Shown one piece after another: positions 1 to 64,000 of a stretch of DNA of 64,000 bases (its first letter is position 1; each line of letters opens with the position of its first letter). The DNA comes from Nitrososphaerota archaeon (lineage in GTDB: Archaea; Thermoproteota; Nitrososphaeria; PSMU01). Made by a program: the position numbers and the translations under genes. The stretch lies in the NCBI GenBank assembly GCA_040290255.1, contig PSMU01000001.1, positions 256,001 through 320,000 of the forward strand, written 5' to 3'. Below the pieces are notes generated by a model. That model did not search any database. It saw only the letters and a list, made by a program, of their open reading frames with translations, and was not told where the DNA came from.

Positions 1-1203
1 CCGCCGCCCTCGCGGCGCAGCAGCGTCAGCACCCTATACGCGTAGTTGCCGAAGTTATCCACGAGTTCGGAATTTATCTTCTCCCTGAAGTCGTCCCAGT
101 CGAAGTTCACGTCGGCCTGCGAGAGGGGCGTTATATAGGCCAGGTAAAAGCGCAGGTAGTCGGCCGGGAAGGCGGCCAAGAAGTCCCTGAGCGAAATATA
201 CCACCTCCTGCTCTTGGAGATCTTCTTGCCCTGAAGCAATAGGTGCCCCCTGGTGGGAATGTAATCGGGAAGCTTGAACCTCCCGTCGGCCAGCCTCATG
301 GCGGGCAGGAAGAGATAATGATGGTACACGATGTCCTTTCCTATAAAGTGGTAGATGGTGGCCTCGTTCCACTTCCTCTCCCCCTCATGCCCCAGCAGGA
401 GGAGCGCGGCGCTGATGTAGCAGAGATGGTTGTCGAACCAGCCGTAGAGCACCTGCCCCTCCGCCTCTTCGAGCGGTATGGGCACGCCCCAGCTTATGTC
501 CCTCGTTATGTCCCAATCGGCCAGCCCTTCCTCTATCCACCTCATGACGTAGTTAACCACGTCCTCCTGCAGGCGCCCGTTGCCCCTCAGCCACTCCCTT
601 AACCGGTCCGAGAAGGCCGAGAGCCTGAAGAAATAGTGGGGCACGCTCCTGAGCGAGGGAGGACGCCCGCAGAGCGCGCAGGCCCTATCCCTGAGCTCCG
701 AGGGCGAGTATGTGCGGCCGCAGACCTCACAATAATCTCCGTACTGGTCCCTTGCCCCGCAAAAGGGGCAGGTGCCCCTTAGGTAGCGGTCGGGCAGGAA
801 CTTCTTATCATGCTCGCAATAGTACTGCTGTACTTCCCTCCTGTAGATGTATCCTGCCCTATAGAGGCGCAGGAAGAACTCCTGGACGAACGCGACGTTC
901 TCGGGGCTGCTGGTCTGGTGAAAGATATCGAACTTTATGCCCACGGCTTCAAAGTCCTCCAGGTCCCTCTTCCACCACCCGCGCACGAACTCCTGAGGGC
1001 TCTTGCCCTCGCGCTCCGCCTGGATGAGGATGGGCGTGCCGAAGTCATCGGTGGCACAGATGAAGTACGTCTCGACACCCTTGAGCCTCAGGAACCGGAC
1101 GAAGATATCAGGGGGAAGGTAGGTGGAGGCCAGGTGGCCCAGGTGGATCTCGCCGTTGGCATAGGGAAGGGCCGCCGTAACGATGACCCTGCTGAGCGCG
1201 CAT
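1..1203 (-). CDS. metG: Methionyl-tRNA synthetase (N-terminal part; runs off window edge)
   Basis: Not in ORF track; manual translation from ATG 1203 gives [43 protein letters not shown]...ATDDFGTPI (HIGH region), with Zn-knuckle Cys pairs; GGAGGTG immediately upstream. Confidence 0.95.
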
Positions 1204-1211
1204 CACCTCCC

Positions 1212-2450
1212 TCATAGGGCCCAGCTCTCCGCATATTTAACCTGCTCCTCGGTGAGCGCGTCGAGCGCTATGCCGTAGGCCCCGAGCGTGGCCCTGGCCA
1301 CCTCCTCATCCACCTCCTGAGGCACGGGCACGAGCCTCTTCTCAAGCCTTGGCGCTTCGTTGGCCAAGTACAGCAGCGAGAGCAGCTGGTTGGAGAAGCT
1401 CATCATCATCACCTCGGGGGGATGGCCCTCCGCGCAGACCAGGTTCACCACCCTTCCCTCGGCCAGGAGATACAGGCGCCGGCCGTCGGGCAACTCGTAC
1501 TCCGTGACGTTGGGCCTGACTTCCCGGCTCGCCCTGGCCATCCTCTTCAGCGCCCCGACGTTCACCTCCACGTCGAAGTGGCCCGCGTTGGCCAGCACGG
1601 CGCCGTCCTTCATGTTCAGCAGGTGGGGCTCATCGATGACGTTGATCTGGCCAGTGCAGGTGATGAAGAGGTCTCCCAGGGGCGCCGCCTGGCGCATGCT
1701 CATGACCTCATAGCCCTGGAGGAGGGCCTCGAGGGCCCTGATCGGGTTCACCTCGGTGACCACCACGCGGGCCCCCAGGCCCCTCGCCCTCGCGGCAACG
1801 CCCCTGCCCACCCACCCATAGCCCGCCACGACGACGACCTTTCCGGCCAGCAGCAGGCTCGTGGCCCTTAGGATGCCGTCGAGCGTGCTCTGCCCCGTGC
1901 CATATCGGTTGTCGAAGAGGAACTTGGTGCTCGCGTTGTTCACGGCTATGATGGGATAAGCGAGCCCCCGCTGCCTCTCAAGGGCCCTGAGCCGAAGCAC
2001 GCCGGTGGTCGTCTCCTCGGTGCCCCCCTCGATCCTCGCAGCATACCCCTCGCTGTGGGCCATGACGTGCGCATCCGCGCCATCGTCCACCTGCAGGCTC
2101 GGCCCCGCCCTCAGCACATTTCTTATGCAGGCCTTATACTGCTCGGTACTCTGCCCCCTCCAGGCCCAGACCTCGACCCCCTCGCTCAGGAGGTAGGCGG
2201 CGATGTCGTCCTGGGTCGAGAGAGGGTTCGCGCCCGCCAGGTAGACTTCGGCGCCGAGCTGCTGCAGGCCCTTGACGAACACGGCCGTCTCCTTGGTCAC
2301 GTGCAGGCAGACGCCCACCTTTTTTCCCTTGAGGGGGGCCTTGGGCCTCTGGTCCTCTATTATGCGCGTGAGCGTGGGCATGTGGCGCCAGGCCCAGCTG
2401 AAGTTAATGGCCCCCCTGGGCGCCAGCGACTCATCGGCTACCCTCTTCAA
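1212..2450 (-). CDS. ahcY: Adenosylhomocysteinase
   Basis: CLHVTKET, NPLSTQD, EETTTGV, FDNRYGTGQS, GYGWVGRG, NAGHFDVE, AEGHP motifs; likely TTG start at 2450 (track extends to 2540). Confidence 0.95.
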   Translation of the reverse strand: MKRVADESLAPRGAINFSWAWRHMPTLTRIIEDQRPKAPLKGKKVGVCLHVTKETAVFVKGLQQLGAEVYLAGANPLSTQDDIAAYLLSEGVEVWAWRGQSTEQYKACIRNVLRAGPSLQVDDGADAHVMAHSEGYAARIEGGTEETTTGVLRLRALERQRGLAYPIIAVNNASTKFLFDNRYGTGQSTLDGILRATSLLLAGKVVVVAGYGWVGRGVAARARGLGARVVVTEVNPIRALEALLQGYEVMSMRQAAPLGDLFITCTGQINVIDEPHLLNMKDGAVLANAGHFDVEVNVGALKRMARASREVRPNVTEYELPDGRRLYLLAEGRVVNLVCAEGHPPEVMMMSFSNQLLSLLYLANEAPRLEKRLVPVPQEVDEEVARATLGAYGIALDALTEEQVKYAESWAL

Positions 2451-3798
2451 CGTTCGCGCCGGCCCGCTGCAGTAAATTAAGCTTAGCCTCCTCGACCTGG
2501 GCCAGGAGCTCCTCCAGGTCGACCAAGACGGGCCTCCCATTCTCCACGACGAGTCTGCCCTGCACCCACACGTGGCTGACGTTGCTGGGCCTCGCGGAAT
2601 AGACCAGCGCGTAGACGGGGTCGTAGACCGGGAAGGTGTTGTGCCTCCTCAGGTTAAAGAGCACGAGGTCGGCCAGGTAGCCCTTCGCTATCCTCCCGAG
2701 CCTCTCGCCCAGGCCCAGGGCCTTCGCCCCGTTCTCCGTGGCCAGCCTGAGCGAAGTATAGGCATCAAGCGCCGTCGGGTCGCCCGAGGCCACCTTCTGA
2801 AGCAGCGAAGCGACCTTGACCGTCTCCAGCATGTCCAGCGTGTTGTTCGAGGCGGGGCCGTCGGTGCCCAGCCCCACGTTGACGCCTTTCCTGAGGAACA
2901 TGGCCAGCGGCGCAATGCCCATCGCGAGCTTCATGTTGGCGATGGGATTTGAGGCTATCGAGGCCGAGGCCCGGGCGAAGTGCTCGGCGTCCTGCTCGCT
3001 GATATGAATGCAGTGGGCCGCGATCAGGTCGGGGCCCAGCAGGCCGGCGGCCCTTAGGTACTGCGCGAAGCCGCCGCTCAGGTCCACGCCGTACTTCTTC
3101 CGCACCTCCTCCGCCTCCCTGGGCTCCTCGGCCAGGTGAATGCTCAGCTTCACGGGCCCCCTTTCGCCATACCTCTCCTTCAGCTCGGCGTGCAGCTCCG
3201 CGCTTCTCCTGAGCAGCCGAGGGGAGACGCTATAGGGCGCATGGGGACCCACGCAGGCGAAGATCCTGCCCTCCCTCCCATGCCAGCTCGAGAAGAGGCG
3301 CTCCGTCTTGCGGAGCCCCTCCTGCTCGGTCCAGTCAAAGTAGCCGTGAGCTATGAAGGCCCTCAGCCCGGCCTGAAAGCAGGCGGCGGCTTCGTTGAGC
3401 TCCTCGCTCTCATAGAAGTACATGCTGAGCGCGCAGGTCGTGCCCGAAAGCAGGGCCTCGACGGCCGCCAGCTTTGCGCCCAGATAGATATCCCTGGGCG
3501 TGAGCTTTGCTTCGAGCGGCCAGACCCTCTTCTGCAGCCAATCCATCAGGGGCAGGTCCTCGGCGTAGCCCCTCAACAGGGCCATGGCCAGGTGCGTGTG
3601 AAGATTTATGAAGCCGGGCAGGAGGAGCCCGCCCCTTCCTTCTAGGCGCTCATAACGAGGATACCTGGGGCCCAGTTCATCGTAGGGCCCCACGTCCGCT
3701 ATCTCGCCCCCCTCGACCACGACCGCGCCGTCCCTGAGCACGCGGCCCGTGAAGACATAATCGGCCCTGATGAGGTAGGCCTGCTCGCCCCGCGCCAT
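2431..3798 (-). CDS. MTA/SAH deaminase-family amidohydrolase (MtaD/DadD-like)
   Basis: PGFINLHTH, GPHAPY, IHLAE, AAHC, LGTDGPASNNTLD motifs; overlaps ahcY start. Confidence 0.88.
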   Translation of the reverse strand: MARGEQAYLIRADYVFTGRVLRDGAVVVEGGEIADVGPYDELGPRYPRYERLEGRGGLLLPGFINLHTHLAMALLRGYAEDLPLMDWLQKRVWPLEAKLTPRDIYLGAKLAAVEALLSGTTCALSMYFYESEELNEAAACFQAGLRAFIAHGYFDWTEQEGLRKTERLFSSWHGREGRIFACVGPHAPYSVSPRLLRRSAELHAELKERYGERGPVKLSIHLAEEPREAEEVRKKYGVDLSGGFAQYLRAAGLLGPDLIAAHCIHISEQDAEHFARASASIASNPIANMKLAMGIAPLAMFLRKGVNVGLGTDGPASNNTLDMLETVKVASLLQKVASGDPTALDAYTSLRLATENGAKALGLGERLGRIAKGYLADLVLFNLRRHNTFPVYDPVYALVYSARPSNVSHVWVQGRLVVENGRPVLVDLEELLAQVEEAKLNLLQRAGANVEEGSR

Positions 3799-3851
3799 GG
3801 CGCGAAGGGGCAATGTTAAATAATAATGTTATTCGCCCGCAGCCCAAGGGC

Positions 3852-4265
3852 ATGGAGCTTACGTACGAGGCGCTGCTCGACCGCCTCTATGGCCGACTCG
3901 AGAAGCTGGGGATCAAGCCCGTCAAGAGCCGCCTGGAGGCGCCGCCGCCGCAGGTGATCAATATGGGCAACAGGACGGTGCTGCGGAACTTCCTTGAATA
4001 CGCCAGGCTCTTCAGGAGGGAGCCGGCCGAGCTGCTGGGCTACCTCAGCAGGGCCCTGGCCACCTCGGCGCACCTAGATGGGGAGAGGGCCATCTTCAAG
4101 GGCAACAAGGATGCGGCCGCCGTGCAGGCCGCGATCGCCAAGTATCAGAGGGAGTATGTGAACTGCCCGGTCTGCGGCTCGCCGGATACCAGGCTGGAGA
4201 AGGTGAAGAAGGTGCTCTACCTGGTCTGCGAGGCCTGCGGCGCCAGGTCGCCGCGAGGGGCATGA
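3852..4265 (+). CDS. Translation initiation factor aIF-2 beta
   Basis: YEALLDRLY, NFLEYAR..R.P, C-terminal CPVCGSPDT...CEACGA zinc ribbon. Confidence 0.92.
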   Translation: MELTYEALLDRLYGRLEKLGIKPVKSRLEAPPPQVINMGNRTVLRNFLEYARLFRREPAELLGYLSRALATSAHLDGERAIFKGNKDAAAVQAAIAKYQREYVNCPVCGSPDTRLEKVKKVLYLVCEACGARSPRGA

Positions 4266-4570
4266 GCGGGGACAGGCGCTTCGCGAGCAGGGCCCTCAGG
4301 GCCCAGGGCAGGTTCTTGGTGAGCATCTGCGATGCCGAGCTGCTGGGCACCACGCTCAGGGGAGATGGCGTGGAGATAAGGATAGACCAGGCCCGGTACG
4401 GCGGGGGGCTCATCGATGAGCGATACGCGCTGCAGCTGGTCAGGAGCGGCGACATAATCGACCTGGTGGGGCGCCGCATCGTGCAGCTGGCGCTCGACAA
4501 CGGCCTCGGCCATCCCGATGGCGTAAAGCTCGTGGGCGATGTGCCCTTCCTCTTCATCTACAGGCTTTAG
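4262..4570 (+). CDS. DUF424 family protein
   Basis: VSICDAELLG..L, YGG, DLVG pattern; usual position next to aIF-2b. Confidence 0.8.
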   Translation: MSGDRRFASRALRAQGRFLVSICDAELLGTTLRGDGVEIRIDQARYGGGLIDERYALQLVRSGDIIDLVGRRIVQLALDNGLGHPDGVKLVGDVPFLFIYRL

Positions 4571-4611
4571 GCTCCGGTAGGTTTATCTAAGGCTTAGCGA
4601 AATTCAGTCGC

Positions 4612-4920
4612 ATGGGAAAGCGAAAGGTGCTGAGCGAGGAGGAGCTAAAGGAGCTCGTGCTCCCCGGGCAGGGGGAGATGCTGGGGAGGGTGATCAGGCT
4701 GCTGGGAGGGGATAATATACTGGTGCGGTGCGTGGACGGGAAGGAGAGGCTGGCCAGGATCAGGGGCAAGCTGAAGAAGAGGATATGGGTGCGGGACGGC
4801 GACGTGGTGCTGGTGGCGCCTTGGGACTTCAAGGACGATAGGGCGGACGTGCTGTGGCGCTATACGGTGGCCCAGGTGGACTGGCTCCGGGCCAACGGCT
4901 ACCTGCCCCCCGACCTGTAG
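4612..4920 (+). CDS. eif1a: Translation initiation factor aIF-1A
   Basis: LLGGDNILVRCVDGKERLARIRGKLKKRIWVRDGDVVLVAPWDF. Confidence 0.96.
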   Translation: MGKRKVLSEEELKELVLPGQGEMLGRVIRLLGGDNILVRCVDGKERLARIRGKLKKRIWVRDGDVVLVAPWDFKDDRADVLWRYTVAQVDWLRANGYLPPDL

Positions 4921-4922
4921 GC

Positions 4923-5717
4923 TTGCCCGGCCGAGAAGAGGAGTTCGACGAGGCCAGGCTGAAAAAGGCACTGGAGGCGCTGCGCAGGCTCGAGTACAGG
5001 GATAGGTTCAGGATAAAGGGGGAGGAGCAGAGGGAGGTCTTGGAGCAGGTCTTCGATGAGAGGACGTTGATGACGCTTTATGAGCTGGCGAACAGGGGGG
5101 CCTTCAGCGTGCTGGACGGGGCCATCAGCTCGGGCAAGGAGGCCCGTGTTTACTGGGCCCGCCGGGGCGATGGCGGCGAGCTGGCCGTGAAGATCTTCGC
5201 GTATGCCGCGCTGCGCTTCAAGCACAGGCTCCCCTACATACAGGGTGACCCTCGCTTCTCTCGCTTCCCGAGGCGCTCCCACAAGTTCATAGATGTCTGG
5301 GCGAGGAAGGAGTTCGCGAACCTCAGCCAGGCCTACCAGGCGGGCGTGGCGGTGCCCAGGCCCTATGCGATAAGGCGCAACGTGCTCGTGATGCAATTCG
5401 TCGGCAGGGACGGCGTGCCCGCGCCCCGCTTTGTGGATGCCAAGCAGGAGCTCAGGGCCGCGCACTACGATGCGCTGCTGGGCGAGGTGGCAAAGCTCTA
5501 CAGGAAGGCGCGGCTCGTGCACGCCGACCTCTCGGAGTACAACGTCTTCTACTGGGAGGATGGGCCCGTGCTCTTTGACTTCGGCTCGGCCGTGGATACA
5601 TCGCACCCGTCGGCGCAGGCCTTCCTGGCCAGGGACCTTATCAACGTCAACCGCTTCTTCTCCGAGCTGGGCGTGCCCGTGCTGCCGCTGGAGGAGCTGC
5701 TGAAGAGGGTGATGTAG
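4923..5717 (+). CDS. rio1: RIO1 serine protein kinase
   Basis: ISSGKEARVY, WARKEFANL, LVHADLSEYN, DFG; TTG start at 4923. Confidence 0.93.
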   Translation: MPGREEEFDEARLKKALEALRRLEYRDRFRIKGEEQREVLEQVFDERTLMTLYELANRGAFSVLDGAISSGKEARVYWARRGDGGELAVKIFAYAALRFKHRLPYIQGDPRFSRFPRRSHKFIDVWARKEFANLSQAYQAGVAVPRPYAIRRNVLVMQFVGRDGVPAPRFVDAKQELRAAHYDALLGEVAKLYRKARLVHADLSEYNVFYWEDGPVLFDFGSAVDTSHPSAQAFLARDLINVNRFFSELGVPVLPLEELLKRVM

Positions 5718-5733
5718 GCTGCCGGCGCACTTC

Positions 5734-6297
5734 GTGAAGAACCTGAAGGTGCCCCTGGAGCGGGTGGGCGTGCTGATAGGAAGGGCGGGGGAGGTGAAGA
5801 GGAGGATAGAGGAGGCCTGCCGCGTCAAGCTGGAGGTGAACGGGGCGACGGGCGATGTCACGATAACGCTGGCGGACGATCCGGGCGAGGCGGCCCCGCT
5901 GAAGGCGGCCGAGATCGTCATGGCCATCGGCCGCGGCTTCTCCCCCGACAGGGCCTTTTCGCTGCTGGAGGAGGGCTGGGAGCTGAGGGTCGTGGACCTA
6001 ATGGAGTACGCGCGCTCGAGGGAGGACCTGCCCAGGGTAAGGGCCCGCCTGATCGGCAGCCAGGGCAAGGCCAGGAGGACGATCGAGGAGCTGACGGGCA
6101 CCTACGTTTCCATTTACGGCGACACGGCCTGCGTGGTCGGCCAGCACGAGCATGCCGCCATCGCGGAGGAGGCGATAAGGAAGCTCGCCTCGGGCTCGCC
6201 CCATGCGGCCGTCTACTCCTTTCTGCAGAGGATGAGGAGGACGCTAAAGCTGGAGGAGCTGGGCCTCTGGGAAGGGAAGGTGCTTGGCCAGGGCTAG
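5734..6297 (+). CDS. KH-domain pre-rRNA processing protein (Dim2/Pno1-like)
   Basis: RVGVLIGRAG, AIGRGFSPDRA, RLIGSQGKARRTIEELT, GSPHAAVY. Confidence 0.92.
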   Translation: MKNLKVPLERVGVLIGRAGEVKRRIEEACRVKLEVNGATGDVTITLADDPGEAAPLKAAEIVMAIGRGFSPDRAFSLLEEGWELRVVDLMEYARSREDLPRVRARLIGSQGKARRTIEELTGTYVSIYGDTACVVGQHEHAAIAEEAIRKLASGSPHAAVYSFLQRMRRTLKLEELGLWEGKVLGQG

Positions 6298-7849
6298 CCG
6301 CCAGGAGTTCAAGGAGATAAGCCCCTCCGAATTCTTCTACAGGAATAGGGAGCTCGCCGGCTTCTCCAACCCCAGCCGCTCGCTCTACTCCGCCGTCAGG
6401 GAGTTGGTCGAAAACTCCTTGGATGCCTGCGAGCTGAACGGCATCCTGCCCAGCGTGCAGATAAGGATCGCCAGCGCGGAGCAGGACCGACTTGACCCCA
6501 GGCTTTACACGCTCACGGTCGAGGATAATGGGCCCGGCATAAGGGCCGAGCAGCTGCCCAGCGCCTTCGGCAAGGTCTTTTATGGCTCGAAGTTCGTCCT
6601 AAGGCAGAGCAGGGGCCTCTTTGGGCTGGGCGGGACGATGGCCATCCTCTATGCCCAGATCACGAGCAGCCAGCCGGCCCTCATCGCCTCCTGCACGGAC
6701 GGGGAAACGGGCATTAGGGTCAAGCTGCTGATAGATGTGGAGAGAAATCAGCCCATCGTGGTCGAAAGGCAGGCCTTCGCGGCGGGGGGATGGAGGGGGC
6801 TGCGGGTCACCATCACGCTGCTGGGCGACTACTCCAGGGCCCAGGCCAAGCTGCTCGAATACGTGAGACAGACGGCCATGGCCGCGCCCTATGCGGAGCT
6901 GCGCTACGAGGACCCCTTCGGCAAGGCGTATGAGTTCGCCAGGCTCACGGAGGTCATGCCCCCTCCTCCCAAGGAGATCCTGCCTCACCCCCATGGGCTG
7001 GACGTCGAGACGATCCGGAGGCTGATCAGGAGGGAGGCGGACCGCCCCCTGGCCGAGCTCCTGGTGAGGAACCTACACCGCGTGGGCGAGAAGACCGCGC
7101 GGGCCTTCTTGGCGCAGAACGGCTTCGACCCGGAGAGGAGGGCGGGCGAGCTCTCGAACGAGGAGGCCGTGCGCCTCTTCAAGGCCCTCCAGAGCTATGA
7201 GGGGTTCATGAGGCCCGATGCCTCCTGCCTCTCGCCGCTGGGCGAGGAGCTGCTGCTCCTGGGCGTCAAGAGGGAGCTGAAGCCCGAGTTCGCGGTGGCC
7301 TGCAGCCGCCCGCCGGCGAGCTACTCGGGCCATCCGTTCATCGTGGAGGCCGCTGTTGCTTACGGCGGCGCGCTGCCGCCAGGATTGAGGCTGTACAGAT
7401 TCGCGAACCGCATCCCCCTGCTCTACGACGAGATGAGCGACGTGAGCTGGAAGGTGCTGAACGAGGGCGTGAACTGGACCCGCTACCGCCTGAACCCCGA
7501 GATGCCCCTGGCCGTGGTGACGCACATCTGCAGCACCAAGGTGCCCTACAAGACGGTGGGGAAGGAGTACATAGCGGACCAGCCCGAGCTGGAGAGGGAG
7601 CTGACGGGCGCGATCAGGGAATGCTTCAGGAAGCTCTCCGCATACCTTTCACGGAAGGGCTCCCTCGAGCAGCGCGTCAAGAGGTTCGAGCTCTACAAGA
7701 AGTACCTGCCCTTGTTGGCGGAATTTTCCAGGGGGCTGGCCCGAAGGCCCAGGGCCCCCTCCTACCGGGCCCTGTTGGAAAGGTTATATCGCGAGGGAGG
7801 GCTGGCCGAGCAGCATGGCGGCGGAAACGAAGAGGACGAAGGTCCTTGA
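6284..7849 (+). CDS. top6B: DNA topoisomerase VI subunit B
   Basis: SPSEFFYRN, RELVENSLDA, EDNGPG, QSRGLFGLG, RFANRIPL. Confidence 0.96.
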   Translation: MARASRQEFKEISPSEFFYRNRELAGFSNPSRSLYSAVRELVENSLDACELNGILPSVQIRIASAEQDRLDPRLYTLTVEDNGPGIRAEQLPSAFGKVFYGSKFVLRQSRGLFGLGGTMAILYAQITSSQPALIASCTDGETGIRVKLLIDVERNQPIVVERQAFAAGGWRGLRVTITLLGDYSRAQAKLLEYVRQTAMAAPYAELRYEDPFGKAYEFARLTEVMPPPPKEILPHPHGLDVETIRRLIRREADRPLAELLVRNLHRVGEKTARAFLAQNGFDPERRAGELSNEEAVRLFKALQSYEGFMRPDASCLSPLGEELLLLGVKRELKPEFAVACSRPPASYSGHPFIVEAAVAYGGALPPGLRLYRFANRIPLLYDEMSDVSWKVLNEGVNWTRYRLNPEMPLAVVTHICSTKVPYKTVGKEYIADQPELERELTGAIRECFRKLSAYLSRKGSLEQRVKRFELYKKYLPLLAEFSRGLARRPRAPSYRALLERLYREGGLAEQHGGGNEEDEGP

Positions 7850-8891
7850 GGCCTTCAGGGCGCTGGGCGATAGGCTCTGCTCCATGCTCGAGAAGGGCGA
7901 GTTCCCCAGGCTGGAGCTCAAGAGTCGGTCGGTCTCCAACATCATCTACGATGAGGCGCTAAGGCAGTTCACGCTGGGCCCCAAGAGGGTCCTGCTGAAC
8001 TTCGGCAACGTAAAGCAGGTCAGGAGGTTCACGCAGCTCGTCTGGCTGGCGTACTTTTCCAGCCTGCTCGTGCGGCAGAGGAGGACGAGCACGCTCAGGG
8101 ATGTTTACTACTCGGCCCAGGCCTATCGGCTCGACTTCGCCGACCAAGATGAGAGCGATGAGAGGATTATAGAGCTCGAGACGCTGCTGGGCGCCATCAG
8201 GGAGGCCTTCAACATCTATCCCGAGGAGCGCAGCTCCATCTTCGGGGACCTGGTGATAGAGTATACCACGCCCGGCTACGAGGGCAGGAGGCTCAACCTC
8301 TCCTCCCACCCGGACGGCTATATGATAGGCCCCTCGCTCAGCACGGCCGAGCTAATAGAGACGAGCGCCGAGAGGGTGCTGGCCGTCGAGAAGGGGGGGC
8401 TCTTCACGCGCTTTGTGGAGGAGAAGGTGCACCAGAGGTATAGGGCCCTTCTCGTGGACCTCGCCGGCCAGGCGCCCCGGGCCACGAGATACCTGCTCAG
8501 GCGCCTGAACCAGGAGCTGGGCCTGCCCGTGCTGATACTGACGGACGGGGATCCCTGGGGCGCGCACATCGCGGCCGTCATCGTATCGGGTTCGGCCAAC
8601 GCCGCCCACGTGCCCGAGATCAACGTGCCGGAGGCGAAGTGGGTGGGCGTCTGGGCCACGGACATAAGGAAGTGGAGGCTGCCCTCGGACCCCTTCACGG
8701 AGCAGGACGCCAAGAGGCTGCAGGAGCTGCTGCAGGACCCGCGCTACCATGGTGGCATCTGGAGGGAGCAGCTCGAGGCCTTCGCGAAGCTGAGGAGGAA
8801 GTCCGAGCTGGAGGCCTTCTCCAAGTACGGGCTCACGGCCATCGTCGATAAGTACCTGCCCGAGAAGATACGGTTGGCCGAGAGCCTTTAA
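7815..8891 (+). CDS. top6A: DNA topoisomerase VI subunit A
   Basis: STLRDVYY catalytic Tyr region, VEKGG, TDGDPWG Toprim motifs. Confidence 0.96.
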   Translation: MAAETKRTKVLEAFRALGDRLCSMLEKGEFPRLELKSRSVSNIIYDEALRQFTLGPKRVLLNFGNVKQVRRFTQLVWLAYFSSLLVRQRRTSTLRDVYYSAQAYRLDFADQDESDERIIELETLLGAIREAFNIYPEERSSIFGDLVIEYTTPGYEGRRLNLSSHPDGYMIGPSLSTAELIETSAERVLAVEKGGLFTRFVEEKVHQRYRALLVDLAGQAPRATRYLLRRLNQELGLPVLILTDGDPWGAHIAAVIVSGSANAAHVPEINVPEAKWVGVWATDIRKWRLPSDPFTEQDAKRLQELLQDPRYHGGIWREQLEAFAKLRRKSELEAFSKYGLTAIVDKYLPEKIRLAESL

Positions 8892-8904
8892 CGGCTATAT
8901 AGCC

Positions 8905-9138
8905 TTGGCGGCCGGGGGCCCCATGGCGCTTAGCAAGGAGAAGGAGATCTCGGCGCGGCGGGTCAGCGCCTTCATAAAGCTCTTGGCCCTCGCGACGCTG
9001 ATAATAGGCTCCGTCCTGTTCGCGCTCACGTACCTGACGCCCATGCCCGGGCCGTTGGCCGCGCTCTTCTACATGGCCTCGGCCTTCCTCCTGGGCGCCG
9101 CGCTGCTGGCGCTCATCGCCAATGTGAAGGTGGATTAG
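8905..9138 (+). CDS. Small two-TM membrane protein
   Basis: Two hydrophobic helices; abuts the next gene. Confidence 0.65.
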   Translation: MAAGGPMALSKEKEISARRVSAFIKLLALATLIIGSVLFALTYLTPMPGPLAALFYMASAFLLGAALLALIANVKVD

Positions 9139-9139
9139 C

Positions 9140-10138
9140 TTGGCGAAGATAGGCCTGGCACTCCTGGGCCTCGGGCGCGTGGGCCGGGCCCTCGTGGGGC
9201 TGCTGGCCCGCCGCCCCCTGGAGGGGCTCTGGCATGATACCGTGGGCGGCTACCGTCTGGAGGATATAGAGCTCAGGGCGGTCTATGACGTGGACCCCGA
9301 AAAGGTGGGCAGGCCTCTCTCCGAGCTCGTGCCCGGATATCAGGGCGAACTCCGCGTCGAAAGGGGCGTGCTGCTGGAGCGGCTCCCCTTCCTGGAAGCG
9401 CCCGTGACGCCCAGGCCCGATGAGGAGGCCTTCGCCGGGAGGCTCAGGGCCTCCGGGGCTCATATGGCCCTGAACCTCATCACCTCCGGCGCCCCGGAAT
9501 CGGCCCGCTTCTACTGCCTCTCCTCGCTCAGGGCGGGCCTTTCGTTCATCAACGCGGCCCCCGTAAGGCTGGCCGCCGATCCTCAGCTGGCCGGCGAGTT
9601 CGGGAGAAGGGGGCTGATAATTGCGGGCGATGACCTGCTCAGCCAGCTGGGGGCGACGGCGCTTCACAGGGCGCTCATCTGGCTGCTGGCCAAGCGCGGG
9701 CTAAGGGTGCTCAGGAGCTACGAGCTGGACGTGGGCGGGGGCATGGACGCCCGCGCCTCGCTCCTTGATGAGGTGAAGGAGGCCAAGCGCTCGATCATAC
9801 GGGAGAGCCTCAGGAGGGAGCTGCCCTACCCCTTTCAGACGGCGGCCGGCACGGTGGAGTACGTGGAGTTCCTGGGCGAAAGGAGGGTCAGCTACATTTA
9901 CCTTGAGGGCGAGGCCCCCCTGGGCACGGTCTTCAGGATAGATGTGACGCTGAAGAGCGAGGACCCCGCGAACGCCGTGAACGTGCTGGTGGACGTAATA
10001 AGGGCCGTGGCCCGTGCCAAGGAGATGGGGGAGCGCGGCGCCGTGCCCGAGATCTGCGCCTACGGGTTTAAGCTGCCCCCGGAGGGGCCCAGCCTGCTGG
10101 AGGCCCAGGAGAGGTTCGAGGCCAAGTACTGCCCCTAG
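9140..10138 (+). CDS. Divergent myo-inositol-1-phosphate synthase-family protein
   Basis: GLGRVG Rossmann motif, YDVDPEKVG, GDDLLSQLGAT, ELDVGG. Confidence 0.8.
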   Translation: MAKIGLALLGLGRVGRALVGLLARRPLEGLWHDTVGGYRLEDIELRAVYDVDPEKVGRPLSELVPGYQGELRVERGVLLERLPFLEAPVTPRPDEEAFAGRLRASGAHMALNLITSGAPESARFYCLSSLRAGLSFINAAPVRLAADPQLAGEFGRRGLIIAGDDLLSQLGATALHRALIWLLAKRGLRVLRSYELDVGGGMDARASLLDEVKEAKRSIIRESLRRELPYPFQTAAGTVEYVEFLGERRVSYIYLEGEAPLGTVFRIDVTLKSEDPANAVNVLVDVIRAVARAKEMGERGAVPEICAYGFKLPPEGPSLLEAQERFEAKYCP

Positions 10139-10176
10139 CCTTGCAAGATAAATATACGGCGTCCCCTACTCCATCT

Positions 10177-10250
10177 GGCGGCGTAGCTCAGCTCGGTAGA
10201 GCACCCGGCTGTTAACCGGGTGGTCGAGGGTTCGAATCCCTCCGCCGCCG
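10177..10250 (+). tRNA. tRNA-Asn(GTT), no intron
   Basis: GGCGGCG/CGCCGCC acceptor, CCCGG-ctGTTaa-CCGGG anticodon arm, GGTTCGAATCC T-loop; TATA-like element at 10147-10156. Confidence 0.97.
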
Positions 10251-10287
10251 CGGTAGGGCTTATTGCCCTGCCCTCCTGGCCAAGCGC

Positions 10288-11085
10288 GTGAGCCCAGGGC
10301 CTCGCCTGGCCGAGCTGCTGCCCATAACGGCCGCGGCGCTCCTCCTGCTCTCCGATGCCGCGCAGCTCCTGGGCCAGGGCCTTCTTCGCTCGCTGCTGCT
10401 GCATGCCTCCTCCTTCCTGCTGGCCCTTGGCCTCGCGGCGCTCGCGCAGAGGAGGGCCGGCTGGCGCTTCTTGGGCCGGGCCTTGGCGGTGCTCCTGCTG
10501 GGAGGATGGGCCCTGGAGGTGGTGGGCACTAGGACGGGCCTGCCCTTCGGGGAGTACCGCTATGCCCAGCTGCTTCAGCCCCAGCTCGCGGGCGTGCCCG
10601 TACAGGTGCCGGTGGGCTGGTTCACGCTGGGCCTGCTAGCGTTTCTCCTGGCGGGCGGCCGGCCTACGGCCGGAACCTTGGCTGGGGGCACCGCGCTGAT
10701 GGTGGCCTGGGACGTGATGTATGAGCCCTACTTCGTGGCCGTGGGCGCTTGGAGCTGGAACGAGGGCGCCTACTTCGGCATCCCCCTCACGAACTTTGCG
10801 GGCTGGGCGCTGGCCTCCTTCCTGTTCCTCCTCCTGCTGAGCCTGGGCCTGCCCGGGAGGAAGGGCGGGGAGGAGCCCCCAAGGGCCCCGCTGGCCGCCG
10901 CCTATCTTGCCTACGCCATCGACGGCGCCCTGCAGGAGGTCATATTGGGCGCGCCCCTGGCCGGGCTCATCGGATTGGCCGCGATGTGCCTGGCGCTGGC
11001 CGGCGCGAGGCGAACCGCCGGGCGGCCTAGCGCTCCTGAGCCCTCTGCTGGCCCAGGCCCTGGCCCAGCAGCTCCGAGAACCTGA
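10288..11085 (+). CDS. CruF/DUF422-like membrane protein (carotenoid hydratase family)
   Basis: EVVGTRTGLPFGEYRY, GVPVQVPVGW, WDVMYEP, W.W, YFGIPLTNFAGW. Confidence 0.82.
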   Translation: MSPGPRLAELLPITAAALLLLSDAAQLLGQGLLRSLLLHASSFLLALGLAALAQRRAGWRFLGRALAVLLLGGWALEVVGTRTGLPFGEYRYAQLLQPQLAGVPVQVPVGWFTLGLLAFLLAGGRPTAGTLAGGTALMVAWDVMYEPYFVAVGAWSWNEGAYFGIPLTNFAGWALASFLFLLLLSLGLPGRKGGEEPPRAPLAAAYLAYAIDGALQEVILGAPLAGLIGLAAMCLALAGARRTAGRPSAPEPSAGPGPGPAAPRT

Positions 11086-12358
11086 ATTCCCTTATCCTGA
11101 TGAGCCTCTGGTAGGAGCCAAACCTCTCCTCATCATAAGGCACCGTATCGAGCGGCTCCTCGGGCTCCTCGTCCCCCCGAAAGACCTTCAGGAGCCTGTA
11201 GGTCGTGCTCCTCTCCGCGGGCACCCTGCCCATCTCCCTGATAAGGCGCCGGAACTCCTTCGGCCTCATGAGCTGGCCGTAGGAGGCGCCCGCGGCCGTG
11301 GAGATGCTCTCGTTGATGAGCGTGCCGCCCAGGTCGTTGGCGCCGGCGTTAAGGCAGAGCTGGGCGAGCTTGGGCCCCTCCTTGACCCAAGAGACCTGCA
11401 GGTTCCTGATGTGGCGGTTCAGCATGATGCGGGCCACGGCGTGGACCTTGAGCACCTCCGCCCCGCTCGCCCCCTTCCTAAGGCCCCTTATCGGCTTGCC
11501 CGCCACGCGCCCAAGCTTATACATGGGCGCCTCCCAGTACATGAAGCTCAGCGGCACGAACTCCGTAAAGCCCCCCGTTTCCTTCTGGATCTCCCTGATG
11601 AGCGCTATGTGGCGCGCCTGCTGGCTGGGCGTTTCGAGGTGCCCGAACATCATCGTGGCCGTCGTGGGGAGGCCCAGCCGGTGGGCCGCCTTTATTATGC
11701 GCACCCATTCGTCCGTCCTTATCCTGCCAGGGGATATGTAATCCCTGAGCTCATCGTCCAAGATCTCCGCGGCCGTCCCCGGCAGGCTGCCCAGCCCCGC
11801 CTCCTTGAGGGCCTTCAGGTACTCCTCCACGCCGACGCCCGCGAGCGAGGCGCCGTACTTTATCTCCTCGGGCGAGAAGGCATGAATGTGCAGGTCGGGC
11901 AGCTCGGCCTTTATGGCCCTGCAGATCTTTTCATAAAAATAGGGGTCAAGCTTGGGCGGCAACCCTCCCTGTATGCAGACCTCGGTCGCTCCCAGCGCCC
12001 AGGCCTCCTTGGCCCTCCTGACGATCTCCTCCAGCGGCAGGAAGTAGCCCTCCTCGGACCTGAAGTCCCTGCTGAAGGCGCAGAAGCCGCAGCGCTTTAT
12101 GCAGACGTTGGTATAGTTGATGTTCCTGTTGACGACGTAGGTGACGATATCGCCCACGCGGCTCCTCCTCAGCTCATCGGCCACCAGCGCGATAAAGGTC
12201 AGCTCGCGGCCCTGGGCCTGCAGCAGCTGCGCGCCCTCTTCGGCCGAAATTTCATGGCCCAAGAGCGCCTTCTCTAGGATGGATGCTATGGCGGGGTCGA
12301 GCTGGCCTAGGGCGTCGGCCAGGAAGGAGGCCGGGCCCCCGCTTCCCTCCTGCTTCAC
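11027..12358 (-). CDS. cofH: FO synthase subunit CofH
   Basis: VVNRNINYTNVCIKRCGFCAF radical SAM, PGTAAEIL, NLQVSWVKEG, GANDLGGTLINESIS. Confidence 0.92.
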   Translation of the reverse strand: MKQEGSGGPASFLADALGQLDPAIASILEKALLGHEISAEEGAQLLQAQGRELTFIALVADELRRSRVGDIVTYVVNRNINYTNVCIKRCGFCAFSRDFRSEEGYFLPLEEIVRRAKEAWALGATEVCIQGGLPPKLDPYFYEKICRAIKAELPDLHIHAFSPEEIKYGASLAGVGVEEYLKALKEAGLGSLPGTAAEILDDELRDYISPGRIRTDEWVRIIKAAHRLGLPTTATMMFGHLETPSQQARHIALIREIQKETGGFTEFVPLSFMYWEAPMYKLGRVAGKPIRGLRKGASGAEVLKVHAVARIMLNRHIRNLQVSWVKEGPKLAQLCLNAGANDLGGTLINESISTAAGASYGQLMRPKEFRRLIREMGRVPAERSTTYRLLKVFRGDEEPEEPLDTVPYDEERFGSYQRLIRIREFRFSELLGQGLGQQRAQER

Positions 12359-13566
12359 TCCAGCACCTCCCTCCGGGCGAAGCCGTCCTCGCCCGCCGCC
12401 GCGTAGATCGCCTCGCGCAGGCCCTCGGGGAGGTACTCTCTCTTCCTCAGTATGAAATCGGGATAGATGGGCAGCCTGTGCCTTAGCCTAGAGCCCTTCG
12501 CCTCCGTCTGGCGCCTTAGGGCTGAGATGCTGGGCCAGGGGGCCTCGGGATTGACATAATCGGCCGTAAGGGGCGATATGCCGCCCCAGTCGTTGATGCC
12601 CGCATCCAGATAGGCCGCATAGCCCTCGGTGAGGTTGGGAGGGGCCTGCACGTTTACCTCTCCTGGCAAGATGAGCCGGGCCAGCGCTATCGCCCTGAGC
12701 ATGTACTCTTGGCTCGGCTCGGGGTGGAGGGCCATGGGCGTGCCCGGCTTGGCGCGGAAGTTCTGTATGATGACCTCCTGAATGTGGCCGTAGCGCTCGT
12801 GAAGCTCCCTTATCGCAAAGAGCCCGTCCACCAGCTCCTCGGGGTACTCCCCTATTCCCAGGAGCAGCCCGGTGGTGAATGGTATCCTCAGCCTGCCCGC
12901 ATTTTCCAGGACGGCCAGCCGAGCCCTGGGATGCTTGCTCGGCGCGCCTTCATGGGGCCCCCCTGGCCGGCAGAGCCTTTCGCTGACGCTCTCCAGCATC
13001 AGGCCCAGGCTGGCGTTCACCTGCTTGAGCTCCTTCATCTCCTCGTACCTCATCGTGCCCGGGTTCGAGTGGGGGAGCAGCCCCGTCCTCTTCACCACCT
13101 TCTCGCACATATCCCGTAGGTACTCTATGAAGCTCGCGTAGCCGAGGCGCCGCAGCCACGCCTTTGCCTCGGGGTACCTCTGCTCCGGCCTCTCGCCCGT
13201 CATGAAGAGCGCTTCGGTGCAGCCGGCCCTGCGCCCCCACTCCGCCACCGTTAGCACCTGTTCGGGGAGCAGCGAGCGGGCGCCCGGCGCGCCCGGCTCC
13301 TTCCTGTAGGCGCAGTAGCCGCAGACGTCGCGGCAGAGGTTGGTGAGGGGTATGAAGACCTTCCTGGAATATGAAACGATCCCCGCCTTATGCAGCAGGC
13401 GCTTGCGCGCGGCCGCCCGCAGCAGCGCCGGGCCCACGAGGGCCCACGGCATCTTAGCGAGGGCATACGCCTCTCCCCTTTCCAGCGCGCCCCCCTCCTC
13501 ACACCTCTCCAGGGCCTCCCGCAGCGGGCCGGGCAGCGCGCCCAAGGGCACTTCCCTTAAGCTCAA
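12355..13566 (-). CDS. cofG: FO synthase subunit CofG
   Basis: SYSRKVFIPLTNLCRDVCGYC, LLPHSNPG, GHIQEVIIQNF, QAPPNL, DWGGISPLT. Confidence 0.93.
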   Translation of the reverse strand: MSLREVPLGALPGPLREALERCEEGGALERGEAYALAKMPWALVGPALLRAAARKRLLHKAGIVSYSRKVFIPLTNLCRDVCGYCAYRKEPGAPGARSLLPEQVLTVAEWGRRAGCTEALFMTGERPEQRYPEAKAWLRRLGYASFIEYLRDMCEKVVKRTGLLPHSNPGTMRYEEMKELKQVNASLGLMLESVSERLCRPGGPHEGAPSKHPRARLAVLENAGRLRIPFTTGLLLGIGEYPEELVDGLFAIRELHERYGHIQEVIIQNFRAKPGTPMALHPEPSQEYMLRAIALARLILPGEVNVQAPPNLTEGYAAYLDAGINDWGGISPLTADYVNPEAPWPSISALRRQTEAKGSRLRHRLPIYPDFILRKREYLPEGLREAIYAAAGEDGFARREVLE

Positions 13567-13619
13567 GGTGGGCCTAGGCCTACTGGCCCGGCTTTAATAG
13601 CATATGGCCCGCCATGGGC

Positions 13620-14105
13620 CTAGCTGAACCTCAGTAGGGAGCCCAGCAGCGCGAGCAGCAGGGTGAGAAGCAGCGCGGCCCAGCCCGCCGCGATCAGCCT
13701 CCTGCGATACGAGGGGGGCACGGGCCCATTTGGGGGCCAGGCAAGCCGGCGCGCGGCGCGAGAGTGATACTCCACGACCGCCAGAAGGGCTAGGGTGACC
13801 AGCAGCTTGAGCAGGAACAGCTGCCCGAAGGGGGTGGAGTAAAAGGAAAGGGCAAGGAGCGGGCTCAGGCCGTTGAAGCGCAGGAGCACGTTCCCCAGCC
13901 CGGCCAGAACAGCTACGTACAGCGAATACCTGAGCGGCCTCTGCATCCTCCTGCCCACGTAGGAGGTGACCTGCGCGGCCTGCTGCGGCGCCAACAGGGC
14001 TCTAAGGGTCCTATTCATTATGACGGTAAAGACAAGGCCGCCCAGCCAGATCGAGGCCGCGGCCACGTGCAGCCACTTGACTAGCACGAAGACCCAGGGC
14101 AGCAT
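13620..14105 (-). CDS. CopD/DUF2269-like membrane protein
   Basis: WLHVAAASIWLGG, FG..LLKL, four TM helices. Confidence 0.65.
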   Translation of the reverse strand: MLPWVFVLVKWLHVAAASIWLGGLVFTVIMNRTLRALLAPQQAAQVTSYVGRRMQRPLRYSLYVAVLAGLGNVLLRFNGLSPLLALSFYSTPFGQLFLLKLLVTLALLAVVEYHSRAARRLAWPPNGPVPPSYRRRLIAAGWAALLLTLLLALLGSLLRFS

Positions 14106-14247
14106 GCGAGGCGCTGGGGCCGAGACGCGATTAAAAACCTGCCGGCGGCGAAAACCCCTTTTGCGGCCATTTGCAGCGCTCAGGCAGCGGGCGGAGCCGG
14201 ATTTGGGCCATCAGCTTAAAAGCCACCCGAGGGCACCCTGGCCAGCC

Positions 14248-15378
14248 GTGGAGGAGATAGCGAGGAGGTACTACGAGGAGAAGGTCCGCGAGTTCAAGCT
14301 CAGCGAGAGCCAGGAGCGCGAAAGGGCCCGACTCCTCTCTAGGCCGGTGAAGCCCGTGGACCTCGAAAGGGTCAGGACGATCCGGGAGCTGGTCGAGGCC
14401 TGGAAGGGCTGCGGCATACAGGCCCGCTCGCTCGCCGAGTGCGCGCAGGTGTATGAAGCGATGCTCGGCGATCCGGTGAGGCCCACCATCTTCCTTGGCC
14501 TCTCAGGGGCGCTATTGGCTGGAGGGCTCAGGAAGGTCATCAGGGACATGATAGAGTACGGGCTGGTCGACGTCGTCGTGCTCACGGGGGCGATCGCGTA
14601 CCAGGACTTCTACAATGCGCTCGGCTTCCATCATTACAAGGGCTCCCCCTATGCCGACGATGCTAGGCTCAGGGACCTGCTGATCAACCGCATCTATGAT
14701 TCGTATGTGGACGAGAGGGGCTTCGTCTACGCCGACAGCCTGGTGGCGGAGTTCGCCAGCCGCCTGGAGCCAAGGGAGTATTCGACGCGCGAGTTCCTGG
14801 AGCTGCTGGGCAGGGAGGTGAAGGATGAGCTGTCGATCCTGCGCGCCGCAAGCCGGCACGGCGTGCCCATCTTCTGCCCCGCCATCGCCGACAGCTCGAT
14901 AGGCATCAGCCTGGCCTCGGCATACAGGAAGGCCAGGCAGGAGGGGAGGCCCTTCATGAGCCTGAGCGTGCTTAGGGACAACTATGAAATAGGGCAGATC
15001 GTGCTCAAGTCCAAGAAGAGGGGCGCGATCTACATAGGCGGCGGCGTGCCCAAGAACTACATCAATGACGCCGCCGTGATGTTCACCTACACGGGCGGCC
15101 ATCATTATGCCTTCCAGCTGGTCACGGATGCCCCCCACTGGGGAGGCCTGAGCGGCAGCACGCTCGACGAGGCCAAGTCCTGGGGCAAGATGGACAAGAG
15201 CCTCACCAGGGCCACGGCCTACGTTGAGGCGACGGTGGGCCTGCCGCTCGTGGTGGGCTATGTCCTTCAGGGTGAGGCCTGGAAGGGCAGGAGGAGGCTA
15301 CGGTTTGTTTGGGAGGGGGAGGAGCTCAGGGCCATAGCGCCCGGCGAGGAGGTGGGCCAGCCTGCTGAGGATAGATGA
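14248..15378 (+). CDS. Deoxyhypusine synthase-family protein
   Basis: FCPAIADSSIG, IGGGVPKNY, WGGLSGSTLDEAKSWGK with catalytic Lys; probable GTG start at 14248. Confidence 0.88.
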   Translation: MEEIARRYYEEKVREFKLSESQERERARLLSRPVKPVDLERVRTIRELVEAWKGCGIQARSLAECAQVYEAMLGDPVRPTIFLGLSGALLAGGLRKVIRDMIEYGLVDVVVLTGAIAYQDFYNALGFHHYKGSPYADDARLRDLLINRIYDSYVDERGFVYADSLVAEFASRLEPREYSTREFLELLGREVKDELSILRAASRHGVPIFCPAIADSSIGISLASAYRKARQEGRPFMSLSVLRDNYEIGQIVLKSKKRGAIYIGGGVPKNYINDAAVMFTYTGGHHYAFQLVTDAPHWGGLSGSTLDEAKSWGKMDKSLTRATAYVEATVGLPLVVGYVLQGEAWKGRRRLRFVWEGEELRAIAPGEEVGQPAEDR

Positions 15379-16369
15379 GGAGCAGCTGGTAAGGCTGCTC
15401 TTGGAAAGGAAGCCGCGGCGCGTGTTGCTGAGCGCGCCCGACGGACTTCTTAATCAATTGGCCGCCCTCGCCTCGAGGCTCGAAAAGCAGGGCGGCGTCG
15501 AGCTGGTGCTCTGGGCCGAGCCCACCTACGGCTCCTGCGATACCCTAGATTATGTGGCCGACCTGCTGGGCGCGGACCTTGCCGTGAACGTGGGCCACAC
15601 CATCTCCCTGCCCAGGCTGGGCAGGAAGACGTACTTCGTGGATGCATTCGATGACGTCGACTTTGGGCCCGTGCTGGAGAAGGCCCTGCCCCTTCTGAGG
15701 CGATACTCCAGGGTCGCCCTGGTGACGAGCAGCCAGCACCTGCCCGCGCTGGAGAAGGCCGCCCGCTTCCTGTCCGAGAGGGGCCTTGAGCCCCTCGTGG
15801 GAAGGGGGAGAGGGCAGCTCAGGGCGGGCCAGGTCTTCGGGTGCGAGTTCCATACGCTCGACGTGGCGAAGGATGCGGAGGCGGTCTGCTTCCTGGGCCA
15901 AAGCCGCTTTCATGCCGTGGCCGTGGCCCTGGCCTCGAACAGGCCCACCTACATGCTTGATCCTTATGAGGTCGAGGTGGTGGAGGTCACGGAGGAGGCC
16001 CAGCGCTTCTACAGGAGGGCCGTGCTCAGCGTGCTCAAGGCGCGGGACTGCCAGCGGTTCGGCGTGCTAGTGGGCCTGAGGGAAGGGCAGCTGGACATGA
16101 AGGCGGCGCTCTTCGTCAAGGCGGAGCTGGAGAAGAGGGGAAGGGAGGCGCTGCTCCTGGCGCTTCACGAGATCACCGAGGCGAGGCTGGCCCTTTTCAG
16201 GGAGCTGGAGGCCTTCATCGACACCGCCTGCCCTAGGATCGCCATCGATGACCACTTTACGAGGCCCCTGCTCTCCATGCCCCAGGCCCGCGCGCTGTTC
16301 TCCCTCTGGGATGGGGCCCCGCCGGAGCGGGTCTTCGAGGCCTTCCTCAGCCTTCCTCACTGGCTCTAA
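15362..16369 (+). CDS. dph2: Diphthamide biosynthesis enzyme Dph2
   Basis: YGSCD, GQVFGC, TACPRI Fe-S cysteines; probable CTG start at 15362 (track start 15401). Confidence 0.9.
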   Translation: MLRIDEEQLVRLLLERKPRRVLLSAPDGLLNQLAALASRLEKQGGVELVLWAEPTYGSCDTLDYVADLLGADLAVNVGHTISLPRLGRKTYFVDAFDDVDFGPVLEKALPLLRRYSRVALVTSSQHLPALEKAARFLSERGLEPLVGRGRGQLRAGQVFGCEFHTLDVAKDAEAVCFLGQSRFHAVAVALASNRPTYMLDPYEVEVVEVTEEAQRFYRRAVLSVLKARDCQRFGVLVGLREGQLDMKAALFVKAELEKRGREALLLALHEITEARLALFRELEAFIDTACPRIAIDDHFTRPLLSMPQARALFSLWDGAPPERVFEAFLSLPHWL

Positions 16370-16411
16370 AGTAAAAGGCATATTAGGAGGGCCGACATTA
16401 TATATGCGGGT

Positions 16412-16861
16412 ATGTCCAAGAGGCCCGTCCCCAAGCTGATGCCCGAGGAGTTCGCGGCCAAGTATCTCTACCCTAGGATAAGGGCCATGCTCGCTAAGAT
16501 CCTCATGGAACGCCTGCACCTCTCCCAGAAGGAGGCGGCCGAGAGGCTGGGGATCACGCAGGCCGCGATAAGCCAATACCTCTCGGGCAAGAGGGGCAGC
16601 TGGAAGGGACTCCTGCTCGACTCCAGGGCCCTCGAGCTCACCGAGCAGCTGGGGCAGGAGATCATCGAGAAGGGGCTGGACAAGTACTCCATCGTGCTGA
16701 AGATGAGCGCGCTCGTGGAGTACTTACTCGCCAACAGGTGCGCCTGCACCATACACCAGCTGCACGAGCCCGAGCTGGACATCGATAGGTGCCACATCTG
16801 CGACGGGCGCACGGGCCTCCTGCTGAAGCCCCGCCCGCCGGGGGAGCCCTTACATGGCTGA
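16412..16861 (+). CDS. HTH transcriptional regulator with C-terminal Cys/His cluster
   Basis: LSQKEAAERLGITQAAISQYLSGKRG HTH; CACTIH...CHIC. Confidence 0.85.
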   Translation: MSKRPVPKLMPEEFAAKYLYPRIRAMLAKILMERLHLSQKEAAERLGITQAAISQYLSGKRGSWKGLLLDSRALELTEQLGQEIIEKGLDKYSIVLKMSALVEYLLANRCACTIHQLHEPELDIDRCHICDGRTGLLLKPRPPGEPLHG

Positions 16862-16973
16862 GCGGGAGCCGGACGAGGAGGAGCTGGAGCTCCTCGAGGA
16901 GGTGGAGAAGAAGGAGAAGGCGAGGAGGCGCACGAGGGGGCCCTACCGCAAGGCCTCGAGCAAGGGGACTTAG
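16854..16973 (+). CDS. 39-aa small protein with acidic N-terminus and basic RRRTRGPYRK tail
   Basis: Manual translation MAEREPDEEELELLEEVEKKEKARRRTRGPYRKASSKGT; overlaps HTH gene stop; host-like codons. Confidence 0.7.
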   Translation: MAEREPDEEELELLEEVEKKEKARRRTRGPYRKASSKGT

Positions 16974-17003
16974 CTTTTTAAATTCCGACGCCGGCTATCC
17001 CCC

Positions 17004-17387
17004 GTGCTGAGCCGAGAGGCCGTGCTGGAGGACCTCTGCCGGGAGCTCTTCAAGCTGGACCGGCGCATTAGGTATGCCGCGGTCATGGATACGCAGGGCA
17101 AGGTGAAGGCGGGGGGCATGAGGAGGGGCGTGAGGTCGCTCGAGCCCAGGTCCGAGGAGCTGAGGCTGCAGGTCTACCTCCTGAGCCTGAGCGGCATTAA
17201 CGACAGCTGGACGCCCTACTATGGTAGGGTGCTCTTCAGCGTCGTGCGCAGGGAGCTGCTGATCATAGGCGTCTTCCCGGTAGGCGAGGATATCGTGGTC
17301 GTGAGCGCTGAGCCGGACTTTCCGCTGGAGGGCTTCGTGAGGATTAGGGACCTGGTGCTGGAGCGCATGGGAGCGCCGCGCGCATGA
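17004..17387 (+). CDS. Hypothetical protein, roadblock/profilin-like (DUF6659-like)
   Basis: IRYAAVMDTQGKVKAGGMRRGV pattern typical of Nitrososphaeria small sensor-like proteins. Confidence 0.65.
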   Translation: MLSREAVLEDLCRELFKLDRRIRYAAVMDTQGKVKAGGMRRGVRSLEPRSEELRLQVYLLSLSGINDSWTPYYGRVLFSVVRRELLIIGVFPVGEDIVVVSAEPDFPLEGFVRIRDLVLERMGAPRA

Positions 17388-17920
17388 AGGCGGGCCTGCT
17401 GCCCTTTCTTCAGCTGGCGAGGAGGCTAAAGGAGGTGCCCAGGAGGGGCTGGGCGCTCAAGCTGGGCCATCCTCAGCCCGAGTCGGTGGCGGAGCATAGC
17501 TATATGGTCGCGCTGCTCGCAGCCCTGATGGCGATGGAGAGAGGATTGGATGCGGGCGAGGCTTCGCTGATGGGCCTCCTGCACGACCTTCATGAAGCCA
17601 TAACTGGCGATAAGGTTCCTGGGGAGGCGAGGGCGCCTGGAGAGGAGCTCAGGGCGGCGGAGCGCCTCTTCTCCCTGCTTCCGCCGGGGCTTCGACAACG
17701 CCTTCAGCGCCTCTGGCTCTCCTACTACAGGGAGGAGGGGGAGCTGGCGCGGCTGGTGGGAGAGGCGGATGCGCTGGAGATGGCCCTTCAGGCCCAGGCC
17801 TATGAGGAGGAGGGATATGGCCGAGGCGCGCTACGGGAATTCCTCGAAAGCGCCTCCTCCAGGCTAAGCTCGCCCCGGGCCCGCCGGCTCCTTAGGCAGT
17901 TAACTAAAAAGAGAGGTTAG
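17384..17920 (+). CDS. HD-domain hydrolase (YfbR-like 5'-deoxynucleotidase)
   Basis: LKEVPRRGW, ESVAEHSY, LLHDLHEAITGD, DALE. Confidence 0.88.
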   Translation: MKAGLLPFLQLARRLKEVPRRGWALKLGHPQPESVAEHSYMVALLAALMAMERGLDAGEASLMGLLHDLHEAITGDKVPGEARAPGEELRAAERLFSLLPPGLRQRLQRLWLSYYREEGELARLVGEADALEMALQAQAYEEEGYGRGALREFLESASSRLSSPRARRLLRQLTKKRG

Positions 17921-17923
17921 GGC

Positions 17924-18103
17924 TTAGGTGAGGCCGAGGTCAGGGAAGCTGCTCAGCTGAAGGCCCAGCTCCTTTTGCAGGGCCCTGATGCGCTCCGCGT
18001 ACAGCTTCATGCGCTGCTTATCGTTCTGGCTCTTCGCTATCTTATAGGCCTTCCAAGCCTTCTTCAGTGCGCCCCACGTCTGGCCTTTCGTGTACTGGGG
18101 CAT
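17924..18103 (-). CDS. Small basic conserved hypothetical protein
   Basis: YTKGQTWGALKKAWKAYKIAK...YAERIRALQKELGL; TATA about 24 nt upstream. Confidence 0.75.
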   Translation of the reverse strand: MPQYTKGQTWGALKKAWKAYKIAKSQNDKQRMKLYAERIRALQKELGLQLSSFPDLGLT

Positions 18104-18129
18104 GTCATGGGGCACATGAGACGAGGTAT

Positions 18130-19347
18130 TTAAGCTATTCGAGCGGCGCGGGCCTCCAGGGCCTTATCTTGGGCCTTCGCGGGCCGAAGGGCCGCACAGC
18201 TCAGCTCATAGACGGCCAGCTCGGCGAGCGTCTCGGCCACGATCGCGTCCAGGCCTATTTTCTCCTCTTCCTTCAGCAGCCGCTCGGCCCTTGCCCTTGT
18301 CTCGGGGTGCCTCGCGATGAGCGAGCAGCAGTCCTTGTAGGGCTGCAGCGATAGCTCGTATGTGCCTATCTGCCTTGCCAGCGCCACGATCTCCTTCTTA
18401 TCATAGGTGAGCAGCGGCCGCAACACGGGCAGCGGGAGCAGATAGCTCTGCGCGGCGAGGTTCTGCAGCGTCTGCGAGGCCACCTGCGCCAGCCCGTCGC
18501 CCGTGGCCAAGGCTTCATAGCCGTAGCGCCTCGCCAGCTCCGCGCCCAGCTTGAGCATGAACCTCTTGAAGAGCACAAGCTCGAGCCCCTCGCTCGCCCT
18601 GAGCGAGGCGAGCTGATAGCGGTGATACGGGGCCAAGAAGACCTTGCCCTCCGCCCCATATTCGGAGAGCCTGAGCAGGATCCTGCCCACCTTGCCGCTC
18701 AGCGCCTCCTCCGCGCTCCCATAGGCGTACAGGTGCAGGAAGCCCAGCTGGCAGCCCCTCTTCATCAGCAGCCAGCCGGCGACGGGCGAGTCTATGCCCC
18801 CGGAGAGCAGCAGCAGCACCCTTCCGCTCACGCCCGCGGGCAGCCCCCCCGGGCCCCTTATCCTCTCGCCGTAGAGCAGGCAGAGGTCGCTCAGCACCTC
18901 CACGTGGAAGGTCCTGCCCGGCTCCTTAAGGCTCACGCGCCAGCCCGTGGCCTGCCTTAGGTCCTGGCCCAGGCGAGAGGCCAGCTCGGGCGAGGTCAGC
19001 GGGAAGCCCTTATGGGCCCTCTTCACTTCGATTTTAAAGCTGCCGCCCGGCGGCTCGCCCAGGGCCCTGGCGAGGCCCAGCAGCGCATCCCTCATACCCT
19101 CATAGGAAGGGGGCTTCACCGGCACGGCCGGGGCAAAGTACTCCACGCCGAAGACCTTGGCCAGCGCCTCCCTTACCTTACCATCTTCGCCCTCGCTCCA
19201 GACGAGCAGCCTCCCCGGGAGGCGGGTTACCCTGGCGGGCCCCAGGGGCCTCACGGCCTTCAGCAGGTTCCTGGCCAGGGCGCGCTCGAAGAGCCCCCTA
19301 TTGCCCCCCTTCAGCGCTATCTCGCCGTAGTGGACGACGTAGAGCAT
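18130..19347 (-). CDS. thiI: tRNA 4-thiouridine synthase ThiI
   Basis: YGEIALKGGNR, THUMP domain, LLSGGIDSPVA, QVASQTL, YKDCC. Confidence 0.94.
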   Translation of the reverse strand: MLYVVHYGEIALKGGNRGLFERALARNLLKAVRPLGPARVTRLPGRLLVWSEGEDGKVREALAKVFGVEYFAPAVPVKPPSYEGMRDALLGLARALGEPPGGSFKIEVKRAHKGFPLTSPELASRLGQDLRQATGWRVSLKEPGRTFHVEVLSDLCLLYGERIRGPGGLPAGVSGRVLLLLSGGIDSPVAGWLLMKRGCQLGFLHLYAYGSAEEALSGKVGRILLRLSEYGAEGKVFLAPYHRYQLASLRASEGLELVLFKRFMLKLGAELARRYGYEALATGDGLAQVASQTLQNLAAQSYLLPLPVLRPLLTYDKKEIVALARQIGTYELSLQPYKDCCSLIARHPETRARAERLLKEEEKIGLDAIVAETLAELAVYELSCAALRPAKAQDKALEARAARIA

Positions 19348-19384
19348 TCCGTAGCCTGCCGGAAGGGGGGCGAATATAGGTTTA

Positions 19385-20359
19385 CTATTGATCGTTCATC
19401 AGCGAGACCTCGCCCCCCACCCCACAGGTGAGCGTGGCGAGGCCCAGCGCCCTTATCCTGGCCTCCACGGCCTGCACGTACCTCGGCAGCGTGTTGATGA
19501 AGACGGTGGGCCCCGTCTGGAGGGAGAAGTAGGCCGGGATGCCCTCCTCCCTCATGGCCCTGACCTCCCTCATCACGGCCACTGAGGAGGGCAGCAGCAG
19601 CACGTGCCCTCCGGGCCCCGTCATCGTAACCGCGTGGAGCTCGAGGGCATCGAGCTCCGCCAGCAGGCCCACCCGCTCAAAGTCCCCGGCCCTCAGCGCG
19701 GCCTCCAGCTCCTCGACCCTCCTCTGCGCGCTCTCCACCCGGGCCCTGAAGAAGGGCGAGGCCTCCGCTTCCCTGTGCGCCTGCTCCGTGGAGAACTCCA
19801 GGTAAAGCGGGACGACCACCACCCTCAGGTCGAGCAGCTCACGGCCGCCCAGGCGTATGGCGTAAGAGCTTTCGTGGTCCTGGCCCGCCCTCCACCGGGC
19901 AAAGCCCCCCACCACGCTCCTGCAGGCGGAGCCGGAGAAGAGCCTGGCCAGGGCGGAGATCCTCCTGAGGTCCCAGCCCCACCTGGCCCTTAGCCCATAG
20001 GCTTCGAAGAGCGCGGCCGCCAGGGCCGCGCCCATCGAGCTGGAGAAGCCCAGGCCCTTCGCGCTTATGCCGCTGGGGAAGTTCTGAAAGCTCACGAGGC
20101 AGGAGGCCCTATTGCCTGCCTCCTGCCAGACCCTGCGGAGCACGCCCAGGACCCTCTCCTTGGTCCTGGGGGAGGCGGGGCTGCCCTCGAAGAGGACCTC
20201 GCAGGCCCCCTCGCTGGGCCGCAGCTCGACGCGGGCCCTGCTGCCTATGCCCTCCAAGTTCACGGAGATGCTGTCGTGGTAGGGGATCCTGAGGCCCCAG
20301 TCCTTGAGCCCATGGTACTTTATCAGCCCCTCCATGACGAAGGCCCTGGCCTCGGCCAC
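19385..20359 (-). CDS. mvaD: Phosphomevalonate/diphosphomevalonate decarboxylase
   Basis: GLIKYHG..D..LRIPYHDSISV, GLGFSSS, SGSACRSVVGGF, QTGPTVF (GHMP fold). Confidence 0.85.
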   Translation of the reverse strand: MAEARAFVMEGLIKYHGLKDWGLRIPYHDSISVNLEGIGSRARVELRPSEGACEVLFEGSPASPRTKERVLGVLRRVWQEAGNRASCLVSFQNFPSGISAKGLGFSSSMGAALAAALFEAYGLRARWGWDLRRISALARLFSGSACRSVVGGFARWRAGQDHESSYAIRLGGRELLDLRVVVVPLYLEFSTEQAHREAEASPFFRARVESAQRRVEELEAALRAGDFERVGLLAELDALELHAVTMTGPGGHVLLLPSSVAVMREVRAMREEGIPAYFSLQTGPTVFINTLPRYVQAVEARIRALGLATLTCGVGGEVSLMNDQ

Positions 20360-20440
20360 CGCGCCCCTCGCCCCGGCTTATCCTTTTTATCTAAAGAAGT
20401 TAAGTTCGCGGTTATTTAGGGGGCGAGGAAAGGCCGGTGC

Positions 20441-20701
20441 ATGACCGAGCAGGTCGAAGTGACCTATTCGGAGGAGATGCTCCAGGGGCTGGTGGCGAGA
20501 AGGAAGGAGCTGGAGGAGAGGGCCAGGGCGCTGGAGGAGGAGAAGGGGCGCCTAGAGCTGGAGGTGAACATCCTAAGGGAAATGGTCGCCACCAAGCAGC
20601 TCGAGGCGCACAGCCAGAAGCTGGAGCACGAGATAGCCTCGCTCAGGGAGACCAAGGCCAGCCTCGAGAGCGCCCTCCACAGCCTGGAGGCCCAAGGGTA
20701 G
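20441..20701 (+). CDS. Coiled-coil hypothetical protein
   Basis: Heptad Leu/Glu pattern over the whole length. Confidence 0.7.
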   Translation: MTEQVEVTYSEEMLQGLVARRKELEERARALEEEKGRLELEVNILREMVATKQLEAHSQKLEHEIASLRETKASLESALHSLEAQG

Positions 20702-20702
20702 C

Positions 20703-21104
20703 TTGTCGGCCTGCCCTCTCTGCGGCGGGGGGCTCAGCGACGGGCAAAGGTGGACTTTTTTAGTCTATAACCAGGGCACTAAGGAGCTCTCGAAGGAGGA
20801 GGTAATCGTCCGCCGCTGCACGGCCTGTGGCCACTCGTTCCCGCAGAGGGCGAGGCAGGAGGCCGTGATCATCTTGCCCGTGGCCCAGCTGCAGGAGCTC
20901 AGGAAGCTGGCGGAGAGGGCGAAGGCCGAGCTGGAGTATGCGAGGCGGCAGGTGCAGGCCCTGGCCTTGGCGAAGAGCGTCCTGGAGGAGAACCTGCGCG
21001 TGCTGGCGCTGCAGGGCAGGGTGATGAGGCTTGAGGGCGAGGTCGAGGGGCTGAAGGCCGAGAAGAGGGAGCTGGAGGTCCGGCTTAGGGCGGCGGGCCA
21101 GTAA
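20703..21104 (+). CDS. Zinc-ribbon plus coiled-coil hypothetical protein
   Basis: CPLC...CTAC followed by heptad repeats. Confidence 0.7.
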   Translation: MSACPLCGGGLSDGQRWTFLVYNQGTKELSKEEVIVRRCTACGHSFPQRARQEAVIILPVAQLQELRKLAERAKAELEYARRQVQALALAKSVLEENLRVLALQGRVMRLEGEVEGLKAEKRELEVRLRAAGQ

Positions 21105-21137
21105 AGGCCTTTAAAGCTGAAGGACCAGACGGCGCGC

Positions 21138-21743
21138 ATGGGAAGATACACGCTCCCAAGCCTGCCCTACAAATATGATGCGCTGCAGCCCTACATCTCG
21201 GAGAGGATCATGACGCTGCACCACACCAAGCACCATCAAGCCTATGTGAACGGGGCCAACGCCGCGCTGGAGAAGCTGGAGAGGGCGAGGAGGGGGGAGC
21301 TGCAGGTGGATGTAAGGGCGGTGCTCAGGGACCTGAGCTTCAACCTCGACGGCCACAAGCTGCACTCGATCTTCTGGCCCAACATGGCCCCTCCGGGCAA
21401 AGGGGGAGGGACGCCCGGCGGGAGGCTGGCGGACCAGCTGAACAGGGACTTCGGCTCCTTCGACAGGTTCAAGGCGCAGTTCAGCGATGCCGCTAAGACC
21501 GTAGAGGGCGTCGGCTGGGCGCTCCTGCTGTATGACCCGGAGGCCGATCATCTGGTGCTCACGCAGATCGAGAAGCAGAACCTCATGCACTTGGCCGAGC
21601 TGCCCATCCTGCTCTCGCTGGACGTCTGGGAGCATGCCTACTACCTGGACTACCAGAACGACAGGGCCAAGTATGTGGACAACTGGTGGAACGTCGTCAA
21701 CTGGGACGACGTGGCCGCCAGGTTCGAGCGCGTGAAGAGGTAG
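21138..21743 (+). CDS. sod: Fe/Mn superoxide dismutase
   Basis: LHHTKHHQAYV, HSIFW, DVWEHAYY. Confidence 0.97.
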   Translation: MGRYTLPSLPYKYDALQPYISERIMTLHHTKHHQAYVNGANAALEKLERARRGELQVDVRAVLRDLSFNLDGHKLHSIFWPNMAPPGKGGGTPGGRLADQLNRDFGSFDRFKAQFSDAAKTVEGVGWALLLYDPEADHLVLTQIEKQNLMHLAELPILLSLDVWEHAYYLDYQNDRAKYVDNWWNVVNWDDVAARFERVKR

Positions 21744-21747
21744 GCGC

Positions 21748-22041
21748 ATGGCGCGAAAGGCGGCCCAGAGGGAGCCGCCTCGGGCCACGGTGCTGAAGCC
21801 AAGGTACCCGGGCCAGAGGCGGGAGGGACGCGGCTTCTCGCTGGCGGAGCTGCGCCTCGCCGGCCTCACGCTGAAGCAGGCCAGGAAGCTGGGCCTGAGG
21901 CTGGACCCAAGGCGGCGCACGGCCCATGAGGAGAACGTCAAGGAACTCAAGGCCCTGCTCGCGCCGCGCAGGAGGAGACCGCGGGCGCCCAAGCCCAAGG
22001 CAGCGAGAAGGAGGGCGCGGCGGGGCGAGGGCAAGGAGTAA
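21748..22041 (+). CDS. rpl13e: 50S ribosomal protein L13e
   Basis: REGRGFSLAELRLAGL...ARKLGLRLDPRRRTAHEENV. Confidence 0.9.
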   Translation: MARKAAQREPPRATVLKPRYPGQRREGRGFSLAELRLAGLTLKQARKLGLRLDPRRRTAHEENVKELKALLAPRRRRPRAPKPKAARRRARRGEGKE

Positions 22042-22076
22042 AAATTTTAAATGCGCCGCCGAAGCTCATCCCAGGT

Positions 22077-22231
22077 CCCGCGGTAGCTCAGCCTGGAAGA
22101 GCGTCCGGCTGTAGGGTTGGCCTTGGGCTAGCCCCACGGCGGCCAGGCTAACATAGGCACCGGATGGTCGCCGGTGCGCGGAGGCGCGGCGAGTTCAAAA
22201 GGCCCATGACCTGAAACTCCGGCCCGCGGGA
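22077..22231 (+). tRNA. tRNA-Tyr(GTA) with three BHB introns (22115-22158, 22175-22193, 22200-22217)
   Basis: CCCGCGG/CCGCGGG acceptor, TCCGG-ctGTAg/a-CCGGA anticodon arm; removing three BHB-flanked inserts restores GCCGG-TTCAAAT-CCGGC. Confidence 0.92.
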
Positions 22232-22288
22232 CCTCACTTTCGCGCGCTTCCAGGTGTAAGGCATATAAGATATAGGGGGAGCCGGCTC

Positions 22289-22531
22289 ATGGGCAGGCTG
22301 AAGCTCTTCTTCGCCAGCGATATACACGGCTCGGACCGGCTCTTCCTCAAGCTTCTTCACGTGCCCTCGGTCTACAAGGTGCCGCTGCTCATCGTGGGGG
22401 GCGACATAACGGGCAAGGCCATCCTGCCCATCTTCAGCGAGGGAGGCTCGTATAGGGCGAACGTGCAGGGCACGTGGAGGGAGGCCTCGCCATCCGACAA
22501 ACCTCGGGCCTCTTCAGGTGCGCGTCTATAA
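22289..22531 (+). pseudogene. Truncated metallophosphoesterase (N-terminal fragment)
   Basis: FASDIHGS and GGDITGK motifs present, but the ORF ends at 80 aa without the GN-type and later motifs; the last codons drift into lower-GC sequence. Confidence 0.7.
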
Positions 22532-22612
22532 GGCTGAGCTGCTTAACGCCGTTAGGCGCTAAAACTACGCATGTCTTTTGGCGGGGCACGTCAGAAAGTG
22601 AAAGATAGGGCC

Positions 22613-23293
22613 CTAGAGCAGGAGCGCGAAGGCCCTCATGGGGCTTGCGGAGCCCTTGGCCAGGGGCAGGGGCGCGGCCACCAATACGAACTCCTTGCCG
22701 AGCAGCTTATCCAGGTTCGTCAGGTTCTCGAGCAGCACGATGCCCTTGGGCAGCAGCAGCCTATGGGCGGGGAAGGGGGCATGGTCGGGGCTTGGGGCAT
22801 CGATGCCCACGGCGGCGACCTCCAGCTGGGCCAAATAGTGGCATGCGTCCTCGCCCAGCCCGGGATGCTGCATCCACTCCGGCGTGCCCGCCTTGGCCGA
22901 GTAGCCGGTGTAAAGGAGGACGGCCCACCCGTTCACCTTCCTTCCCCCCGTCGCGCGCCCGAGGGCCTTCTCCAGGTCCGCCCTCGTGATCTCATAGTTG
23001 GGACCCACGCCCGAGAAGTCCACCGCCACCCCCCTGCAGATGCAGGTGCTTAGGGGCACCATGTCTATCGAGGGCCCCGCCTCGGAGAAGTGCAGGGGCG
23101 CGTCCATATGGGTGGCCGTGTGCTCGACGAAGACCCAGAGCGAGGAGTAGTAGCCCTGCTCGCGCAGCGTGGTCAGCGTGCCCCTCACGGGCATGGGATA
23201 GCCGGGGAAGACGGGCGTCTCCAGGCTTCGTATGGGCAGGGAAAGGTCCACGACCTCCTTAATCGGCAGGCCTAGGTTGCGCTGCCAGCTCAC
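22613..23293 (-). CDS. Cyclase/kynurenine formamidase-family metal hydrolase
   Basis: EHTATHMDAPLHF, GIDAPSPD, ENLTNL, GSASPMRA; probable GTG start at 23293. Confidence 0.88.
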   Translation of the reverse strand: MSWQRNLGLPIKEVVDLSLPIRSLETPVFPGYPMPVRGTLTTLREQGYYSSLWVFVEHTATHMDAPLHFSEAGPSIDMVPLSTCICRGVAVDFSGVGPNYEITRADLEKALGRATGGRKVNGWAVLLYTGYSAKAGTPEWMQHPGLGEDACHYLAQLEVAAVGIDAPSPDHAPFPAHRLLLPKGIVLLENLTNLDKLLGKEFVLVAAPLPLAKGSASPMRAFALLL

Positions 23294-23364
23294 GCGCCCC
23301 CTTGGGAGGCACGTAAATAACCCTTGGGAGCCGCATCTTTTTAACGCCAGCGCCAAGGGGGGCC

Positions 23365-24159
23365 ATGCCTTGGGAGACCGGACTCAGGGGCAAGAGGGCC
23401 CTCGTGACGGCCGCGAGCAGGGGCCTGGGCTTCGGGGCGGCGCGGGCGTTGCTGGAGGAGGGCTGTAGCGTGGTCATTAGCTCCTCGAACCAGGCCAACT
23501 TGGAGCTCGCGCTGCGGGAGCTCAGGCCGCTGGGCCACGTGGAGGCCGTGAAGGCCGACCTGACGAGGAAGGAGGAGATCGATGCGCTCGTGGACAGGGC
23601 CTCTTCGCTGCTGGGCGGGCTGGATATCCTCGTGTACGTCACCGGCAGCCCCAAGCCCGGGCCCTTCATGGAGCAGGGGTACGAGGACTGGCTGGAGGCC
23701 TCCAGGCTGCTGGTGGTGAGCGCGGCCTACTTGGCTAGGAGGGCGGCCGAGGTGATGCTGCGCCAGGGGACGGGCGGGAGGATCGTGCTCCTGGCTTCGG
23801 TGGCCATCAGGGAGCCGGTCCCGAGCCTCGCCACCTCCAACGTATGCAGGATCGCCGTGGCGGGCATCGTGAGGACGCTTGCGAGGGAGCTGGGCCCAAG
23901 GGGGATAAGGGTCAACGGGATCCTGCCGGGCTACATACGCACGAAGAGGCTCGAGCAAATCCTGCTGGATTCGGCGAAAAGGAGGGGCATCAGCCCCGAG
24001 CAGGCGCTGGCCGAGCTCGAGAGGGAGATACCCATGGGCCGCGTCGGGAGGGTGGAGGAGCTGGCCAACGCGGTCGTCTTCCTGGCCAGCGATCTCTCCT
24101 CTTATGTGAACGGCGCCCTCCTGCCCGTGGACGGCGGCTACCTGCGCTCCGTTGGCTAG
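23365..24159 (+). CDS. Short-chain dehydrogenase/reductase (atypical, no catalytic Tyr)
   Basis: TAASRGLG, SNVCR at the YxxxK position, VNGILPGYIRT, VDGG. Confidence 0.88.
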   Translation: MPWETGLRGKRALVTAASRGLGFGAARALLEEGCSVVISSSNQANLELALRELRPLGHVEAVKADLTRKEEIDALVDRASSLLGGLDILVYVTGSPKPGPFMEQGYEDWLEASRLLVVSAAYLARRAAEVMLRQGTGGRIVLLASVAIREPVPSLATSNVCRIAVAGIVRTLARELGPRGIRVNGILPGYIRTKRLEQILLDSAKRRGISPEQALAELEREIPMGRVGRVEELANAVVFLASDLSSYVNGALLPVDGGYLRSVG

Positions 24160-24524
24160 CGCTCGGGGGGCGGGGCCTCGGCCAGGTAATCCTCCCTGGG
24201 AGGGGTGAAGAAGTCGATGATAACGCTGGGCTCGTCGCCCGTCCTGAGCTCATGGAGCACCCCGGGCGGCACGTAATACGCGTCGCCCTTCTTGACCGCC
24301 CACTCGCGGTCGCCCACCTTGAAGACCCCGCCGCCCTGCAGGAAGACCCCGTACTGCGCGTGGGGATGGCTGTGCAGCGGAAAGACCTTCCTGGACTCGA
24401 TGTAGTACATGACCATCATGCCCGTGGCCGAGTGCGCCAGGATCCTCCTCCTCACGCCCGGCATCACCTCCCTCCAGGCCTCCTGCTTATCGCTCCACAG
24501 GGCCGGCTCAGAGTACGAGGGCAT
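24156..24524 (-). CDS. Cupin-domain protein
   Basis: HSHPHAQ, GDAYYVPPGVLH, DFFTPPREDY. Confidence 0.85.
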   Translation of the reverse strand: MPSYSEPALWSDKQEAWREVMPGVRRRILAHSATGMMVMYYIESRKVFPLHSHPHAQYGVFLQGGGVFKVGDREWAVKKGDAYYVPPGVLHELRTGDEPSVIIDFFTPPREDYLAEAPPPER

Positions 24525-24563
24525 GGCCCCGCACCCCATGGCCCGGTATTTTAAGCTTGGCCG

Positions 24564-25703
24564 CTAGCCGAGGCGGCCGAAGAAGGCCTTTATCCTCTCC
24601 ATGCCCTCCTCTATCTCCTGCTCGTTGCCCGAGAAGGAGAGCCTGATGTGCCCCTCGCCCGCCGGCCCGAAGGCGATGCCCGGCAACACGGCCACGCCCT
24701 CTTGAAGCAGCAGCCTCTTGACCAGCTCCTGAGAGGGGATCTTGGCGGAGTAGCGGGGAAAGGCGTAGAAGGCGCCCTCGATGGGGCTGATCGTCAGGCC
24801 CCTGACCTCCTGGAGCTTCTCGAGCAGGAGCTTCCTTCTGTGGGCGAGCCTCTCCCTGAAGGCCTTGACGTGCGCGTCTCCGTTCTCCAGCGCGTAGGCG
24901 CAGGCCCTCTGGATGAAGGGCGGGAAGCAGGTGAGCGTGTGCTCCAGCAGGCGGGCGACCCTCTCCACGATGCGCCGGCTGGCCACGATATAGCCCGCCC
25001 TCCAGCCCGTCATGGCATAGCTCTTGGAGAAGCTGAAGAGCGTGATCACAAGCTCGGGCTCGGGCTCCAGGGCGCCGATGGAGAAGTGCTCCTTCTCGAA
25101 GATGATGTCCTCATAGGCCTCATCGCTGATGATGTAGATGTCCCTTTCGCTGCAGAGCTCGTACAGCTCCTGGAGCTCCTCGCGGCCCAGGACCCTGGCG
25201 GTGGGGTTAGAAGGCGTATTGATCACGATCACGCGCGTCTTCGGCGTAAGGGCGCGGCGTATGGCCCCCAGGTCGAGCGAGAAGTCGGGCGCGAGGCCGT
25301 AGCGCACGGGCCTCCCGCCCGCCAGCAGCGTGGGCTCCGAGTAGAAGTAGCCAGGGTCGGGCACGAGCGCCTCAAAGGGCTCGTCGGCCACGGCCATGAG
25401 GGCGGCGAAGACGGCCAACTTCGTGGTGATGAAGATGGCGTTGGCCTCGTCCGCGCGAATGCCGTTCTTCCTCCTGACCTTCTGCGCTATGGCGCGCCGC
25501 AGCTCTGGTATGCCGTAGCTTGAGGTATAGTGCACCTCGCCGGCCAGCATGCCCCTGTGGGCGGCCTCGACTATATCCTCGGGCGTGTTGAAGGAGGGCT
25601 CGCCTATGGCCAAGCTCAGCACCCTCTCGCCCCTGGCCTTCTTCTCCAGGACCAAGTTCACCACCTCGAGCGAGGGGGAGCCGGAGATCTTGTCCAGGTG
25701 CAT
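24564..25703 (-). CDS. Class I/II PLP aminotransferase (aspartate aminotransferase-like)
   Basis: LAIGEPSF, NTPSNPT, SDEAYE, SFSKSYAMTGWRAGY. Confidence 0.92.
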   Translation of the reverse strand: MHLDKISGSPSLEVVNLVLEKKARGERVLSLAIGEPSFNTPEDIVEAAHRGMLAGEVHYTSSYGIPELRRAIAQKVRRKNGIRADEANAIFITTKLAVFAALMAVADEPFEALVPDPGYFYSEPTLLAGGRPVRYGLAPDFSLDLGAIRRALTPKTRVIVINTPSNPTARVLGREELQELYELCSERDIYIISDEAYEDIIFEKEHFSIGALEPEPELVITLFSFSKSYAMTGWRAGYIVASRRIVERVARLLEHTLTCFPPFIQRACAYALENGDAHVKAFRERLAHRRKLLLEKLQEVRGLTISPIEGAFYAFPRYSAKIPSQELVKRLLLQEGVAVLPGIAFGPAGEGHIRLSFSGNEQEIEEGMERIKAFFGRLG

Positions 25704-25772
25704 ACGCCCCGTGAGGGGTCACCAATATAACGCTTGTGACGCATATATGCGCGCGCCGGCCAGGGTGGCGGC

Positions 25773-26714
25773 ATGCGCGGCGTGCTGGTTGAAGCCCCTG
25801 CCTCGTCGGCCAACCTGGGGCCGGGCTTCGATGTCTTTGCCCTGGCGCTGCAGCAGCCCGCGGACCGCCTCAGGCTCTCCTACGAGCCCTCGGCCTCGCT
25901 CGATGTGGCGCTCGAGGTGAGGGGCAGCGTGGGCGTGCCCATCGACGTGCTGCGCAACGCCGCCTCGGCCGTGGCTATCGAGATGGCCCGCCAGAAGGGC
26001 ATCAGGGCCAGGCTCCTGCTACAGCTGGAGAAGAACGTGCCCGTGGGCATAGGGCTGGGCAGCAGCGCGGCCTCTTCGGCGGCCGTGGCGGTGGCCATGA
26101 ACGAGCTCTTCGGCCTTCAGCTCAGGCCCTCGGAGCTGGTGGCCTTTGCGGGCGTGGGCGAAAGGGTCGCCTCGGGCGAGGCCCACTACGACAACGTCAC
26201 GGCCTCGCTTCTCGGGGGGTTCGTGGTCGTGGGCATGGAGGGCTTGAGCCCGCTACGGCTCGAGCCCCCTGCGCACCTGTTGCTATGCCTCGCCACGCCC
26301 CGCGTGGCGCTGCCCGAGAGGAAGACGGAGGCCGCCCGCAGGCTCCTTCCAAGGGAGGTTCCTCTCCGGAGCATGGTGGAGAATATGGCCCGGGCCTGCC
26401 GCATCGTGGCCGGCTTCGCGCAGGGGGACCTGCGCCTGGTAGGGGAAGGGATGAAGGACGTGGTGGTGGAGCCCGTAAGGAGCAAGCTCGTGCCGGGCTA
26501 TGCCAAGGTCAGGGAGGCGGCCCTGGAGGCTGGTGCCCTGGGCGTCTGCATCAGCGGCGCGGGCCCGACCATGCTGGCGCTGGTCGACGTGAACAGGGCC
26601 GAGGCCGGGGCGGTGCTGGGGGCCATGCTCTCGGCCTTCGAGCAGGCTGGCGTAGAAGCCCAAGGCTTCATAACATCCGTGGGCGAGGGGGCCAGGGTGC
26701 TTGAAAGGTTCTAG
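25773..26714 (+). CDS. thrB: Homoserine kinase
   Basis: PASSANLGPGFDV, PVGIGLGSSAAS, HYDNV, ISGAGPT. Confidence 0.95.
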   Translation: MRGVLVEAPASSANLGPGFDVFALALQQPADRLRLSYEPSASLDVALEVRGSVGVPIDVLRNAASAVAIEMARQKGIRARLLLQLEKNVPVGIGLGSSAASSAAVAVAMNELFGLQLRPSELVAFAGVGERVASGEAHYDNVTASLLGGFVVVGMEGLSPLRLEPPAHLLLCLATPRVALPERKTEAARRLLPREVPLRSMVENMARACRIVAGFAQGDLRLVGEGMKDVVVEPVRSKLVPGYAKVREAALEAGALGVCISGAGPTMLALVDVNRAEAGAVLGAMLSAFEQAGVEAQGFITSVGEGARVLERF

Positions 26715-27924
26715 CGATCACGTGCTCCGCTGCATAGCCTGTGGAGAGGCCTTCGGCGCGCTTCCGGAGGGGTATAGGTGTCCTTCTTGCGGCGACCTTT
26801 TGGAGGTAGTGCTGCGGGCCGCGATGGCGCCCGAGGGCTTCTGGACGCTCAGGCGAGGCGCGCTGGGCGTGTGGGCCTTCAGGCGGGCGCTGCCAAGCGT
26901 TGGGCGAGAGCCCGTGAGCCTGGGCGAAGGAGGCACGCCCCTTCTGAGGGTGAAGAACCTCCCCGAGCTCTCGCCGCTGGAGCATGTGTACGTTAAGTAC
27001 GAGGGGCAGAATCCGACGGGCTCCTTCAAGGACAGGGGCATGACCGTGGCCGTGAGCCTGGCCCTGCGCTACGGGGCCCGCGTGCTGCTCTGCGCCTCGA
27101 CGGGCAACACGGCCGCTTCGCTGGCCGCCTACGCCGCCCGTGCGGGCAGGAGGGCGCTCGTGCTGGTACCGAAGGGGCTGGTTGCGCGGGGCAAGCTGGC
27201 GCAGGCGCAGGCGTATGGGGCGCTCGTGGTGGAGGTGGAGGGCAACTTCGACACGGCGCTGGGCCTCGTGACCAGGCTCGCCTCCGGCGGGAGCGGGCTC
27301 TTCCTGCTGAACTCCATAAACCCCTATCGCCTTGAGGGACAAAAGACGCTGGCCTATGAGCTGGTGCTTCAGCTGGGCAGGGCGCCGGACTATGTGGTGC
27401 TGCCGGTGGGCAACGGCGGCAACATCAGCGCGCTCTGGAAGGGCTTCACGGAGCTCAAGGCCTGGCGCATCATAACCACGCTTCCCAGGCTAGTGGCCGT
27501 GCAGGCGGAGGGCGCGGCGCCCATTGCTCATGCCTTCAACAGGGGCTTAGAAGGCCTGGAGCCCGTGGCCGCCCCGCACACGCTGGCCACGGCCATCAAC
27601 ATAGGCAGGCCCGCGCTCTGGAAGAAGGCGCTGCGGGCGCTACAGGAATCGGGCGGCCTCGCGCTCACGGTCAGCGATGAGGAGATACTGGCGGCCAAAT
27701 CCCGGCTGGCCTCGGGCGAGGGCCTGTTCGTCGAGGCGGCCAGCGCGGCGCCCCTGGCGGCCCTTTACAGGCTCAAGCATTCCCTCCCGCGCAATGCGCT
27801 CGTGGTCTGTGTGGCCACGGGCTCGGGCCTAAAGGATAGGGAGCTGGTCGAGGAGCGCGCCCCTCAACCCCTGAGCGTGAAGGGCGAAGAGGCCCTCTCT
27901 TCACTGCTGAAGAAGCTCTTTTGA
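26701..27924 (+). CDS. thrC: Threonine synthase
   Basis: N-terminal Zn ribbon, LGEGGTPL, NPTGSFKDRG, CASTGNTAAS, PVGNGGN. Confidence 0.95.
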   Translation: MKGSSDHVLRCIACGEAFGALPEGYRCPSCGDLLEVVLRAAMAPEGFWTLRRGALGVWAFRRALPSVGREPVSLGEGGTPLLRVKNLPELSPLEHVYVKYEGQNPTGSFKDRGMTVAVSLALRYGARVLLCASTGNTAASLAAYAARAGRRALVLVPKGLVARGKLAQAQAYGALVVEVEGNFDTALGLVTRLASGGSGLFLLNSINPYRLEGQKTLAYELVLQLGRAPDYVVLPVGNGGNISALWKGFTELKAWRIITTLPRLVAVQAEGAAPIAHAFNRGLEGLEPVAAPHTLATAINIGRPALWKKALRALQESGGLALTVSDEEILAAKSRLASGEGLFVEAASAAPLAALYRLKHSLPRNALVVCVATGSGLKDRELVEERAPQPLSVKGEEALSSLLKKLF

Positions 27925-28044
27925 GCAGCTCGGCGGATAATGGGCTTCTACCTCTGAGGAAGAGGCGTGGCCCGAAGGGGCGTAGGTGGCGGGGGCCCGG
28001 CAGGGACCTCTTGAGAACACCAGCACCGCTCGGGCCTAACATGC

Positions 28045-28132
28045 TGGCGGGCCCGGCGGGATTTGAACCCGCGACCTACGGGTCTCTTCGTGCGTAAAAG
28101 CCCGCCGCTCTGCCGTGCTGAGCTACGGGCCC
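28045..28132 (-). tRNA. tRNA-Lys(TTT) with 11-nt intron (28084-28094) and encoded CCA
   Basis: GGGCCCG/CGGGCCC acceptor, GCGGG-ctTTTa[CGCACGAAGAG]a-CCCGT, GGTTCAAATCC. Confidence 0.94.
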
Positions 28133-28147
28133 CCGCTCTTTCGCGGG

Positions 28148-28165
28148 GATAAAACTTTAAGTTTT
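28148..28165. promoter_or_regulatory. AT-rich bidirectional promoter between divergent tRNA-Lys and tRNA-Asp
   Basis: GATAAAACTTTAAGTTTT in a GC-rich background, centred between the two tRNA 5' ends. Confidence 0.6.
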
Positions 28166-28185
28166 CCTGCCTTGGCGCAAGGAGC

Positions 28186-28279
28186 GCCCTGGTCGTATAG
28201 CCCGGTCTAGTATGGCGCGCTGTCACCGCGCCGACGCGGGTTCAAAGTGGCACAGCCCATGGAAGTCCCGCCCAGGGCG
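28186..28279 (+). tRNA. tRNA-Asp(GTC) with 19-nt T-loop intron at 59/60 (28247-28265)
   Basis: GCCCTGG/CCAGGGC acceptor, GCGCG-ctGTCac-CGCGC; BHB TTCA-AAG/TGGA-AGT; splicing restores GCGGG-TTCAAAT-CCCGC. Confidence 0.93.
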
Positions 28280-28311
28280 CCTCTCCCTATCCTTTCCCGG
28301 CCCCTGCCTGC

Positions 28312-29232
28312 CTACTGGCCCTTTGTGAGCTTCGGCTGCTCGTAGATGGGCACCCCAAAGGAAGGGTCGCCCATGGCCGCGACGAGCTTCCTGTAGAGCA
28401 GCCTGGTGATGGGCCCTGGCCTCCCCTCCCCTATCCTCCTGCCCGCTATCTCGACGGCCGCCACGAGCCCGGCCCTCGTGCCCGTCAGGAAGATCTCCTC
28501 GGCCTGCAGGGCCTCGAAGGGGGTTACGGTCGCCTCCCTCACGTCAAGGCCCTCGCGCCTGGCCAGCTCCATCACCACGCGCCTGGTGATGCCATGCAGG
28601 ATGCCCGATGAGAAGGGGGGTGTCTTCAGCCTCCCCTCCCTCGCGATGAAGATGTTCGTGGCCGTGCACTCGGAGACCAGGCCCTGCCTGTCCAGGAGGA
28701 TGGCATCGTCGTAACCATACCTGATCGCCTCTATCTTGGCCAGGATGCTGTTCAAGTAGTTGAGCGTCTTCGCTTCATGGGTGGTGGCATCGACGCTATC
28801 CCTCCTATAGGAGGAGAAGATGAGCCGGGCCGTCCTCGGCTCGCCATCCTCGGCCAGGGCCTCTATCGGCTCCGCTATGATCGCGAGCGTGGGCTCCCTG
28901 CAGCTCCTGGGATCTATGCTGAGGTCGCCCGGCCCCCTCGTGACGATGACCCTAATGTAGTAGTTCTGGCCGCCGTTTCTCCTGAGGAGCTCGAGCAGCG
29001 CCTCGATCAGCTGCTCCCTGCTCAGCGGGATCGTCAGGTCCAGGTACCGGGCCGACTGAAAGAGCCTGTCGATATGCTCCAGCAGCTGAAAGACGACGCC
29101 GCGCTGGGCCACGATGCCCTCGAAGACGCCGTCCCCGTAGAGCAGGCCGTGGTCGAGCACGGAGACCTTGGCCTCCGAAAGGGGGACGAACTTTCCGTTC
29201 AAAAAGGCGGTCAGCCCTTCCTTCAGGGACAT
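28312..29232 (-). CDS. ilvE: Branched-chain amino acid aminotransferase
   Basis: DHGLLYGDGVFEG, AKTLNYLNSILAKIE, ILHGITR, EIFLTGT. Confidence 0.93.
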   Translation of the reverse strand: MSLKEGLTAFLNGKFVPLSEAKVSVLDHGLLYGDGVFEGIVAQRGVVFQLLEHIDRLFQSARYLDLTIPLSREQLIEALLELLRRNGGQNYYIRVIVTRGPGDLSIDPRSCREPTLAIIAEPIEALAEDGEPRTARLIFSSYRRDSVDATTHEAKTLNYLNSILAKIEAIRYGYDDAILLDRQGLVSECTATNIFIAREGRLKTPPFSSGILHGITRRVVMELARREGLDVREATVTPFEALQAEEIFLTGTRAGLVAAVEIAGRRIGEGRPGPITRLLYRKLVAAMGDPSFGVPIYEQPKLTKGQ

Positions 29233-29316
29233 CCTGTCAGCCGTGCACGCCGCGGCTATTAAAGTAAATCGCTTGGAAAACTTTTATAGGAGGCCCCCTC
29301 ACGGGGGTCTTACCTC

Positions 29317-29616
29317 ATGTCTTCTTCTAAACGCTCTCCAGCCTCGGCCTCAAAGGCCAAGAAGGCCAAAGCCGCGGAGGCCAAGTTTAACCCCCTAGAG
29401 CACGTGCTCGTGCCTAGGCATGAGATCCTGAGCGAGGAGGAGGCGAGGGAGGTGCTCCAGCGATACCGCGTGACGCCCGATAAGCTTCCATACATCCTGA
29501 GCTCGGACCCGGTGGTGAAGGCCTTGGGCGCGAAGCCCGGGCAGCTCCTGCGCATAGTGAGGAGGAGCCCGACGGCCGGCGAGAGCGTCTACTATAGGGT
29601 GGTGGTGGAGGGATGA
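29317..29616 (+). CDS. rpoH: RNA polymerase subunit Rpo5 (H)
   Basis: HVLVPRHEIL, LPYILSSDP, RRSPTAGESVYYRVV. Confidence 0.96.
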   Translation: MSSSKRSPASASKAKKAKAAEAKFNPLEHVLVPRHEILSEEEAREVLQRYRVTPDKLPYILSSDPVVKALGAKPGQLLRIVRRSPTAGESVYYRVVVEG

Positions 29617-32600
29617 CCACCGCCCCTCAGCAGGCCAAGCTCGAGACCTGGCCCATCATAAAGGCGATGCTCGCCGAGAAGGGCATCGCCAAGCAGCACC
29701 TGGACTCCTATAACGAATTCATCACGAGGGGCATTCAGAGCATCGTGGATGAAGTGGGCAAGGTGGAGATAGAGGCCCCGCCCACGCCCTACGTTATAAC
29801 CTTCGGCAGGGTGCGCCTGGAGCCCCCGCAGGTCATGGAGATTTCGGGCGCCCCCTCCAGGATCCTGCCGCTGGAGGCCCGGCTCAGGAACCTGACCTAT
29901 GCCAGCCCCCTGAAGCTCGAGCTGACCATCGAGGAGAAGGGCCAGCCCAAGACGGTCGTGGCCACGATAGGCTACCTGCCGGTCATGGTGAAGTCGAGCA
30001 TTTGTTACCTCTCCAGGATGACGCCCGAGCAGCTGATCGAGGCGGGCGAGGACCCGCTTGACCCCGGTGGCTACTTCATAATAAACGGCTCCGAGAGGGT
30101 GATCGTGGGCCTTGAGGACCTGACCCCCAACAAGGCCATCGTGGAGGTCGAGAAGGTCGGAAACTCGACCGTCTACAGGGCTAGGATTCACTCCTCCATC
30201 GTGGGCTTCCGGGCCAAGTTGGAGCTGGTGCTCAAGTCCAACGGCTCCGTGGTCGTGAAGGCCCCCCAGATGCCCACGGAGATACCCGTCGTCATCCTGC
30301 TGAAGGCGCTGGGCCTCGAGAAGGATAAGGATGTGGCGGAGGCCATTTCGCTAAGGCCCGAGGTGCAGGAGATCCTGGAGGTCTCCTTCGAGGAGGCCGC
30401 GGACGTGGCCACCACGCACGATGCGCTCGTCTACCTGGGCAACAGGCTGGCGCCCGGCATGGCCGAGGACATGAGGATCAAAAAGGCCGAGAACTTCCTT
30501 GACGTGGTCGTGCTGCCGCATATAGGCAGGGACTCCTCCTCGAGGCTGGCGAAGGCCTACTTCTTGGCCGATGCGGTGCTTAAGCTGCTGGAGCTCCGGC
30601 TGGGCTGGATAGAGCCCGATGACAAGGACCACTATGGCAACAAGGTGATTAAGCTGGCCGGCCAGCTGCTGGCGGACATCTTCAGGACGGCCTTCAGGAA
30701 CCTCGTGGCCGACATGAAGTACCAGCTTGAGAGGACGGGCAGGAGGGACTCGGGCGCCGTCGTCGCGGCCATAAGGCCCGGCATCATAACGGATAAGCTG
30801 GCCAACGCCATCGCGACGGGCAACTGGGGCAGGGGCAGGGTGGGCGTCACGCAGCTGCTCGACAGGACGAACTACATCTCCACGCTCAGCCACCTCAGGA
30901 GGATTCAGTCGCCCCTGAGCAGGAGCCAGCCCAACTTCGAGGCCCGCGAGCTGCATCCCACCCAGTTCGGGCGCGTTTGCCCGGTGGAGACGCCGGAGGG
31001 CGCCAACGTGGGCCTCGTCAAGAACCTGGCGCTCTCGGCCATCATCTCCGTGACGGTGCCCAGCGACTACGTCCTGGAGCACCTGAGGAGGCTTAGGATG
31101 GTGGACGTGGCGGAGGCCGAGGCCGAGGTCAGGACCAACTACTGGCGCGTCTTCCTGGGGGGATCCCTAGTGGGCTACGTGCAGGACGGCCACGAATTCG
31201 TGAGGAGGCTTAGGGAGCTCAGGCGCAGCGGGGAGCTTAACCCGGAGGTGAACGTGGGCATCGTCGAGCCCAAGGACCCAAGGGGCACGAGGAGAATATA
31301 CATCAACATAGGCGCCGGCAGGGTGCTGCGCCCGCTCGTCGTCGTCAAGGACGGCGCGCCGCTGCTGAGGCCCGAGCACGTGCAGGCCCTGAAGGAGGGC
31401 AGGATCAGCTGGCAGGACCTCGTGAGCCTGGGCATCATCGAGCTCCTGGACGCGGACGAGGAGGAGAGCTGCCTGGTGGCCGTGGACCAGGAACATATAC
31501 GCCCTGAGACGACCCACATGGAGCTCTATCCCCCCTCCATCCTCGGCGTGGCGGCCAGCCTGATCCCGTTCCCGGAGCACAACCAGTCGCCCAAGAACAC
31601 CTATGAGGCGGCGATGGCAAAGCAGAGCCTCGGCTTCCCGTTCTCGAACTACCAGTTCGTGCCCTACGTGCGCTACCACCTGCTGCTGTACCCGCAGACG
31701 CCGCTGACCGTCACGGAGACCTCGGAGCTCCTGAACATAGACCAGCGGCCCATCGGGCAGGAGTGCGTCGTGGCCGTCCTCTCCTACGATACCTATAACG
31801 TGGAGGACGCGATCGTGGTGAACAAGGCGGCGCTGGAGAGGGGCCTGGCCCGCTCCGTGACCTTCAGGGTCTACGAGGCGGAGGCCAAGCAGTACCTGGG
31901 CGGCATGAAGGACGTCTTCGAAGTTCCCGACCCCTCTCAGGACATCAGGGGCTACAAGGGCGAGAAGTACTATAGGTTCCTGGAGGGCGACGGCGTGGTG
32001 AGCGCGGAGGCCACGCTCGGGGGCAATGATGTGCTCGTGGGCAGGACGAGCCCCCCGAGGTTCATAGAGGAGTACACGGGCGTGCTGGAGGGCGGCGTGA
32101 CCCACAGGCGGGACACCTCCGTGAGCCTAAGGCCCAACGAGGCCGGCATCGCCGACGCCGTCTTCATCACGGAGACGGTCGAGGGCAACAGGCTCGTGAA
32201 GGTCAGGGTCAGGGAAACGAGGACGCCGGAGCTGGGCGATAAGTTCACCTCCCTGCATGGGCAGAAGGGGGTCATCGGCCTCATCGTGCCCGCGGAGGAC
32301 CTCCCCTACACGGAGGAGGGCATCGTGCCTGACATCATCATCAGCAGCCATGCCTTTCCCTCCAGGATGACCGTGGGCCAGTTCCTGGAGGCGCTCACGG
32401 GCAAGGCGGCCGCGCTGCTCGGCAAGCCCCTCGCCGCGACGGCCTTCGGCGGCGTGGACCCGGAGGAGGTGGGCAGGCTGCTGGAGGCCTATGGCTTCAA
32501 GAGGACGGGCAAGGAGGTGATGTACGATGGCAGGACGGGCAAGAGGCTGCTGGCCGAGGTCTTCGTAGGGCTTGTCTACTACCAGAGGCTGCACCATATG

Positions 32601-32972
32601 GTGGCCGATAAGCTGCACGCGAGGGCAAGGGGGCAGGTGCAGATACTCACCAAGCAGCCCACCGAGGGCAGGTCCAGGGGCGGCGGGCTCAGGTTCGGCG
32701 AGATGGAGAGGGACTGCCTCATCGCCTACGGCGCCGCGATGGCGCTGAAGGACAGGCTGCTGGACGAGTCCGATAAGACCGTCGTCTATGTATGCGAAAA
32801 CTGCGGCTTCCTGGCCTACTACGATGCGAGGAGCAGGCGCTACATCTGCAAGATCTGCGGCGACAGGGCCCGCATCTCGGGTGTGGAGATGGCCTATGCC
32901 TTTAAGCTGCTGTTGCAGGAGCTGATGAGCCTGGCCATAGCGCCCCGCCTCGTCCTTTCGGAGAGGGTCTGA
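29613..32972 (+). CDS. rpoB: RNA polymerase subunit Rpo2 (B), unsplit
   Basis: GGYFIINGSERV, CPVETPEG, HGQKG, HHMVADK, GGLRFGEMERD. Confidence 0.98.
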   Translation: MTTAPQQAKLETWPIIKAMLAEKGIAKQHLDSYNEFITRGIQSIVDEVGKVEIEAPPTPYVITFGRVRLEPPQVMEISGAPSRILPLEARLRNLTYASPLKLELTIEEKGQPKTVVATIGYLPVMVKSSICYLSRMTPEQLIEAGEDPLDPGGYFIINGSERVIVGLEDLTPNKAIVEVEKVGNSTVYRARIHSSIVGFRAKLELVLKSNGSVVVKAPQMPTEIPVVILLKALGLEKDKDVAEAISLRPEVQEILEVSFEEAADVATTHDALVYLGNRLAPGMAEDMRIKKAENFLDVVVLPHIGRDSSSRLAKAYFLADAVLKLLELRLGWIEPDDKDHYGNKVIKLAGQLLADIFRTAFRNLVADMKYQLERTGRRDSGAVVAAIRPGIITDKLANAIATGNWGRGRVGVTQLLDRTNYISTLSHLRRIQSPLSRSQPNFEARELHPTQFGRVCPVETPEGANVGLVKNLALSAIISVTVPSDYVLEHLRRLRMVDVAEAEAEVRTNYWRVFLGGSLVGYVQDGHEFVRRLRELRRSGELNPEVNVGIVEPKDPRGTRRIYINIGAGRVLRPLVVVKDGAPLLRPEHVQALKEGRISWQDLVSLGIIELLDADEEESCLVAVDQEHIRPETTHMELYPPSILGVAASLIPFPEHNQSPKNTYEAAMAKQSLGFPFSNYQFVPYVRYHLLLYPQTPLTVTETSELLNIDQRPIGQECVVAVLSYDTYNVEDAIVVNKAALERGLARSVTFRVYEAEAKQYLGGMKDVFEVPDPSQDIRGYKGEKYYRFLEGDGVVSAEATLGGNDVLVGRTSPPRFIEEYTGVLEGGVTHRRDTSVSLRPNEAGIADAVFITETVEGNRLVKVRVRETRTPELGDKFTSLHGQKGVIGLIVPAEDLPYTEEGIVPDIIISSHAFPSRMTVGQFLEALTGKAAALLGKPLAATAFGGVDPEEVGRLLEAYGFKRTGKEVMYDGRTGKRLLAEVFVGLVYYQRLHHMVADKLHARARGQVQILTKQPTEGRSRGGGLRFGEMERDCLIAYGAAMALKDRLLDESDKTVVYVCENCGFLAYYDARSRRYICKICGDRARISGVEMAYAFKLLLQELMSLAIAPRLVLSERV

Positions 32973-32973
32973 G

Positions 32974-35900
32974 ATGGCGGCCCAGACGCCTCAGGCCGAG
33001 CTGACGAAGGTCATCAGGAGGATAAAGTTCGGCGTCCTGGCGCCCAGCGAGATCAGGAAGTACTCTGTGGTCGAGATCTTCGTGCCCGAAACGTATGATG
33101 AGGACGGCTTCCCGATCAAGGGCGGGCTGATGGACCCCCGCCTGGGCACGCTCGAGCCGGGCCAGAAGTGCGAGACCTGCGGCAACACGTCCGCGAGGTG
33201 CCCCGGCCACTTTGGGCATATAGAGCTGGCCGAGGCGGTGGTGCACGTTAACTTCGTCGATGATATCTACACGCTGCTCTCCGTGACCTGCAGGTTCTGC
33301 AGCCGCATCCTGCTCCCGGAGGCCGAGATCAGGTACTACGCGGAGCTGGTGAAGAGCAGGGGCTTCGATGTGCCGGGCCTAAGGGAGGCCCTCTCGAGGG
33401 AGATCGTGGCCAAGGCCAGGAAGAGCAAGGTCTGCCCGCACTGCGGGAGGGAGCAGGCCATCATCGACCTGCAGAAGCCCTACTACTTCCAGGAGAAGGC
33501 GGAGGGAGGGGCGTATGTGAGGCTTCTGCCCTCCGCGATAAGGGAGAGGTTCGAGAGGATCTCGAATGAGGACCTGGAGCTGCTGGGCTATGACCCCAGC
33601 GCCATGAGGCCTGAATGGCTCATCCTGCAGGCCCTGCCCGTGGCCCCGCTGAGCGTGAGGCCCTCGATCACGTTGGAGACGGGAATAAGGAGCGAGGACG
33701 ACCTCACGCATAAGCTCGTGGACATCCTCAGGACGAACGCCAGGATAAGGGAGGCCAAGGCGGCGGGCTCCCCGCCGCTCATCATGCAGGACCTCATAGA
33801 TCTGCTGCAGTACCACGTGGCCACCTACTTCAATAACGAGATCTCTGGCATACCTCCCGCCCACCACAGGAGCGGCCGCCCGCTCAGGACGCTCTCGCAG
33901 AGGCTGAAGGGCAAGGAGGGGAGGTTCAGGGGAAGCCTGAGCGGCAAGAGGGTGGACTTCTCCGCCAGGACGGTCATCTCGCCCGACCCGAGCCTCGACA
34001 TCGCCGAGGTGGGCGTGCCCTATGAGGTGGCCATGAGGCTCACGGTGCCCGAGTACGTGAACGAATGGAACCTGGAGGAGATGAGGAAGCTCGTGATCAA
34101 CGGGCCCAACGTGCATCCGGGGGCCAACTACATCATCAGGCCCGATGGCGTGAAGATCAGGCTGGACTTCGTCGCGGACCGCCAGGCCCTGGCCCAGAGC
34201 CTGGGCCCCGGCTACATCGTGGAGAGGCACCTAAAGGATGGCGACGTGGTGCTTTTCAACCGCCAGCCCTCGCTGCACAGGATGTCGATCATGGCCCACC
34301 AGGTCAGGGTCCTGCCCTACAGGACCTTCCGCCTTAACCCGGCCGTCTGCCCGCCCTACAACGCGGACTTCGACGGCGATGAGATGAACCTTCACGCCTC
34401 CCAGTCGCTCGAGGCGCGGTCGGAGGAGGCGATGCTCATGAAGGTACAGGACCAGATCCTCTCGCCCAGGTTCGGCGGGCCCATCATAGGCATCACGAAG
34501 GACCTCATAACTTCCGCCTACCTGCTCACCAGGGATGACCTCTTCCTCACGAAAGAGGAGTTCGCGAACTTCGCCTGGCTGGGGGGCTATGAGGGGCCCC
34601 TGCCCCCTCCCGCCATAACAGCGCCCCGGCCGCTGTACACGGGCAAACAGCTCATCTCGCTCTTCCTCCCCCGCGGCTTCAGCTATGTGATGGCCTCGAA
34701 GTGGGGCAGGGCCCTGAGGATAAGGGAGGGCGGCGACGTGGTGGTGAAGGACGGCGAGCTGATCAGCGGCGTGCTGGATAAGAACTCCTTGGGCGCCGAG
34801 GCGCCCGACTCGCTATTGCACAGGATCGTCAAGGACTACGGAACGGAGCAGGCGCGGCGCTTCCTGAACGCGCTCATCGCCGTGCTCCGCGTCTTCCTGA
34901 CCAGATATGGCTTCTCATACGGATATAGCGACCTGGACATAGGCGAGGCGGCCCTCCGGGAGATACAGCAGGTGCTGGAGAGGCGCTATGCCCGCGTGGA
35001 CGAGCTGCTGGAGAGGTATAGGAGCGGCACGCTGGAGGTGAGCAGGGGGCTCACGCCCGAGGAGGCGCTGGAGGAGTACATCGTGGACGAGCTCACTAGG
35101 GCGCGGGATGAGGCGGGGAGGATCGCCGAGAGGCATCTTACGCTCGAAAACCCCGGCGTGATCATGGCCAGGACGGGCGCGCGCGGCTCGCTGCTGAACC
35201 TCACGCAGATGGCCTCCTGTCTGGGCCAGCAGACGGTAAGGGGAAAGCGCATCAGCAGGGGCTACAGGGGCAGGAGCCTGCCCCACTTCCCGCGCGGCGA
35301 TCCCACGCCCGACGCCAACGGCTTCATAAAGAACAGCTATAGGAGCGGCCTCACGCCCACGGAGTTCTTCTTCCACGCGATGGGGGGCAGGGAGGGCCTC
35401 ATCGACACCGCCGTGCGCACCCAGCAGAGCGGGTACATGCAGAGGAGGCTCATCCATACGCTGGAGCACCTGAGGGTGGAGTACGACTCCACGGTGCGCG
35501 ACCCGCTGGGCAACATAATTCAGTTCGTGTACGGCGAGGACGGCATTGACCCGGCCAAGAGCGATCACGGCAGGCCCGTGAACGTGCAGAGGCTCGTCGA
35601 GACGATAAGGCTGACGGACAGGGGCGAGCCTGCGAGCGAGGCCGAGGCCGCGCGGCTGCTGAAGCGCTATGAGGGGACCTTCACGCCCAGCCTGCTGGCC
35701 TCGATAAGGGAGGCCCTGGCCAAGGCCCCGCTCAGCCGGGAGGGCGTCTCTCAGCTGCTGGAGAGGATCTCGGAGCTGGTGGATAGGTCGAAGGTGGAGC
35801 CGGGCGAGGCCGTGGGCGTCGTCGCCGCCCAGTCGATAGGCGAGCCCGGCACGCAGATGACGCTCAGGACCTTTCACTATGCCGGCGTGAGGGAGATGAA

Positions 35901-36840
35901 CGTGACGCTGGGCCTGCCCAGGCTGATCGAGCTCGTCGACGCGCGCAAGATCCCCTCGACGCCCAGGATGAGGATTTACCTGGACGAGGAGCACAGGAGG
36001 GACCAGGAGAAGGCCCTGAAGCTGGCCAACCAGCTGGTCTTCACGAGGGTAGCCCACGTGATCGCCGCCGTGGCCTATAGCCCCGAGGCCGGGGAGCTGC
36101 TGCTCACGCTGAACCTGGAGGCGATGAAGGAGAAGGGCGTGGGCATCGAGGACGTGCTGAGGGTCGTGGGCGGCGCCAAGAGAAAGGCCGAGGCCATGGA
36201 TGAGCGGACGATCAGGGTCGAGGTGGGGCCGCTGGGCCCCCAGGAGCTTCACAACGTAAAGCAGAAGATCCTCCATTCCAAGCTGAGGGGCGTGCCGGAC
36301 ATCACGGGCGTGACGGTTACGAGGAAGAAGCGCTCCGAGGATCCGCTGCTCATCGATGAGGAGGAGTGGGTGATCGAGACGGCCGGCTCCAACCTCGCGC
36401 AGGTGCTGCGCGTGCCCGGCGTGGACCCCAGCCGCGTGCTCACCAACAGCATCTATGAGGTCTACACCGTGCTGGGCATAGAGGCGGCCCGAGAGGCGCT
36501 CGTGAGGGAGATCTCGGGCACGCTGGAGGAGCAGGGGCTCGAGGTGGACAGGAGGCATATACTGCTCGTCGCGGACCTGCTCACGGCCAAGGGCCTGGTG
36601 CAGCCGGCGGGCAGGCACGGCGTCGTGGGCTCCAAGGCGAGCGTGCTGGCGAGGGCGGCCTTCGAGATCACCATACCCGTGCTCTCCGAGGCGGCCGTGA
36701 GGGGCGAGGTGGAGGAGCTCAAGGGCGTCACCGAGAACGTGATCGTGGGCCACATCATACCCGTGGGCACGGGCATGGTGAACATCATGATGGACCTCGG
36801 TGGTCTGGTTGGAGGAGCGGGAGCTTCAGAGGCTGCTTAG
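32974..36840 (+). CDS. rpoA: RNA polymerase subunit Rpo1, fused A'+A''
   Basis: CPGHFGH, NADFDGD, bridge helix, AAQSIGEPGTQMT and ARAAFE in one 1288-aa ORF. Confidence 0.98.
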   Translation: MAAQTPQAELTKVIRRIKFGVLAPSEIRKYSVVEIFVPETYDEDGFPIKGGLMDPRLGTLEPGQKCETCGNTSARCPGHFGHIELAEAVVHVNFVDDIYTLLSVTCRFCSRILLPEAEIRYYAELVKSRGFDVPGLREALSREIVAKARKSKVCPHCGREQAIIDLQKPYYFQEKAEGGAYVRLLPSAIRERFERISNEDLELLGYDPSAMRPEWLILQALPVAPLSVRPSITLETGIRSEDDLTHKLVDILRTNARIREAKAAGSPPLIMQDLIDLLQYHVATYFNNEISGIPPAHHRSGRPLRTLSQRLKGKEGRFRGSLSGKRVDFSARTVISPDPSLDIAEVGVPYEVAMRLTVPEYVNEWNLEEMRKLVINGPNVHPGANYIIRPDGVKIRLDFVADRQALAQSLGPGYIVERHLKDGDVVLFNRQPSLHRMSIMAHQVRVLPYRTFRLNPAVCPPYNADFDGDEMNLHASQSLEARSEEAMLMKVQDQILSPRFGGPIIGITKDLITSAYLLTRDDLFLTKEEFANFAWLGGYEGPLPPPAITAPRPLYTGKQLISLFLPRGFSYVMASKWGRALRIREGGDVVVKDGELISGVLDKNSLGAEAPDSLLHRIVKDYGTEQARRFLNALIAVLRVFLTRYGFSYGYSDLDIGEAALREIQQVLERRYARVDELLERYRSGTLEVSRGLTPEEALEEYIVDELTRARDEAGRIAERHLTLENPGVIMARTGARGSLLNLTQMASCLGQQTVRGKRISRGYRGRSLPHFPRGDPTPDANGFIKNSYRSGLTPTEFFFHAMGGREGLIDTAVRTQQSGYMQRRLIHTLEHLRVEYDSTVRDPLGNIIQFVYGEDGIDPAKSDHGRPVNVQRLVETIRLTDRGEPASEAEAARLLKRYEGTFTPSLLASIREALAKAPLSREGVSQLLERISELVDRSKVEPGEAVGVVAAQSIGEPGTQMTLRTFHYAGVREMNVTLGLPRLIELVDARKIPSTPRMRIYLDEEHRRDQEKALKLANQLVFTRVAHVIAAVAYSPEAGELLLTLNLEAMKEKGVGIEDVLRVVGGAKRKAEAMDERTIRVEVGPLGPQELHNVKQKILHSKLRGVPDITGVTVTRKKRSEDPLLIDEEEWVIETAGSNLAQVLRVPGVDPSRVLTNSIYEVYTVLGIEAAREALVREISGTLEEQGLEVDRRHILLVADLLTAKGLVQPAGRHGVVGSKASVLARAAFEITIPVLSEAAVRGEVEELKGVTENVIVGHIIPVGTGMVNIMMDLGGLVGGAGASEAA

Positions 36841-37120
36841 GACCGCCTTCTCGACGGGCAGGGTCACCCTGGGCCTGAAGGAGTCGCTGAAGAGGATCCA
36901 GGGCACAAAGCTGCTCGTGGTCGCCAAGCGGGCCCCCGAGTGGATAAGGGCCCGGGCCCTCGAGAGGGCCAGGGCGGCGAAGGTGCCGCTCTTCAGCTAT
37001 GAGGGCACGCCCATAGAGCTGGGCCAGCTGCTGGGCCTGCCCTATAGGGTCAGCGTGATGGCCATACGCCACCCCGGCGAGGCCGACCTGGCCCCCCTGC
37101 TCGGGGAAGCGGCGGCATGA
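36800..37120 (+). CDS. rpl30e: 50S ribosomal protein L30e
   Basis: TGRVTLG, GTPIELGQLLGLPYRVSVMAI..PG; conserved operon position. Confidence 0.9.
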   Translation: MVWLEERELQRLLRTAFSTGRVTLGLKESLKRIQGTKLLVVAKRAPEWIRARALERARAAKVPLFSYEGTPIELGQLLGLPYRVSVMAIRHPGEADLAPLLGEAAA

Positions 37121-37560
37121 CGGAGATAAAGCTCACGGCCGAGGAGCTGCGCATGATGTCCCTGATGCAGGCCATCTCGGGCGTCAGCCCCAGGGACTGC
37201 GTGATCGACGAAAGGTGGAACAGGCTGATCTTCGTGGTGAATAAGGAGGATATGGGCAGGGCCATAGGCAAGAGGGGGGCCAACGTGCAGCAGCTGGCCA
37301 AGCTCACGGGCAAGGAGATAGAGATCGTGGAGTTCTCGCCGGACCCCAGCGTGCTGCTGAGGAACGCCCTGGGCGAGAAGTTCGTCTCGGAGGTGCGCGT
37401 CACCGAGGACAGGGAGGGCAGGAGGATCGCCGTGGTGGTGACCGACAGCAGGAACACGAAGTTCGTCAGGGGGAGGGAGGGGAGGAACCTGCACAAGGCC
37501 AAGCTGCTGGGCGAGCGATACTTTCAAATAAGCGACCTTCAGCTCGTGGGGAGGGGCTAA
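37117..37560 (+). CDS. nusA: Archaeal NusA
   Basis: [14 protein letters not shown] motif, GREGRNL. Confidence 0.93.
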
Positions 37561-37997
37561 TGAGCAAGGGCGCCAACGGCCTCTTCGCGGCCAGGAAGCT
37601 GGTGCTGATGAGGAAGAGGTTCCGGTGGTCGGAGAAGTGGTACAGGAGAAGGGTGCTGAGGCTAAAGGAGAAGGTGGACCCGCTGGAGGGCGCGCCGCAG
37701 GCCAAGGGGATCGTGCTCGAGAAGGTGGGCATCCCGTGCCGCCAGCCCAACTCCGCGGTGAGAAAGTGCGTGCGCATACAGCTGGTGAAGAACGGCAAGC
37801 AGGTCACCGCCTTTGTGCCCTGGGATGGAGGGCTCAACTTCATCGATGAGCACGATGAGGTGCTGGTGGAGGGCATAGGGGGGCCCATGGGCCGCAGCTA
37901 CGGCGACCTGCCGGGGGTGAGGTGGAAGGTGGTGGCCGTGAACGGCGTATCGCTCAAGGAGCTCATCCTGGGCAAGAAGGAGAAGCCCAAGAGGTAG
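37560..37997 (+). CDS. rps12: 30S ribosomal protein S12
   Basis: [28 protein letters not shown]. Confidence 0.97.
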
Positions 37998-37998
37998 T

Positions 37999-38595
37999 AT
38001 GGCCCTGAAGCTCTTCGGCAAGTGGGACTTCGAGGGGGTAACGGTGAACGACCCCGGCCTAAAGCGCGTCATAAGCCTGAAGCCCGTGCTCGTGCCCCAC
38101 TCCTTCGGCAGGCATGAGCACAGGCCCTTCGGCAAGGCCGCGGTGAACATCGTGGAGCGGCTCGTGAACTGGATGATGCACTTCGGCCGCTCCTCCGAGA
38201 GGGTCCCCAAGAATACGGGCCGCATGGGGGGCAAGAAGGCCAGGGCCATACGCATCGTCCAGGCCGCCTTCGAGCTCATCCACATCAAAACCGGCGAGAA
38301 CCCCATCCAGGTGCTGGTGAGGGCCATAGAGAACGCGGCGCCCAACGAGGACACCACGAGGATCGTCTACGGCGGCACCGTCTACTATGTCTCCGTGGAC
38401 GTCTCGCCCTTGAGGAGGGTCAACCTGGCGCTCAAGCACCTCGCGGATGGCGCGAGGGCCGCCTCCTTCAAGGCGCCCATCGGCATCGAGGAGGCGCTGG
38501 CCAACGAGATAATGCTCGCCGCGAGGGGCGACCCCAACAGCTATGCGATCAGGAAGAAGCATGAGATAGAGCGCATCGCCCTCGCGAGCCGCTGA
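37999..38595 (+). CDS. rps7: 30S ribosomal protein S7
   Basis: [43 protein letters not shown]. Confidence 0.97.
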
Positions 38596-38637
38596 GCCTG
38601 AAAACGTATAAATACCTTCTGAAGCGTAGCGCCGGCG

Positions 38638-39963
38638 ATGTCCAAGAGCGCTAAGCCCCACCTGAACCTGGTGGTCACGGGCCACGTGGACCACGGCAAG
38701 TCCACGCTCATGGGCCACCTCCTCTTCGACCTGGGCGTGGTGGACCAGAGGACGCTGGAGGAGTACAAGCAGCAGGCGGCTAAGTTCGGGGCCGGCGAGA
38801 CGTTCATGTATGCGTGGGTGCTCGACACGCTTAAGGATGAGAGGGAGAGGGGCGTCACCATCGAGCTCTCCTTCCAGAAGTTCGAGACGGACAAGTACTT
38901 CTTCACGCTCATCGATGCGCCGGGGCACAGGGACTTCGTGAAGAACATGATCACGGGGGCCTCGGAGGCCGATGCCGCGGTGCTAGTGGTCTCCGCCAAG
39001 AAGGGCGAGTTTGAAGTGGGCACGCAGCCCGGGGGCCAGACGAGGGAGCACGCCTTCCTGCTGAAGACGCTGGGCGTGGACCAGCTCATCTGCTGCATCA
39101 ACAAGATGGACGATGATACGGTGAAGTGGAGCAAGGAGAGGTATGAGGAGTGCAGGAAGCAGATGGAGGACCTGCTGAAGAGGGTGGGCTACGACGTTAG
39201 GAAGATCCCCTTCATACCCACCTCGGGCCTCAAGGGCGATAACCTGGTAAGGCGCTCGCAGAACATGGGCTGGTACAACGGGCCCACGCTCTATGAGGCG
39301 CTCGACCAGCTGCAGGTGCCGCCCAAGCCGGTGGATAAGCCTCTGAGGATGCCCATACAGGACGTCTACACGATCACGGGCGTGGGCACGGTGCCCGTGG
39401 GCAGGATAGAGACGGGGAGGATGAAGGTGGGCGACACGGTCATCATCAACCCCCCCGGCCTGACGGCTGAGGTAAGGTCGATCGAGACGCACCACACGCC
39501 CATAGAGGTGGCCGAGGCGGGCGATAACGTGGGCGTGAACCTGAAGGGCGTGGCGAAGCAGGACCTGAGGCGCGGCGACGTCATCGGGTCCGTGAACAAC
39601 CCGCCCACCATCGCCAAGGAGTTCACGGCCCAGATCTTCGTCATCTACCACCCCACGGCCATCGCGGCGGGCTATACGCCCGTCCTGCACGCACATACCG
39701 CGCAGGTGGCCACGCAGATCGTGGAGATCCTGGCCAAGATCGACCCTAGGACGGGCGCGGTCGTGGAGGAGAAGCCCAGGACCATAAAGACCGGCGACGC
39801 GGCGCTCGTGAAGCTGAGGCCGCTGCGCCCGCTCTGCATCGAGACCTTCAAGGAGTTCCCGGAGATAGGCAGGTTCGCGATCAGGGACATGGGCACCACG
39901 GTCGCGGCGGGCGTGGTGAGGGAGATCACGGAGAAGGCCCAGCCGCTGCTGGCGAAGGCCTAG
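38638..39963 (+). CDS. tuf: Elongation factor 1-alpha
   Basis: GHVDHGKST, ERERGVTI, DAPGHRDF, NKMD, GRFAIRDMG. Confidence 0.98.
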   Translation: MSKSAKPHLNLVVTGHVDHGKSTLMGHLLFDLGVVDQRTLEEYKQQAAKFGAGETFMYAWVLDTLKDERERGVTIELSFQKFETDKYFFTLIDAPGHRDFVKNMITGASEADAAVLVVSAKKGEFEVGTQPGGQTREHAFLLKTLGVDQLICCINKMDDDTVKWSKERYEECRKQMEDLLKRVGYDVRKIPFIPTSGLKGDNLVRRSQNMGWYNGPTLYEALDQLQVPPKPVDKPLRMPIQDVYTITGVGTVPVGRIETGRMKVGDTVIINPPGLTAEVRSIETHHTPIEVAEAGDNVGVNLKGVAKQDLRRGDVIGSVNNPPTIAKEFTAQIFVIYHPTAIAAGYTPVLHAHTAQVATQIVEILAKIDPRTGAVVEEKPRTIKTGDAALVKLRPLRPLCIETFKEFPEIGRFAIRDMGTTVAAGVVREITEKAQPLLAKA

Positions 39964-40069
39964 CGCTCTTCCGGGCTAAGCCTTATATGCGCGGGCTGGA
40001 TGGGCCATCCAGCTTGCGCCGGGGCGCCTCCCACGCCGAGCTGAGCGGCGCCCGCGCGGCCGCGCGGGC

Positions 40070-40918
40070 ATGGCCCACATAGAACTGCGAGGGCTGAGCT
40101 TCAGGTATGCCGGCGCCCGCCGCTGGGCGCTGCGCGATGTATCGCTCAGCATAGAGAGGGGCGAGGTCGTGGCCCTCGTGGGGCCCAGCGGGGGAGGGAA
40201 GACGACGCTGCTCCGCTGCCTCAACGGGCTCATCCCGCATTTTTACGCCGGGGAGTACAGGGGAAGCGTCCTCATCGATGGGCTCGAGGTGGCAAAGGCC
40301 CCCATGCACGAAGCGGCCGCGAGGGTGGGGCTGCTCTTCCAGGAGCCCGAGCACCAGCTCTTCATGTTCACGGTGGAGGGGGATGTGGCCTTTGGGCCCG
40401 AAAACCTGGGCCTGCCGCCCGAGGAGGTCAGGGCGCGTACCTGGGAGGCGCTGCGCCTGCTGGGCATCGAGCGCCTGGCGCCCAGGCCCCCCTTCGAGCT
40501 CTCGGAGGGCGAAAAGCAGCGCGCCGCCCTCGCGGGCCTGCTGGCAATGAGGCCCTCGGTGCTCGCGCTGGACGAGCCGACGTCCATGCTCTCGCCCAGG
40601 GCCGCGGCCGCCCTGCTGGCCCAGGTCTCGGGGCTGTGCAGGGCCCTGGGCCTCACGGCCCTCATAGTGGAGCACCGCCTTGAGCTGCTGGCGGGCCTGG
40701 CGACCAGGCTGATCGTGCTGGCCGAGGGGGAGGTGAAGGCGGATGGCAGGCCTCAGGATGTGCTGGCGCGGGAGGGGCTGGAGGAGCTGGGCGTGAGGGT
40801 TCCCGCCATCGTAAAACTGCAGGCCCTGATGGGCTCAGGGGCGCCCGCGCCAAGGCCCGCCCTTAGCCCTTGGGGCCTTGCCTCGCTGATAAGGGCGCGC
40901 GGGCATGATAGAGTTTAG
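40070..40918 (+). CDS. ECF transporter ATPase (EcfA)
   Basis: GPSGGGKTT, FQEPEHQL, LSEGEKQR, LDEPT. Confidence 0.92.
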   Translation: MAHIELRGLSFRYAGARRWALRDVSLSIERGEVVALVGPSGGGKTTLLRCLNGLIPHFYAGEYRGSVLIDGLEVAKAPMHEAAARVGLLFQEPEHQLFMFTVEGDVAFGPENLGLPPEEVRARTWEALRLLGIERLAPRPPFELSEGEKQRAALAGLLAMRPSVLALDEPTSMLSPRAAAALLAQVSGLCRALGLTALIVEHRLELLAGLATRLIVLAEGEVKADGRPQDVLAREGLEELGVRVPAIVKLQALMGSGAPAPRPALSPWGLASLIRARGHDRV

Positions 40919-41735
40919 GGCCGTTCACTACATATACGCCAACGGGCAGGAGGCGCTCAGGGGCATTACGCTGCGCATAGGCGATGGAGAGGTCTTTGCG
41001 CTCGCGGGCGAGAATGGGGCGGGCAAGACGACGCTGCTCAAGCACCTCAACGGGCTGCTGAGGCCCACGCGCGGGGCCGTGTACGTCGATGGCCTCGACA
41101 CCAGGCGGGTGCCCGTGGAGAGGCTCGCGAGGAACGTGGGCCTGGTCTTTCAGAGCCCCGAGCACCAGCTCTTCTGCGAAACGGTCGAGCAGGAGCTGGC
41201 CTTCGGCCCCAGGATGCTGGGCCTTGCGCCGGCGGAGGTCAGGAGGAGCGTGGAGTGGGCGCTGCGCTTCTTCGGCCTGGAGGAGCTCAGGGGAGCCTCT
41301 CCCCTGGAGCTGAGCGAGGGCGAGAAGAAGCGCGTGGCCATCGCCTCGGTGGCGGCCTGGGACCCCGCCACGCTGGCGCTGGATGAGCCCACCATAGGCC
41401 AAGATGCCCTGTACAGGGCCCGCCTGCTAGAGCTGATACGAGAGCGGGCGGCGCGGGGGAGGACGACCATCATAGCCTCCCATGATATGGAGTTCCTTTG
41501 GTCGCTTCAGCCCAGGCTGGCGGTGATGGCAGAGGGCAAGATCCTCCGCGTGGGGCCGATCGACCGGCTGCTGCTCGATGAGGCCCTGCTGGAGCGGGCC
41601 GGGCTGCTGCGCCCCCAACTGCTCGAGCTCTACCTGGCCCTGGATCCCCGGCCCCCTCATCCCTTCAGGCAGCCGGAGGAGGCCCGGGCCTGGCTCCTGG
41701 GCCCGGGAGGAGGGCCACATGGTCCGCCTCGCTGA
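40905..41735 (+). CDS. ECF transporter ATPase (EcfA')
   Basis: GENGAGKTT, FQSPEHQLF, LSEGEKKR, LDEPTIGQD, SHD. Confidence 0.92.
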   Translation: MIEFRAVHYIYANGQEALRGITLRIGDGEVFALAGENGAGKTTLLKHLNGLLRPTRGAVYVDGLDTRRVPVERLARNVGLVFQSPEHQLFCETVEQELAFGPRMLGLAPAEVRRSVEWALRFFGLEELRGASPLELSEGEKKRVAIASVAAWDPATLALDEPTIGQDALYRARLLELIRERAARGRTTIIASHDMEFLWSLQPRLAVMAEGKILRVGPIDRLLLDEALLERAGLLRPQLLELYLALDPRPPHPFRQPEEARAWLLGPGGGPHGPPR

Positions 41736-42429
41736 GGCCTTTATCTTCAGGCGCACGGGCGCCCCGCTGCAGGCGCTGGATGCGCGGGTGAGGCTACTCC
41801 TCCTCCTGGAGGCCTTCGCGGGCGCGCTTTTGCTCCGTCCGCCGGCGCTGCTCGGCCTGCTGTTGGCGCTGCTGGGCCTCAGCGTGGCCTCTAGGGCGCT
41901 TCGGAGGGTTGGGGGCGCCCTGGCCTCCTCGCTCCCCTTCGCGGGGCTGCTGTTCCTGGCCGACCTCGCCTTTGGGCTGGGCGCCGGGTTGGGCCTGACT
42001 TCAGCGCTGAGGCTGGAGGCGCTCGTCGCCGCCTCGAGCCTGCTCTTCATCTCCCTATCGCCCGAAGAGGTGGAGGGCGTGATGGCCTGGCTCGGCCTGC
42101 CCGGCGGCCTTCGGCTGGCCTTTGCAGGGGCCGTCAGGTTCTTCCCGCTGCTGACGCTCGATGCGGGCAGGGTGCTCGATGCGCAGAGGTCCAGGGGCCT
42201 CAGGCTGGGCGGCGCCAACCCCTTCAGGCTGGCGAAGGGGCTCGTGCCCCTCTTGGTGCCGCTGCTGGCCGTGGCCCTCTCGAGGAGCCAGGCCGTGGCG
42301 GAGGCGATGGCGGCCAGGGCCCTCGGCGCGGCGCGCCGGCGCCCCGCTCCTGGCAGGCTCGGCCATCTGGACGGCCTCGCGCTGCTCGCGGCTCTGCTCT
42401 TCGCCGCCGCCCTTCCCTTCCTGGCCTAG
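41719..42429 (+). CDS. ECF transporter T component
   Basis: LDARVR, RFFP, AQRSRG, AMAARA motifs; hydrophobic. Confidence 0.88.
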   Translation: MVRLAEAFIFRRTGAPLQALDARVRLLLLLEAFAGALLLRPPALLGLLLALLGLSVASRALRRVGGALASSLPFAGLLFLADLAFGLGAGLGLTSALRLEALVAASSLLFISLSPEEVEGVMAWLGLPGGLRLAFAGAVRFFPLLTLDAGRVLDAQRSRGLRLGGANPFRLAKGLVPLLVPLLAVALSRSQAVAEAMAARALGAARRRPAPGRLGHLDGLALLAALLFAAALPFLA

Positions 42430-43076
42430 GGGGGCGTATCGTAGGGCGGCCCCTCGTACTTCCAGGCGACGATCATGCCGTCATCGAGCAGGAAGAGGTC
42501 GGGGCCCACGGGCTGCATCTGCCACCTTCCGCCCGTGAAGACCCAGGAGATCCAGTACCAACCCTTCTTGGTGAAGGGGTTGCCGGGGGCCCCCACGCCG
42601 TTGATGGCGAGCACGAAGTGGGAGCCATATTGGGGATACCAGCTCGCGTTCACGTTGCCCCCGGTGATGAGCAGCGTGAGGTCATAGAAGCTGGCCCCCA
42701 GGCTCACGGACGTGCCGTTGAACCAGGCCCTGGTGCCGTTGCCGTAGTCGATCAGGAGGCTGACGGAGATGTTGAGCCTCAGCGCCCGGTAGGTCGCGCT
42801 GATGTTCTGGAGGAGCGAGACGAGCTGCGCGTACTGGGGCGAGGAGGTATTCGCGGTGGCGAGGATGGGCAGCAGCAGGCCGCTGGCGTTGGCATATAGG
42901 GACCGGAGCCTCTGCTGTGTCTCCCTAAGCAGGCCCAGATCCCTCTGGTAGCGCGCCTGCAGCGAGGAGTACTGCACATAATAGTAGGCCGCCAGGCTGG
43001 CGCTGACCACGAGCAGCGCCACGGCGAGGAGCGCCAGCGAGGGCCAGAGCCTTGCGCTACGGGAGCCCATGTCCAT
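42426..43076 (-). CDS. Membrane-anchored DUF4430/transcobalamin-C-terminal-like protein
   Basis: N-terminal TM, coiled stalk, YGSHFVLAINGV..YW.SW...VGPD...L.DG..V.W.Y. Confidence 0.7.
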   Translation of the reverse strand: MDMGSRSARLWPSLALLAVALLVVSASLAAYYYVQYSSLQARYQRDLGLLRETQQRLRSLYANASGLLLPILATANTSSPQYAQLVSLLQNISATYRALRLNISVSLLIDYGNGTRAWFNGTSVSLGASFYDLTLLITGGNVNASWYPQYGSHFVLAINGVGAPGNPFTKKGWYWISWVFTGGRWQMQPVGPDLFLLDDGMIVAWKYEGPPYDTPP

Positions 43077-43632
43077 CCAGCAGGGCCGCCTTGCCGAGCG
43101 GCGTCCTCCTGGCCGCCGCCACCAGCGCGGGGGCAAGCACGGCGAAGAAGGCAAAGTCGCTCAGCTCGTGGGCCACGGCGAAGGGCACGCCCAGGATGAG
43201 CACGGGCAGCAGGGGGCTGCCCAGGAGGAGCGCGGTGACGATGTTCGTCTCCAGGTCATAGGCGAACGAGAGCAGCAGGCCCAGGCTGCCGAGCTGAAGC
43301 GCCCTCCTTCCCGAGCCCACCTCGGCGGGGCGCCACTTCCTCCTGGCGATATACCCCCCCAGCGCGTAGAGCGCCTCGCCTGCCATGAGGGCGGGCAGGA
43401 TATAGCCCGCCGCCCCGTAGGGGTTGATGAAGCCGTAGACGAGCCATGTAAGGAGGGCCACGCTGAGGCCCACCCCGAGGCCGAAGATGTAGGAGGAGAC
43501 GAAGACGAGCGCGTCCATGGGCTTAACGTTCGGCAGGTTTATCAGCGCATAGTTCGTGGCCAGGATGAGCGCCGTGAAGAGCGCGATGACGGAGACGCGC
43601 TGCGCGGGCTGAAGGGAATATGGATGGCTCAT
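43057..43632 (-). CDS. ECF S component (CbrT-like)
   Basis: PNVKPMD, FINPYG, YDLETN, GVPFAVAHELS; about six TMs. Confidence 0.75.
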   Translation of the reverse strand: MSHPYSLQPAQRVSVIALFTALILATNYALINLPNVKPMDALVFVSSYIFGLGVGLSVALLTWLVYGFINPYGAAGYILPALMAGEALYALGGYIARRKWRPAEVGSGRRALQLGSLGLLLSFAYDLETNIVTALLLGSPLLPVLILGVPFAVAHELSDFAFFAVLAPALVAAARRTPLGKAALLDGHGLP

Positions 43633-43673
43633 CCAACCAGGCTGCCGGGCCCGGCTATAAAAGCTTAAGCCCT

Positions 43674-45023
43674 CTAGGCCAGGGGCTCCACCTTTATCGC
43701 TTCCGGCTCATAGTCCCGGAGCCTGCCCGCGAGGTACTCCTCATAGGCCTTCAGGTCCAAGAGGCCATGGCCGCAGTTGTTGAAGGCGATCACCTTGGCC
43801 TCGTTCTTCTGCCTGCACCTGAGCGCCTCATCTATGACGAACTTTATGCAGTGCGCCGTCTCCGGCGCGGGCAGCATGCCCTCGGTGCGCGCGAACAGCC
43901 TCGCGGCCTCGAAGACCTCTGTCTGGTGATAGGCCACGGACCTCATATAGCCCCTGTTGATCAGGTAGCAGAGCGAGGGGGCCTTCCCATGATACCTAAG
44001 CCCCCCCGCATGAATTGGCGGCGGCACGTATTTATGGCCCACCGTGTACATCTTGAGCAGGGGCGTGAGCCCCGCTTCGTCGCCGAAGTCGTAGGCGTAG
44101 ATGCCCCTCGTGGTGGAGGGGACCGCCCTCGGCTCGCAGGCCACGAACTCGGCCTCCGCCTTTCCCCTGAGCTTGTCCTGCATGAAGGGGTAGGCGAAGC
44201 CCGCGTAGTTGGAGCCCCCTCCAATGCAGCCCACGATCACATCGGGATAGATGCCCAGCCTCTCGAACTGCTTCTTGGCCTCTAGGCCCACCACCGTCTG
44301 GTGGAGCAGCACATGGTTCAGCACGGAGCCCAGGCAATAGCGCGTATTCTCGTGTGTGAGCGTATCCTCCAGGGCCTCGCTGATGGCGATGCCCAGGGAG
44401 CCGGGATGGTCGGGGCTGCGGGCCAGGATCTCCCTGCCCACCTGGGTTTCGCGGCTGGGCGAGGGGATCACCTCGGCCCCCCAGCTCTCCATCATGACCC
44501 TGCGGCCCTGCTTCTGCTCGTAGCTGACCCGGACCATGTAAACCCTGCAGCGCAGGCCGAAGAGCGAGGCCGCCATGCTCAGCGCGGAGCCCCACTGCCC
44601 CGCGCCGGTTTCCGTCACTATCCTCTCTATGCCCTGGGCCATGTTGTAGTAGGCCTGCGGGATGGCCGTGTTGGGCTTATGGGAGCCCGGCGGGCTGATG
44701 TACTCGCACTTATAGTAGATCTTGGCGGGGGTCCTCAGGTACTGCTCCAGCCTCCTCGCCCTCTTCAGCGGCGTGGGCCTGGGCACCACGCGTATGTACG
44801 CCTCCCTCACCTCTTCCGGTATCGGTATGTACCTCTCGGAGGAGACCTCCTGCGCCACCAGCTCCTTCGCGAAGATCCTGGTGAGGGCGCTGGGCTCGGG
44901 TGGCCGCTTCGTGCGAGGGTCCAAGGGAGGGGGGAGGGGCTCGGGCAGGTCGGCCAAGATGTTGTACCAATGCCTGGGCACTTCATCGGGGTCGAGCAGC
45001 ACGAGGTCCTCCTCCGCGGGCAT
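43674..45023 (-). CDS. trpB2: Tryptophan synthase beta-2 (TrpB2)
   Basis: [46 protein letters not shown]. Confidence 0.95.
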
Positions 45024-45049
45024 GCGCGGGGGCAGGGGCAAAGCTTTTT

Positions 45050-45075
45050 AATACATTGTTGCTCACAGTTGTACA
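45050..45075. promoter_or_regulatory. Three TRP-box-like hexamers at 10-bp period (AATACA-N4-TGCTCA-N4-TGTACA)
   Basis: In the divergent trpB2/regulator intergenic region, overlapping the TATA element; last box is the perfect TGTACA. Confidence 0.6.
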
Positions 45076-45078
45076 TTT

Positions 45079-45585
45079 ATGTGGAGAAGGGTCGAGGGTT
45101 ACTTCTCGAGGAGGAGGGAGGGCGTGAGGGTGGCCAGGGCCTTCGTGGAGCTGGGGCTCAGGGTGGGCAGGGATGGAAGGCCCTATCTGGGGGATGTGAG
45201 GGTGGGCGATTCCGCGCTGGCCAGGGCCCTGGGGGTGGACAGGCGCGTGGTGAGGAGCGTCTGCGAGCAGATACTTCGGGACCCGGAGCTCAGGTCCGTC
45301 TTCATGAAGCTCAAGCCCATAGGGGCCAGCCTTGAGCTCGTGGCCTCGGAGCTGGGCTATACCGTGCTGACGGTCTACGCGGACCCCCATAAGCCCGGCG
45401 TGCTGGCCGGCGTGGCCTCGGCGCTGGCGGAGAAGGGGCTGGTGGTGCGCCAGGCGCTGGCCGACGATCCGGACCTCGTGCCGGAGCCCAAGCTCACGCT
45501 CATCGTGGAGGGCCAGGTGCCCGCGGAGGTGCTGGCCAAGATCCATGCCCTGCCGCAGGTAAAGGCCCTGAAGGTCTCGAAGTGA
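45079..45585 (+). CDS. TrpY-like HTH+ACT amino-acid-sensing regulator
   Basis: ALARALGVDRRVV HTH, PGVLAGVASALAEKGLVVRQ ACT domain, DP.L..EPKL. Confidence 0.85.
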   Translation: MWRRVEGYFSRRREGVRVARAFVELGLRVGRDGRPYLGDVRVGDSALARALGVDRRVVRSVCEQILRDPELRSVFMKLKPIGASLELVASELGYTVLTVYADPHKPGVLAGVASALAEKGLVVRQALADDPDLVPEPKLTLIVEGQVPAEVLAKIHALPQVKALKVSK

Positions 45586-45587
45586 GC

Positions 45588-46784
45588 CTATATGAAGGCC
45601 CTGTACTCATCGCCCAGCAGGCCCTGGGCTATGCGCAGCTTGAGTATCTCATCGGTCCCCTCGTAGATCCTGGTGACGCGCACGTCCACCAGGTGCCTGG
45701 CCGCCCGGCGCGAGAAGCTGATGGAGGAGGGCCCGAGGAGCGAGACGGCGGCCCTGGCGGCCCTATAGGCGGCCTGAGATGTAAAGAACTTGGCCTGGGC
45801 GATGAGCAGGTCCGCCCGGCGCCTCAGCTCGAGGTCCTCGGGCCTGCTCTCGTAGAGCTGCTTCGCCTCCGCGGCCTTGTACGTGAGCGCCCTCCCCGCC
45901 TCTAGGTCCACGGCCATCTCCGCCAGCGCCGCCTGGAAGGGCTGCTGCCTCGCGAGCCTCCCGTCCCCCTGCTTGGCATAGCTGCTCAGCTCATCGATCA
46001 GGTCCTGCAGCACGCCCAGATTGCCCGCCGCCACGCTCAGCCTCCCATTCATCAGCGCGTAAAAGGCCACGTGCAGGCCCCTTCCCTCCTGGCCCAGCAG
46101 GTTCTCCTTCGGCACGCTCACACCCCTGAGCCTTATGTAGCCCGTATCCGAGGTCGGGATGCCTATCTTCTCGGTGAGCCTCATGGCCTCGACGCCCTGC
46201 TCCTTGGCATCCACCACGAAGGCGCTCATGCCCTCCCTCTTTCCCTTGGGATACGCGAAGACGATCAGCGCGTCGGCGATGGAGCCGTTGGAGATAAGGT
46301 ACTTCTCGCCGTTGAGGATATAGCGAGTGCCTTCCGCGGTGTACTCGGAGGAGAGCTCCCTCGGGTTGGAGCCCGCGCCCGGCTCCGTCAGGGCGTAGGC
46401 CAGCACCAGCTCACAGCGCGTCGAGGGGCTCAGGTACCTCTGCTTCAGCTCCTCGCTCGCCCACCTGAGCAGCGTGAGCTGGCCCAGCGAGGTGTGCCCC
46501 GAGAAGAAGGTCCTCGCTCCCACGCCCTCCCTTCCTATCCTCTCCAGCGCCAGCACATAGGCCAGGTAGCCGGCCCCCCTGCCGCCATACTCGGGCGGTA
46601 TGGGCATCCCGCCCAGCCCGAACCGCCGCGCGACCTCCACGACCTCCTCGTTGAAGTTGTGGGCCAGGTAGTGCCTCTCTTCCAGGGGCCTCAGCTCCCG
46701 ACAGGCGCGCTCCACGTCCTCCAAAAGAAGCAGCTCGTGCCGCTCAAGCCTCAGCCCCTCAGCGCCGGCGCCCTCCAGCCGCAT
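45588..46784 (-). CDS. Acyl-CoA dehydrogenase-family protein
   Basis: ALTEPGAGSN, NGEKYLISNG, GRLSVAAG, RIYEGTDEI. Confidence 0.92.
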   Translation of the reverse strand: MRLEGAGAEGLRLERHELLLLEDVERACRELRPLEERHYLAHNFNEEVVEVARRFGLGGMPIPPEYGGRGAGYLAYVLALERIGREGVGARTFFSGHTSLGQLTLLRWASEELKQRYLSPSTRCELVLAYALTEPGAGSNPRELSSEYTAEGTRYILNGEKYLISNGSIADALIVFAYPKGKREGMSAFVVDAKEQGVEAMRLTEKIGIPTSDTGYIRLRGVSVPKENLLGQEGRGLHVAFYALMNGRLSVAAGNLGVLQDLIDELSSYAKQGDGRLARQQPFQAALAEMAVDLEAGRALTYKAAEAKQLYESRPEDLELRRRADLLIAQAKFFTSQAAYRAARAAVSLLGPSSISFSRRAARHLVDVRVTRIYEGTDEILKLRIAQGLLGDEYRAFI

Positions 46785-46818
46785 GTGCGGCCCGGCCGCT
46801 CCGTGCTAAAAAGCTTGC

Positions 46819-48048
46819 CTAGGAGTAGGCCTCGTACTCCTTGCCGAGGAGCATGCTGGCGATCTTCAGGTCCAGGACGCCCTCGGCCCCCTCATAGATC
46901 CTCGTCACCCTCGTGTCCAGGAAGTGCCTGCCCACGGGCGAGAGCGTGGAGTAGCCGAAGCCCCCGAAGAGCTGAAGGGCATAGTCGGCCGCCTCCCAGG
47001 CGGCGCGCGTCGCTATGTTCTTGGCCAGCGCGCTCCTATAGTCCGCCTCGGCCCTCAGCGCCGCGTCCTGGCGGTTGGCCTCGTACCTATCCTTGGCCAG
47101 GGCCGCCATGTACACGGGCCAGCGCCCCCACTCGAGCCTCTTGGCGATGGCGGCTATGTAGTCCTGAATGAGCTGGTGCTTCGCGAGGGGCTTGCCGAAC
47201 TGATGCCTGTGCTTGGCCCTCTCCAGGCAGGCCCTCAGGCAGTCCTCCATCACGCCTATGCAGCCCGCGGCGATGCCTATCCTGCCGCTCAGCAGGCCCG
47301 CGTAGGCCACGTGCAGCCCCTTTCCCTCCTCGCCCAGCAGGTTTTCGCGGGGGGCATAGGCATCGTTGAACTCAAGCAGCGTGGTATCGCTGGTGAAGAG
47401 GCCCAGCTTCTCGCCCAGATGTAGCGAGACCTGCAGGCGTTCGCCTCCGTTCTGCTCCCGGTCCACCAGAAACGCGGAGATGCGCCCGCCCTCCTTCTCC
47501 CTCGCGAAGACGATGAAGGTGTCCGCGAAGCTCCCGTTCGTGATCAGGTACTTCGTGCCCCTTATCCTGTAGCCGTCCCCATCCCTATAGTACTGCGCTG
47601 CGAGGCCGGCCGCGTTGCTGCCCGCCTCCGGCTCCGTCAGGCAGAAGGCCATGAAGAGCTCTCCCCTGGCCGCCCTCGGCAGATAGCGGCTCTTCTGCTC
47701 CTCCGTGCCGTAATAAAGCAGCGGAATCTCGGTGAGCGAGCACTGCACGTCGAGCATGGTGACGGGGCCAAGGCCCACCTGCCCCAGCCTCTCGAAGGCG
47801 AGTGCATAGGCCACCGCGCTCGCGCCCAGCCCCCCATAGCTCTCGGGGACCTGCAGGCCGCAGAGGCCGTGCTTGGCCAAGACCGTCCTGTGCTCCGGAT
47901 TCACCTCACGGGCCAAATAGTGCTCCAGCTCGCTGGAGTAAAGCTCCTCGGCCGCCCTGTCCATGAGCGCCACGACCCTTTCCGCCTTGGCATCGATGAG
48001 CCCCAGGGCCCTCAGCTCGGCCAGGTGCTTCTCGAGAAAGGGCTCCAT
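46819..48048 (-). CDS. Acyl-CoA dehydrogenase
   Basis: CLTEPEAGSN, GRIGIAAG, RHQFGKPL, QLFGGFGY, RIYEG. Confidence 0.94.
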   Translation of the reverse strand: MEPFLEKHLAELRALGLIDAKAERVVALMDRAAEELYSSELEHYLAREVNPEHRTVLAKHGLCGLQVPESYGGLGASAVAYALAFERLGQVGLGPVTMLDVQCSLTEIPLLYYGTEEQKSRYLPRAARGELFMAFCLTEPEAGSNAAGLAAQYYRDGDGYRIRGTKYLITNGSFADTFIVFAREKEGGRISAFLVDREQNGGERLQVSLHLGEKLGLFTSDTTLLEFNDAYAPRENLLGEEGKGLHVAYAGLLSGRIGIAAGCIGVMEDCLRACLERAKHRHQFGKPLAKHQLIQDYIAAIAKRLEWGRWPVYMAALAKDRYEANRQDAALRAEADYRSALAKNIATRAAWEAADYALQLFGGFGYSTLSPVGRHFLDTRVTRIYEGAEGVLDLKIASMLLGKEYEAYS

Positions 48049-48120
48049 GCCAGGGCCCCTCTTCGCCCGCTAAAAACGGTTGCTCTCAAACGTTATAACT
48101 TGGCAGGGGCCGCCTGCTTT

Positions 48121-48465
48121 GTGCAGGAGGCCTTGCAGGAGGTGGAGCGCGCGCTGGTCAAGTATAGGGCAGGGGGGCATGTAGAGGAGCTGCTCGAGGC
48201 CCTCGAGCCGCTGCGCAGGGCGCTCCTCTCATTCTTGAGGCCCGGGGCGCAGGAGAACCCCTCGATGACGGAGGCCGCCTACCGCTTGGCCGAGCGCGGC
48301 CTGCTCTCGGAGGAGCAGGCGGCCCTGCTGGCGGAGCTTTCTAGGATGAAGGAGATGGCGCATTACGATATCTACGCGGAATACTCCAGGGAGCAGATAG
48401 CCGAGATGTGGGCCAGGGCGCTGGCCCTGCTCAGGCAGCTGGGGAGGAGGGGTCGTGCGAAATGA
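48121..48465 (+). CDS. HEPN-like helical protein
   Basis: L.ERGLLS..Q...L..LSRMKEMAHYD resembles the HEPN RxxxxH region; GTG start after TATA. Confidence 0.55.
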   Translation: MQEALQEVERALVKYRAGGHVEELLEALEPLRRALLSFLRPGAQENPSMTEAAYRLAERGLLSEEQAALLAELSRMKEMAHYDIYAEYSREQIAEMWARALALLRQLGRRGRAK

Positions 48466-49154
48466 GCCTCGAGGGCTATGACCTGGTGGTCGACAGCAGG
48501 GAGGCGGCCCAGCAGGCGAGGCTCGTCTCCTCGCTCTCCTCGCTGCTCAGGGTCAAGGTGAACCTGCTGCCGGCGGGGGACTATCTGCTGCCGGCCGCGG
48601 AGGGGCGCCGGCCCCTGCTGCTCGAAAGGAAGAGCCCCACGGACCTGGTGCAGGGGCTCAAGGGCCGCCTGTGGCCGCAGCTCAAGCAGCTCGTGGAGCT
48701 GAAGCCCCACTATGACGTCGCGGTCGTGCTGGTGGGCTACCTGCCCGTGATCAGGAAGCTGACGCGCTGGAGCGAGGGCGCGGTGGCCCGGCTGATAGAT
48801 GAGATAGCGCTGGACTGGCAGGTGCCCATCATCCCCTGCCCCGATGACCGGTGGTTCGTTGCCTGGCTGGTGGCCAAGGCCCGGAGCCTGGGCAGGGCGG
48901 AGGAGAAGAGGGCCCACCCGCTCAGGCATGGGAAGAAGGGGAGCAGCGCGCAGGAGAGGGCGCTCTTCGTGGCGGAGGGCCTGGCGGGGCCGCGGATCGC
49001 CCAGGCGCTGCTCAGGAAGTTCCGCACGCTGAGGGCCCTGGCCAATGCCAGCCCGCAGGAGCTGCTCATCCCCAGGCTGGTGGGAGAGAAGAGGGCCCAG
49101 GAGATCTGGTCCATCCTCAATACTCCCTGGCCGGAGGAGCCGGGCCTAACTTAA
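48462..49154 (+). CDS. xpf: Short XPF/ERCC4 structure-specific endonuclease
   Basis: VVDSRE, AGDY, ERKSPTD, C-terminal HhH pair. Confidence 0.88.
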   Translation: MSLEGYDLVVDSREAAQQARLVSSLSSLLRVKVNLLPAGDYLLPAAEGRRPLLLERKSPTDLVQGLKGRLWPQLKQLVELKPHYDVAVVLVGYLPVIRKLTRWSEGAVARLIDEIALDWQVPIIPCPDDRWFVAWLVAKARSLGRAEEKRAHPLRHGKKGSSAQERALFVAEGLAGPRIAQALLRKFRTLRALANASPQELLIPRLVGEKRAQEIWSILNTPWPEEPGLT

Positions 49155-49181
49155 ATAGCGTCCCCGGCCGGAAGGGGCGCC

Positions 49182-50291
49182 TTGGGCGAGAGGGCCGCGA
49201 TCGTGGGCCTAGGGTATGAGGGCTTCAGGCGCCGGGTGGAGGACCTCTCGACCCGCGAGATGATCTTCAGCGCGGCCCTAAGGGCCTGCGAGGACGCGGA
49301 CGTGGACCCCAGAAGGGATGTGGATGCCTTCATCTCCTGCGCCGAGGACCTCTCCGATGGCTGGAGCATCACGGACGAGATGGTGCCGGATCCCATGGGC
49401 GGCGCGCTCAGGCCGGTGCATACCGTGGCCGGCGACGGGCTTCAGGGCCTGGCGCAGGCCTGCATGATGATCAGGACGGGGGCCTTTGGGCTCGTGCTCG
49501 TGGAGGCCCATGCCAAGGCCTCGGACCTCCTGGCGCTGGAGCAGGTGAGGCGCTTCGCGCTGGACCCCATCTTCCTAAGGCCCGTCGTGGAGGAGGCCGA
49601 TGTGCTGGCGGGCCTGGAGCGCTCCCTGCTGGCGGATAAGGCCTCGGAGGAGTTCATCTTGGACTACATCGTCGAGAGCAAGCGAAGGGCGCTGCTGAAC
49701 CCGAGGGGCTCCTATGGGGCCAGGCTGAGCAGGGATGAGGTGCTCGCCTCGCCATATCTCTGGGCCCCCCTAAGGGCGATAGAGAAGGCCCCTCCTGCCG
49801 AGGCCGCGATCGTCATGCTGGTGGGCTCCAGGGCCTGGGCGAACAGGGCCAGGGTGAGGCCGGTATGGGTCGAGGGCTTCGCCTACGCCACAGATAGCAG
49901 GCCGCTCTTCGATAGGTTGAACAGGAGGCCCCTGGCCGCGGAGGCCTGCCTGAAGGCCCTGCTGAAGGCCGCGCGGCTGGAGGGCCTGCCCAGGCTGGAC
50001 ATGCTGGAGCTGGAGGACAGCTATGCCCACAAGGTCCTTCAGCTCCTCGAGGCCCTGGGCCTTCCCGGCGGGGGGCTGGAGGCGATAAACCCCTCGGGCG
50101 GGGCGCTGGGCCTCGGATGCCTGCTGGAGGCCGGGGGCCTGGCCAAGGCGCTGGAGTGCGCCCTCGCGATAAGGGGCCAGGCGCCCTATGCGGCCCAGGG
50201 CGTGAAGAGGGCCCTCGCCTTCTCCTGGAGGGGGATCCCCACGGATACCTATGCCGCGGCGCTATTCAGCGCCGAGGAGGGCGGGCCCTAG
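49182..50291 (+). CDS. Thiolase-fold protein lacking the catalytic Cys
   Basis: HTVAGDG, NPRG, INPSGGALG, WRGIPT. Confidence 0.82.
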   Translation: MGERAAIVGLGYEGFRRRVEDLSTREMIFSAALRACEDADVDPRRDVDAFISCAEDLSDGWSITDEMVPDPMGGALRPVHTVAGDGLQGLAQACMMIRTGAFGLVLVEAHAKASDLLALEQVRRFALDPIFLRPVVEEADVLAGLERSLLADKASEEFILDYIVESKRRALLNPRGSYGARLSRDEVLASPYLWAPLRAIEKAPPAEAAIVMLVGSRAWANRARVRPVWVEGFAYATDSRPLFDRLNRRPLAAEACLKALLKAARLEGLPRLDMLELEDSYAHKVLQLLEALGLPGGGLEAINPSGGALGLGCLLEAGGLAKALECALAIRGQAPYAAQGVKRALAFSWRGIPTDTYAAALFSAEEGGP

Positions 50292-50969
50292 CTGCCTCAG
50301 GCTGGCCACCACCACGTCGGGGCCCGCCAGGAGCAGCGGCGCGAGCCTGGCATAGTTCGGGCCATAGAAGGCGACGGCCATCAGGCCCAGCTCCTTGGCC
50401 ACCCTCACATCCACATCGGTATCCCCCACGAGGGCCGCCGCGCGGGGCTCCACGCCCAGCAGGGCGAGCGCCCTGAGCGCCACCGCCCTCTTCCTGGGCG
50501 CATGAGGGGCCGTGTAGATGTCCAGCTCGGGCCCCAGCAGGTCGGCCGTGGCGACGGCCTCGAACAGGCCTGCTAGGCCGCTCGCCTCCAGCAGCCCCTT
50601 GGTGGCTTCGAGCGAGGGCAGCGCGCTCACGAGCGCCAGCTTCAGGCCCCCGTCGCGCAGCTCCGTGAGCGCCTCCCTTGCTGCCTCATAGGGCCTCGCC
50701 AAGGCGAGGTGGGCCGCGATCCTGCGCCTGAAGAGCTCCTCGGCCCTGCGTATGACATCGGCGCCCCTCACGCCCAGCAGCGTCGCCCAGTACTCCTCTT
50801 CATCATGGGCAAAGAGCCAGGCGAGCTTCGTGCGCCTGAGCGTCGGCCTGGCGTAGCCCAGCGTGGCACACACCTCGGCCGCGGCCCTGTAGAAGGGCAA
50901 GCCGCACTCGAAGAGGGTGAAGTCCCTGTCGAAGATGACCGCCCTAAGGCGGCCTCTGCTCGCTGACAT
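50262..50969 (-). CDS. HAD-family hydrolase
   Basis: VIFDRDFTL, VGDTDVD. Confidence 0.82.
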   Translation of the reverse strand: MSASRGRLRAVIFDRDFTLFECGLPFYRAAAEVCATLGYARPTLRRTKLAWLFAHDEEEYWATLLGVRGADVIRRAEELFRRRIAAHLALARPYEAAREALTELRDGGLKLALVSALPSLEATKGLLEASGLAGLFEAVATADLLGPELDIYTAPHAPRKRAVALRALALLGVEPRAAALVGDTDVDVRVAKELGLMAVAFYGPNYARLAPLLLAGPDVVVASLRQLGPALLGAE

Positions 50970-51111
50970 ACTCCACCGTGAAATCGAAGGCTAGCGTCTG
51001 CCTGGACCACGTGCCCAGCAGCTCGACGAGCATGTTTCCGAGGTAGACCTCATCGACCCACCCCCTCTTGGGCCGGAAGGTGATCTTGAAGACGTAGCTT
51101 TTGCCCTCCAC
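50944..51111 (-). CDS. 55-aa small hypothetical protein
   Basis: Manual translation MEGKSYVFKITFRPKRGWVDEVYLGNMLVELLGTWSRQTLAFDFTVEYVSEQRPP; GAGGAGG and TATA upstream; overlaps HAD gene start. Confidence 0.6.
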   Translation of the reverse strand: MEGKSYVFKITFRPKRGWVDEVYLGNMLVELLGTWSRQTLAFDFTVEYVSEQRPP

Positions 51112-51169
51112 TCCCTCCTCGCCCAGGGGCAGTTAGTATAAATATTAGGCTCCGGCCCAATGCGGGAGC

Positions 51170-51763
51170 TTGCAGGAGGACAGCCTGGCCAAGCTGGCGG
51201 CCGAGGTCCTGGTTTGCACGAAGTGCCCCCTGCACAGGAGCAGGAGCAGGGCCGTGCCGGGAGAGGGGCCGGAGGGCGCGCGCATCATGTTCATCGGCGA
51301 GGCCCCGGGCAGGGAGGAGGACCAGCAGGGGAGGCCCTTCGTGGGGAGGGCGGGGCAGCTGCTCACGGAGGCGCTGGAGGAGGCGGGGCTTGGCAGGTCG
51401 GAGGTCTTCATCACGAACGTGGTGAAGTGCCGCCCGCCGGGGAACAGGGAGCCCACCGAGGAGGAGATAGCGGCCTGCCGGCCCTATCTCAGGAGGCAGA
51501 TGGCGCTGCTGAAGCCCCAGGTGATCTGCCTGCTGGGCTCCGTGGCGGTGCGCGCGGTGCTGGGCGAGGGCTCCGTCTCGGGGCTCAGGGGGCGCTTTCT
51601 GGAGAGGGCGGGGCAGCGCTACTATGTCACGCTGCACCCGGCCGCCGCGATCTACAACCCCAACCTCAGGGCCCCCTTCAAGGGGGACATTCGGCGCCTG
51701 GCGGACGAGGTCATGGGCCGGCGGGCCCGCGCCGCCTCGAGGCTGGAGGAGTTCTTTGGCTAG
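51170..51763 (+). CDS. udg: Family 4 uracil-DNA glycosylase
   Basis: CTKCPL, GEAPG, GRPFVGRAG, NVVKCRPPGNR, HPAA; C-terminal PIP-like SRLEEFF. Confidence 0.95.
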   Translation: MQEDSLAKLAAEVLVCTKCPLHRSRSRAVPGEGPEGARIMFIGEAPGREEDQQGRPFVGRAGQLLTEALEEAGLGRSEVFITNVVKCRPPGNREPTEEEIAACRPYLRRQMALLKPQVICLLGSVAVRAVLGEGSVSGLRGRFLERAGQRYYVTLHPAAAIYNPNLRAPFKGDIRRLADEVMGRRARAASRLEEFFG

Positions 51764-53088
51764 AGCAGCGGCAGCACGATGTTCCTCAGCACGGCCAGCG
51801 CCAGGTAGGCGAGCGAGGCGAGCAGGAGGTAGCGCACGGCCCCCCTATAGGCCTCCGCCGCCCCTCTTCCGCTCGTGAAGCCCAGGCCCAGCCTGAGCGA
51901 AAAGCCCAGCGAAAGGGCTAGGAGCGCGAGCGCGGATACCCTAAGCGGCGCCGCATAGGGGGCCGAGGCGAGCTCTTCCAGGCCCAGCAGCAGCGCCGGC
52001 AGCGAGGGCAGCAGCAGCAGGGGCCCCGAGAGCACGAGGTAGAGCGAGAGCCCCCACGAGAGGCCCGGAAAGGCCGCCAGCTCGGCGGGGCTGATGCCCA
52101 GCCCGGGCCAGGGCTTAAGCCCCAGCAGCGCCGCCAGAAGGGCAGCGCCCAGGGCATAGGAGGCCAGCGCCCTCGGCGCGGCCAGCTCCCTTGCGCCCCC
52201 GCGCAGCACGCAGGGAAGGGCGCCCCTGAGCCAGGAGGCGAAGGAACTGGAGGAGGGAGGGGCGCGCGGCATCGCCCCGCTTTGGGAGGCGTAGAGCACC
52301 ACCTTGGCGTAGTGCACCAGCGAGATGAGGGGGCAGTACAGCATTGCCACGACGATGAACCCTCCCTCGCCCAGGAAGCCGGAGGCCAGCCCCAGCGTGA
52401 GCAGCAGGAAGAGGAGCGCGGCCCTGGTGAGGGCATAGGCGAGCGAGGGCGCCAGGAGCCGGCGCAGCGCCCGCAGCCCCAGGCGCAGCGCCCTGAAGCC
52501 CGTGGCGCCGTCCAGCGCGCAGGCGGGAAAGGAGTAGCAGAGGGCCCACCTCAGCAGCAGGCTGAGCGCGAGCCCCGGGAGGAGCAGCGGGAGCGCGCTG
52601 GGCGGGCTCGCGAGCAGCAGGGCCAGCACGAGAAAGAGCGGCGCGCTGGCCACGAGCTCGTAGGCGATGTTGGTCAGGAGCAGCCTGCCCAGCCATCGCC
52701 TTGCAAGGGGCGCCAGCTCGCCCAGCCTCACCGCTCCTTGCAGGCCCTGTGCGTAGGCGGGGTACTCGAAGGCATAGGCCAGGGCCCAGGCCACCAGCCA
52801 GAGCGCGGCGAAGCTGAGCAGCGGCAGGGCCAGCAGGCGAAGGCCCGAGGGCTGCGCGAGCAGCTCATCCAGCGCGGCCGCCAGGCCCCCGGAGGCCAGC
52901 TTGGCGAGCACATCGCCGGCCACGCCCTGGGGCAGGCGCCCCAGAAGATAGAGCAGCAGCCCGAGTGAGAAGGAGGAGCTAAGGCCATAGGCCGCCTGGT
53001 GCAGCAGGCCCACCGAGGCGAGCCCCGGGCTCCTCCTCCAGAACCCGTAGGCCTCCTTCAGCGCTTCGTTAAAGGAGGCCTCGCCCAT
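51760..53088 (-). CDS. Multi-pass membrane protein
   Basis: About ten hydrophobic segments; overlaps dph6 stop. Confidence 0.7.
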   Translation of the reverse strand: MGEASFNEALKEAYGFWRRSPGLASVGLLHQAAYGLSSSFSLGLLLYLLGRLPQGVAGDVLAKLASGGLAAALDELLAQPSGLRLLALPLLSFAALWLVAWALAYAFEYPAYAQGLQGAVRLGELAPLARRWLGRLLLTNIAYELVASAPLFLVLALLLASPPSALPLLLPGLALSLLLRWALCYSFPACALDGATGFRALRLGLRALRRLLAPSLAYALTRAALLFLLLTLGLASGFLGEGGFIVVAMLYCPLISLVHYAKVVLYASQSGAMPRAPPSSSSFASWLRGALPCVLRGGARELAAPRALASYALGAALLAALLGLKPWPGLGISPAELAAFPGLSWGLSLYLVLSGPLLLLPSLPALLLGLEELASAPYAAPLRVSALALLALSLGFSLRLGLGFTSGRGAAEAYRGAVRYLLLASLAYLALAVLRNIVLPLL

Positions 53089-53788
53089 ACGCCTCCGCGC
53101 TCCTTGAGGCCGCGGCCAGCCCCGCCTCCTCTATCACGTACAGGCCCCCATCCCCCCTCCACTCCACCCTCGCCTTCAGGACCTGAATCCTGGCCCCAAA
53201 GGGCGGGGCCCAGAGCACGAAGGTCTCATACTCACCCCCCTCACCCGTGGGGTTGAGCCCGTACTTCCCATGAAGGGCCTTCAGCTCCTCCGCCGCCTCC
53301 CTGTCCAACCTCCGGCCTAGCCAGCGCCGCCCAAGGCCCAGCGCGCTGACGCTGGTGAAGATCGCCTCCAGGCCGGAGGCGATGTACTCATCCAGCAGCC
53401 GCTCCTGATCCCTGCCCCAGAGCGGCGCGAGCAGGCGTAGCCCCAGGCCTTCGCAGAGGGCCTCTAGCCTTCTCCTCTGGTAGAGCGAGGCGATCGCGCC
53501 CGCCACCACGCCCTCGGCGCCGTAGCGAAGCTTGGCCTCGAGCAGGGCCGCCCTCAGGTCCTCGAGCTCCCTCTCCTTCTCGCCGCTGCTCGTCCTTCTG
53601 ATTAGGGGCAGGCCCAGGCAGCGCGCCTGAAGCTCCACCCACCTTACGTTGGCGCTATGAAACATGTACGACCAAGGGTTTTCGGGGAAGACGGTGACCA
53701 GGCAGGCGAGCTCATGGCCCTGCTCTAGGGCCTTCATCAGCGCATAGGTGGAGTCCTTTCCCCCGCTATAGGCGGCGGCCAGCCTCAC
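53069..53788 (-). CDS. dph6: Diphthine-ammonia ligase (Dph6)
   Basis: YSGGKDS, SYMFH, GAIASLYQ, PLW, GEGGEYET. Confidence 0.92.
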   Translation of the reverse strand: MRLAAAYSGGKDSTYALMKALEQGHELACLVTVFPENPWSYMFHSANVRWVELQARCLGLPLIRRTSSGEKERELEDLRAALLEAKLRYGAEGVVAGAIASLYQRRRLEALCEGLGLRLLAPLWGRDQERLLDEYIASGLEAIFTSVSALGLGRRWLGRRLDREAAEELKALHGKYGLNPTGEGGEYETFVLWAPPFGARIQVLKARVEWRGDGGLYVIEEAGLAAASRSAEAYGRGLL

Positions 53789-54383
53789 TTCCAGCCCTCC
53801 TCCAAAGCTCGAGAGCGGCCTCCAGGACTTTGGAGGCCACCTCTTGGATGGGGGGGTTCGCGTCCACCACCCGCATCTCCCCATAGCGCGCGGCGAGCCT
53901 CAGGAAGGCCTCCCTGACCCTCCTGGCCCTCCCCTCATCCTCAAACAGCTCAAGTCCCCTGCCCGCCCTCCTGAGCCTCTCCTGGCAGGCCGAGGGCTCG
54001 GCATCCAGCAGGATGGCCAGGTCCGGCCTCCTGAAGGGCTCGTTGGCCCTCATCAGATAGGCCTCGTCCGCCTCGAGAGAGCCGAAGGCGATGGTCGAGT
54101 AAAGGTAGCGGTCGCAGACGACCGTGCCCCGCGCCAGGAAGGGCAGGATCTCCTCCTTCAGGTGCTGGGCGCGGTCGGCCATGAAGAGGAGCTGAAGGGC
54201 CAGGCCCGTTATGTTCACCTCGCGCCTGAGCGCGCGCCTTATCAGCTGGCCCACCTCGCGCTCCGTGGGCTCCTTGGTGAGCAGCACGATCTCGCCCCTC
54301 CTCCTGAGCGCCTCGGCCAGCAGCCTGGCCTGGGTGGTGATGCCGGCCCCGTCGAGCCCCTCCAGCACGATGAAGAAGCCCAC
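53766..54383 (-). CDS. tmk: Thymidylate kinase
   Basis: LEGLDGAG.TTQ, KEPT, LFMADR, CDRYLYS. Confidence 0.9.
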   Translation of the reverse strand: MGFFIVLEGLDGAGITTQARLLAEALRRRGEIVLLTKEPTEREVGQLIRRALRREVNITGLALQLLFMADRAQHLKEEILPFLARGTVVCDRYLYSTIAFGSLEADEAYLMRANEPFRRPDLAILLDAEPSACQERLRRAGRGLELFEDEGRARRVREAFLRLAARYGEMRVVDANPPIQEVASKVLEAALELWRRAGSEAGRRL

Positions 54384-54463
54384 CTCCCGTTCGCGCCCCG
54401 GCTCTTATGTTAAGCTTTCCTTGGGGGCAAAGCGTTTTAGGGGCGCGCGGCGCTGGCCCCCGC

Positions 54464-55621
54464 GTGCGTAAGGTCGGGATCGTCTCCGCGGGCATGACGC
54501 TCTTTGGCAGGAGGCTGCTCGAAACCAGCCCCGAGCTCTGCTTTGAAGCGGCAAGGGCGGCCCTCGATGGGGCGGGGCTGGAGCCCAAGGACATAGATGC
54601 GGTGGTCATAGGCAGCGCGCCCGATGCGTTCGACGGCGTGCACATGAAGGGGGAGTATTTGGCCGAGGGCTGCGCGGCCCAGCTGAAGCCCTGCTCGCGC
54701 GTCTATGTGGGCGGGGCCACGGGGGTCTACGCGGCCATCGCGGGCTGGTGGCATATAGCTTCGGGGCTCTTCGATACGGTGCTGGTCGTCTGTGAGGAGA
54801 AGATGAGCCCCCTTCAGCCCCATCCCCAGCTCGCCTTCTGGACGATCTTCGATTACGCGCTTGAGCGGCCCCTGGGCATAAACCTGCTCTGGATCTTCTC
54901 GCTGCAGATGACGCAATACATGCATAACTTCGGCGCGAGCGAGGAGGATATCGCGCTCGTGAGCGTGAAGAACAAGAGAAACGCGCTCGACCATCCCAGC
55001 GCGCAGGCGGCCGAGCAGGTGACGGTGCAGGATGTGCTGGCCTCGGAGCCCATCTGCCTCCCGGTCCGCAGGCTCATGGTGAGCCCCGTTTCAGACGGCG
55101 CGGCCGCGCTGGTGATGGCGAGCGAGGAGAGGGCAAGGAGGCTGACCGACGCCCCCGTCATGGTGAAGGGGGCCGGGTGGTGCGTGGATGACCAGTTCTG
55201 GACGGCAAGGGACCTGGCCCACCAGAGGCACACGCGCGAGGCAGCCCAGATGGCCTATCGGATGGCCAAGGTGGACGAGCCCAGGAGGGCCTTCGACCTG
55301 GTGGAGCCCTACGATCCCTTTGCCCACCTGGAGCTGGTGAACCTGGAGAGCCTGGGCATCTTCGGCAAGGGGGAGGCCTACAAAGCCACAAGGGAGGGCG
55401 TTACGGCGAGGCAGGGCGAGCTTCCCTCCTCGCCCAGCGGCGGGCTGCTGGGCGTGGGCAACCCCATCGCGGCCGCGGGGCTGATGAAGGTCATCGAGTG
55501 CTTCTGGCAGCTCAGGGGCGAGGCGGGCGCGCGGCAGGTGCCCATCGAGAAGGGGCTCGCGCTGGCCCACAGCTGGGGCGACCTGCTGCAGGCCTCCACC
55601 GTCATAATACTGGGCACCTAG
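54464..55621 (+). CDS. Thiolase-domain protein lacking the catalytic Cys
   Basis: APDAFDG, RVYVGGATG, VSVKNKRNA, SDGAAA, EPYDPF, PSGGLLGVGNPI. Confidence 0.88.
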   Translation: MRKVGIVSAGMTLFGRRLLETSPELCFEAARAALDGAGLEPKDIDAVVIGSAPDAFDGVHMKGEYLAEGCAAQLKPCSRVYVGGATGVYAAIAGWWHIASGLFDTVLVVCEEKMSPLQPHPQLAFWTIFDYALERPLGINLLWIFSLQMTQYMHNFGASEEDIALVSVKNKRNALDHPSAQAAEQVTVQDVLASEPICLPVRRLMVSPVSDGAAALVMASEERARRLTDAPVMVKGAGWCVDDQFWTARDLAHQRHTREAAQMAYRMAKVDEPRRAFDLVEPYDPFAHLELVNLESLGIFGKGEAYKATREGVTARQGELPSSPSGGLLGVGNPIAAAGLMKVIECFWQLRGEAGARQVPIEKGLALAHSWGDLLQASTVIILGT

Positions 55622-55623
55622 GC

Positions 55624-56310
55624 CTAGCCCAAGGCTAGGTTGAGCAGGAAGACCACGCCCGCCACTATGCCGCCCGTGAGCGCCGTGAGGATCCCCCTCC
55701 TAAAGCTGTAGGCGTGCCTGCTGAGCAGGCCCGTCGCGCCCATGATGAAGAGCGCCAGCAGGGGGGCCAGGGCGGTGCCGAGGAGGGCCTGCCGCCGCGG
55801 GGCGGCGAGCGCGTAGGGCGTGACGAGCAGCGCCGAAGCGATGAAGAAGGAGGCCCCGGCCAGCGCCCCCTCGCGCAGGGGGCTCCTCCTGAGCTCGTCC
55901 ATGTGCAGGTGAAGCTCATGAAGGAGCTGCGTCCTGAGCCAGAGCTCCCTGTCGCTCGTCACCCTCTTGACGATCACGTCCACCTCCTTGGGGGAGTAGC
56001 CCTCCTCCCTCAGCAGCTCCTCCAGCTCCCTCCTCTCCTCCTCGGGCTCCGTATCTATCTCCATCCGCTCCCTCTGCACATCGAGCCTCATCAGGTCCAG
56101 CTCGAGCCTGGCCGAGAGGTAGCTGCTCTGAAAGAGGGAGAGGGCCCCGCCGATGGCCAGCGCCAGGCCGGCTATTATTATGGCCCTGTACTCGACGCCG
56201 GCCATGTTGAGCGCGAGCGTGGCCGCCATCGCCTCTATTAGCCCGTCCGCGGCGCCCAGCAGCGCCCAGCCGGCGAAGGCCCTGCCCTCGATGTGGGGGT
56301 GCTTCTCCAC
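55624..56310 (-). CDS. VIT1/CCC1-family metal transporter
   Basis: LGAADGL, SYLS, Glu-rich EREEI-like PEEERREL, HELH; start uncertain. Confidence 0.82.
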   Translation of the reverse strand: MEKHPHIEGRAFAGWALLGAADGLIEAMAATLALNMAGVEYRAIIIAGLALAIGGALSLFQSSYLSARLELDLMRLDVQRERMEIDTEPEEERRELEELLREEGYSPKEVDVIVKRVTSDRELWLRTQLLHELHLHMDELRRSPLREGALAGASFFIASALLVTPYALAAPRRQALLGTALAPLLALFIMGATGLLSRHAYSFRRGILTALTGGIVAGVVFLLNLALG

Positions 56311-56390
56311 CGGGCGCGCCGCCTCCTGCGTTCTTTTAAGCATGAAGGGATTCAATAAAAGGCTTTAACGCGGCCCGGCGCCGGCTTCAC

Positions 56391-57680
56391 GTGCAGCGGC
56401 CCAGGATAAACGGCGCGGCCGAGGCCCTGACGCTTCCCGAGGGCGCCAGGGTTACGCTCGCCGGGTGGGTCACGGCCAAGAGGGAGGTCGGCGGCGTGGT
56501 CTTCCTGCTGCTGAGGGACGGCAGCGGCTTCCTGCAGCTGGTGGCGAAGAAGCCGGGCGCGGCCTATGAGCAGGCGCGCTCGGTGTCGAAGGAGGAGGCC
56601 ATCCTGGCCGAGGGCGTGCTGAGGAGCGATGCCAGGGCGCCCGGTGGAAAGGAGCTGGTGCTCTCCTCGCTGGAGGTGGTCGCACATGCCGATGCGTGGC
56701 CCATCACGCCCTCGATCGTGAAGTCGGCCAAGGCCTACTTCGACCTGAGGCACCTGACCATAAGGGGCAGAAGGGCCCAGGCCATCGCCAAGATAAGGTC
56801 GGAGCTCTTCCGGCTCGCCTTCGAGTTCTTCACGAGCAGGGGCTTCACCTACATCACCGCGCCCCTGATCGTGCAGGCGGCCGTCGAGGGAGGGGCCACG
56901 CTCTTCAAGCTGGATTACTTCGGCAAGGAGGCCTACCTCTCTCAGAGCGCCCAGTTCTACGAGGAGGCGGCCATCTGCGCGCTGGAGAAGGTCTTCGTGA
57001 TTCAGCCCGCCTTCAGGGCGGAGAAGTCCAGGACGCCCAAGCACCTGACGGAGTTCTGGATGATAGAGGCCGAGATGGCCTTCGCGACGCAGGAGGACAA
57101 CATGAGGCTCCAGGAGGAGCTCGTGGCCTTCCTGGCCTCCCAGCTAAAGGAGCGCTGCGCGGAGCAGCTGAGGCTGCTGGGCAGGACCTTCACGCCGCCC
57201 TTGCCCCCCTTCCCCAGGCTGACCTACGATGAGGCCAGGCGGATGGCCGAGGAGAAGGGCGTCGGCTTCCCCTGGGGAGAAGACATCAGCGCCGAGGCCG
57301 AAAGGGCCCTATCGAGCTCCTTCCAGGCGCCCTTCTTCGTCACGGAGTACCCCCTCTCCGCCCGCTCCTTCTACCATATGACCAGGCCCGACCGGCCCGA
57401 GGTCACGCTCTCGGCCGACCTCCTGGCGCCCGAGGGCTATGGCGAGATAGCCACCGGAGGGCAGAGGATTCACGACTACGAGACGCTCAGGCAGAGGATT
57501 GAGAAGCTGGACCTGCCGGCCTCCTCCTTCCAGTGGTACCTGGAGCTGAGGAGGTATGGCATGCCCCCGCATGCCGGCTTCGGCATAGGCGTGGAGCGCC
57601 TGCTGCGCTGGATCTGCGGCATAAGGAATATACGCTACACCACGCTCTTCCCCAGGACGCCCGCCCGGGTCTACCCTTAA
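56391..57680 (+). CDS. asnS: Asparaginyl-tRNA synthetase
   Basis: OB domain, YLSQSAQFYEEA, FRAEKSRT..HLTEFWM, DLLAPEGYGEI, GFGIGVER. Confidence 0.85.
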   Translation: MQRPRINGAAEALTLPEGARVTLAGWVTAKREVGGVVFLLLRDGSGFLQLVAKKPGAAYEQARSVSKEEAILAEGVLRSDARAPGGKELVLSSLEVVAHADAWPITPSIVKSAKAYFDLRHLTIRGRRAQAIAKIRSELFRLAFEFFTSRGFTYITAPLIVQAAVEGGATLFKLDYFGKEAYLSQSAQFYEEAAICALEKVFVIQPAFRAEKSRTPKHLTEFWMIEAEMAFATQEDNMRLQEELVAFLASQLKERCAEQLRLLGRTFTPPLPPFPRLTYDEARRMAEEKGVGFPWGEDISAEAERALSSSFQAPFFVTEYPLSARSFYHMTRPDRPEVTLSADLLAPEGYGEIATGGQRIHDYETLRQRIEKLDLPASSFQWYLELRRYGMPPHAGFGIGVERLLRWICGIRNIRYTTLFPRTPARVYP

Positions 57681-57706
57681 ATAGCACCGCGCCTCGCTTC
57701 TGGCTG

Positions 57707-58696
57707 TTGGGCGAGAACGAGCTCGAGCTGGAGAGCCTCGAGGGGGTGGGCGCCGTCACGCGCCAGAAGCTGGAGGATGCGGGCATCTACTCGCTGCGGG
57801 AGCTGGCCGTGAGCAGCCCGGTGGAGATAGCGGAGGCCCTGGGCTGGGAGGTCTCCAGGGCGGCGGAGCTCGTGAACAGCGCCAGGAGAAGGCTCTCGGA
57901 GCTCGGGCTGCTGGAGGCGGACTTCGTAAAGGCCAGCGAGGTCTACAAGAAGAGGCTGAGCATCGAGCGGATCAGCACCGGCAGCAGGGCGCTCGACGAG
58001 CTGCTGGGCGGAGGGGTGGAGACGCAGGCCGTCACGGAGTTCTACGGCGAGTATGGGACGGGAAAGACGCAGATCTGCCACACGCTGGCCGTGATGGTGC
58101 AGCTTCCCAAGGAGGAGGGCGGCCTGCAGGCGGGCGCGCTTTACGTGGATACGGAGAACACCTTCAGGCCCGAGCGCGTGGCCAGCATAGCGGAGGCCCG
58201 GGGGCTCAACCCCCAGGCGACGCTGGAGAAGATCATCGTGGCCAGGACCTATAACAGCGCCCATCAGGAGTTCATCGTGAAGCAGGCGGGCAAGCTCATC
58301 CCCGAGCAGGGCATAAGGCTCCTCATCGTGGACTCGGCCGTTTCGCATTATAGGGCCGAGTTCGTGGGCAGGGCCACGCTGGCCGAAAGGCAGCAGCTCC
58401 TGAACAGGTTCATGCACCTGCTGCTGAGGACGGCCGAGGTCTACAACGTGGCCGTCGTGGTGACGAACCAGGTGCAGGCGGCGCCGGATGTCTTCTTCGG
58501 CGACCCAACGCGGCCCACGGGGGGGCATGTGCTGGGCCACACGAGCACGTATCGCATCTACCTGAGGAAGGGGGCCAAGGGCTCCAGGATCGCGAGGATG
58601 GTGGACAGCCCCTATCATCCCGAGAGGGAGGCGGCCTTCATCCTCAGCGAGAGGGGCATAGAGGACCTGCAGGAGGTAGGAAAGAAGGCCAAATAG
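57707..58696 (+). CDS. radA: DNA recombinase RadA
   Basis: N-terminal HhH, GEYGTGKTQ, DTENTFRPER, LAERQQ, TNQV; TTG start at 57707. Confidence 0.96.
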   Translation: MGENELELESLEGVGAVTRQKLEDAGIYSLRELAVSSPVEIAEALGWEVSRAAELVNSARRRLSELGLLEADFVKASEVYKKRLSIERISTGSRALDELLGGGVETQAVTEFYGEYGTGKTQICHTLAVMVQLPKEEGGLQAGALYVDTENTFRPERVASIAEARGLNPQATLEKIIVARTYNSAHQEFIVKQAGKLIPEQGIRLLIVDSAVSHYRAEFVGRATLAERQQLLNRFMHLLLRTAEVYNVAVVVTNQVQAAPDVFFGDPTRPTGGHVLGHTSTYRIYLRKGAKGSRIARMVDSPYHPEREAAFILSERGIEDLQEVGKKAK

Positions 58697-58727
58697 GCCT
58701 AGCTTATAAGCGGGTCCTCTTCGGGCG

Positions 58728-61400
58728 TTGGCCGTGAGGTTAAGGGCCCTATCGGTGCTGCTGCTGCTCTCCCTTTCCCTCCTGCCGCCCGCATGGCCGG
58801 CCCAGGCGCAGGCCGCGCCGTACAGGGAGGCGCTCTACTTCTCCAGCGTTCAGGGGCTCAGCTATCTCTATCGGCTCAGCTTCCAGGGCCTGCCGGCCTC
58901 CAACCTCAGCGCCCCCTTTAGGTCTCTGCTGGAAAACCTCACCGGCCTGCGGCAGTTCTCGCTGGAGGCGAGCGCGCGGCCCTCGCCCAGCGCGGAGGGG
59001 CTCGTGTGGAGCCAGCTGCAGCCTTATGCGCACCTGCTGGGCCTGGGCCCGCTGCCCTCGCCCGGCCTGCTGCTGAGGGCATCGCCGCCCTCGGAGGCGG
59101 CCGCTCTGGCGGCGGGCCTGAACGCGCGCTTCAACCTCTCCCTGGCGCCGCTGGCCGATGGCAGCTATTACTCTCCGATCCAATACGATGTGCTGGTCAA
59201 GCGGGCGCTCTGGCCCCTCATCCCCACGACGGGCCTGGGCGCGCTGGTGAGGCAGGGCGACTTCCTTGGGCTCCCCTACTCCAGGATCCTGCTCGAGTAC
59301 TCGGCGCCCCTCGGAAGCTGGAACATCACGCTGCTGGGCTTCTCCAACGTAGCCCTTGGGGGGCAGTTCTCGCTGAGCAGCGTCTTTCCCGCCCTCTCCT
59401 CGGCCCGCGTTAACGCCTCCTCCGGCGCCGGGGCGAACATCACGGTGGCCCTCGTGGGCGCGCTGGTGGCCCGCGCGCAGGGCATAGAGATGAGAAATGA
59501 CCCCTCCTCGCTCGGCGCGCAGGGCTCACTGCACCTGGGCCCGGGCGGGAGGATGCCCAACCTGAACATCACGATAACCACGGCCTTCCCCGTGCTCCTG
59601 GCGACGAGGGACATAGATAATGCCTCCGTGAAGTTCGGCGACGTCATCGAAGTAAGGGTCAGCGTGAGGAACCTGGCCCCTCCCTCCGCGCCGCCGGCGC
59701 TCAACCTGACGCTGAACGAGAAGTGGTGGAGGCCCTACTTCGACCTCGTGCTGGGGAACGCGACGCTCGCCGCGCCCCAGCTGCAGGGGGGAGGGGAGGC
59801 GACGCTGGCCTATAGGCTGCGCGTGAAGACGAACCAGAGCGCCACGCTGCTCGCGGATGGCGGCCCCCTGCTCTACTACTACAGGGCGGGAAACGAAACC
59901 CTTCAGGGCAGCGTGGCGCTCAACGCCTTCCCCGTGCACGTCAACAGGGAGGAGGGCTCGCTCATCATGAGGCTGGAGCCGGCCTCGGCCCAGCCCGGCT
60001 GGGGGCCTGTGAACGCCACGCTCAAGGTCAGGAACGCCGGGCTCAGGGCGGTCATAGGGGCAAAGGGGAATGGCACCTCGCTGCCCGACCTGCTGCCCGG
60101 GCAGAGCTATACGCTGCGCCTTACGCTTAACCCCCCTCCGTTCGGCAAGGCCCGACTGGAGGCGAAGGAGGTCCTGAGCTGGCCGACCACCTCGGGCGAG
60201 CTTCAGGCCTCGACGAACGGCATATCCGTGATCGTGGACCAGGCCTCCAGCCAGCTCCCCAGGCCCTCGGTGAGCCTGGGGGCGGAGGGGCTCGGCCGGC
60301 CCTCGCTGAACCTTACCTACACTCTTCAGAACGCCCAGGGCGGAGGGGCGATGAGGGGCTATTCGCTCTCGGCCGGCCTCGCGCCGGGCCTGCTGGCCCC
60401 TAGGGGCAACTTTACGGGCCTGGGCACGCAGCTTCTTGCCTCGGGCAATCTGGGGCCGGGCGCTGCGATAAGGTACTACGCCCTGATCAACTTCACCGCG
60501 CCTGAGAACTACATCCTGCCTCCCCCGCTGCTGAGCTTCGCGCTGGGTCCCTATAACTTCACGTATAGGGGAGAGGGCTACGGCCTGCCGCTGGGCATAT
60601 CGCTCTCGCAGGCCGTGCTGCCCCGCGCGGGCTTCCCGGGCTTCAACTTCACGGCCATCTTCACGACCATGAATAGGGGGACCCTGGCCGTCTACGGGCT
60701 GGCGCTGGTGGTGAACGCCAGCGGCCTCTCCTTCCTCACCAACGCAAGCCTCGCGAGGGCCAGCTTGGCGGGAGGCGAGGCCTGGACGCTTAAGGGCCAC
60801 TTCAGGCCCAGCGCCCCGGGCATGTTCTCGCTTCAGGGGACCGGCGTCGCCTTCACGTTCGCCGGCCGGACCTATACGCTACGCGCCCCTTCGGCCGTCA
60901 ACTTCACGGCCTATCAGCTGCCCGTGGTCGCTCTGCGCGCGCCGGAGACGGTGCCCGAGGGCAGCTCCTTCGCGCTCAAGGTCCTGGTGAGCAATCCCTC
61001 GCCGCTCCCGCTGGAGAACATCTCCATACAGCTCGTGGGAGCGCCATCCTACCTGGAGCTCTCGAACGCCTCGCTCCTGGTGCCGCGCCTGGAGGCGAAC
61101 TCATCCATCGAGCTTACCCTTCAGGCCAGGCTCACGGCCCCCTTCGACGTGTCGCTCCCGCCTCCCGCCGCCTATTTTAGCTACCAAGGGGCCCGCCTGC
61201 CGGCCTCGAGCTCAGGCGTAATAATAGCGGTACAGGAGCAGGTGCTCCTGAGGTATGCGTTGCCGCTGGCCCTGGGCCTTGGCCTGATCCTGCTCGCGGC
61301 CCTGCTCGTAAGGAGGGCTACCTTTCCCTCTTCCCCTGCGCGAACTCAAGAAAGGCCTGCTTCGCCTCATGGTAGGGCATCTGCAGCGGTGGGTGCTTGA
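58728..61400 (+). CDS. Large secreted, C-terminally anchored glycoprotein (S-layer/Ig-like repeats)
   Basis: Signal peptide, many N-x-S/T sequons, beta-rich V.V.N...L.PG repeats, C-terminal TM plus basic tail. Confidence 0.75.
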   Translation: MAVRLRALSVLLLLSLSLLPPAWPAQAQAAPYREALYFSSVQGLSYLYRLSFQGLPASNLSAPFRSLLENLTGLRQFSLEASARPSPSAEGLVWSQLQPYAHLLGLGPLPSPGLLLRASPPSEAAALAAGLNARFNLSLAPLADGSYYSPIQYDVLVKRALWPLIPTTGLGALVRQGDFLGLPYSRILLEYSAPLGSWNITLLGFSNVALGGQFSLSSVFPALSSARVNASSGAGANITVALVGALVARAQGIEMRNDPSSLGAQGSLHLGPGGRMPNLNITITTAFPVLLATRDIDNASVKFGDVIEVRVSVRNLAPPSAPPALNLTLNEKWWRPYFDLVLGNATLAAPQLQGGGEATLAYRLRVKTNQSATLLADGGPLLYYYRAGNETLQGSVALNAFPVHVNREEGSLIMRLEPASAQPGWGPVNATLKVRNAGLRAVIGAKGNGTSLPDLLPGQSYTLRLTLNPPPFGKARLEAKEVLSWPTTSGELQASTNGISVIVDQASSQLPRPSVSLGAEGLGRPSLNLTYTLQNAQGGGAMRGYSLSAGLAPGLLAPRGNFTGLGTQLLASGNLGPGAAIRYYALINFTAPENYILPPPLLSFALGPYNFTYRGEGYGLPLGISLSQAVLPRAGFPGFNFTAIFTTMNRGTLAVYGLALVVNASGLSFLTNASLARASLAGGEAWTLKGHFRPSAPGMFSLQGTGVAFTFAGRTYTLRAPSAVNFTAYQLPVVALRAPETVPEGSSFALKVLVSNPSPLPLENISIQLVGAPSYLELSNASLLVPRLEANSSIELTLQARLTAPFDVSLPPPAAYFSYQGARLPASSSGVIIAVQEQVLLRYALPLALGLGLILLAALLVRRATFPSSPARTQERPASPHGRASAAVGA

Positions 61401-62385
61401 AGCAGTAGGCTGAGAGGCTGATGAGGGGCCCCGCCACGCCTCGCTCCAGCGCCACCTTCACGCCCCTGATCGCGTCTATTATGATGCCCGCGCTGTTGTA
61501 GGCGTCCACCACCTTCAGCTTTAGGTCGAGCTCCACGGGCGCGCCGGCAAAGTACCGTCCCCTGATCCAGATGTAGCAGACCTTATAGTTCTCCAGAAAC
61601 TCCACGTAGTCGCTGGGCCCTATCCTGATGGGCACGCTGTCGCCCAACAGCGCCTCCACGGCGCTGGTCTTGCTCGCCCTCTTATCCTCGAGCCTTGCCT
61701 CCTCCAGCATGTTCAGGAAGTCCGTATCCCCGCCTATGTTCAGCTGGTACGTCTCCTCGACCTTCACGCCCCTGTCGGAGAAGAGCTTCACCAGCGTCTT
61801 GTGAAGCACCGTCGCCCCCAGCTGGCTCATTACGTCATCGCCCGCGAGCGGCAGCCCCGCCCGGGTGAACCTGTCCTGCCAAACGGCATCGGAGGCTATG
61901 AAGACGGGCATGGCGTTCACGAAGGCCACCCCTGCCCTCAGCGCGCACTCCGCGTAAAAGGCCGCCGCCCTCCTGCTGCCCACGGGCACATAGTTGACCA
62001 GCACCTCTGCTCCCGCCTCCCTCAGCTCCTTGGCCACGTCCACGGGCTCGCCCTGGGCCTCCCGGATCACCTTCGAGAGATACCTGCCCAGTCCATCGAG
62101 CACGGGCGCCTTCTTCACCTCCACGCCGAGCCTGGGCACCTTGGCCACCTGCAGCGTGTTGTTGGGCGGCTGAAGGATCGCCTCCGAGAGGTCCTTGCCC
62201 ACCTTCCTGGAGTCCACATCGAAGGCCGCCACGAACTCTATATCCTGGGGCCTTATCCCTCCCAGCTCGTACTGAATGAGCCCCTCCGCCGCCGAGCTCC
62301 CCTTCTCAGCATAATAATGCACGCCCTGCACGAGGGCCGAGGCGCAGTTGCCCACGCCGGCGAGGGCCACTCTAACGCGGGGCAC
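61318..62385 (-). CDS. ino1: Myo-inositol-1-phosphate synthase
   Basis: GVGNCASALVQG, FDVDSRKVG, YQLNIGGDTDFLNM, SKT, YCFKHPP. Confidence 0.93.
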   Translation of the reverse strand: MPRVRVALAGVGNCASALVQGVHYYAEKGSSAAEGLIQYELGGIRPQDIEFVAAFDVDSRKVGKDLSEAILQPPNNTLQVAKVPRLGVEVKKAPVLDGLGRYLSKVIREAQGEPVDVAKELREAGAEVLVNYVPVGSRRAAAFYAECALRAGVAFVNAMPVFIASDAVWQDRFTRAGLPLAGDDVMSQLGATVLHKTLVKLFSDRGVKVEETYQLNIGGDTDFLNMLEEARLEDKRASKTSAVEALLGDSVPIRIGPSDYVEFLENYKVCYIWIRGRYFAGAPVELDLKLKVVDAYNSAGIIIDAIRGVKVALERGVAGPLISLSAYCFKHPPLQMPYHEAKQAFLEFAQGKRER

Positions 62386-62433
62386 GGCCTCGGCTTCAAA
62401 AGCTTAATTTTAAGGCTTGGGGCGGGCCAAAAC

Positions 62434-62862
62434 GTGAAGGAGGAGAGGTCCGTGGGCGCGATCATCTTCAGGCGTGACGTGGGCCGCTGCCTCTTCCTCC
62501 TCCTTCACTACCAAGGGGGCCACTATGACTGGCCGAAGGGCCACATAGAGCCCGGCGAACAGGAGCTGGACACGGTCAGGAGGGAGGTGCTGGAGGAGAC
62601 GGGCATCGAGGACCTCACCATCTACGGAGGCTTCAGGGAGACGATCCTGTACTTCTACACCAGAGGGGGCGAGAGGATCAGGAAGACGGTCGCCTTTTAC
62701 TTGGCGGAGACGAGCACGAGCGAGGTGAAGCTCTCGTGGGAGCATGTGGGCTACAAGTGGGCCGATTACGAGGAGAGCATGAACACGCTGACCTACAGGA
62801 ACTCCAGGGAAGTGCTGGAGAAGGCGAGGCGCTTCCTCGAGCAGAGGGGCATCAGCGTCTAG
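62434..62862 (+). CDS. Nudix hydrolase (Ap4A hydrolase-like)
   Basis: WPKGHIEPGEQELDTVRREVLEETG Nudix box, LSWEH. Confidence 0.92.
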   Translation: MKEERSVGAIIFRRDVGRCLFLLLHYQGGHYDWPKGHIEPGEQELDTVRREVLEETGIEDLTIYGGFRETILYFYTRGGERIRKTVAFYLAETSTSEVKLSWEHVGYKWADYEESMNTLTYRNSREVLEKARRFLEQRGISV

Positions 62863-63613
62863 CGGCCTCCGCGTGCAGCTGGGCCGTTATCTTGGCCGCT
62901 TCCCGCGCCCTGCTCAGGGCGTTGGGCCCCTGCAGGAGCTGCCTGCCCACGATCGCATAGTCCGCCCCCGCCCTCATGGCCTCCTCCAGGGCCCCGCCCT
63001 GGGGCCCTATGCCCGGGCTGTAGATCGGGAGCTCGGGGGCCCCACGCTTTATGCTCGATATGAGCCCGGGCCTGGTCGCCCCTACGATTATCCCATCCGC
63101 GCCCACCCGCCTCGCCAGGGCCACGAAGGCGGCATAGAGCGGCCTGCCATCCGCCAGCTTGAGCGAGAAGAGCTCCTGGGCCCCCCTGTGGCTCATGTAG
63201 GCCAGCAGGAGCAGCCCCAGGCCCGTATCCCTCCTGACCTCCAGCAGCGCGTCGAGCCCCTCGAGCCTGCCGGGGAGGGGGCTGGCGATGAGCGCCGAGA
63301 AGCCATGGGTGGCCAGCAGCTCGGCCACCAGCCTGTTCGTCATGCCCACGTCGCCCAGCTTTAGGTCCGCGATTAGCGGGGCGCCCAGCTCTTCGGCCTT
63401 GGCCGTCAGCTTTGCCAGGCCGCGCAGGCCATGGGGGAGGAGCAGGTGGTGGTTGAGCTTGAAGGCGCAGGCGTAGGGAGCCATCTCCTCCAGCAGCTTC
63501 GTGGCCCTCTCCACGTGGGCCCGCAGCTCGGCTATGTTGTAGAAATCGAGCGCGATGACCAGCCGGCTGCCCAGCCGCCGCGCCCTCGCCTCCATCCTCG
63601 CCCTAAAGTCCAT
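62852..63613 (-). CDS. pyrF: Orotidine 5'-phosphate decarboxylase
   Basis: ALD, DLKLGDVGMT, VGAT, PGIGPQGG, IVGR. Confidence 0.9.
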   Translation of the reverse strand: MDFRARMEARARRLGSRLVIALDFYNIAELRAHVERATKLLEEMAPYACAFKLNHHLLLPHGLRGLAKLTAKAEELGAPLIADLKLGDVGMTNRLVAELLATHGFSALIASPLPGRLEGLDALLEVRRDTGLGLLLLAYMSHRGAQELFSLKLADGRPLYAAFVALARRVGADGIIVGATRPGLISSIKRGAPELPIYSPGIGPQGGALEEAMRAGADYAIVGRQLLQGPNALSRAREAAKITAQLHAEAARR

Positions 63614-64000
63614 CAAAGCCCGCCCAGGAAGCTGGGGGCCCTCGCCAGCTTGATGAGCTTAAGGTACAGGAAGCCGTGCTCGAAGGTGCCGCTGGCTAGG
63701 CCCACGGAGGGCCCTCCCTTTAGGTCGTAGCGGAGGAAGGGGGCGCTGGGCTCGCCCTCCAGCTTCGCGTAGACGAAGAAGGGCGCCGTGTAGGAGTTCT
63801 CCTGGACGCTGAAGAAGCCCAGCACCCATCCGCTTTCGGCCTGAAAGGCCAGCAGAGGCGGGAGGCTCTCCTCCACGACGAGCCTGTAGGAGGCGAGCTT
63901 GACCAGGCTGGCCGTATCCTTGAGCTTGAGCGGCGTGTACTCTGGCCCGCGCGCGGGCCCTCCCTTGAGCGCCCTGGCGAGCCATTCGGGCGGCTCGGCC
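63613..64000 (-). CDS. Hypothetical protein, C-terminal part (frame open to window edge)
   Basis: No stop in this frame from 64000 to TGA at 63613; overlaps pyrF start. Confidence 0.65.
   Translation of the reverse strand, partial: AEPPEWLARALKGGPARGPEYTPLKLKDTASLVKLASYRLVVEESLPPLLAFQAESGWVLGFFSVQENSYTAPFFVYAKLEGEPSAPFLRYDLKGGPSVGLASGTFEHGFLYLKLIKLARAPSFLGGL

Follow-up and report, generated by a model that had tools for sequence, protein, structure and literature searches.

The plant subunit NRPD2 is a non-essential paralogue that stands alongside Pol II, whereas the archaeal rpo2 gene described here is the only copy found. NRPD2/NRPE2 and this archaeal Rpo2 are alike in that invariant residues are replaced around the catalytic centre; in the Pol IV/V subunits many otherwise invariant residues near this centre are replaced, as are residues in the hybrid-binding region, with metals A and B kept (Haag et al. 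2009, PMC2605557). In addition, Pol IV keeps the phosphate-binding arginines R713, R714 and R954 (PMC11343019). In yeast Rpb2, R766 and R1020 are universally conserved NTP contacts, and R766, the Arg of the HNQSPRNT motif, touches the triphosphate (PMC3243610). The yeast substitutions R766A/Q and R1020K/Q are lethal, N1013A yields a slow enzyme of raised fidelity, and R983A is prone to arrest; R983 is a predicted ionic partner of E1028, and a predicted Mg-B switch includes R766 and N1013 (Kireeva et al. 2012, PMC3533926). The substitution R766K is not reported in the available part of the latter paper.

The rpo2 gene lies in a stretch of 64,000 nucleotides, the whole of which we refer to as the window. 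Its product alters the same residues as the yeast mutants R766A/Q, R983A and N1013A (PMC3533926); however, the yeast changes are engineered and single, whereas those of the window are natural, combined, of other chemistry (K, L and S) and reside in an enzyme on which the cell depends. Compared to canonical archaeal Rpo2 of Nitrososphaeria and other Thermoproteota (relatives of solved structure include chains 8cro_B, 4qiw_B and 2waq_B), the subunit has the same length, seven domains and operon, and it is 57–64% identical to its class relatives, with the metal-B ED pair, K979/K987, R1020, GEME and the Zn ribbon common to both. It differs in having K for R766, E for N822, T for G832, T-S-L for A-S-R (R983L) and SS for N1013-P1014. 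Only SS and a change at the G832 site are common to the sister lineage, whereas the rest are confined to its own 90% cluster. The genes of the operon are as follows.

29317..29616, + strand: rpoH (Rpo5/Rpb5 C-terminal domain), at the head of the operon (Pfam PF01191, E 1.6e-31)
29613-32972, + strand: rpo2, unsplit second-largest RNAP subunit of 1119 aa (P0001), with seven Rpb2 Pfam domains
32974..36840, + strand: rpo1, fused A'+A'' largest subunit of 1288 aa (P0002), with five Rpb1 Pfam domains
36800..39963, + strand: L30e, NusA-like KH protein, S12, S7 and EF-1alpha, downstream in the operon (Pfam matches)

The order rpoH-rpo2-rpo1-L30e-NusA-S12-S7-EF1a bears out the canonical rpo operon setting put forward in the initial annotation. 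The reading frame of rpo2 is open across 1119 codons, and P0001 carries all seven Rpb2 domains over the cut-off in one polypeptide (PF04563, PF04561, PF04565, PF04566, PF04567, PF00562 and PF04560), the full set that marks the Rpo2 family, be it in one or two polypeptides; its PDB matches to the B chains of archaeal RNAP have E=0. It is the single Rpo2 match in its own genome, a metagenome-assembled draft of 1.21 Mb in 9 contigs that is 91% complete, and in its single copy within an rpoH-rpo2-rpo1 operon it conforms to archaeal Rpo2. The gene is essential and is the sole Rpo2 found in the genome. P0001 is probably the sole, working second-largest RNAP subunit of a deep-branching lineage of Nitrososphaeria (Thaumarchaeota) that is uncultured. 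Among the listed runs holding the stretch, none is on record as RNA.

The changed and retained residues of Rpo2 are located as follows.

31593-31595, + strand: K661 (AAG) in HNQSPKNT, equivalent by PDB match to yeast Rpb2 R766, an NTP-triphosphate contact (PMC3243610)
31761-31763, + strand: E717 in GQE, usually GQN (N717E; about Rpb2 N822), N in 326/327 other Rpo2s
31791-31793, + strand: T727 (ACC) in DTYNVEDA, usually G (Rpb2 G832), a site variable among relatives
31803..31808, + strand: E731-D732, metal-B ligands (Rpb2 E836/D837; role, PMC3533926), kept
32241..32267, + strand: K877 to K885 of GDKFTSLHGQKG, with T879 for A981 and L881 for R983 (TSL), K877/K885 kept
32247-32249, + strand: T879 of GDKFTSLHGQKG (A981 equivalent)
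32253-32255, + strand: L881 (CTG) of GDKFTSLHGQKG (R983 equivalent)
32343-32348, + strand: S911-S912 (AGC AGC) in DIIISSH of DIIISSHAFPSRMT, replacing N1013-P1014
32364..32366, + strand: R918 of PSRMT (Rpb2 R1020, second NTP-phosphate contact), kept
32388..32390, + strand: E926 (Rpb2 E1028), kept despite Leu in place of R983, its predicted ionic partner

Yeast numbering was taken from a PDB match of P0001 residues 628-1114 against Rpb2 733-1217, which equates K661 with R766 and E731/D732 with E836/D837. The pattern of K877/K885, G883/G886, S917-R918 and E926 fits K979/K987, G985/G988, S1019-R1020 and E1028 of yeast Rpb2 (residue names from PMC3533926 and PMC3243610), and thus L881 corresponds to R983 and S911 to N1013. 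The four motifs singled out in the initial annotation, namely HNQSPKNT, DTYNVEDA, GDKFTSLHGQKG and DIIISSHAFPSRMT (DIIISSH), are all present, and its equation of the HNQSPRNT Arg with the NTP-phosphate contact R766 agrees with PMC3243610. Their positions also stand, except that the last motif runs on to 32372, two bases beyond the end once given for it. The replacement N717E is a sixth change that had been overlooked.

Every directly catalytic residue of Rpo2 is kept, and the changed residues are probably second-shell. The metal-B Glu-Asp pair and the two Lys of GDK...KG that mark the Rpo2 family are present (E731-D732, K877 and K885); among 150 representatives, the residue at the D732 site is Asp in 147/147 aligned sequences and that at the K877 site is Lys in 146/147. 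FGEMERD, with the near-invariant GEME (PMC2774164), and the four Cys of the Zn ribbon (C1061, C1064, C1079 and C1082) are likewise found in the translation. Of the pair of arginines that contact the NTP phosphates, R918 (R1020) is present and the residue at 661 (R766) is Lys. This Lys is a deviation inside the Rpo2 family, with the charge conserved, and is no reason for exclusion from it. The Glu at the 926 site is kept in 9/9 listed representatives with a true non-Arg residue at 881.

The changes are rare among 327 other Rpo2s, mostly from Thermoproteota. The residue at site 661 is R in 326 and K in 1, at 717 N in 326 and E in 1, at 879 A in 324, V in 2 and T in 1, at 881 R in 325, L in 1 and T in 1, at 911 N in 325 and S in 2, and at 912 P in 324 and S in 3. 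In this set, K661, E717, T879 and L881 are confined to a sister species, the lone K, L and T879 all belonging to P0004, and the Thr at 881 comes from one further sequence. TSL occurs only in P0001 and its own cluster, and SS at 911/912 only in the cluster of the window and the sister cluster. Site 727 is G in 300, S in 17, C in 8, T in 1 and A in 1, so near-invariance does not hold in this phylum for the Gly of GYNxED. Among class relatives, the R, ASR and NP motifs are canonical in 29/29, and the Gly site is G in 24 and C in 5. The changes are real and lineage-specific rather than widespread in TACK Rpo2.

Across the 150 cluster representatives, Arg occupies the 661 site in 145/146 aligned sequences and Lys in 1/146, Asn at the 717 site is 93% conserved, and the A879 site is A or S across polymerases. 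The earlier view that all four motifs are near-invariant is weaker for the Gly before YNxED and for A879. Taken singly, every change has precedents among distant polymerases. The window combines all 5 deviations, a number that exceeds the 3 of 5 seen at most in any representative. A scan of 185,579 species genomes with a degenerate DNA motif for HNQSPKNT, which covers only the exact peptide context and a collection from which the window's own genome and near kin may be absent, gave 33 places, none within Rpo2.

The partner subunit is ordinary by comparison. Rpo1 has NADFDGD, the trigger loop and the bridge helix, and its active site is canonical. Its fused form was considered as a novelty and set aside, being class-wide, with full-length matches in 39/40 class relatives, and already in print (PMC4084955). 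There are 5 private changes in Rpo1, inside the range of 2-9 of other non-outgroup families. A search for co-change in Rpo1 found no partner, the D526-equivalent Asp being kept, and none of the residues considered was identified as a compensating partner for the Rpo2 changes. Rpo1 also has unusual HASQ and GITKD motifs, which resemble those of family f3. TFS is present in one copy, and its acidic DE hairpin is ordinary.

The changes accumulated stepwise, as S911/S912 are common to a sister lineage, about 69% identical, that otherwise has the usual residues at the Arg and ASR motifs. Its cluster of 6 sequences (68-70% identical) combines SS with Ala at 727, and keeps R661 and ASR; this cluster and that of the window are joined in the tree at 100% SH-aLRT, with a shared stem of 0.24 and a stem of 0.36 for the window's own cluster. 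The divergence, described at first as coordinated, was therefore spread over at least two successive branches, the NP-to-SS replacement and a change at the Gly site being older than the sister split. The sister lineage itself deviates at other universal sites (737, 937 and 973). A metagenome scan for DNA of the nearest lineages, P0004 and P0005, returned nothing above 62% identity.

The Rpo2 of the window shows private changes at 14 of the 289 columns that are constant across 38 class relatives, its path being about 0.66 long; other families show 0-6 such changes over stems of 0.22-0.5. The private changes are not enriched at universally conserved sites (4/14 versus 115/289 invariant columns). 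Ten of the 14 fall within the catalytic Rpb2_6 domain, which leaves the proposed clustering at the catalytic domain borderline (p=0.049, in a post hoc test). At 127 near-universal sites, P0001 has 6 deviations, compared to a median of 2 and a maximum of 7 in 325 close Rpo2s, and a median of 4 and a maximum of 22 in 101 diverse representatives.

We favour, as the probable explanation, a compensated, lineage-fixed and stepwise remodelling of second-shell residues, against which three other accounts were weighed. That the replacements are sequencing or assembly errors or stem from a chimeric bin might be suspected of a metagenome-assembled draft in 9 contigs, but is hardly credible: the frame is open over its 1119 codons, and K, T, TSL and SS are present in 5/5 distinct sequences of the 90% cluster, which come from several sources and fall into two groups separated by 73 residues. 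The stretch is also covered by contigs of four runs from other studies, although runs X6 and X7 seem to represent a single data set and the window possibly derives from X1. These contigs differ by 13 bases, 11 of them synonymous and 0 in motif codons, and the depth in one of the runs is about 120; the assembly error that the initial annotation wished to see checked is ruled out by these contigs and cluster sequences. A specialised or decaying paralogue beside a canonical Rpo2, as in plant Pol IV/V, would account for the loss of invariant residues near the catalytic centre (PMC2605557), and a genome only 91% complete leaves some room for a second copy. Nevertheless, this account is very unlikely, as the genome yields a single Rpo2 match rather than a diverged copy beside a canonical one, the gene sits in the canonical operon and adjoins the only Rpo1 match, the protein branches with its own taxonomic class, and nearly all differences seen today are synonymous. 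For the Pol IV/V motif GDKFSSMHGQKG of the initial annotation, with its supposed Met at the R983 position, the residue is named in none of the available parts of PMC2605557, PMC2774164 and PMC11343019, and a full-text literature search with four motif strings gave no match. Two representatives with Met at the R983 site (P0294 and P0260) proved Pol II-like rather than NRPD2.

The more serious alternative, which we consider possible but clearly less probable than the favoured one, is an adaptive retuning, in which the set was selected together for NTP handling, Mg-B/pyrophosphate release, backtracking, fidelity or insensitivity to a natural inhibitor of the NTP site or secondary channel. R766K is near-unique, all changes are kept in two species-level groups 73 residues apart, and R766 and N1013 belong to one predicted switch and R983 to the pore region; yeast mutants at these sites alter speed, fidelity and arrest. 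The presence of two changed residues in one predicted Mg-B switch network leaves room for joint, selected change. The borderline clustering (p=0.049) points the same way, as do the codon changes, which show no single GC direction and thus suggest that composition pressure is no explanation. On the other hand, the changes arose on two or more branches and not simultaneously, universal sites hold no excess of the private changes, and the total count of deviations lies inside the range of relatives. Rpo1 shows no partner change, its 5 private changes being within the range of other families, and TFS is present with its ordinary hairpin. We know of no inhibitor or phenotype for this lineage, which likewise speaks against adaptive retuning.

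Under the favoured remodelling, second-shell replacements around the metal-B/NTP site and the pore were fixed one after another on a long isolated branch, beginning with N1013S/P1014S and a change at G832, and followed later by R766K, N822E, A981T and R983L. These substitutions would be mutually tolerated, and we infer compensation among them; they are fixed in the lineage and at present kept by purifying selection. The Lys would retain the charge that contacts the NTP phosphates; however, the lethality of R766A/Q and R1020K/Q in yeast implies that its tolerance here is not trivial. By analogy with yeast, the loss of R983 and N1013 may bring a modest shift in elongation rate, pausing or backtracking, and fidelity, rather than a different kind of polymerase.

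That joint selection rewired the Mg-B/NTP switch and the pore of the sole RNAP (K/R766, S/N1013, L/R983, E/N822), giving it distinct catalytic behaviour, seems to us unlikely. If true, it could mean synthesis that is perhaps slower but more accurate, with changes in pyrophosphate release and backtracking, or resistance to a natural inhibitor of the NTP site or secondary channel, and nature would then have run an experiment on residues believed to be fixed in every cellular polymerase. A new enzyme class is not indicated, the total deviation count lying inside the range of other polymerases, and the subunit is probably not a new kind of polymerase but a natural variant useful to enzymologists. 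As the only polymerase of a free-living archaeon, with Lys at the R766 site together with the R983 and N1013 changes, it offers a natural test of residues regarded as fixed. The ordered set of substitutions, whose order is known from the sister lineage, may be used to probe NTP positioning, Mg-B release, fidelity and backtracking.

The window's rpo2 gene is unsplit and lies in a stretch of ~65% G+C, taken from a 9-contig draft genome of 1.21 Mb (completeness 91%, contamination 1.1%), with the following neighbors:

29317-29616, + strand: rpoH, directly ahead of rpo2 (ORF and Pfam)
29613-32972, + strand: rpo2, encoding P0001 of 1119 aa (ORF with all seven Rpb2 Pfam domains)
32974-36840, + strand: rpo1, downstream of rpo2, encoding a fused Rpo1 of 1288 aa (P0002)
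Downstream of rpo1, in this order: L30e, NusA-like KH protein, S12, S7 and EF-1alpha

The best database matches of this Rpo2 carry Nitrososphaeria/Thaumarchaeota source names, which assigns the organism to this group, and the nearest kinship among the 40 class relatives compared is at the level of the same class. When called from the first ATG, RpoH (29317-29616) has a ~23-residue N-terminal extension rich in Lys, Ala and Ser; its Pfam match to the Rpb5 C-terminal domain begins at residue 24, and the start codon is a predicted one.

Translation bore out the four altered active-centre motifs of the initial annotation, namely HNQSPKNT (K661), DTYNVEDA (T727), GDKFTSLHGQKG (T879 and L881) and DIIISSHAFPSRMT (S911 and S912), and revealed N717E as an additional change. 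Yeast numbering was assigned from a PDB match of P0001 residues 628-1114 to Rpb2 733-1217, together with the residue pattern named in passages of PMC3533926 and PMC3243610. Accordingly, K661, L881 and S911 correspond to Rpb2 R766, R983 and N1013, respectively, and E731/D732, K877/K885, R918 and E926 to E836/D837, K979/K987, R1020 and E1028. These latter residues, as well as N729, are all unchanged.

In the class relatives, the usual Arg, ASR and NP are found in 29/29, and the Gly site is Gly in 24 and Cys in five. The wider close set contains 327 other Rpo2s aligned to the window (database matches, class relatives and 80 metagenome loci, with proteins outside 1000-1300 aa removed), and the diverse set contains 150 representatives of 50%-identity clusters taken from 22441 matches.

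Residues at the altered Rpo2 sites in 327 close Rpo2s and 150 diverse representatives (P0004, sister species; P0005, next sister lineage; P0078 and P0095, other close Rpo2s)
Site 661: close, R 326, K 1 (P0004); diverse, R 145, K 1
Site 717: close, N 326, E 1 (P0004)
Site 727: close, G 300, S 17, C 8, T 1, A 1 (many variant carriers); diverse, G 142/147
Site 879: close, A 324, V 2, T 1 (T in P0004)
Site 881: close, R 325, L 1 (P0004), T 1 (P0095); diverse, R 127
Site 911: close, N 325, S 2 (P0004, P0005); diverse, N 130, S 4
Site 912: close, P 324, S 3 (P0004, P0005, P0078); diverse, P 127, S 5

Gly at 727 is thus not near-invariant as had been assumed, being present in only 300/327 close Rpo2s. 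The window's Rpo2 shows 5/5 deviations, compared to ≤3/5 in each diverse representative. Residues 866-930 were also searched by word index against 5.8 billion proteins, giving 926 scored candidates; among the best 120, which were listed, TSL occurs only in P0004 and SS only in P0004 and P0005. A degenerate DNA motif scan for HNQSPKNT across 185,579 species genomes hit 33 places, none in Rpo2. Among the apparent non-Arg residues at 881 in the diverse set, seven are intein insertions and about ten are genuine (C, M, T, L, V, K).

Ten Rpo2 homologues (P0051, P0057, P0062, P0283, P0313, P0327, P0334, P0342, P0358 and P0365) have an insertion directly after GDKF; some of these proteins measure ~1618 aa and include an intein Pfam domain. 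Such insertions, which look like inteins within the catalytic motif, imitate substitutions in Rpo2 alignments.

The 90% cluster of P0001 comprises five full-length sequences, all different and of several origins, in two groups 73 residues apart, and every variant is present in 5/5. In addition, the DNA of 31400-32500 was found in seven public runs of four studies; the runs with near-identical DNA are labelled soil metagenome (three studies) or hot-springs metagenome (one study). Contigs from 4/7 runs, of which X1 is possibly the window's source and X6 and X7 resemble one data set, showed 13 differences from the window over this region, none in motif codons; apart from H831Y and A932T, all are synonymous (11/13). 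The agreement of the cluster and contigs excludes assembly error, and purifying selection acts on rpo2 today.

The six sequences of the P0005 cluster, 68-70% identical to the window's Rpo2, carry SS, Ala at 727 and T699, yet retain R661, N717 and ASR. A maximum-likelihood tree (LG+G4, 52 rows), with the root assumed on the most divergent family f3, groups both clusters at 100% SH-aLRT, with a common stem of 0.24 and a window stem of 0.36. These states and the grouping indicate that NP>SS and some change at the Gly site came earlier, and R>K, N>E, A>T and R>L later. A path of Gly to Ala to Thr at 727 via single base changes would fit the Ala of the sister lineage. The P0005 lineage also has its own deviations at three further near-universal sites (737, 937 and 973), and P0005 has the top deviation count (7) among 325 close Rpo2s; therefore, the entire clade seems to tolerate change at conserved Rpo2 sites.

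The protein belongs to the Rpo2 family and differs in a single defining residue, R766, by a conservative replacement. A specialized paralogue of the Pol IV/V kind is rejected, because this Rpo2 is the single match in the 91%-complete draft. A motif parallel with plant NRPD2 is a putative one. A natural active-centre substitution set is well supported, and its origin lies more probably in compensated drift than in adaptation. The 38 class relatives share 289 invariant columns, and at 14 of these the window carries a private change, compared to 0-6 in other families and 55 in outgroup f3; its rate per branch length is ~1.3-1.8 times that of other families having any. Ten of the 14 fall within the catalytic Rpb2_6 domain (134/289 columns; p=0.049 in a hypergeometric test selected post hoc), and universally conserved sites show no enrichment (4/14 vs 115/289 columns). 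At 127 near-universal sites (each ≥90% conserved in diverse representatives), P0001 deviates at six, one of them class-wide, against a median of 2 (maximum 7) in the 325 close Rpo2s and 4 (maximum 22) in 101 length-filtered representatives.

Rpo1 has five private changes, compared to 2-9 in other non-outgroup families and 48 in f3, and is canonical in catalytic loop, trigger loop and bridge helix. Its fusion, common to 39/40 class relatives, is already described for Thaumarchaeota in PMC4084955. Near NADFDGDEMN (P0002 residues 452-519), Rpo1 reads HASQ and GITKD, where most Nitrososphaeria have HVPQ and GAIRD; the divergent family f3 resembles the window's Rpo1 here (HALQ, GFTKD/GFGKD). TFS is encoded by a single gene:

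G000:C3:116924-117040 (locus L160, ORF 1489-1821), - strand: TFS, 110 aa, DE hairpin present

Its acidic hairpin reads GGDEP, the usual sequence being SADEP, and the gene adjoins an ORF judged by eye to be PCNA-like.

PMC3243610 describes R766 and R1020 as contacts of the NTP triphosphate, and K979/K987 as the pair holding the RNA 3' phosphate. Passages of PMC3533926 predict a switch around Mg-B (R766, N834, E836, D837, N1013 and Rpb1 D526) and expect R983 to pair with E1028; they report that R766A/Q and R1020K/Q are lethal in yeast, that R678C in E. coli beta causes minor defects, that N1013A is slow with higher fidelity, and that R983A stalls or arrests more readily. As N729, E731, D732, K877, K885, R918 and E926 are all kept, the window's polymerase is expected to be active. 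Judging from the residues, Lys would supply the charge at 661, the switch would be altered and the pore-region ion pair lost, and rate, fidelity or backtracking might shift. As a natural substitution set, this Rpo2 is of moderate relevance to polymerase enzymology.
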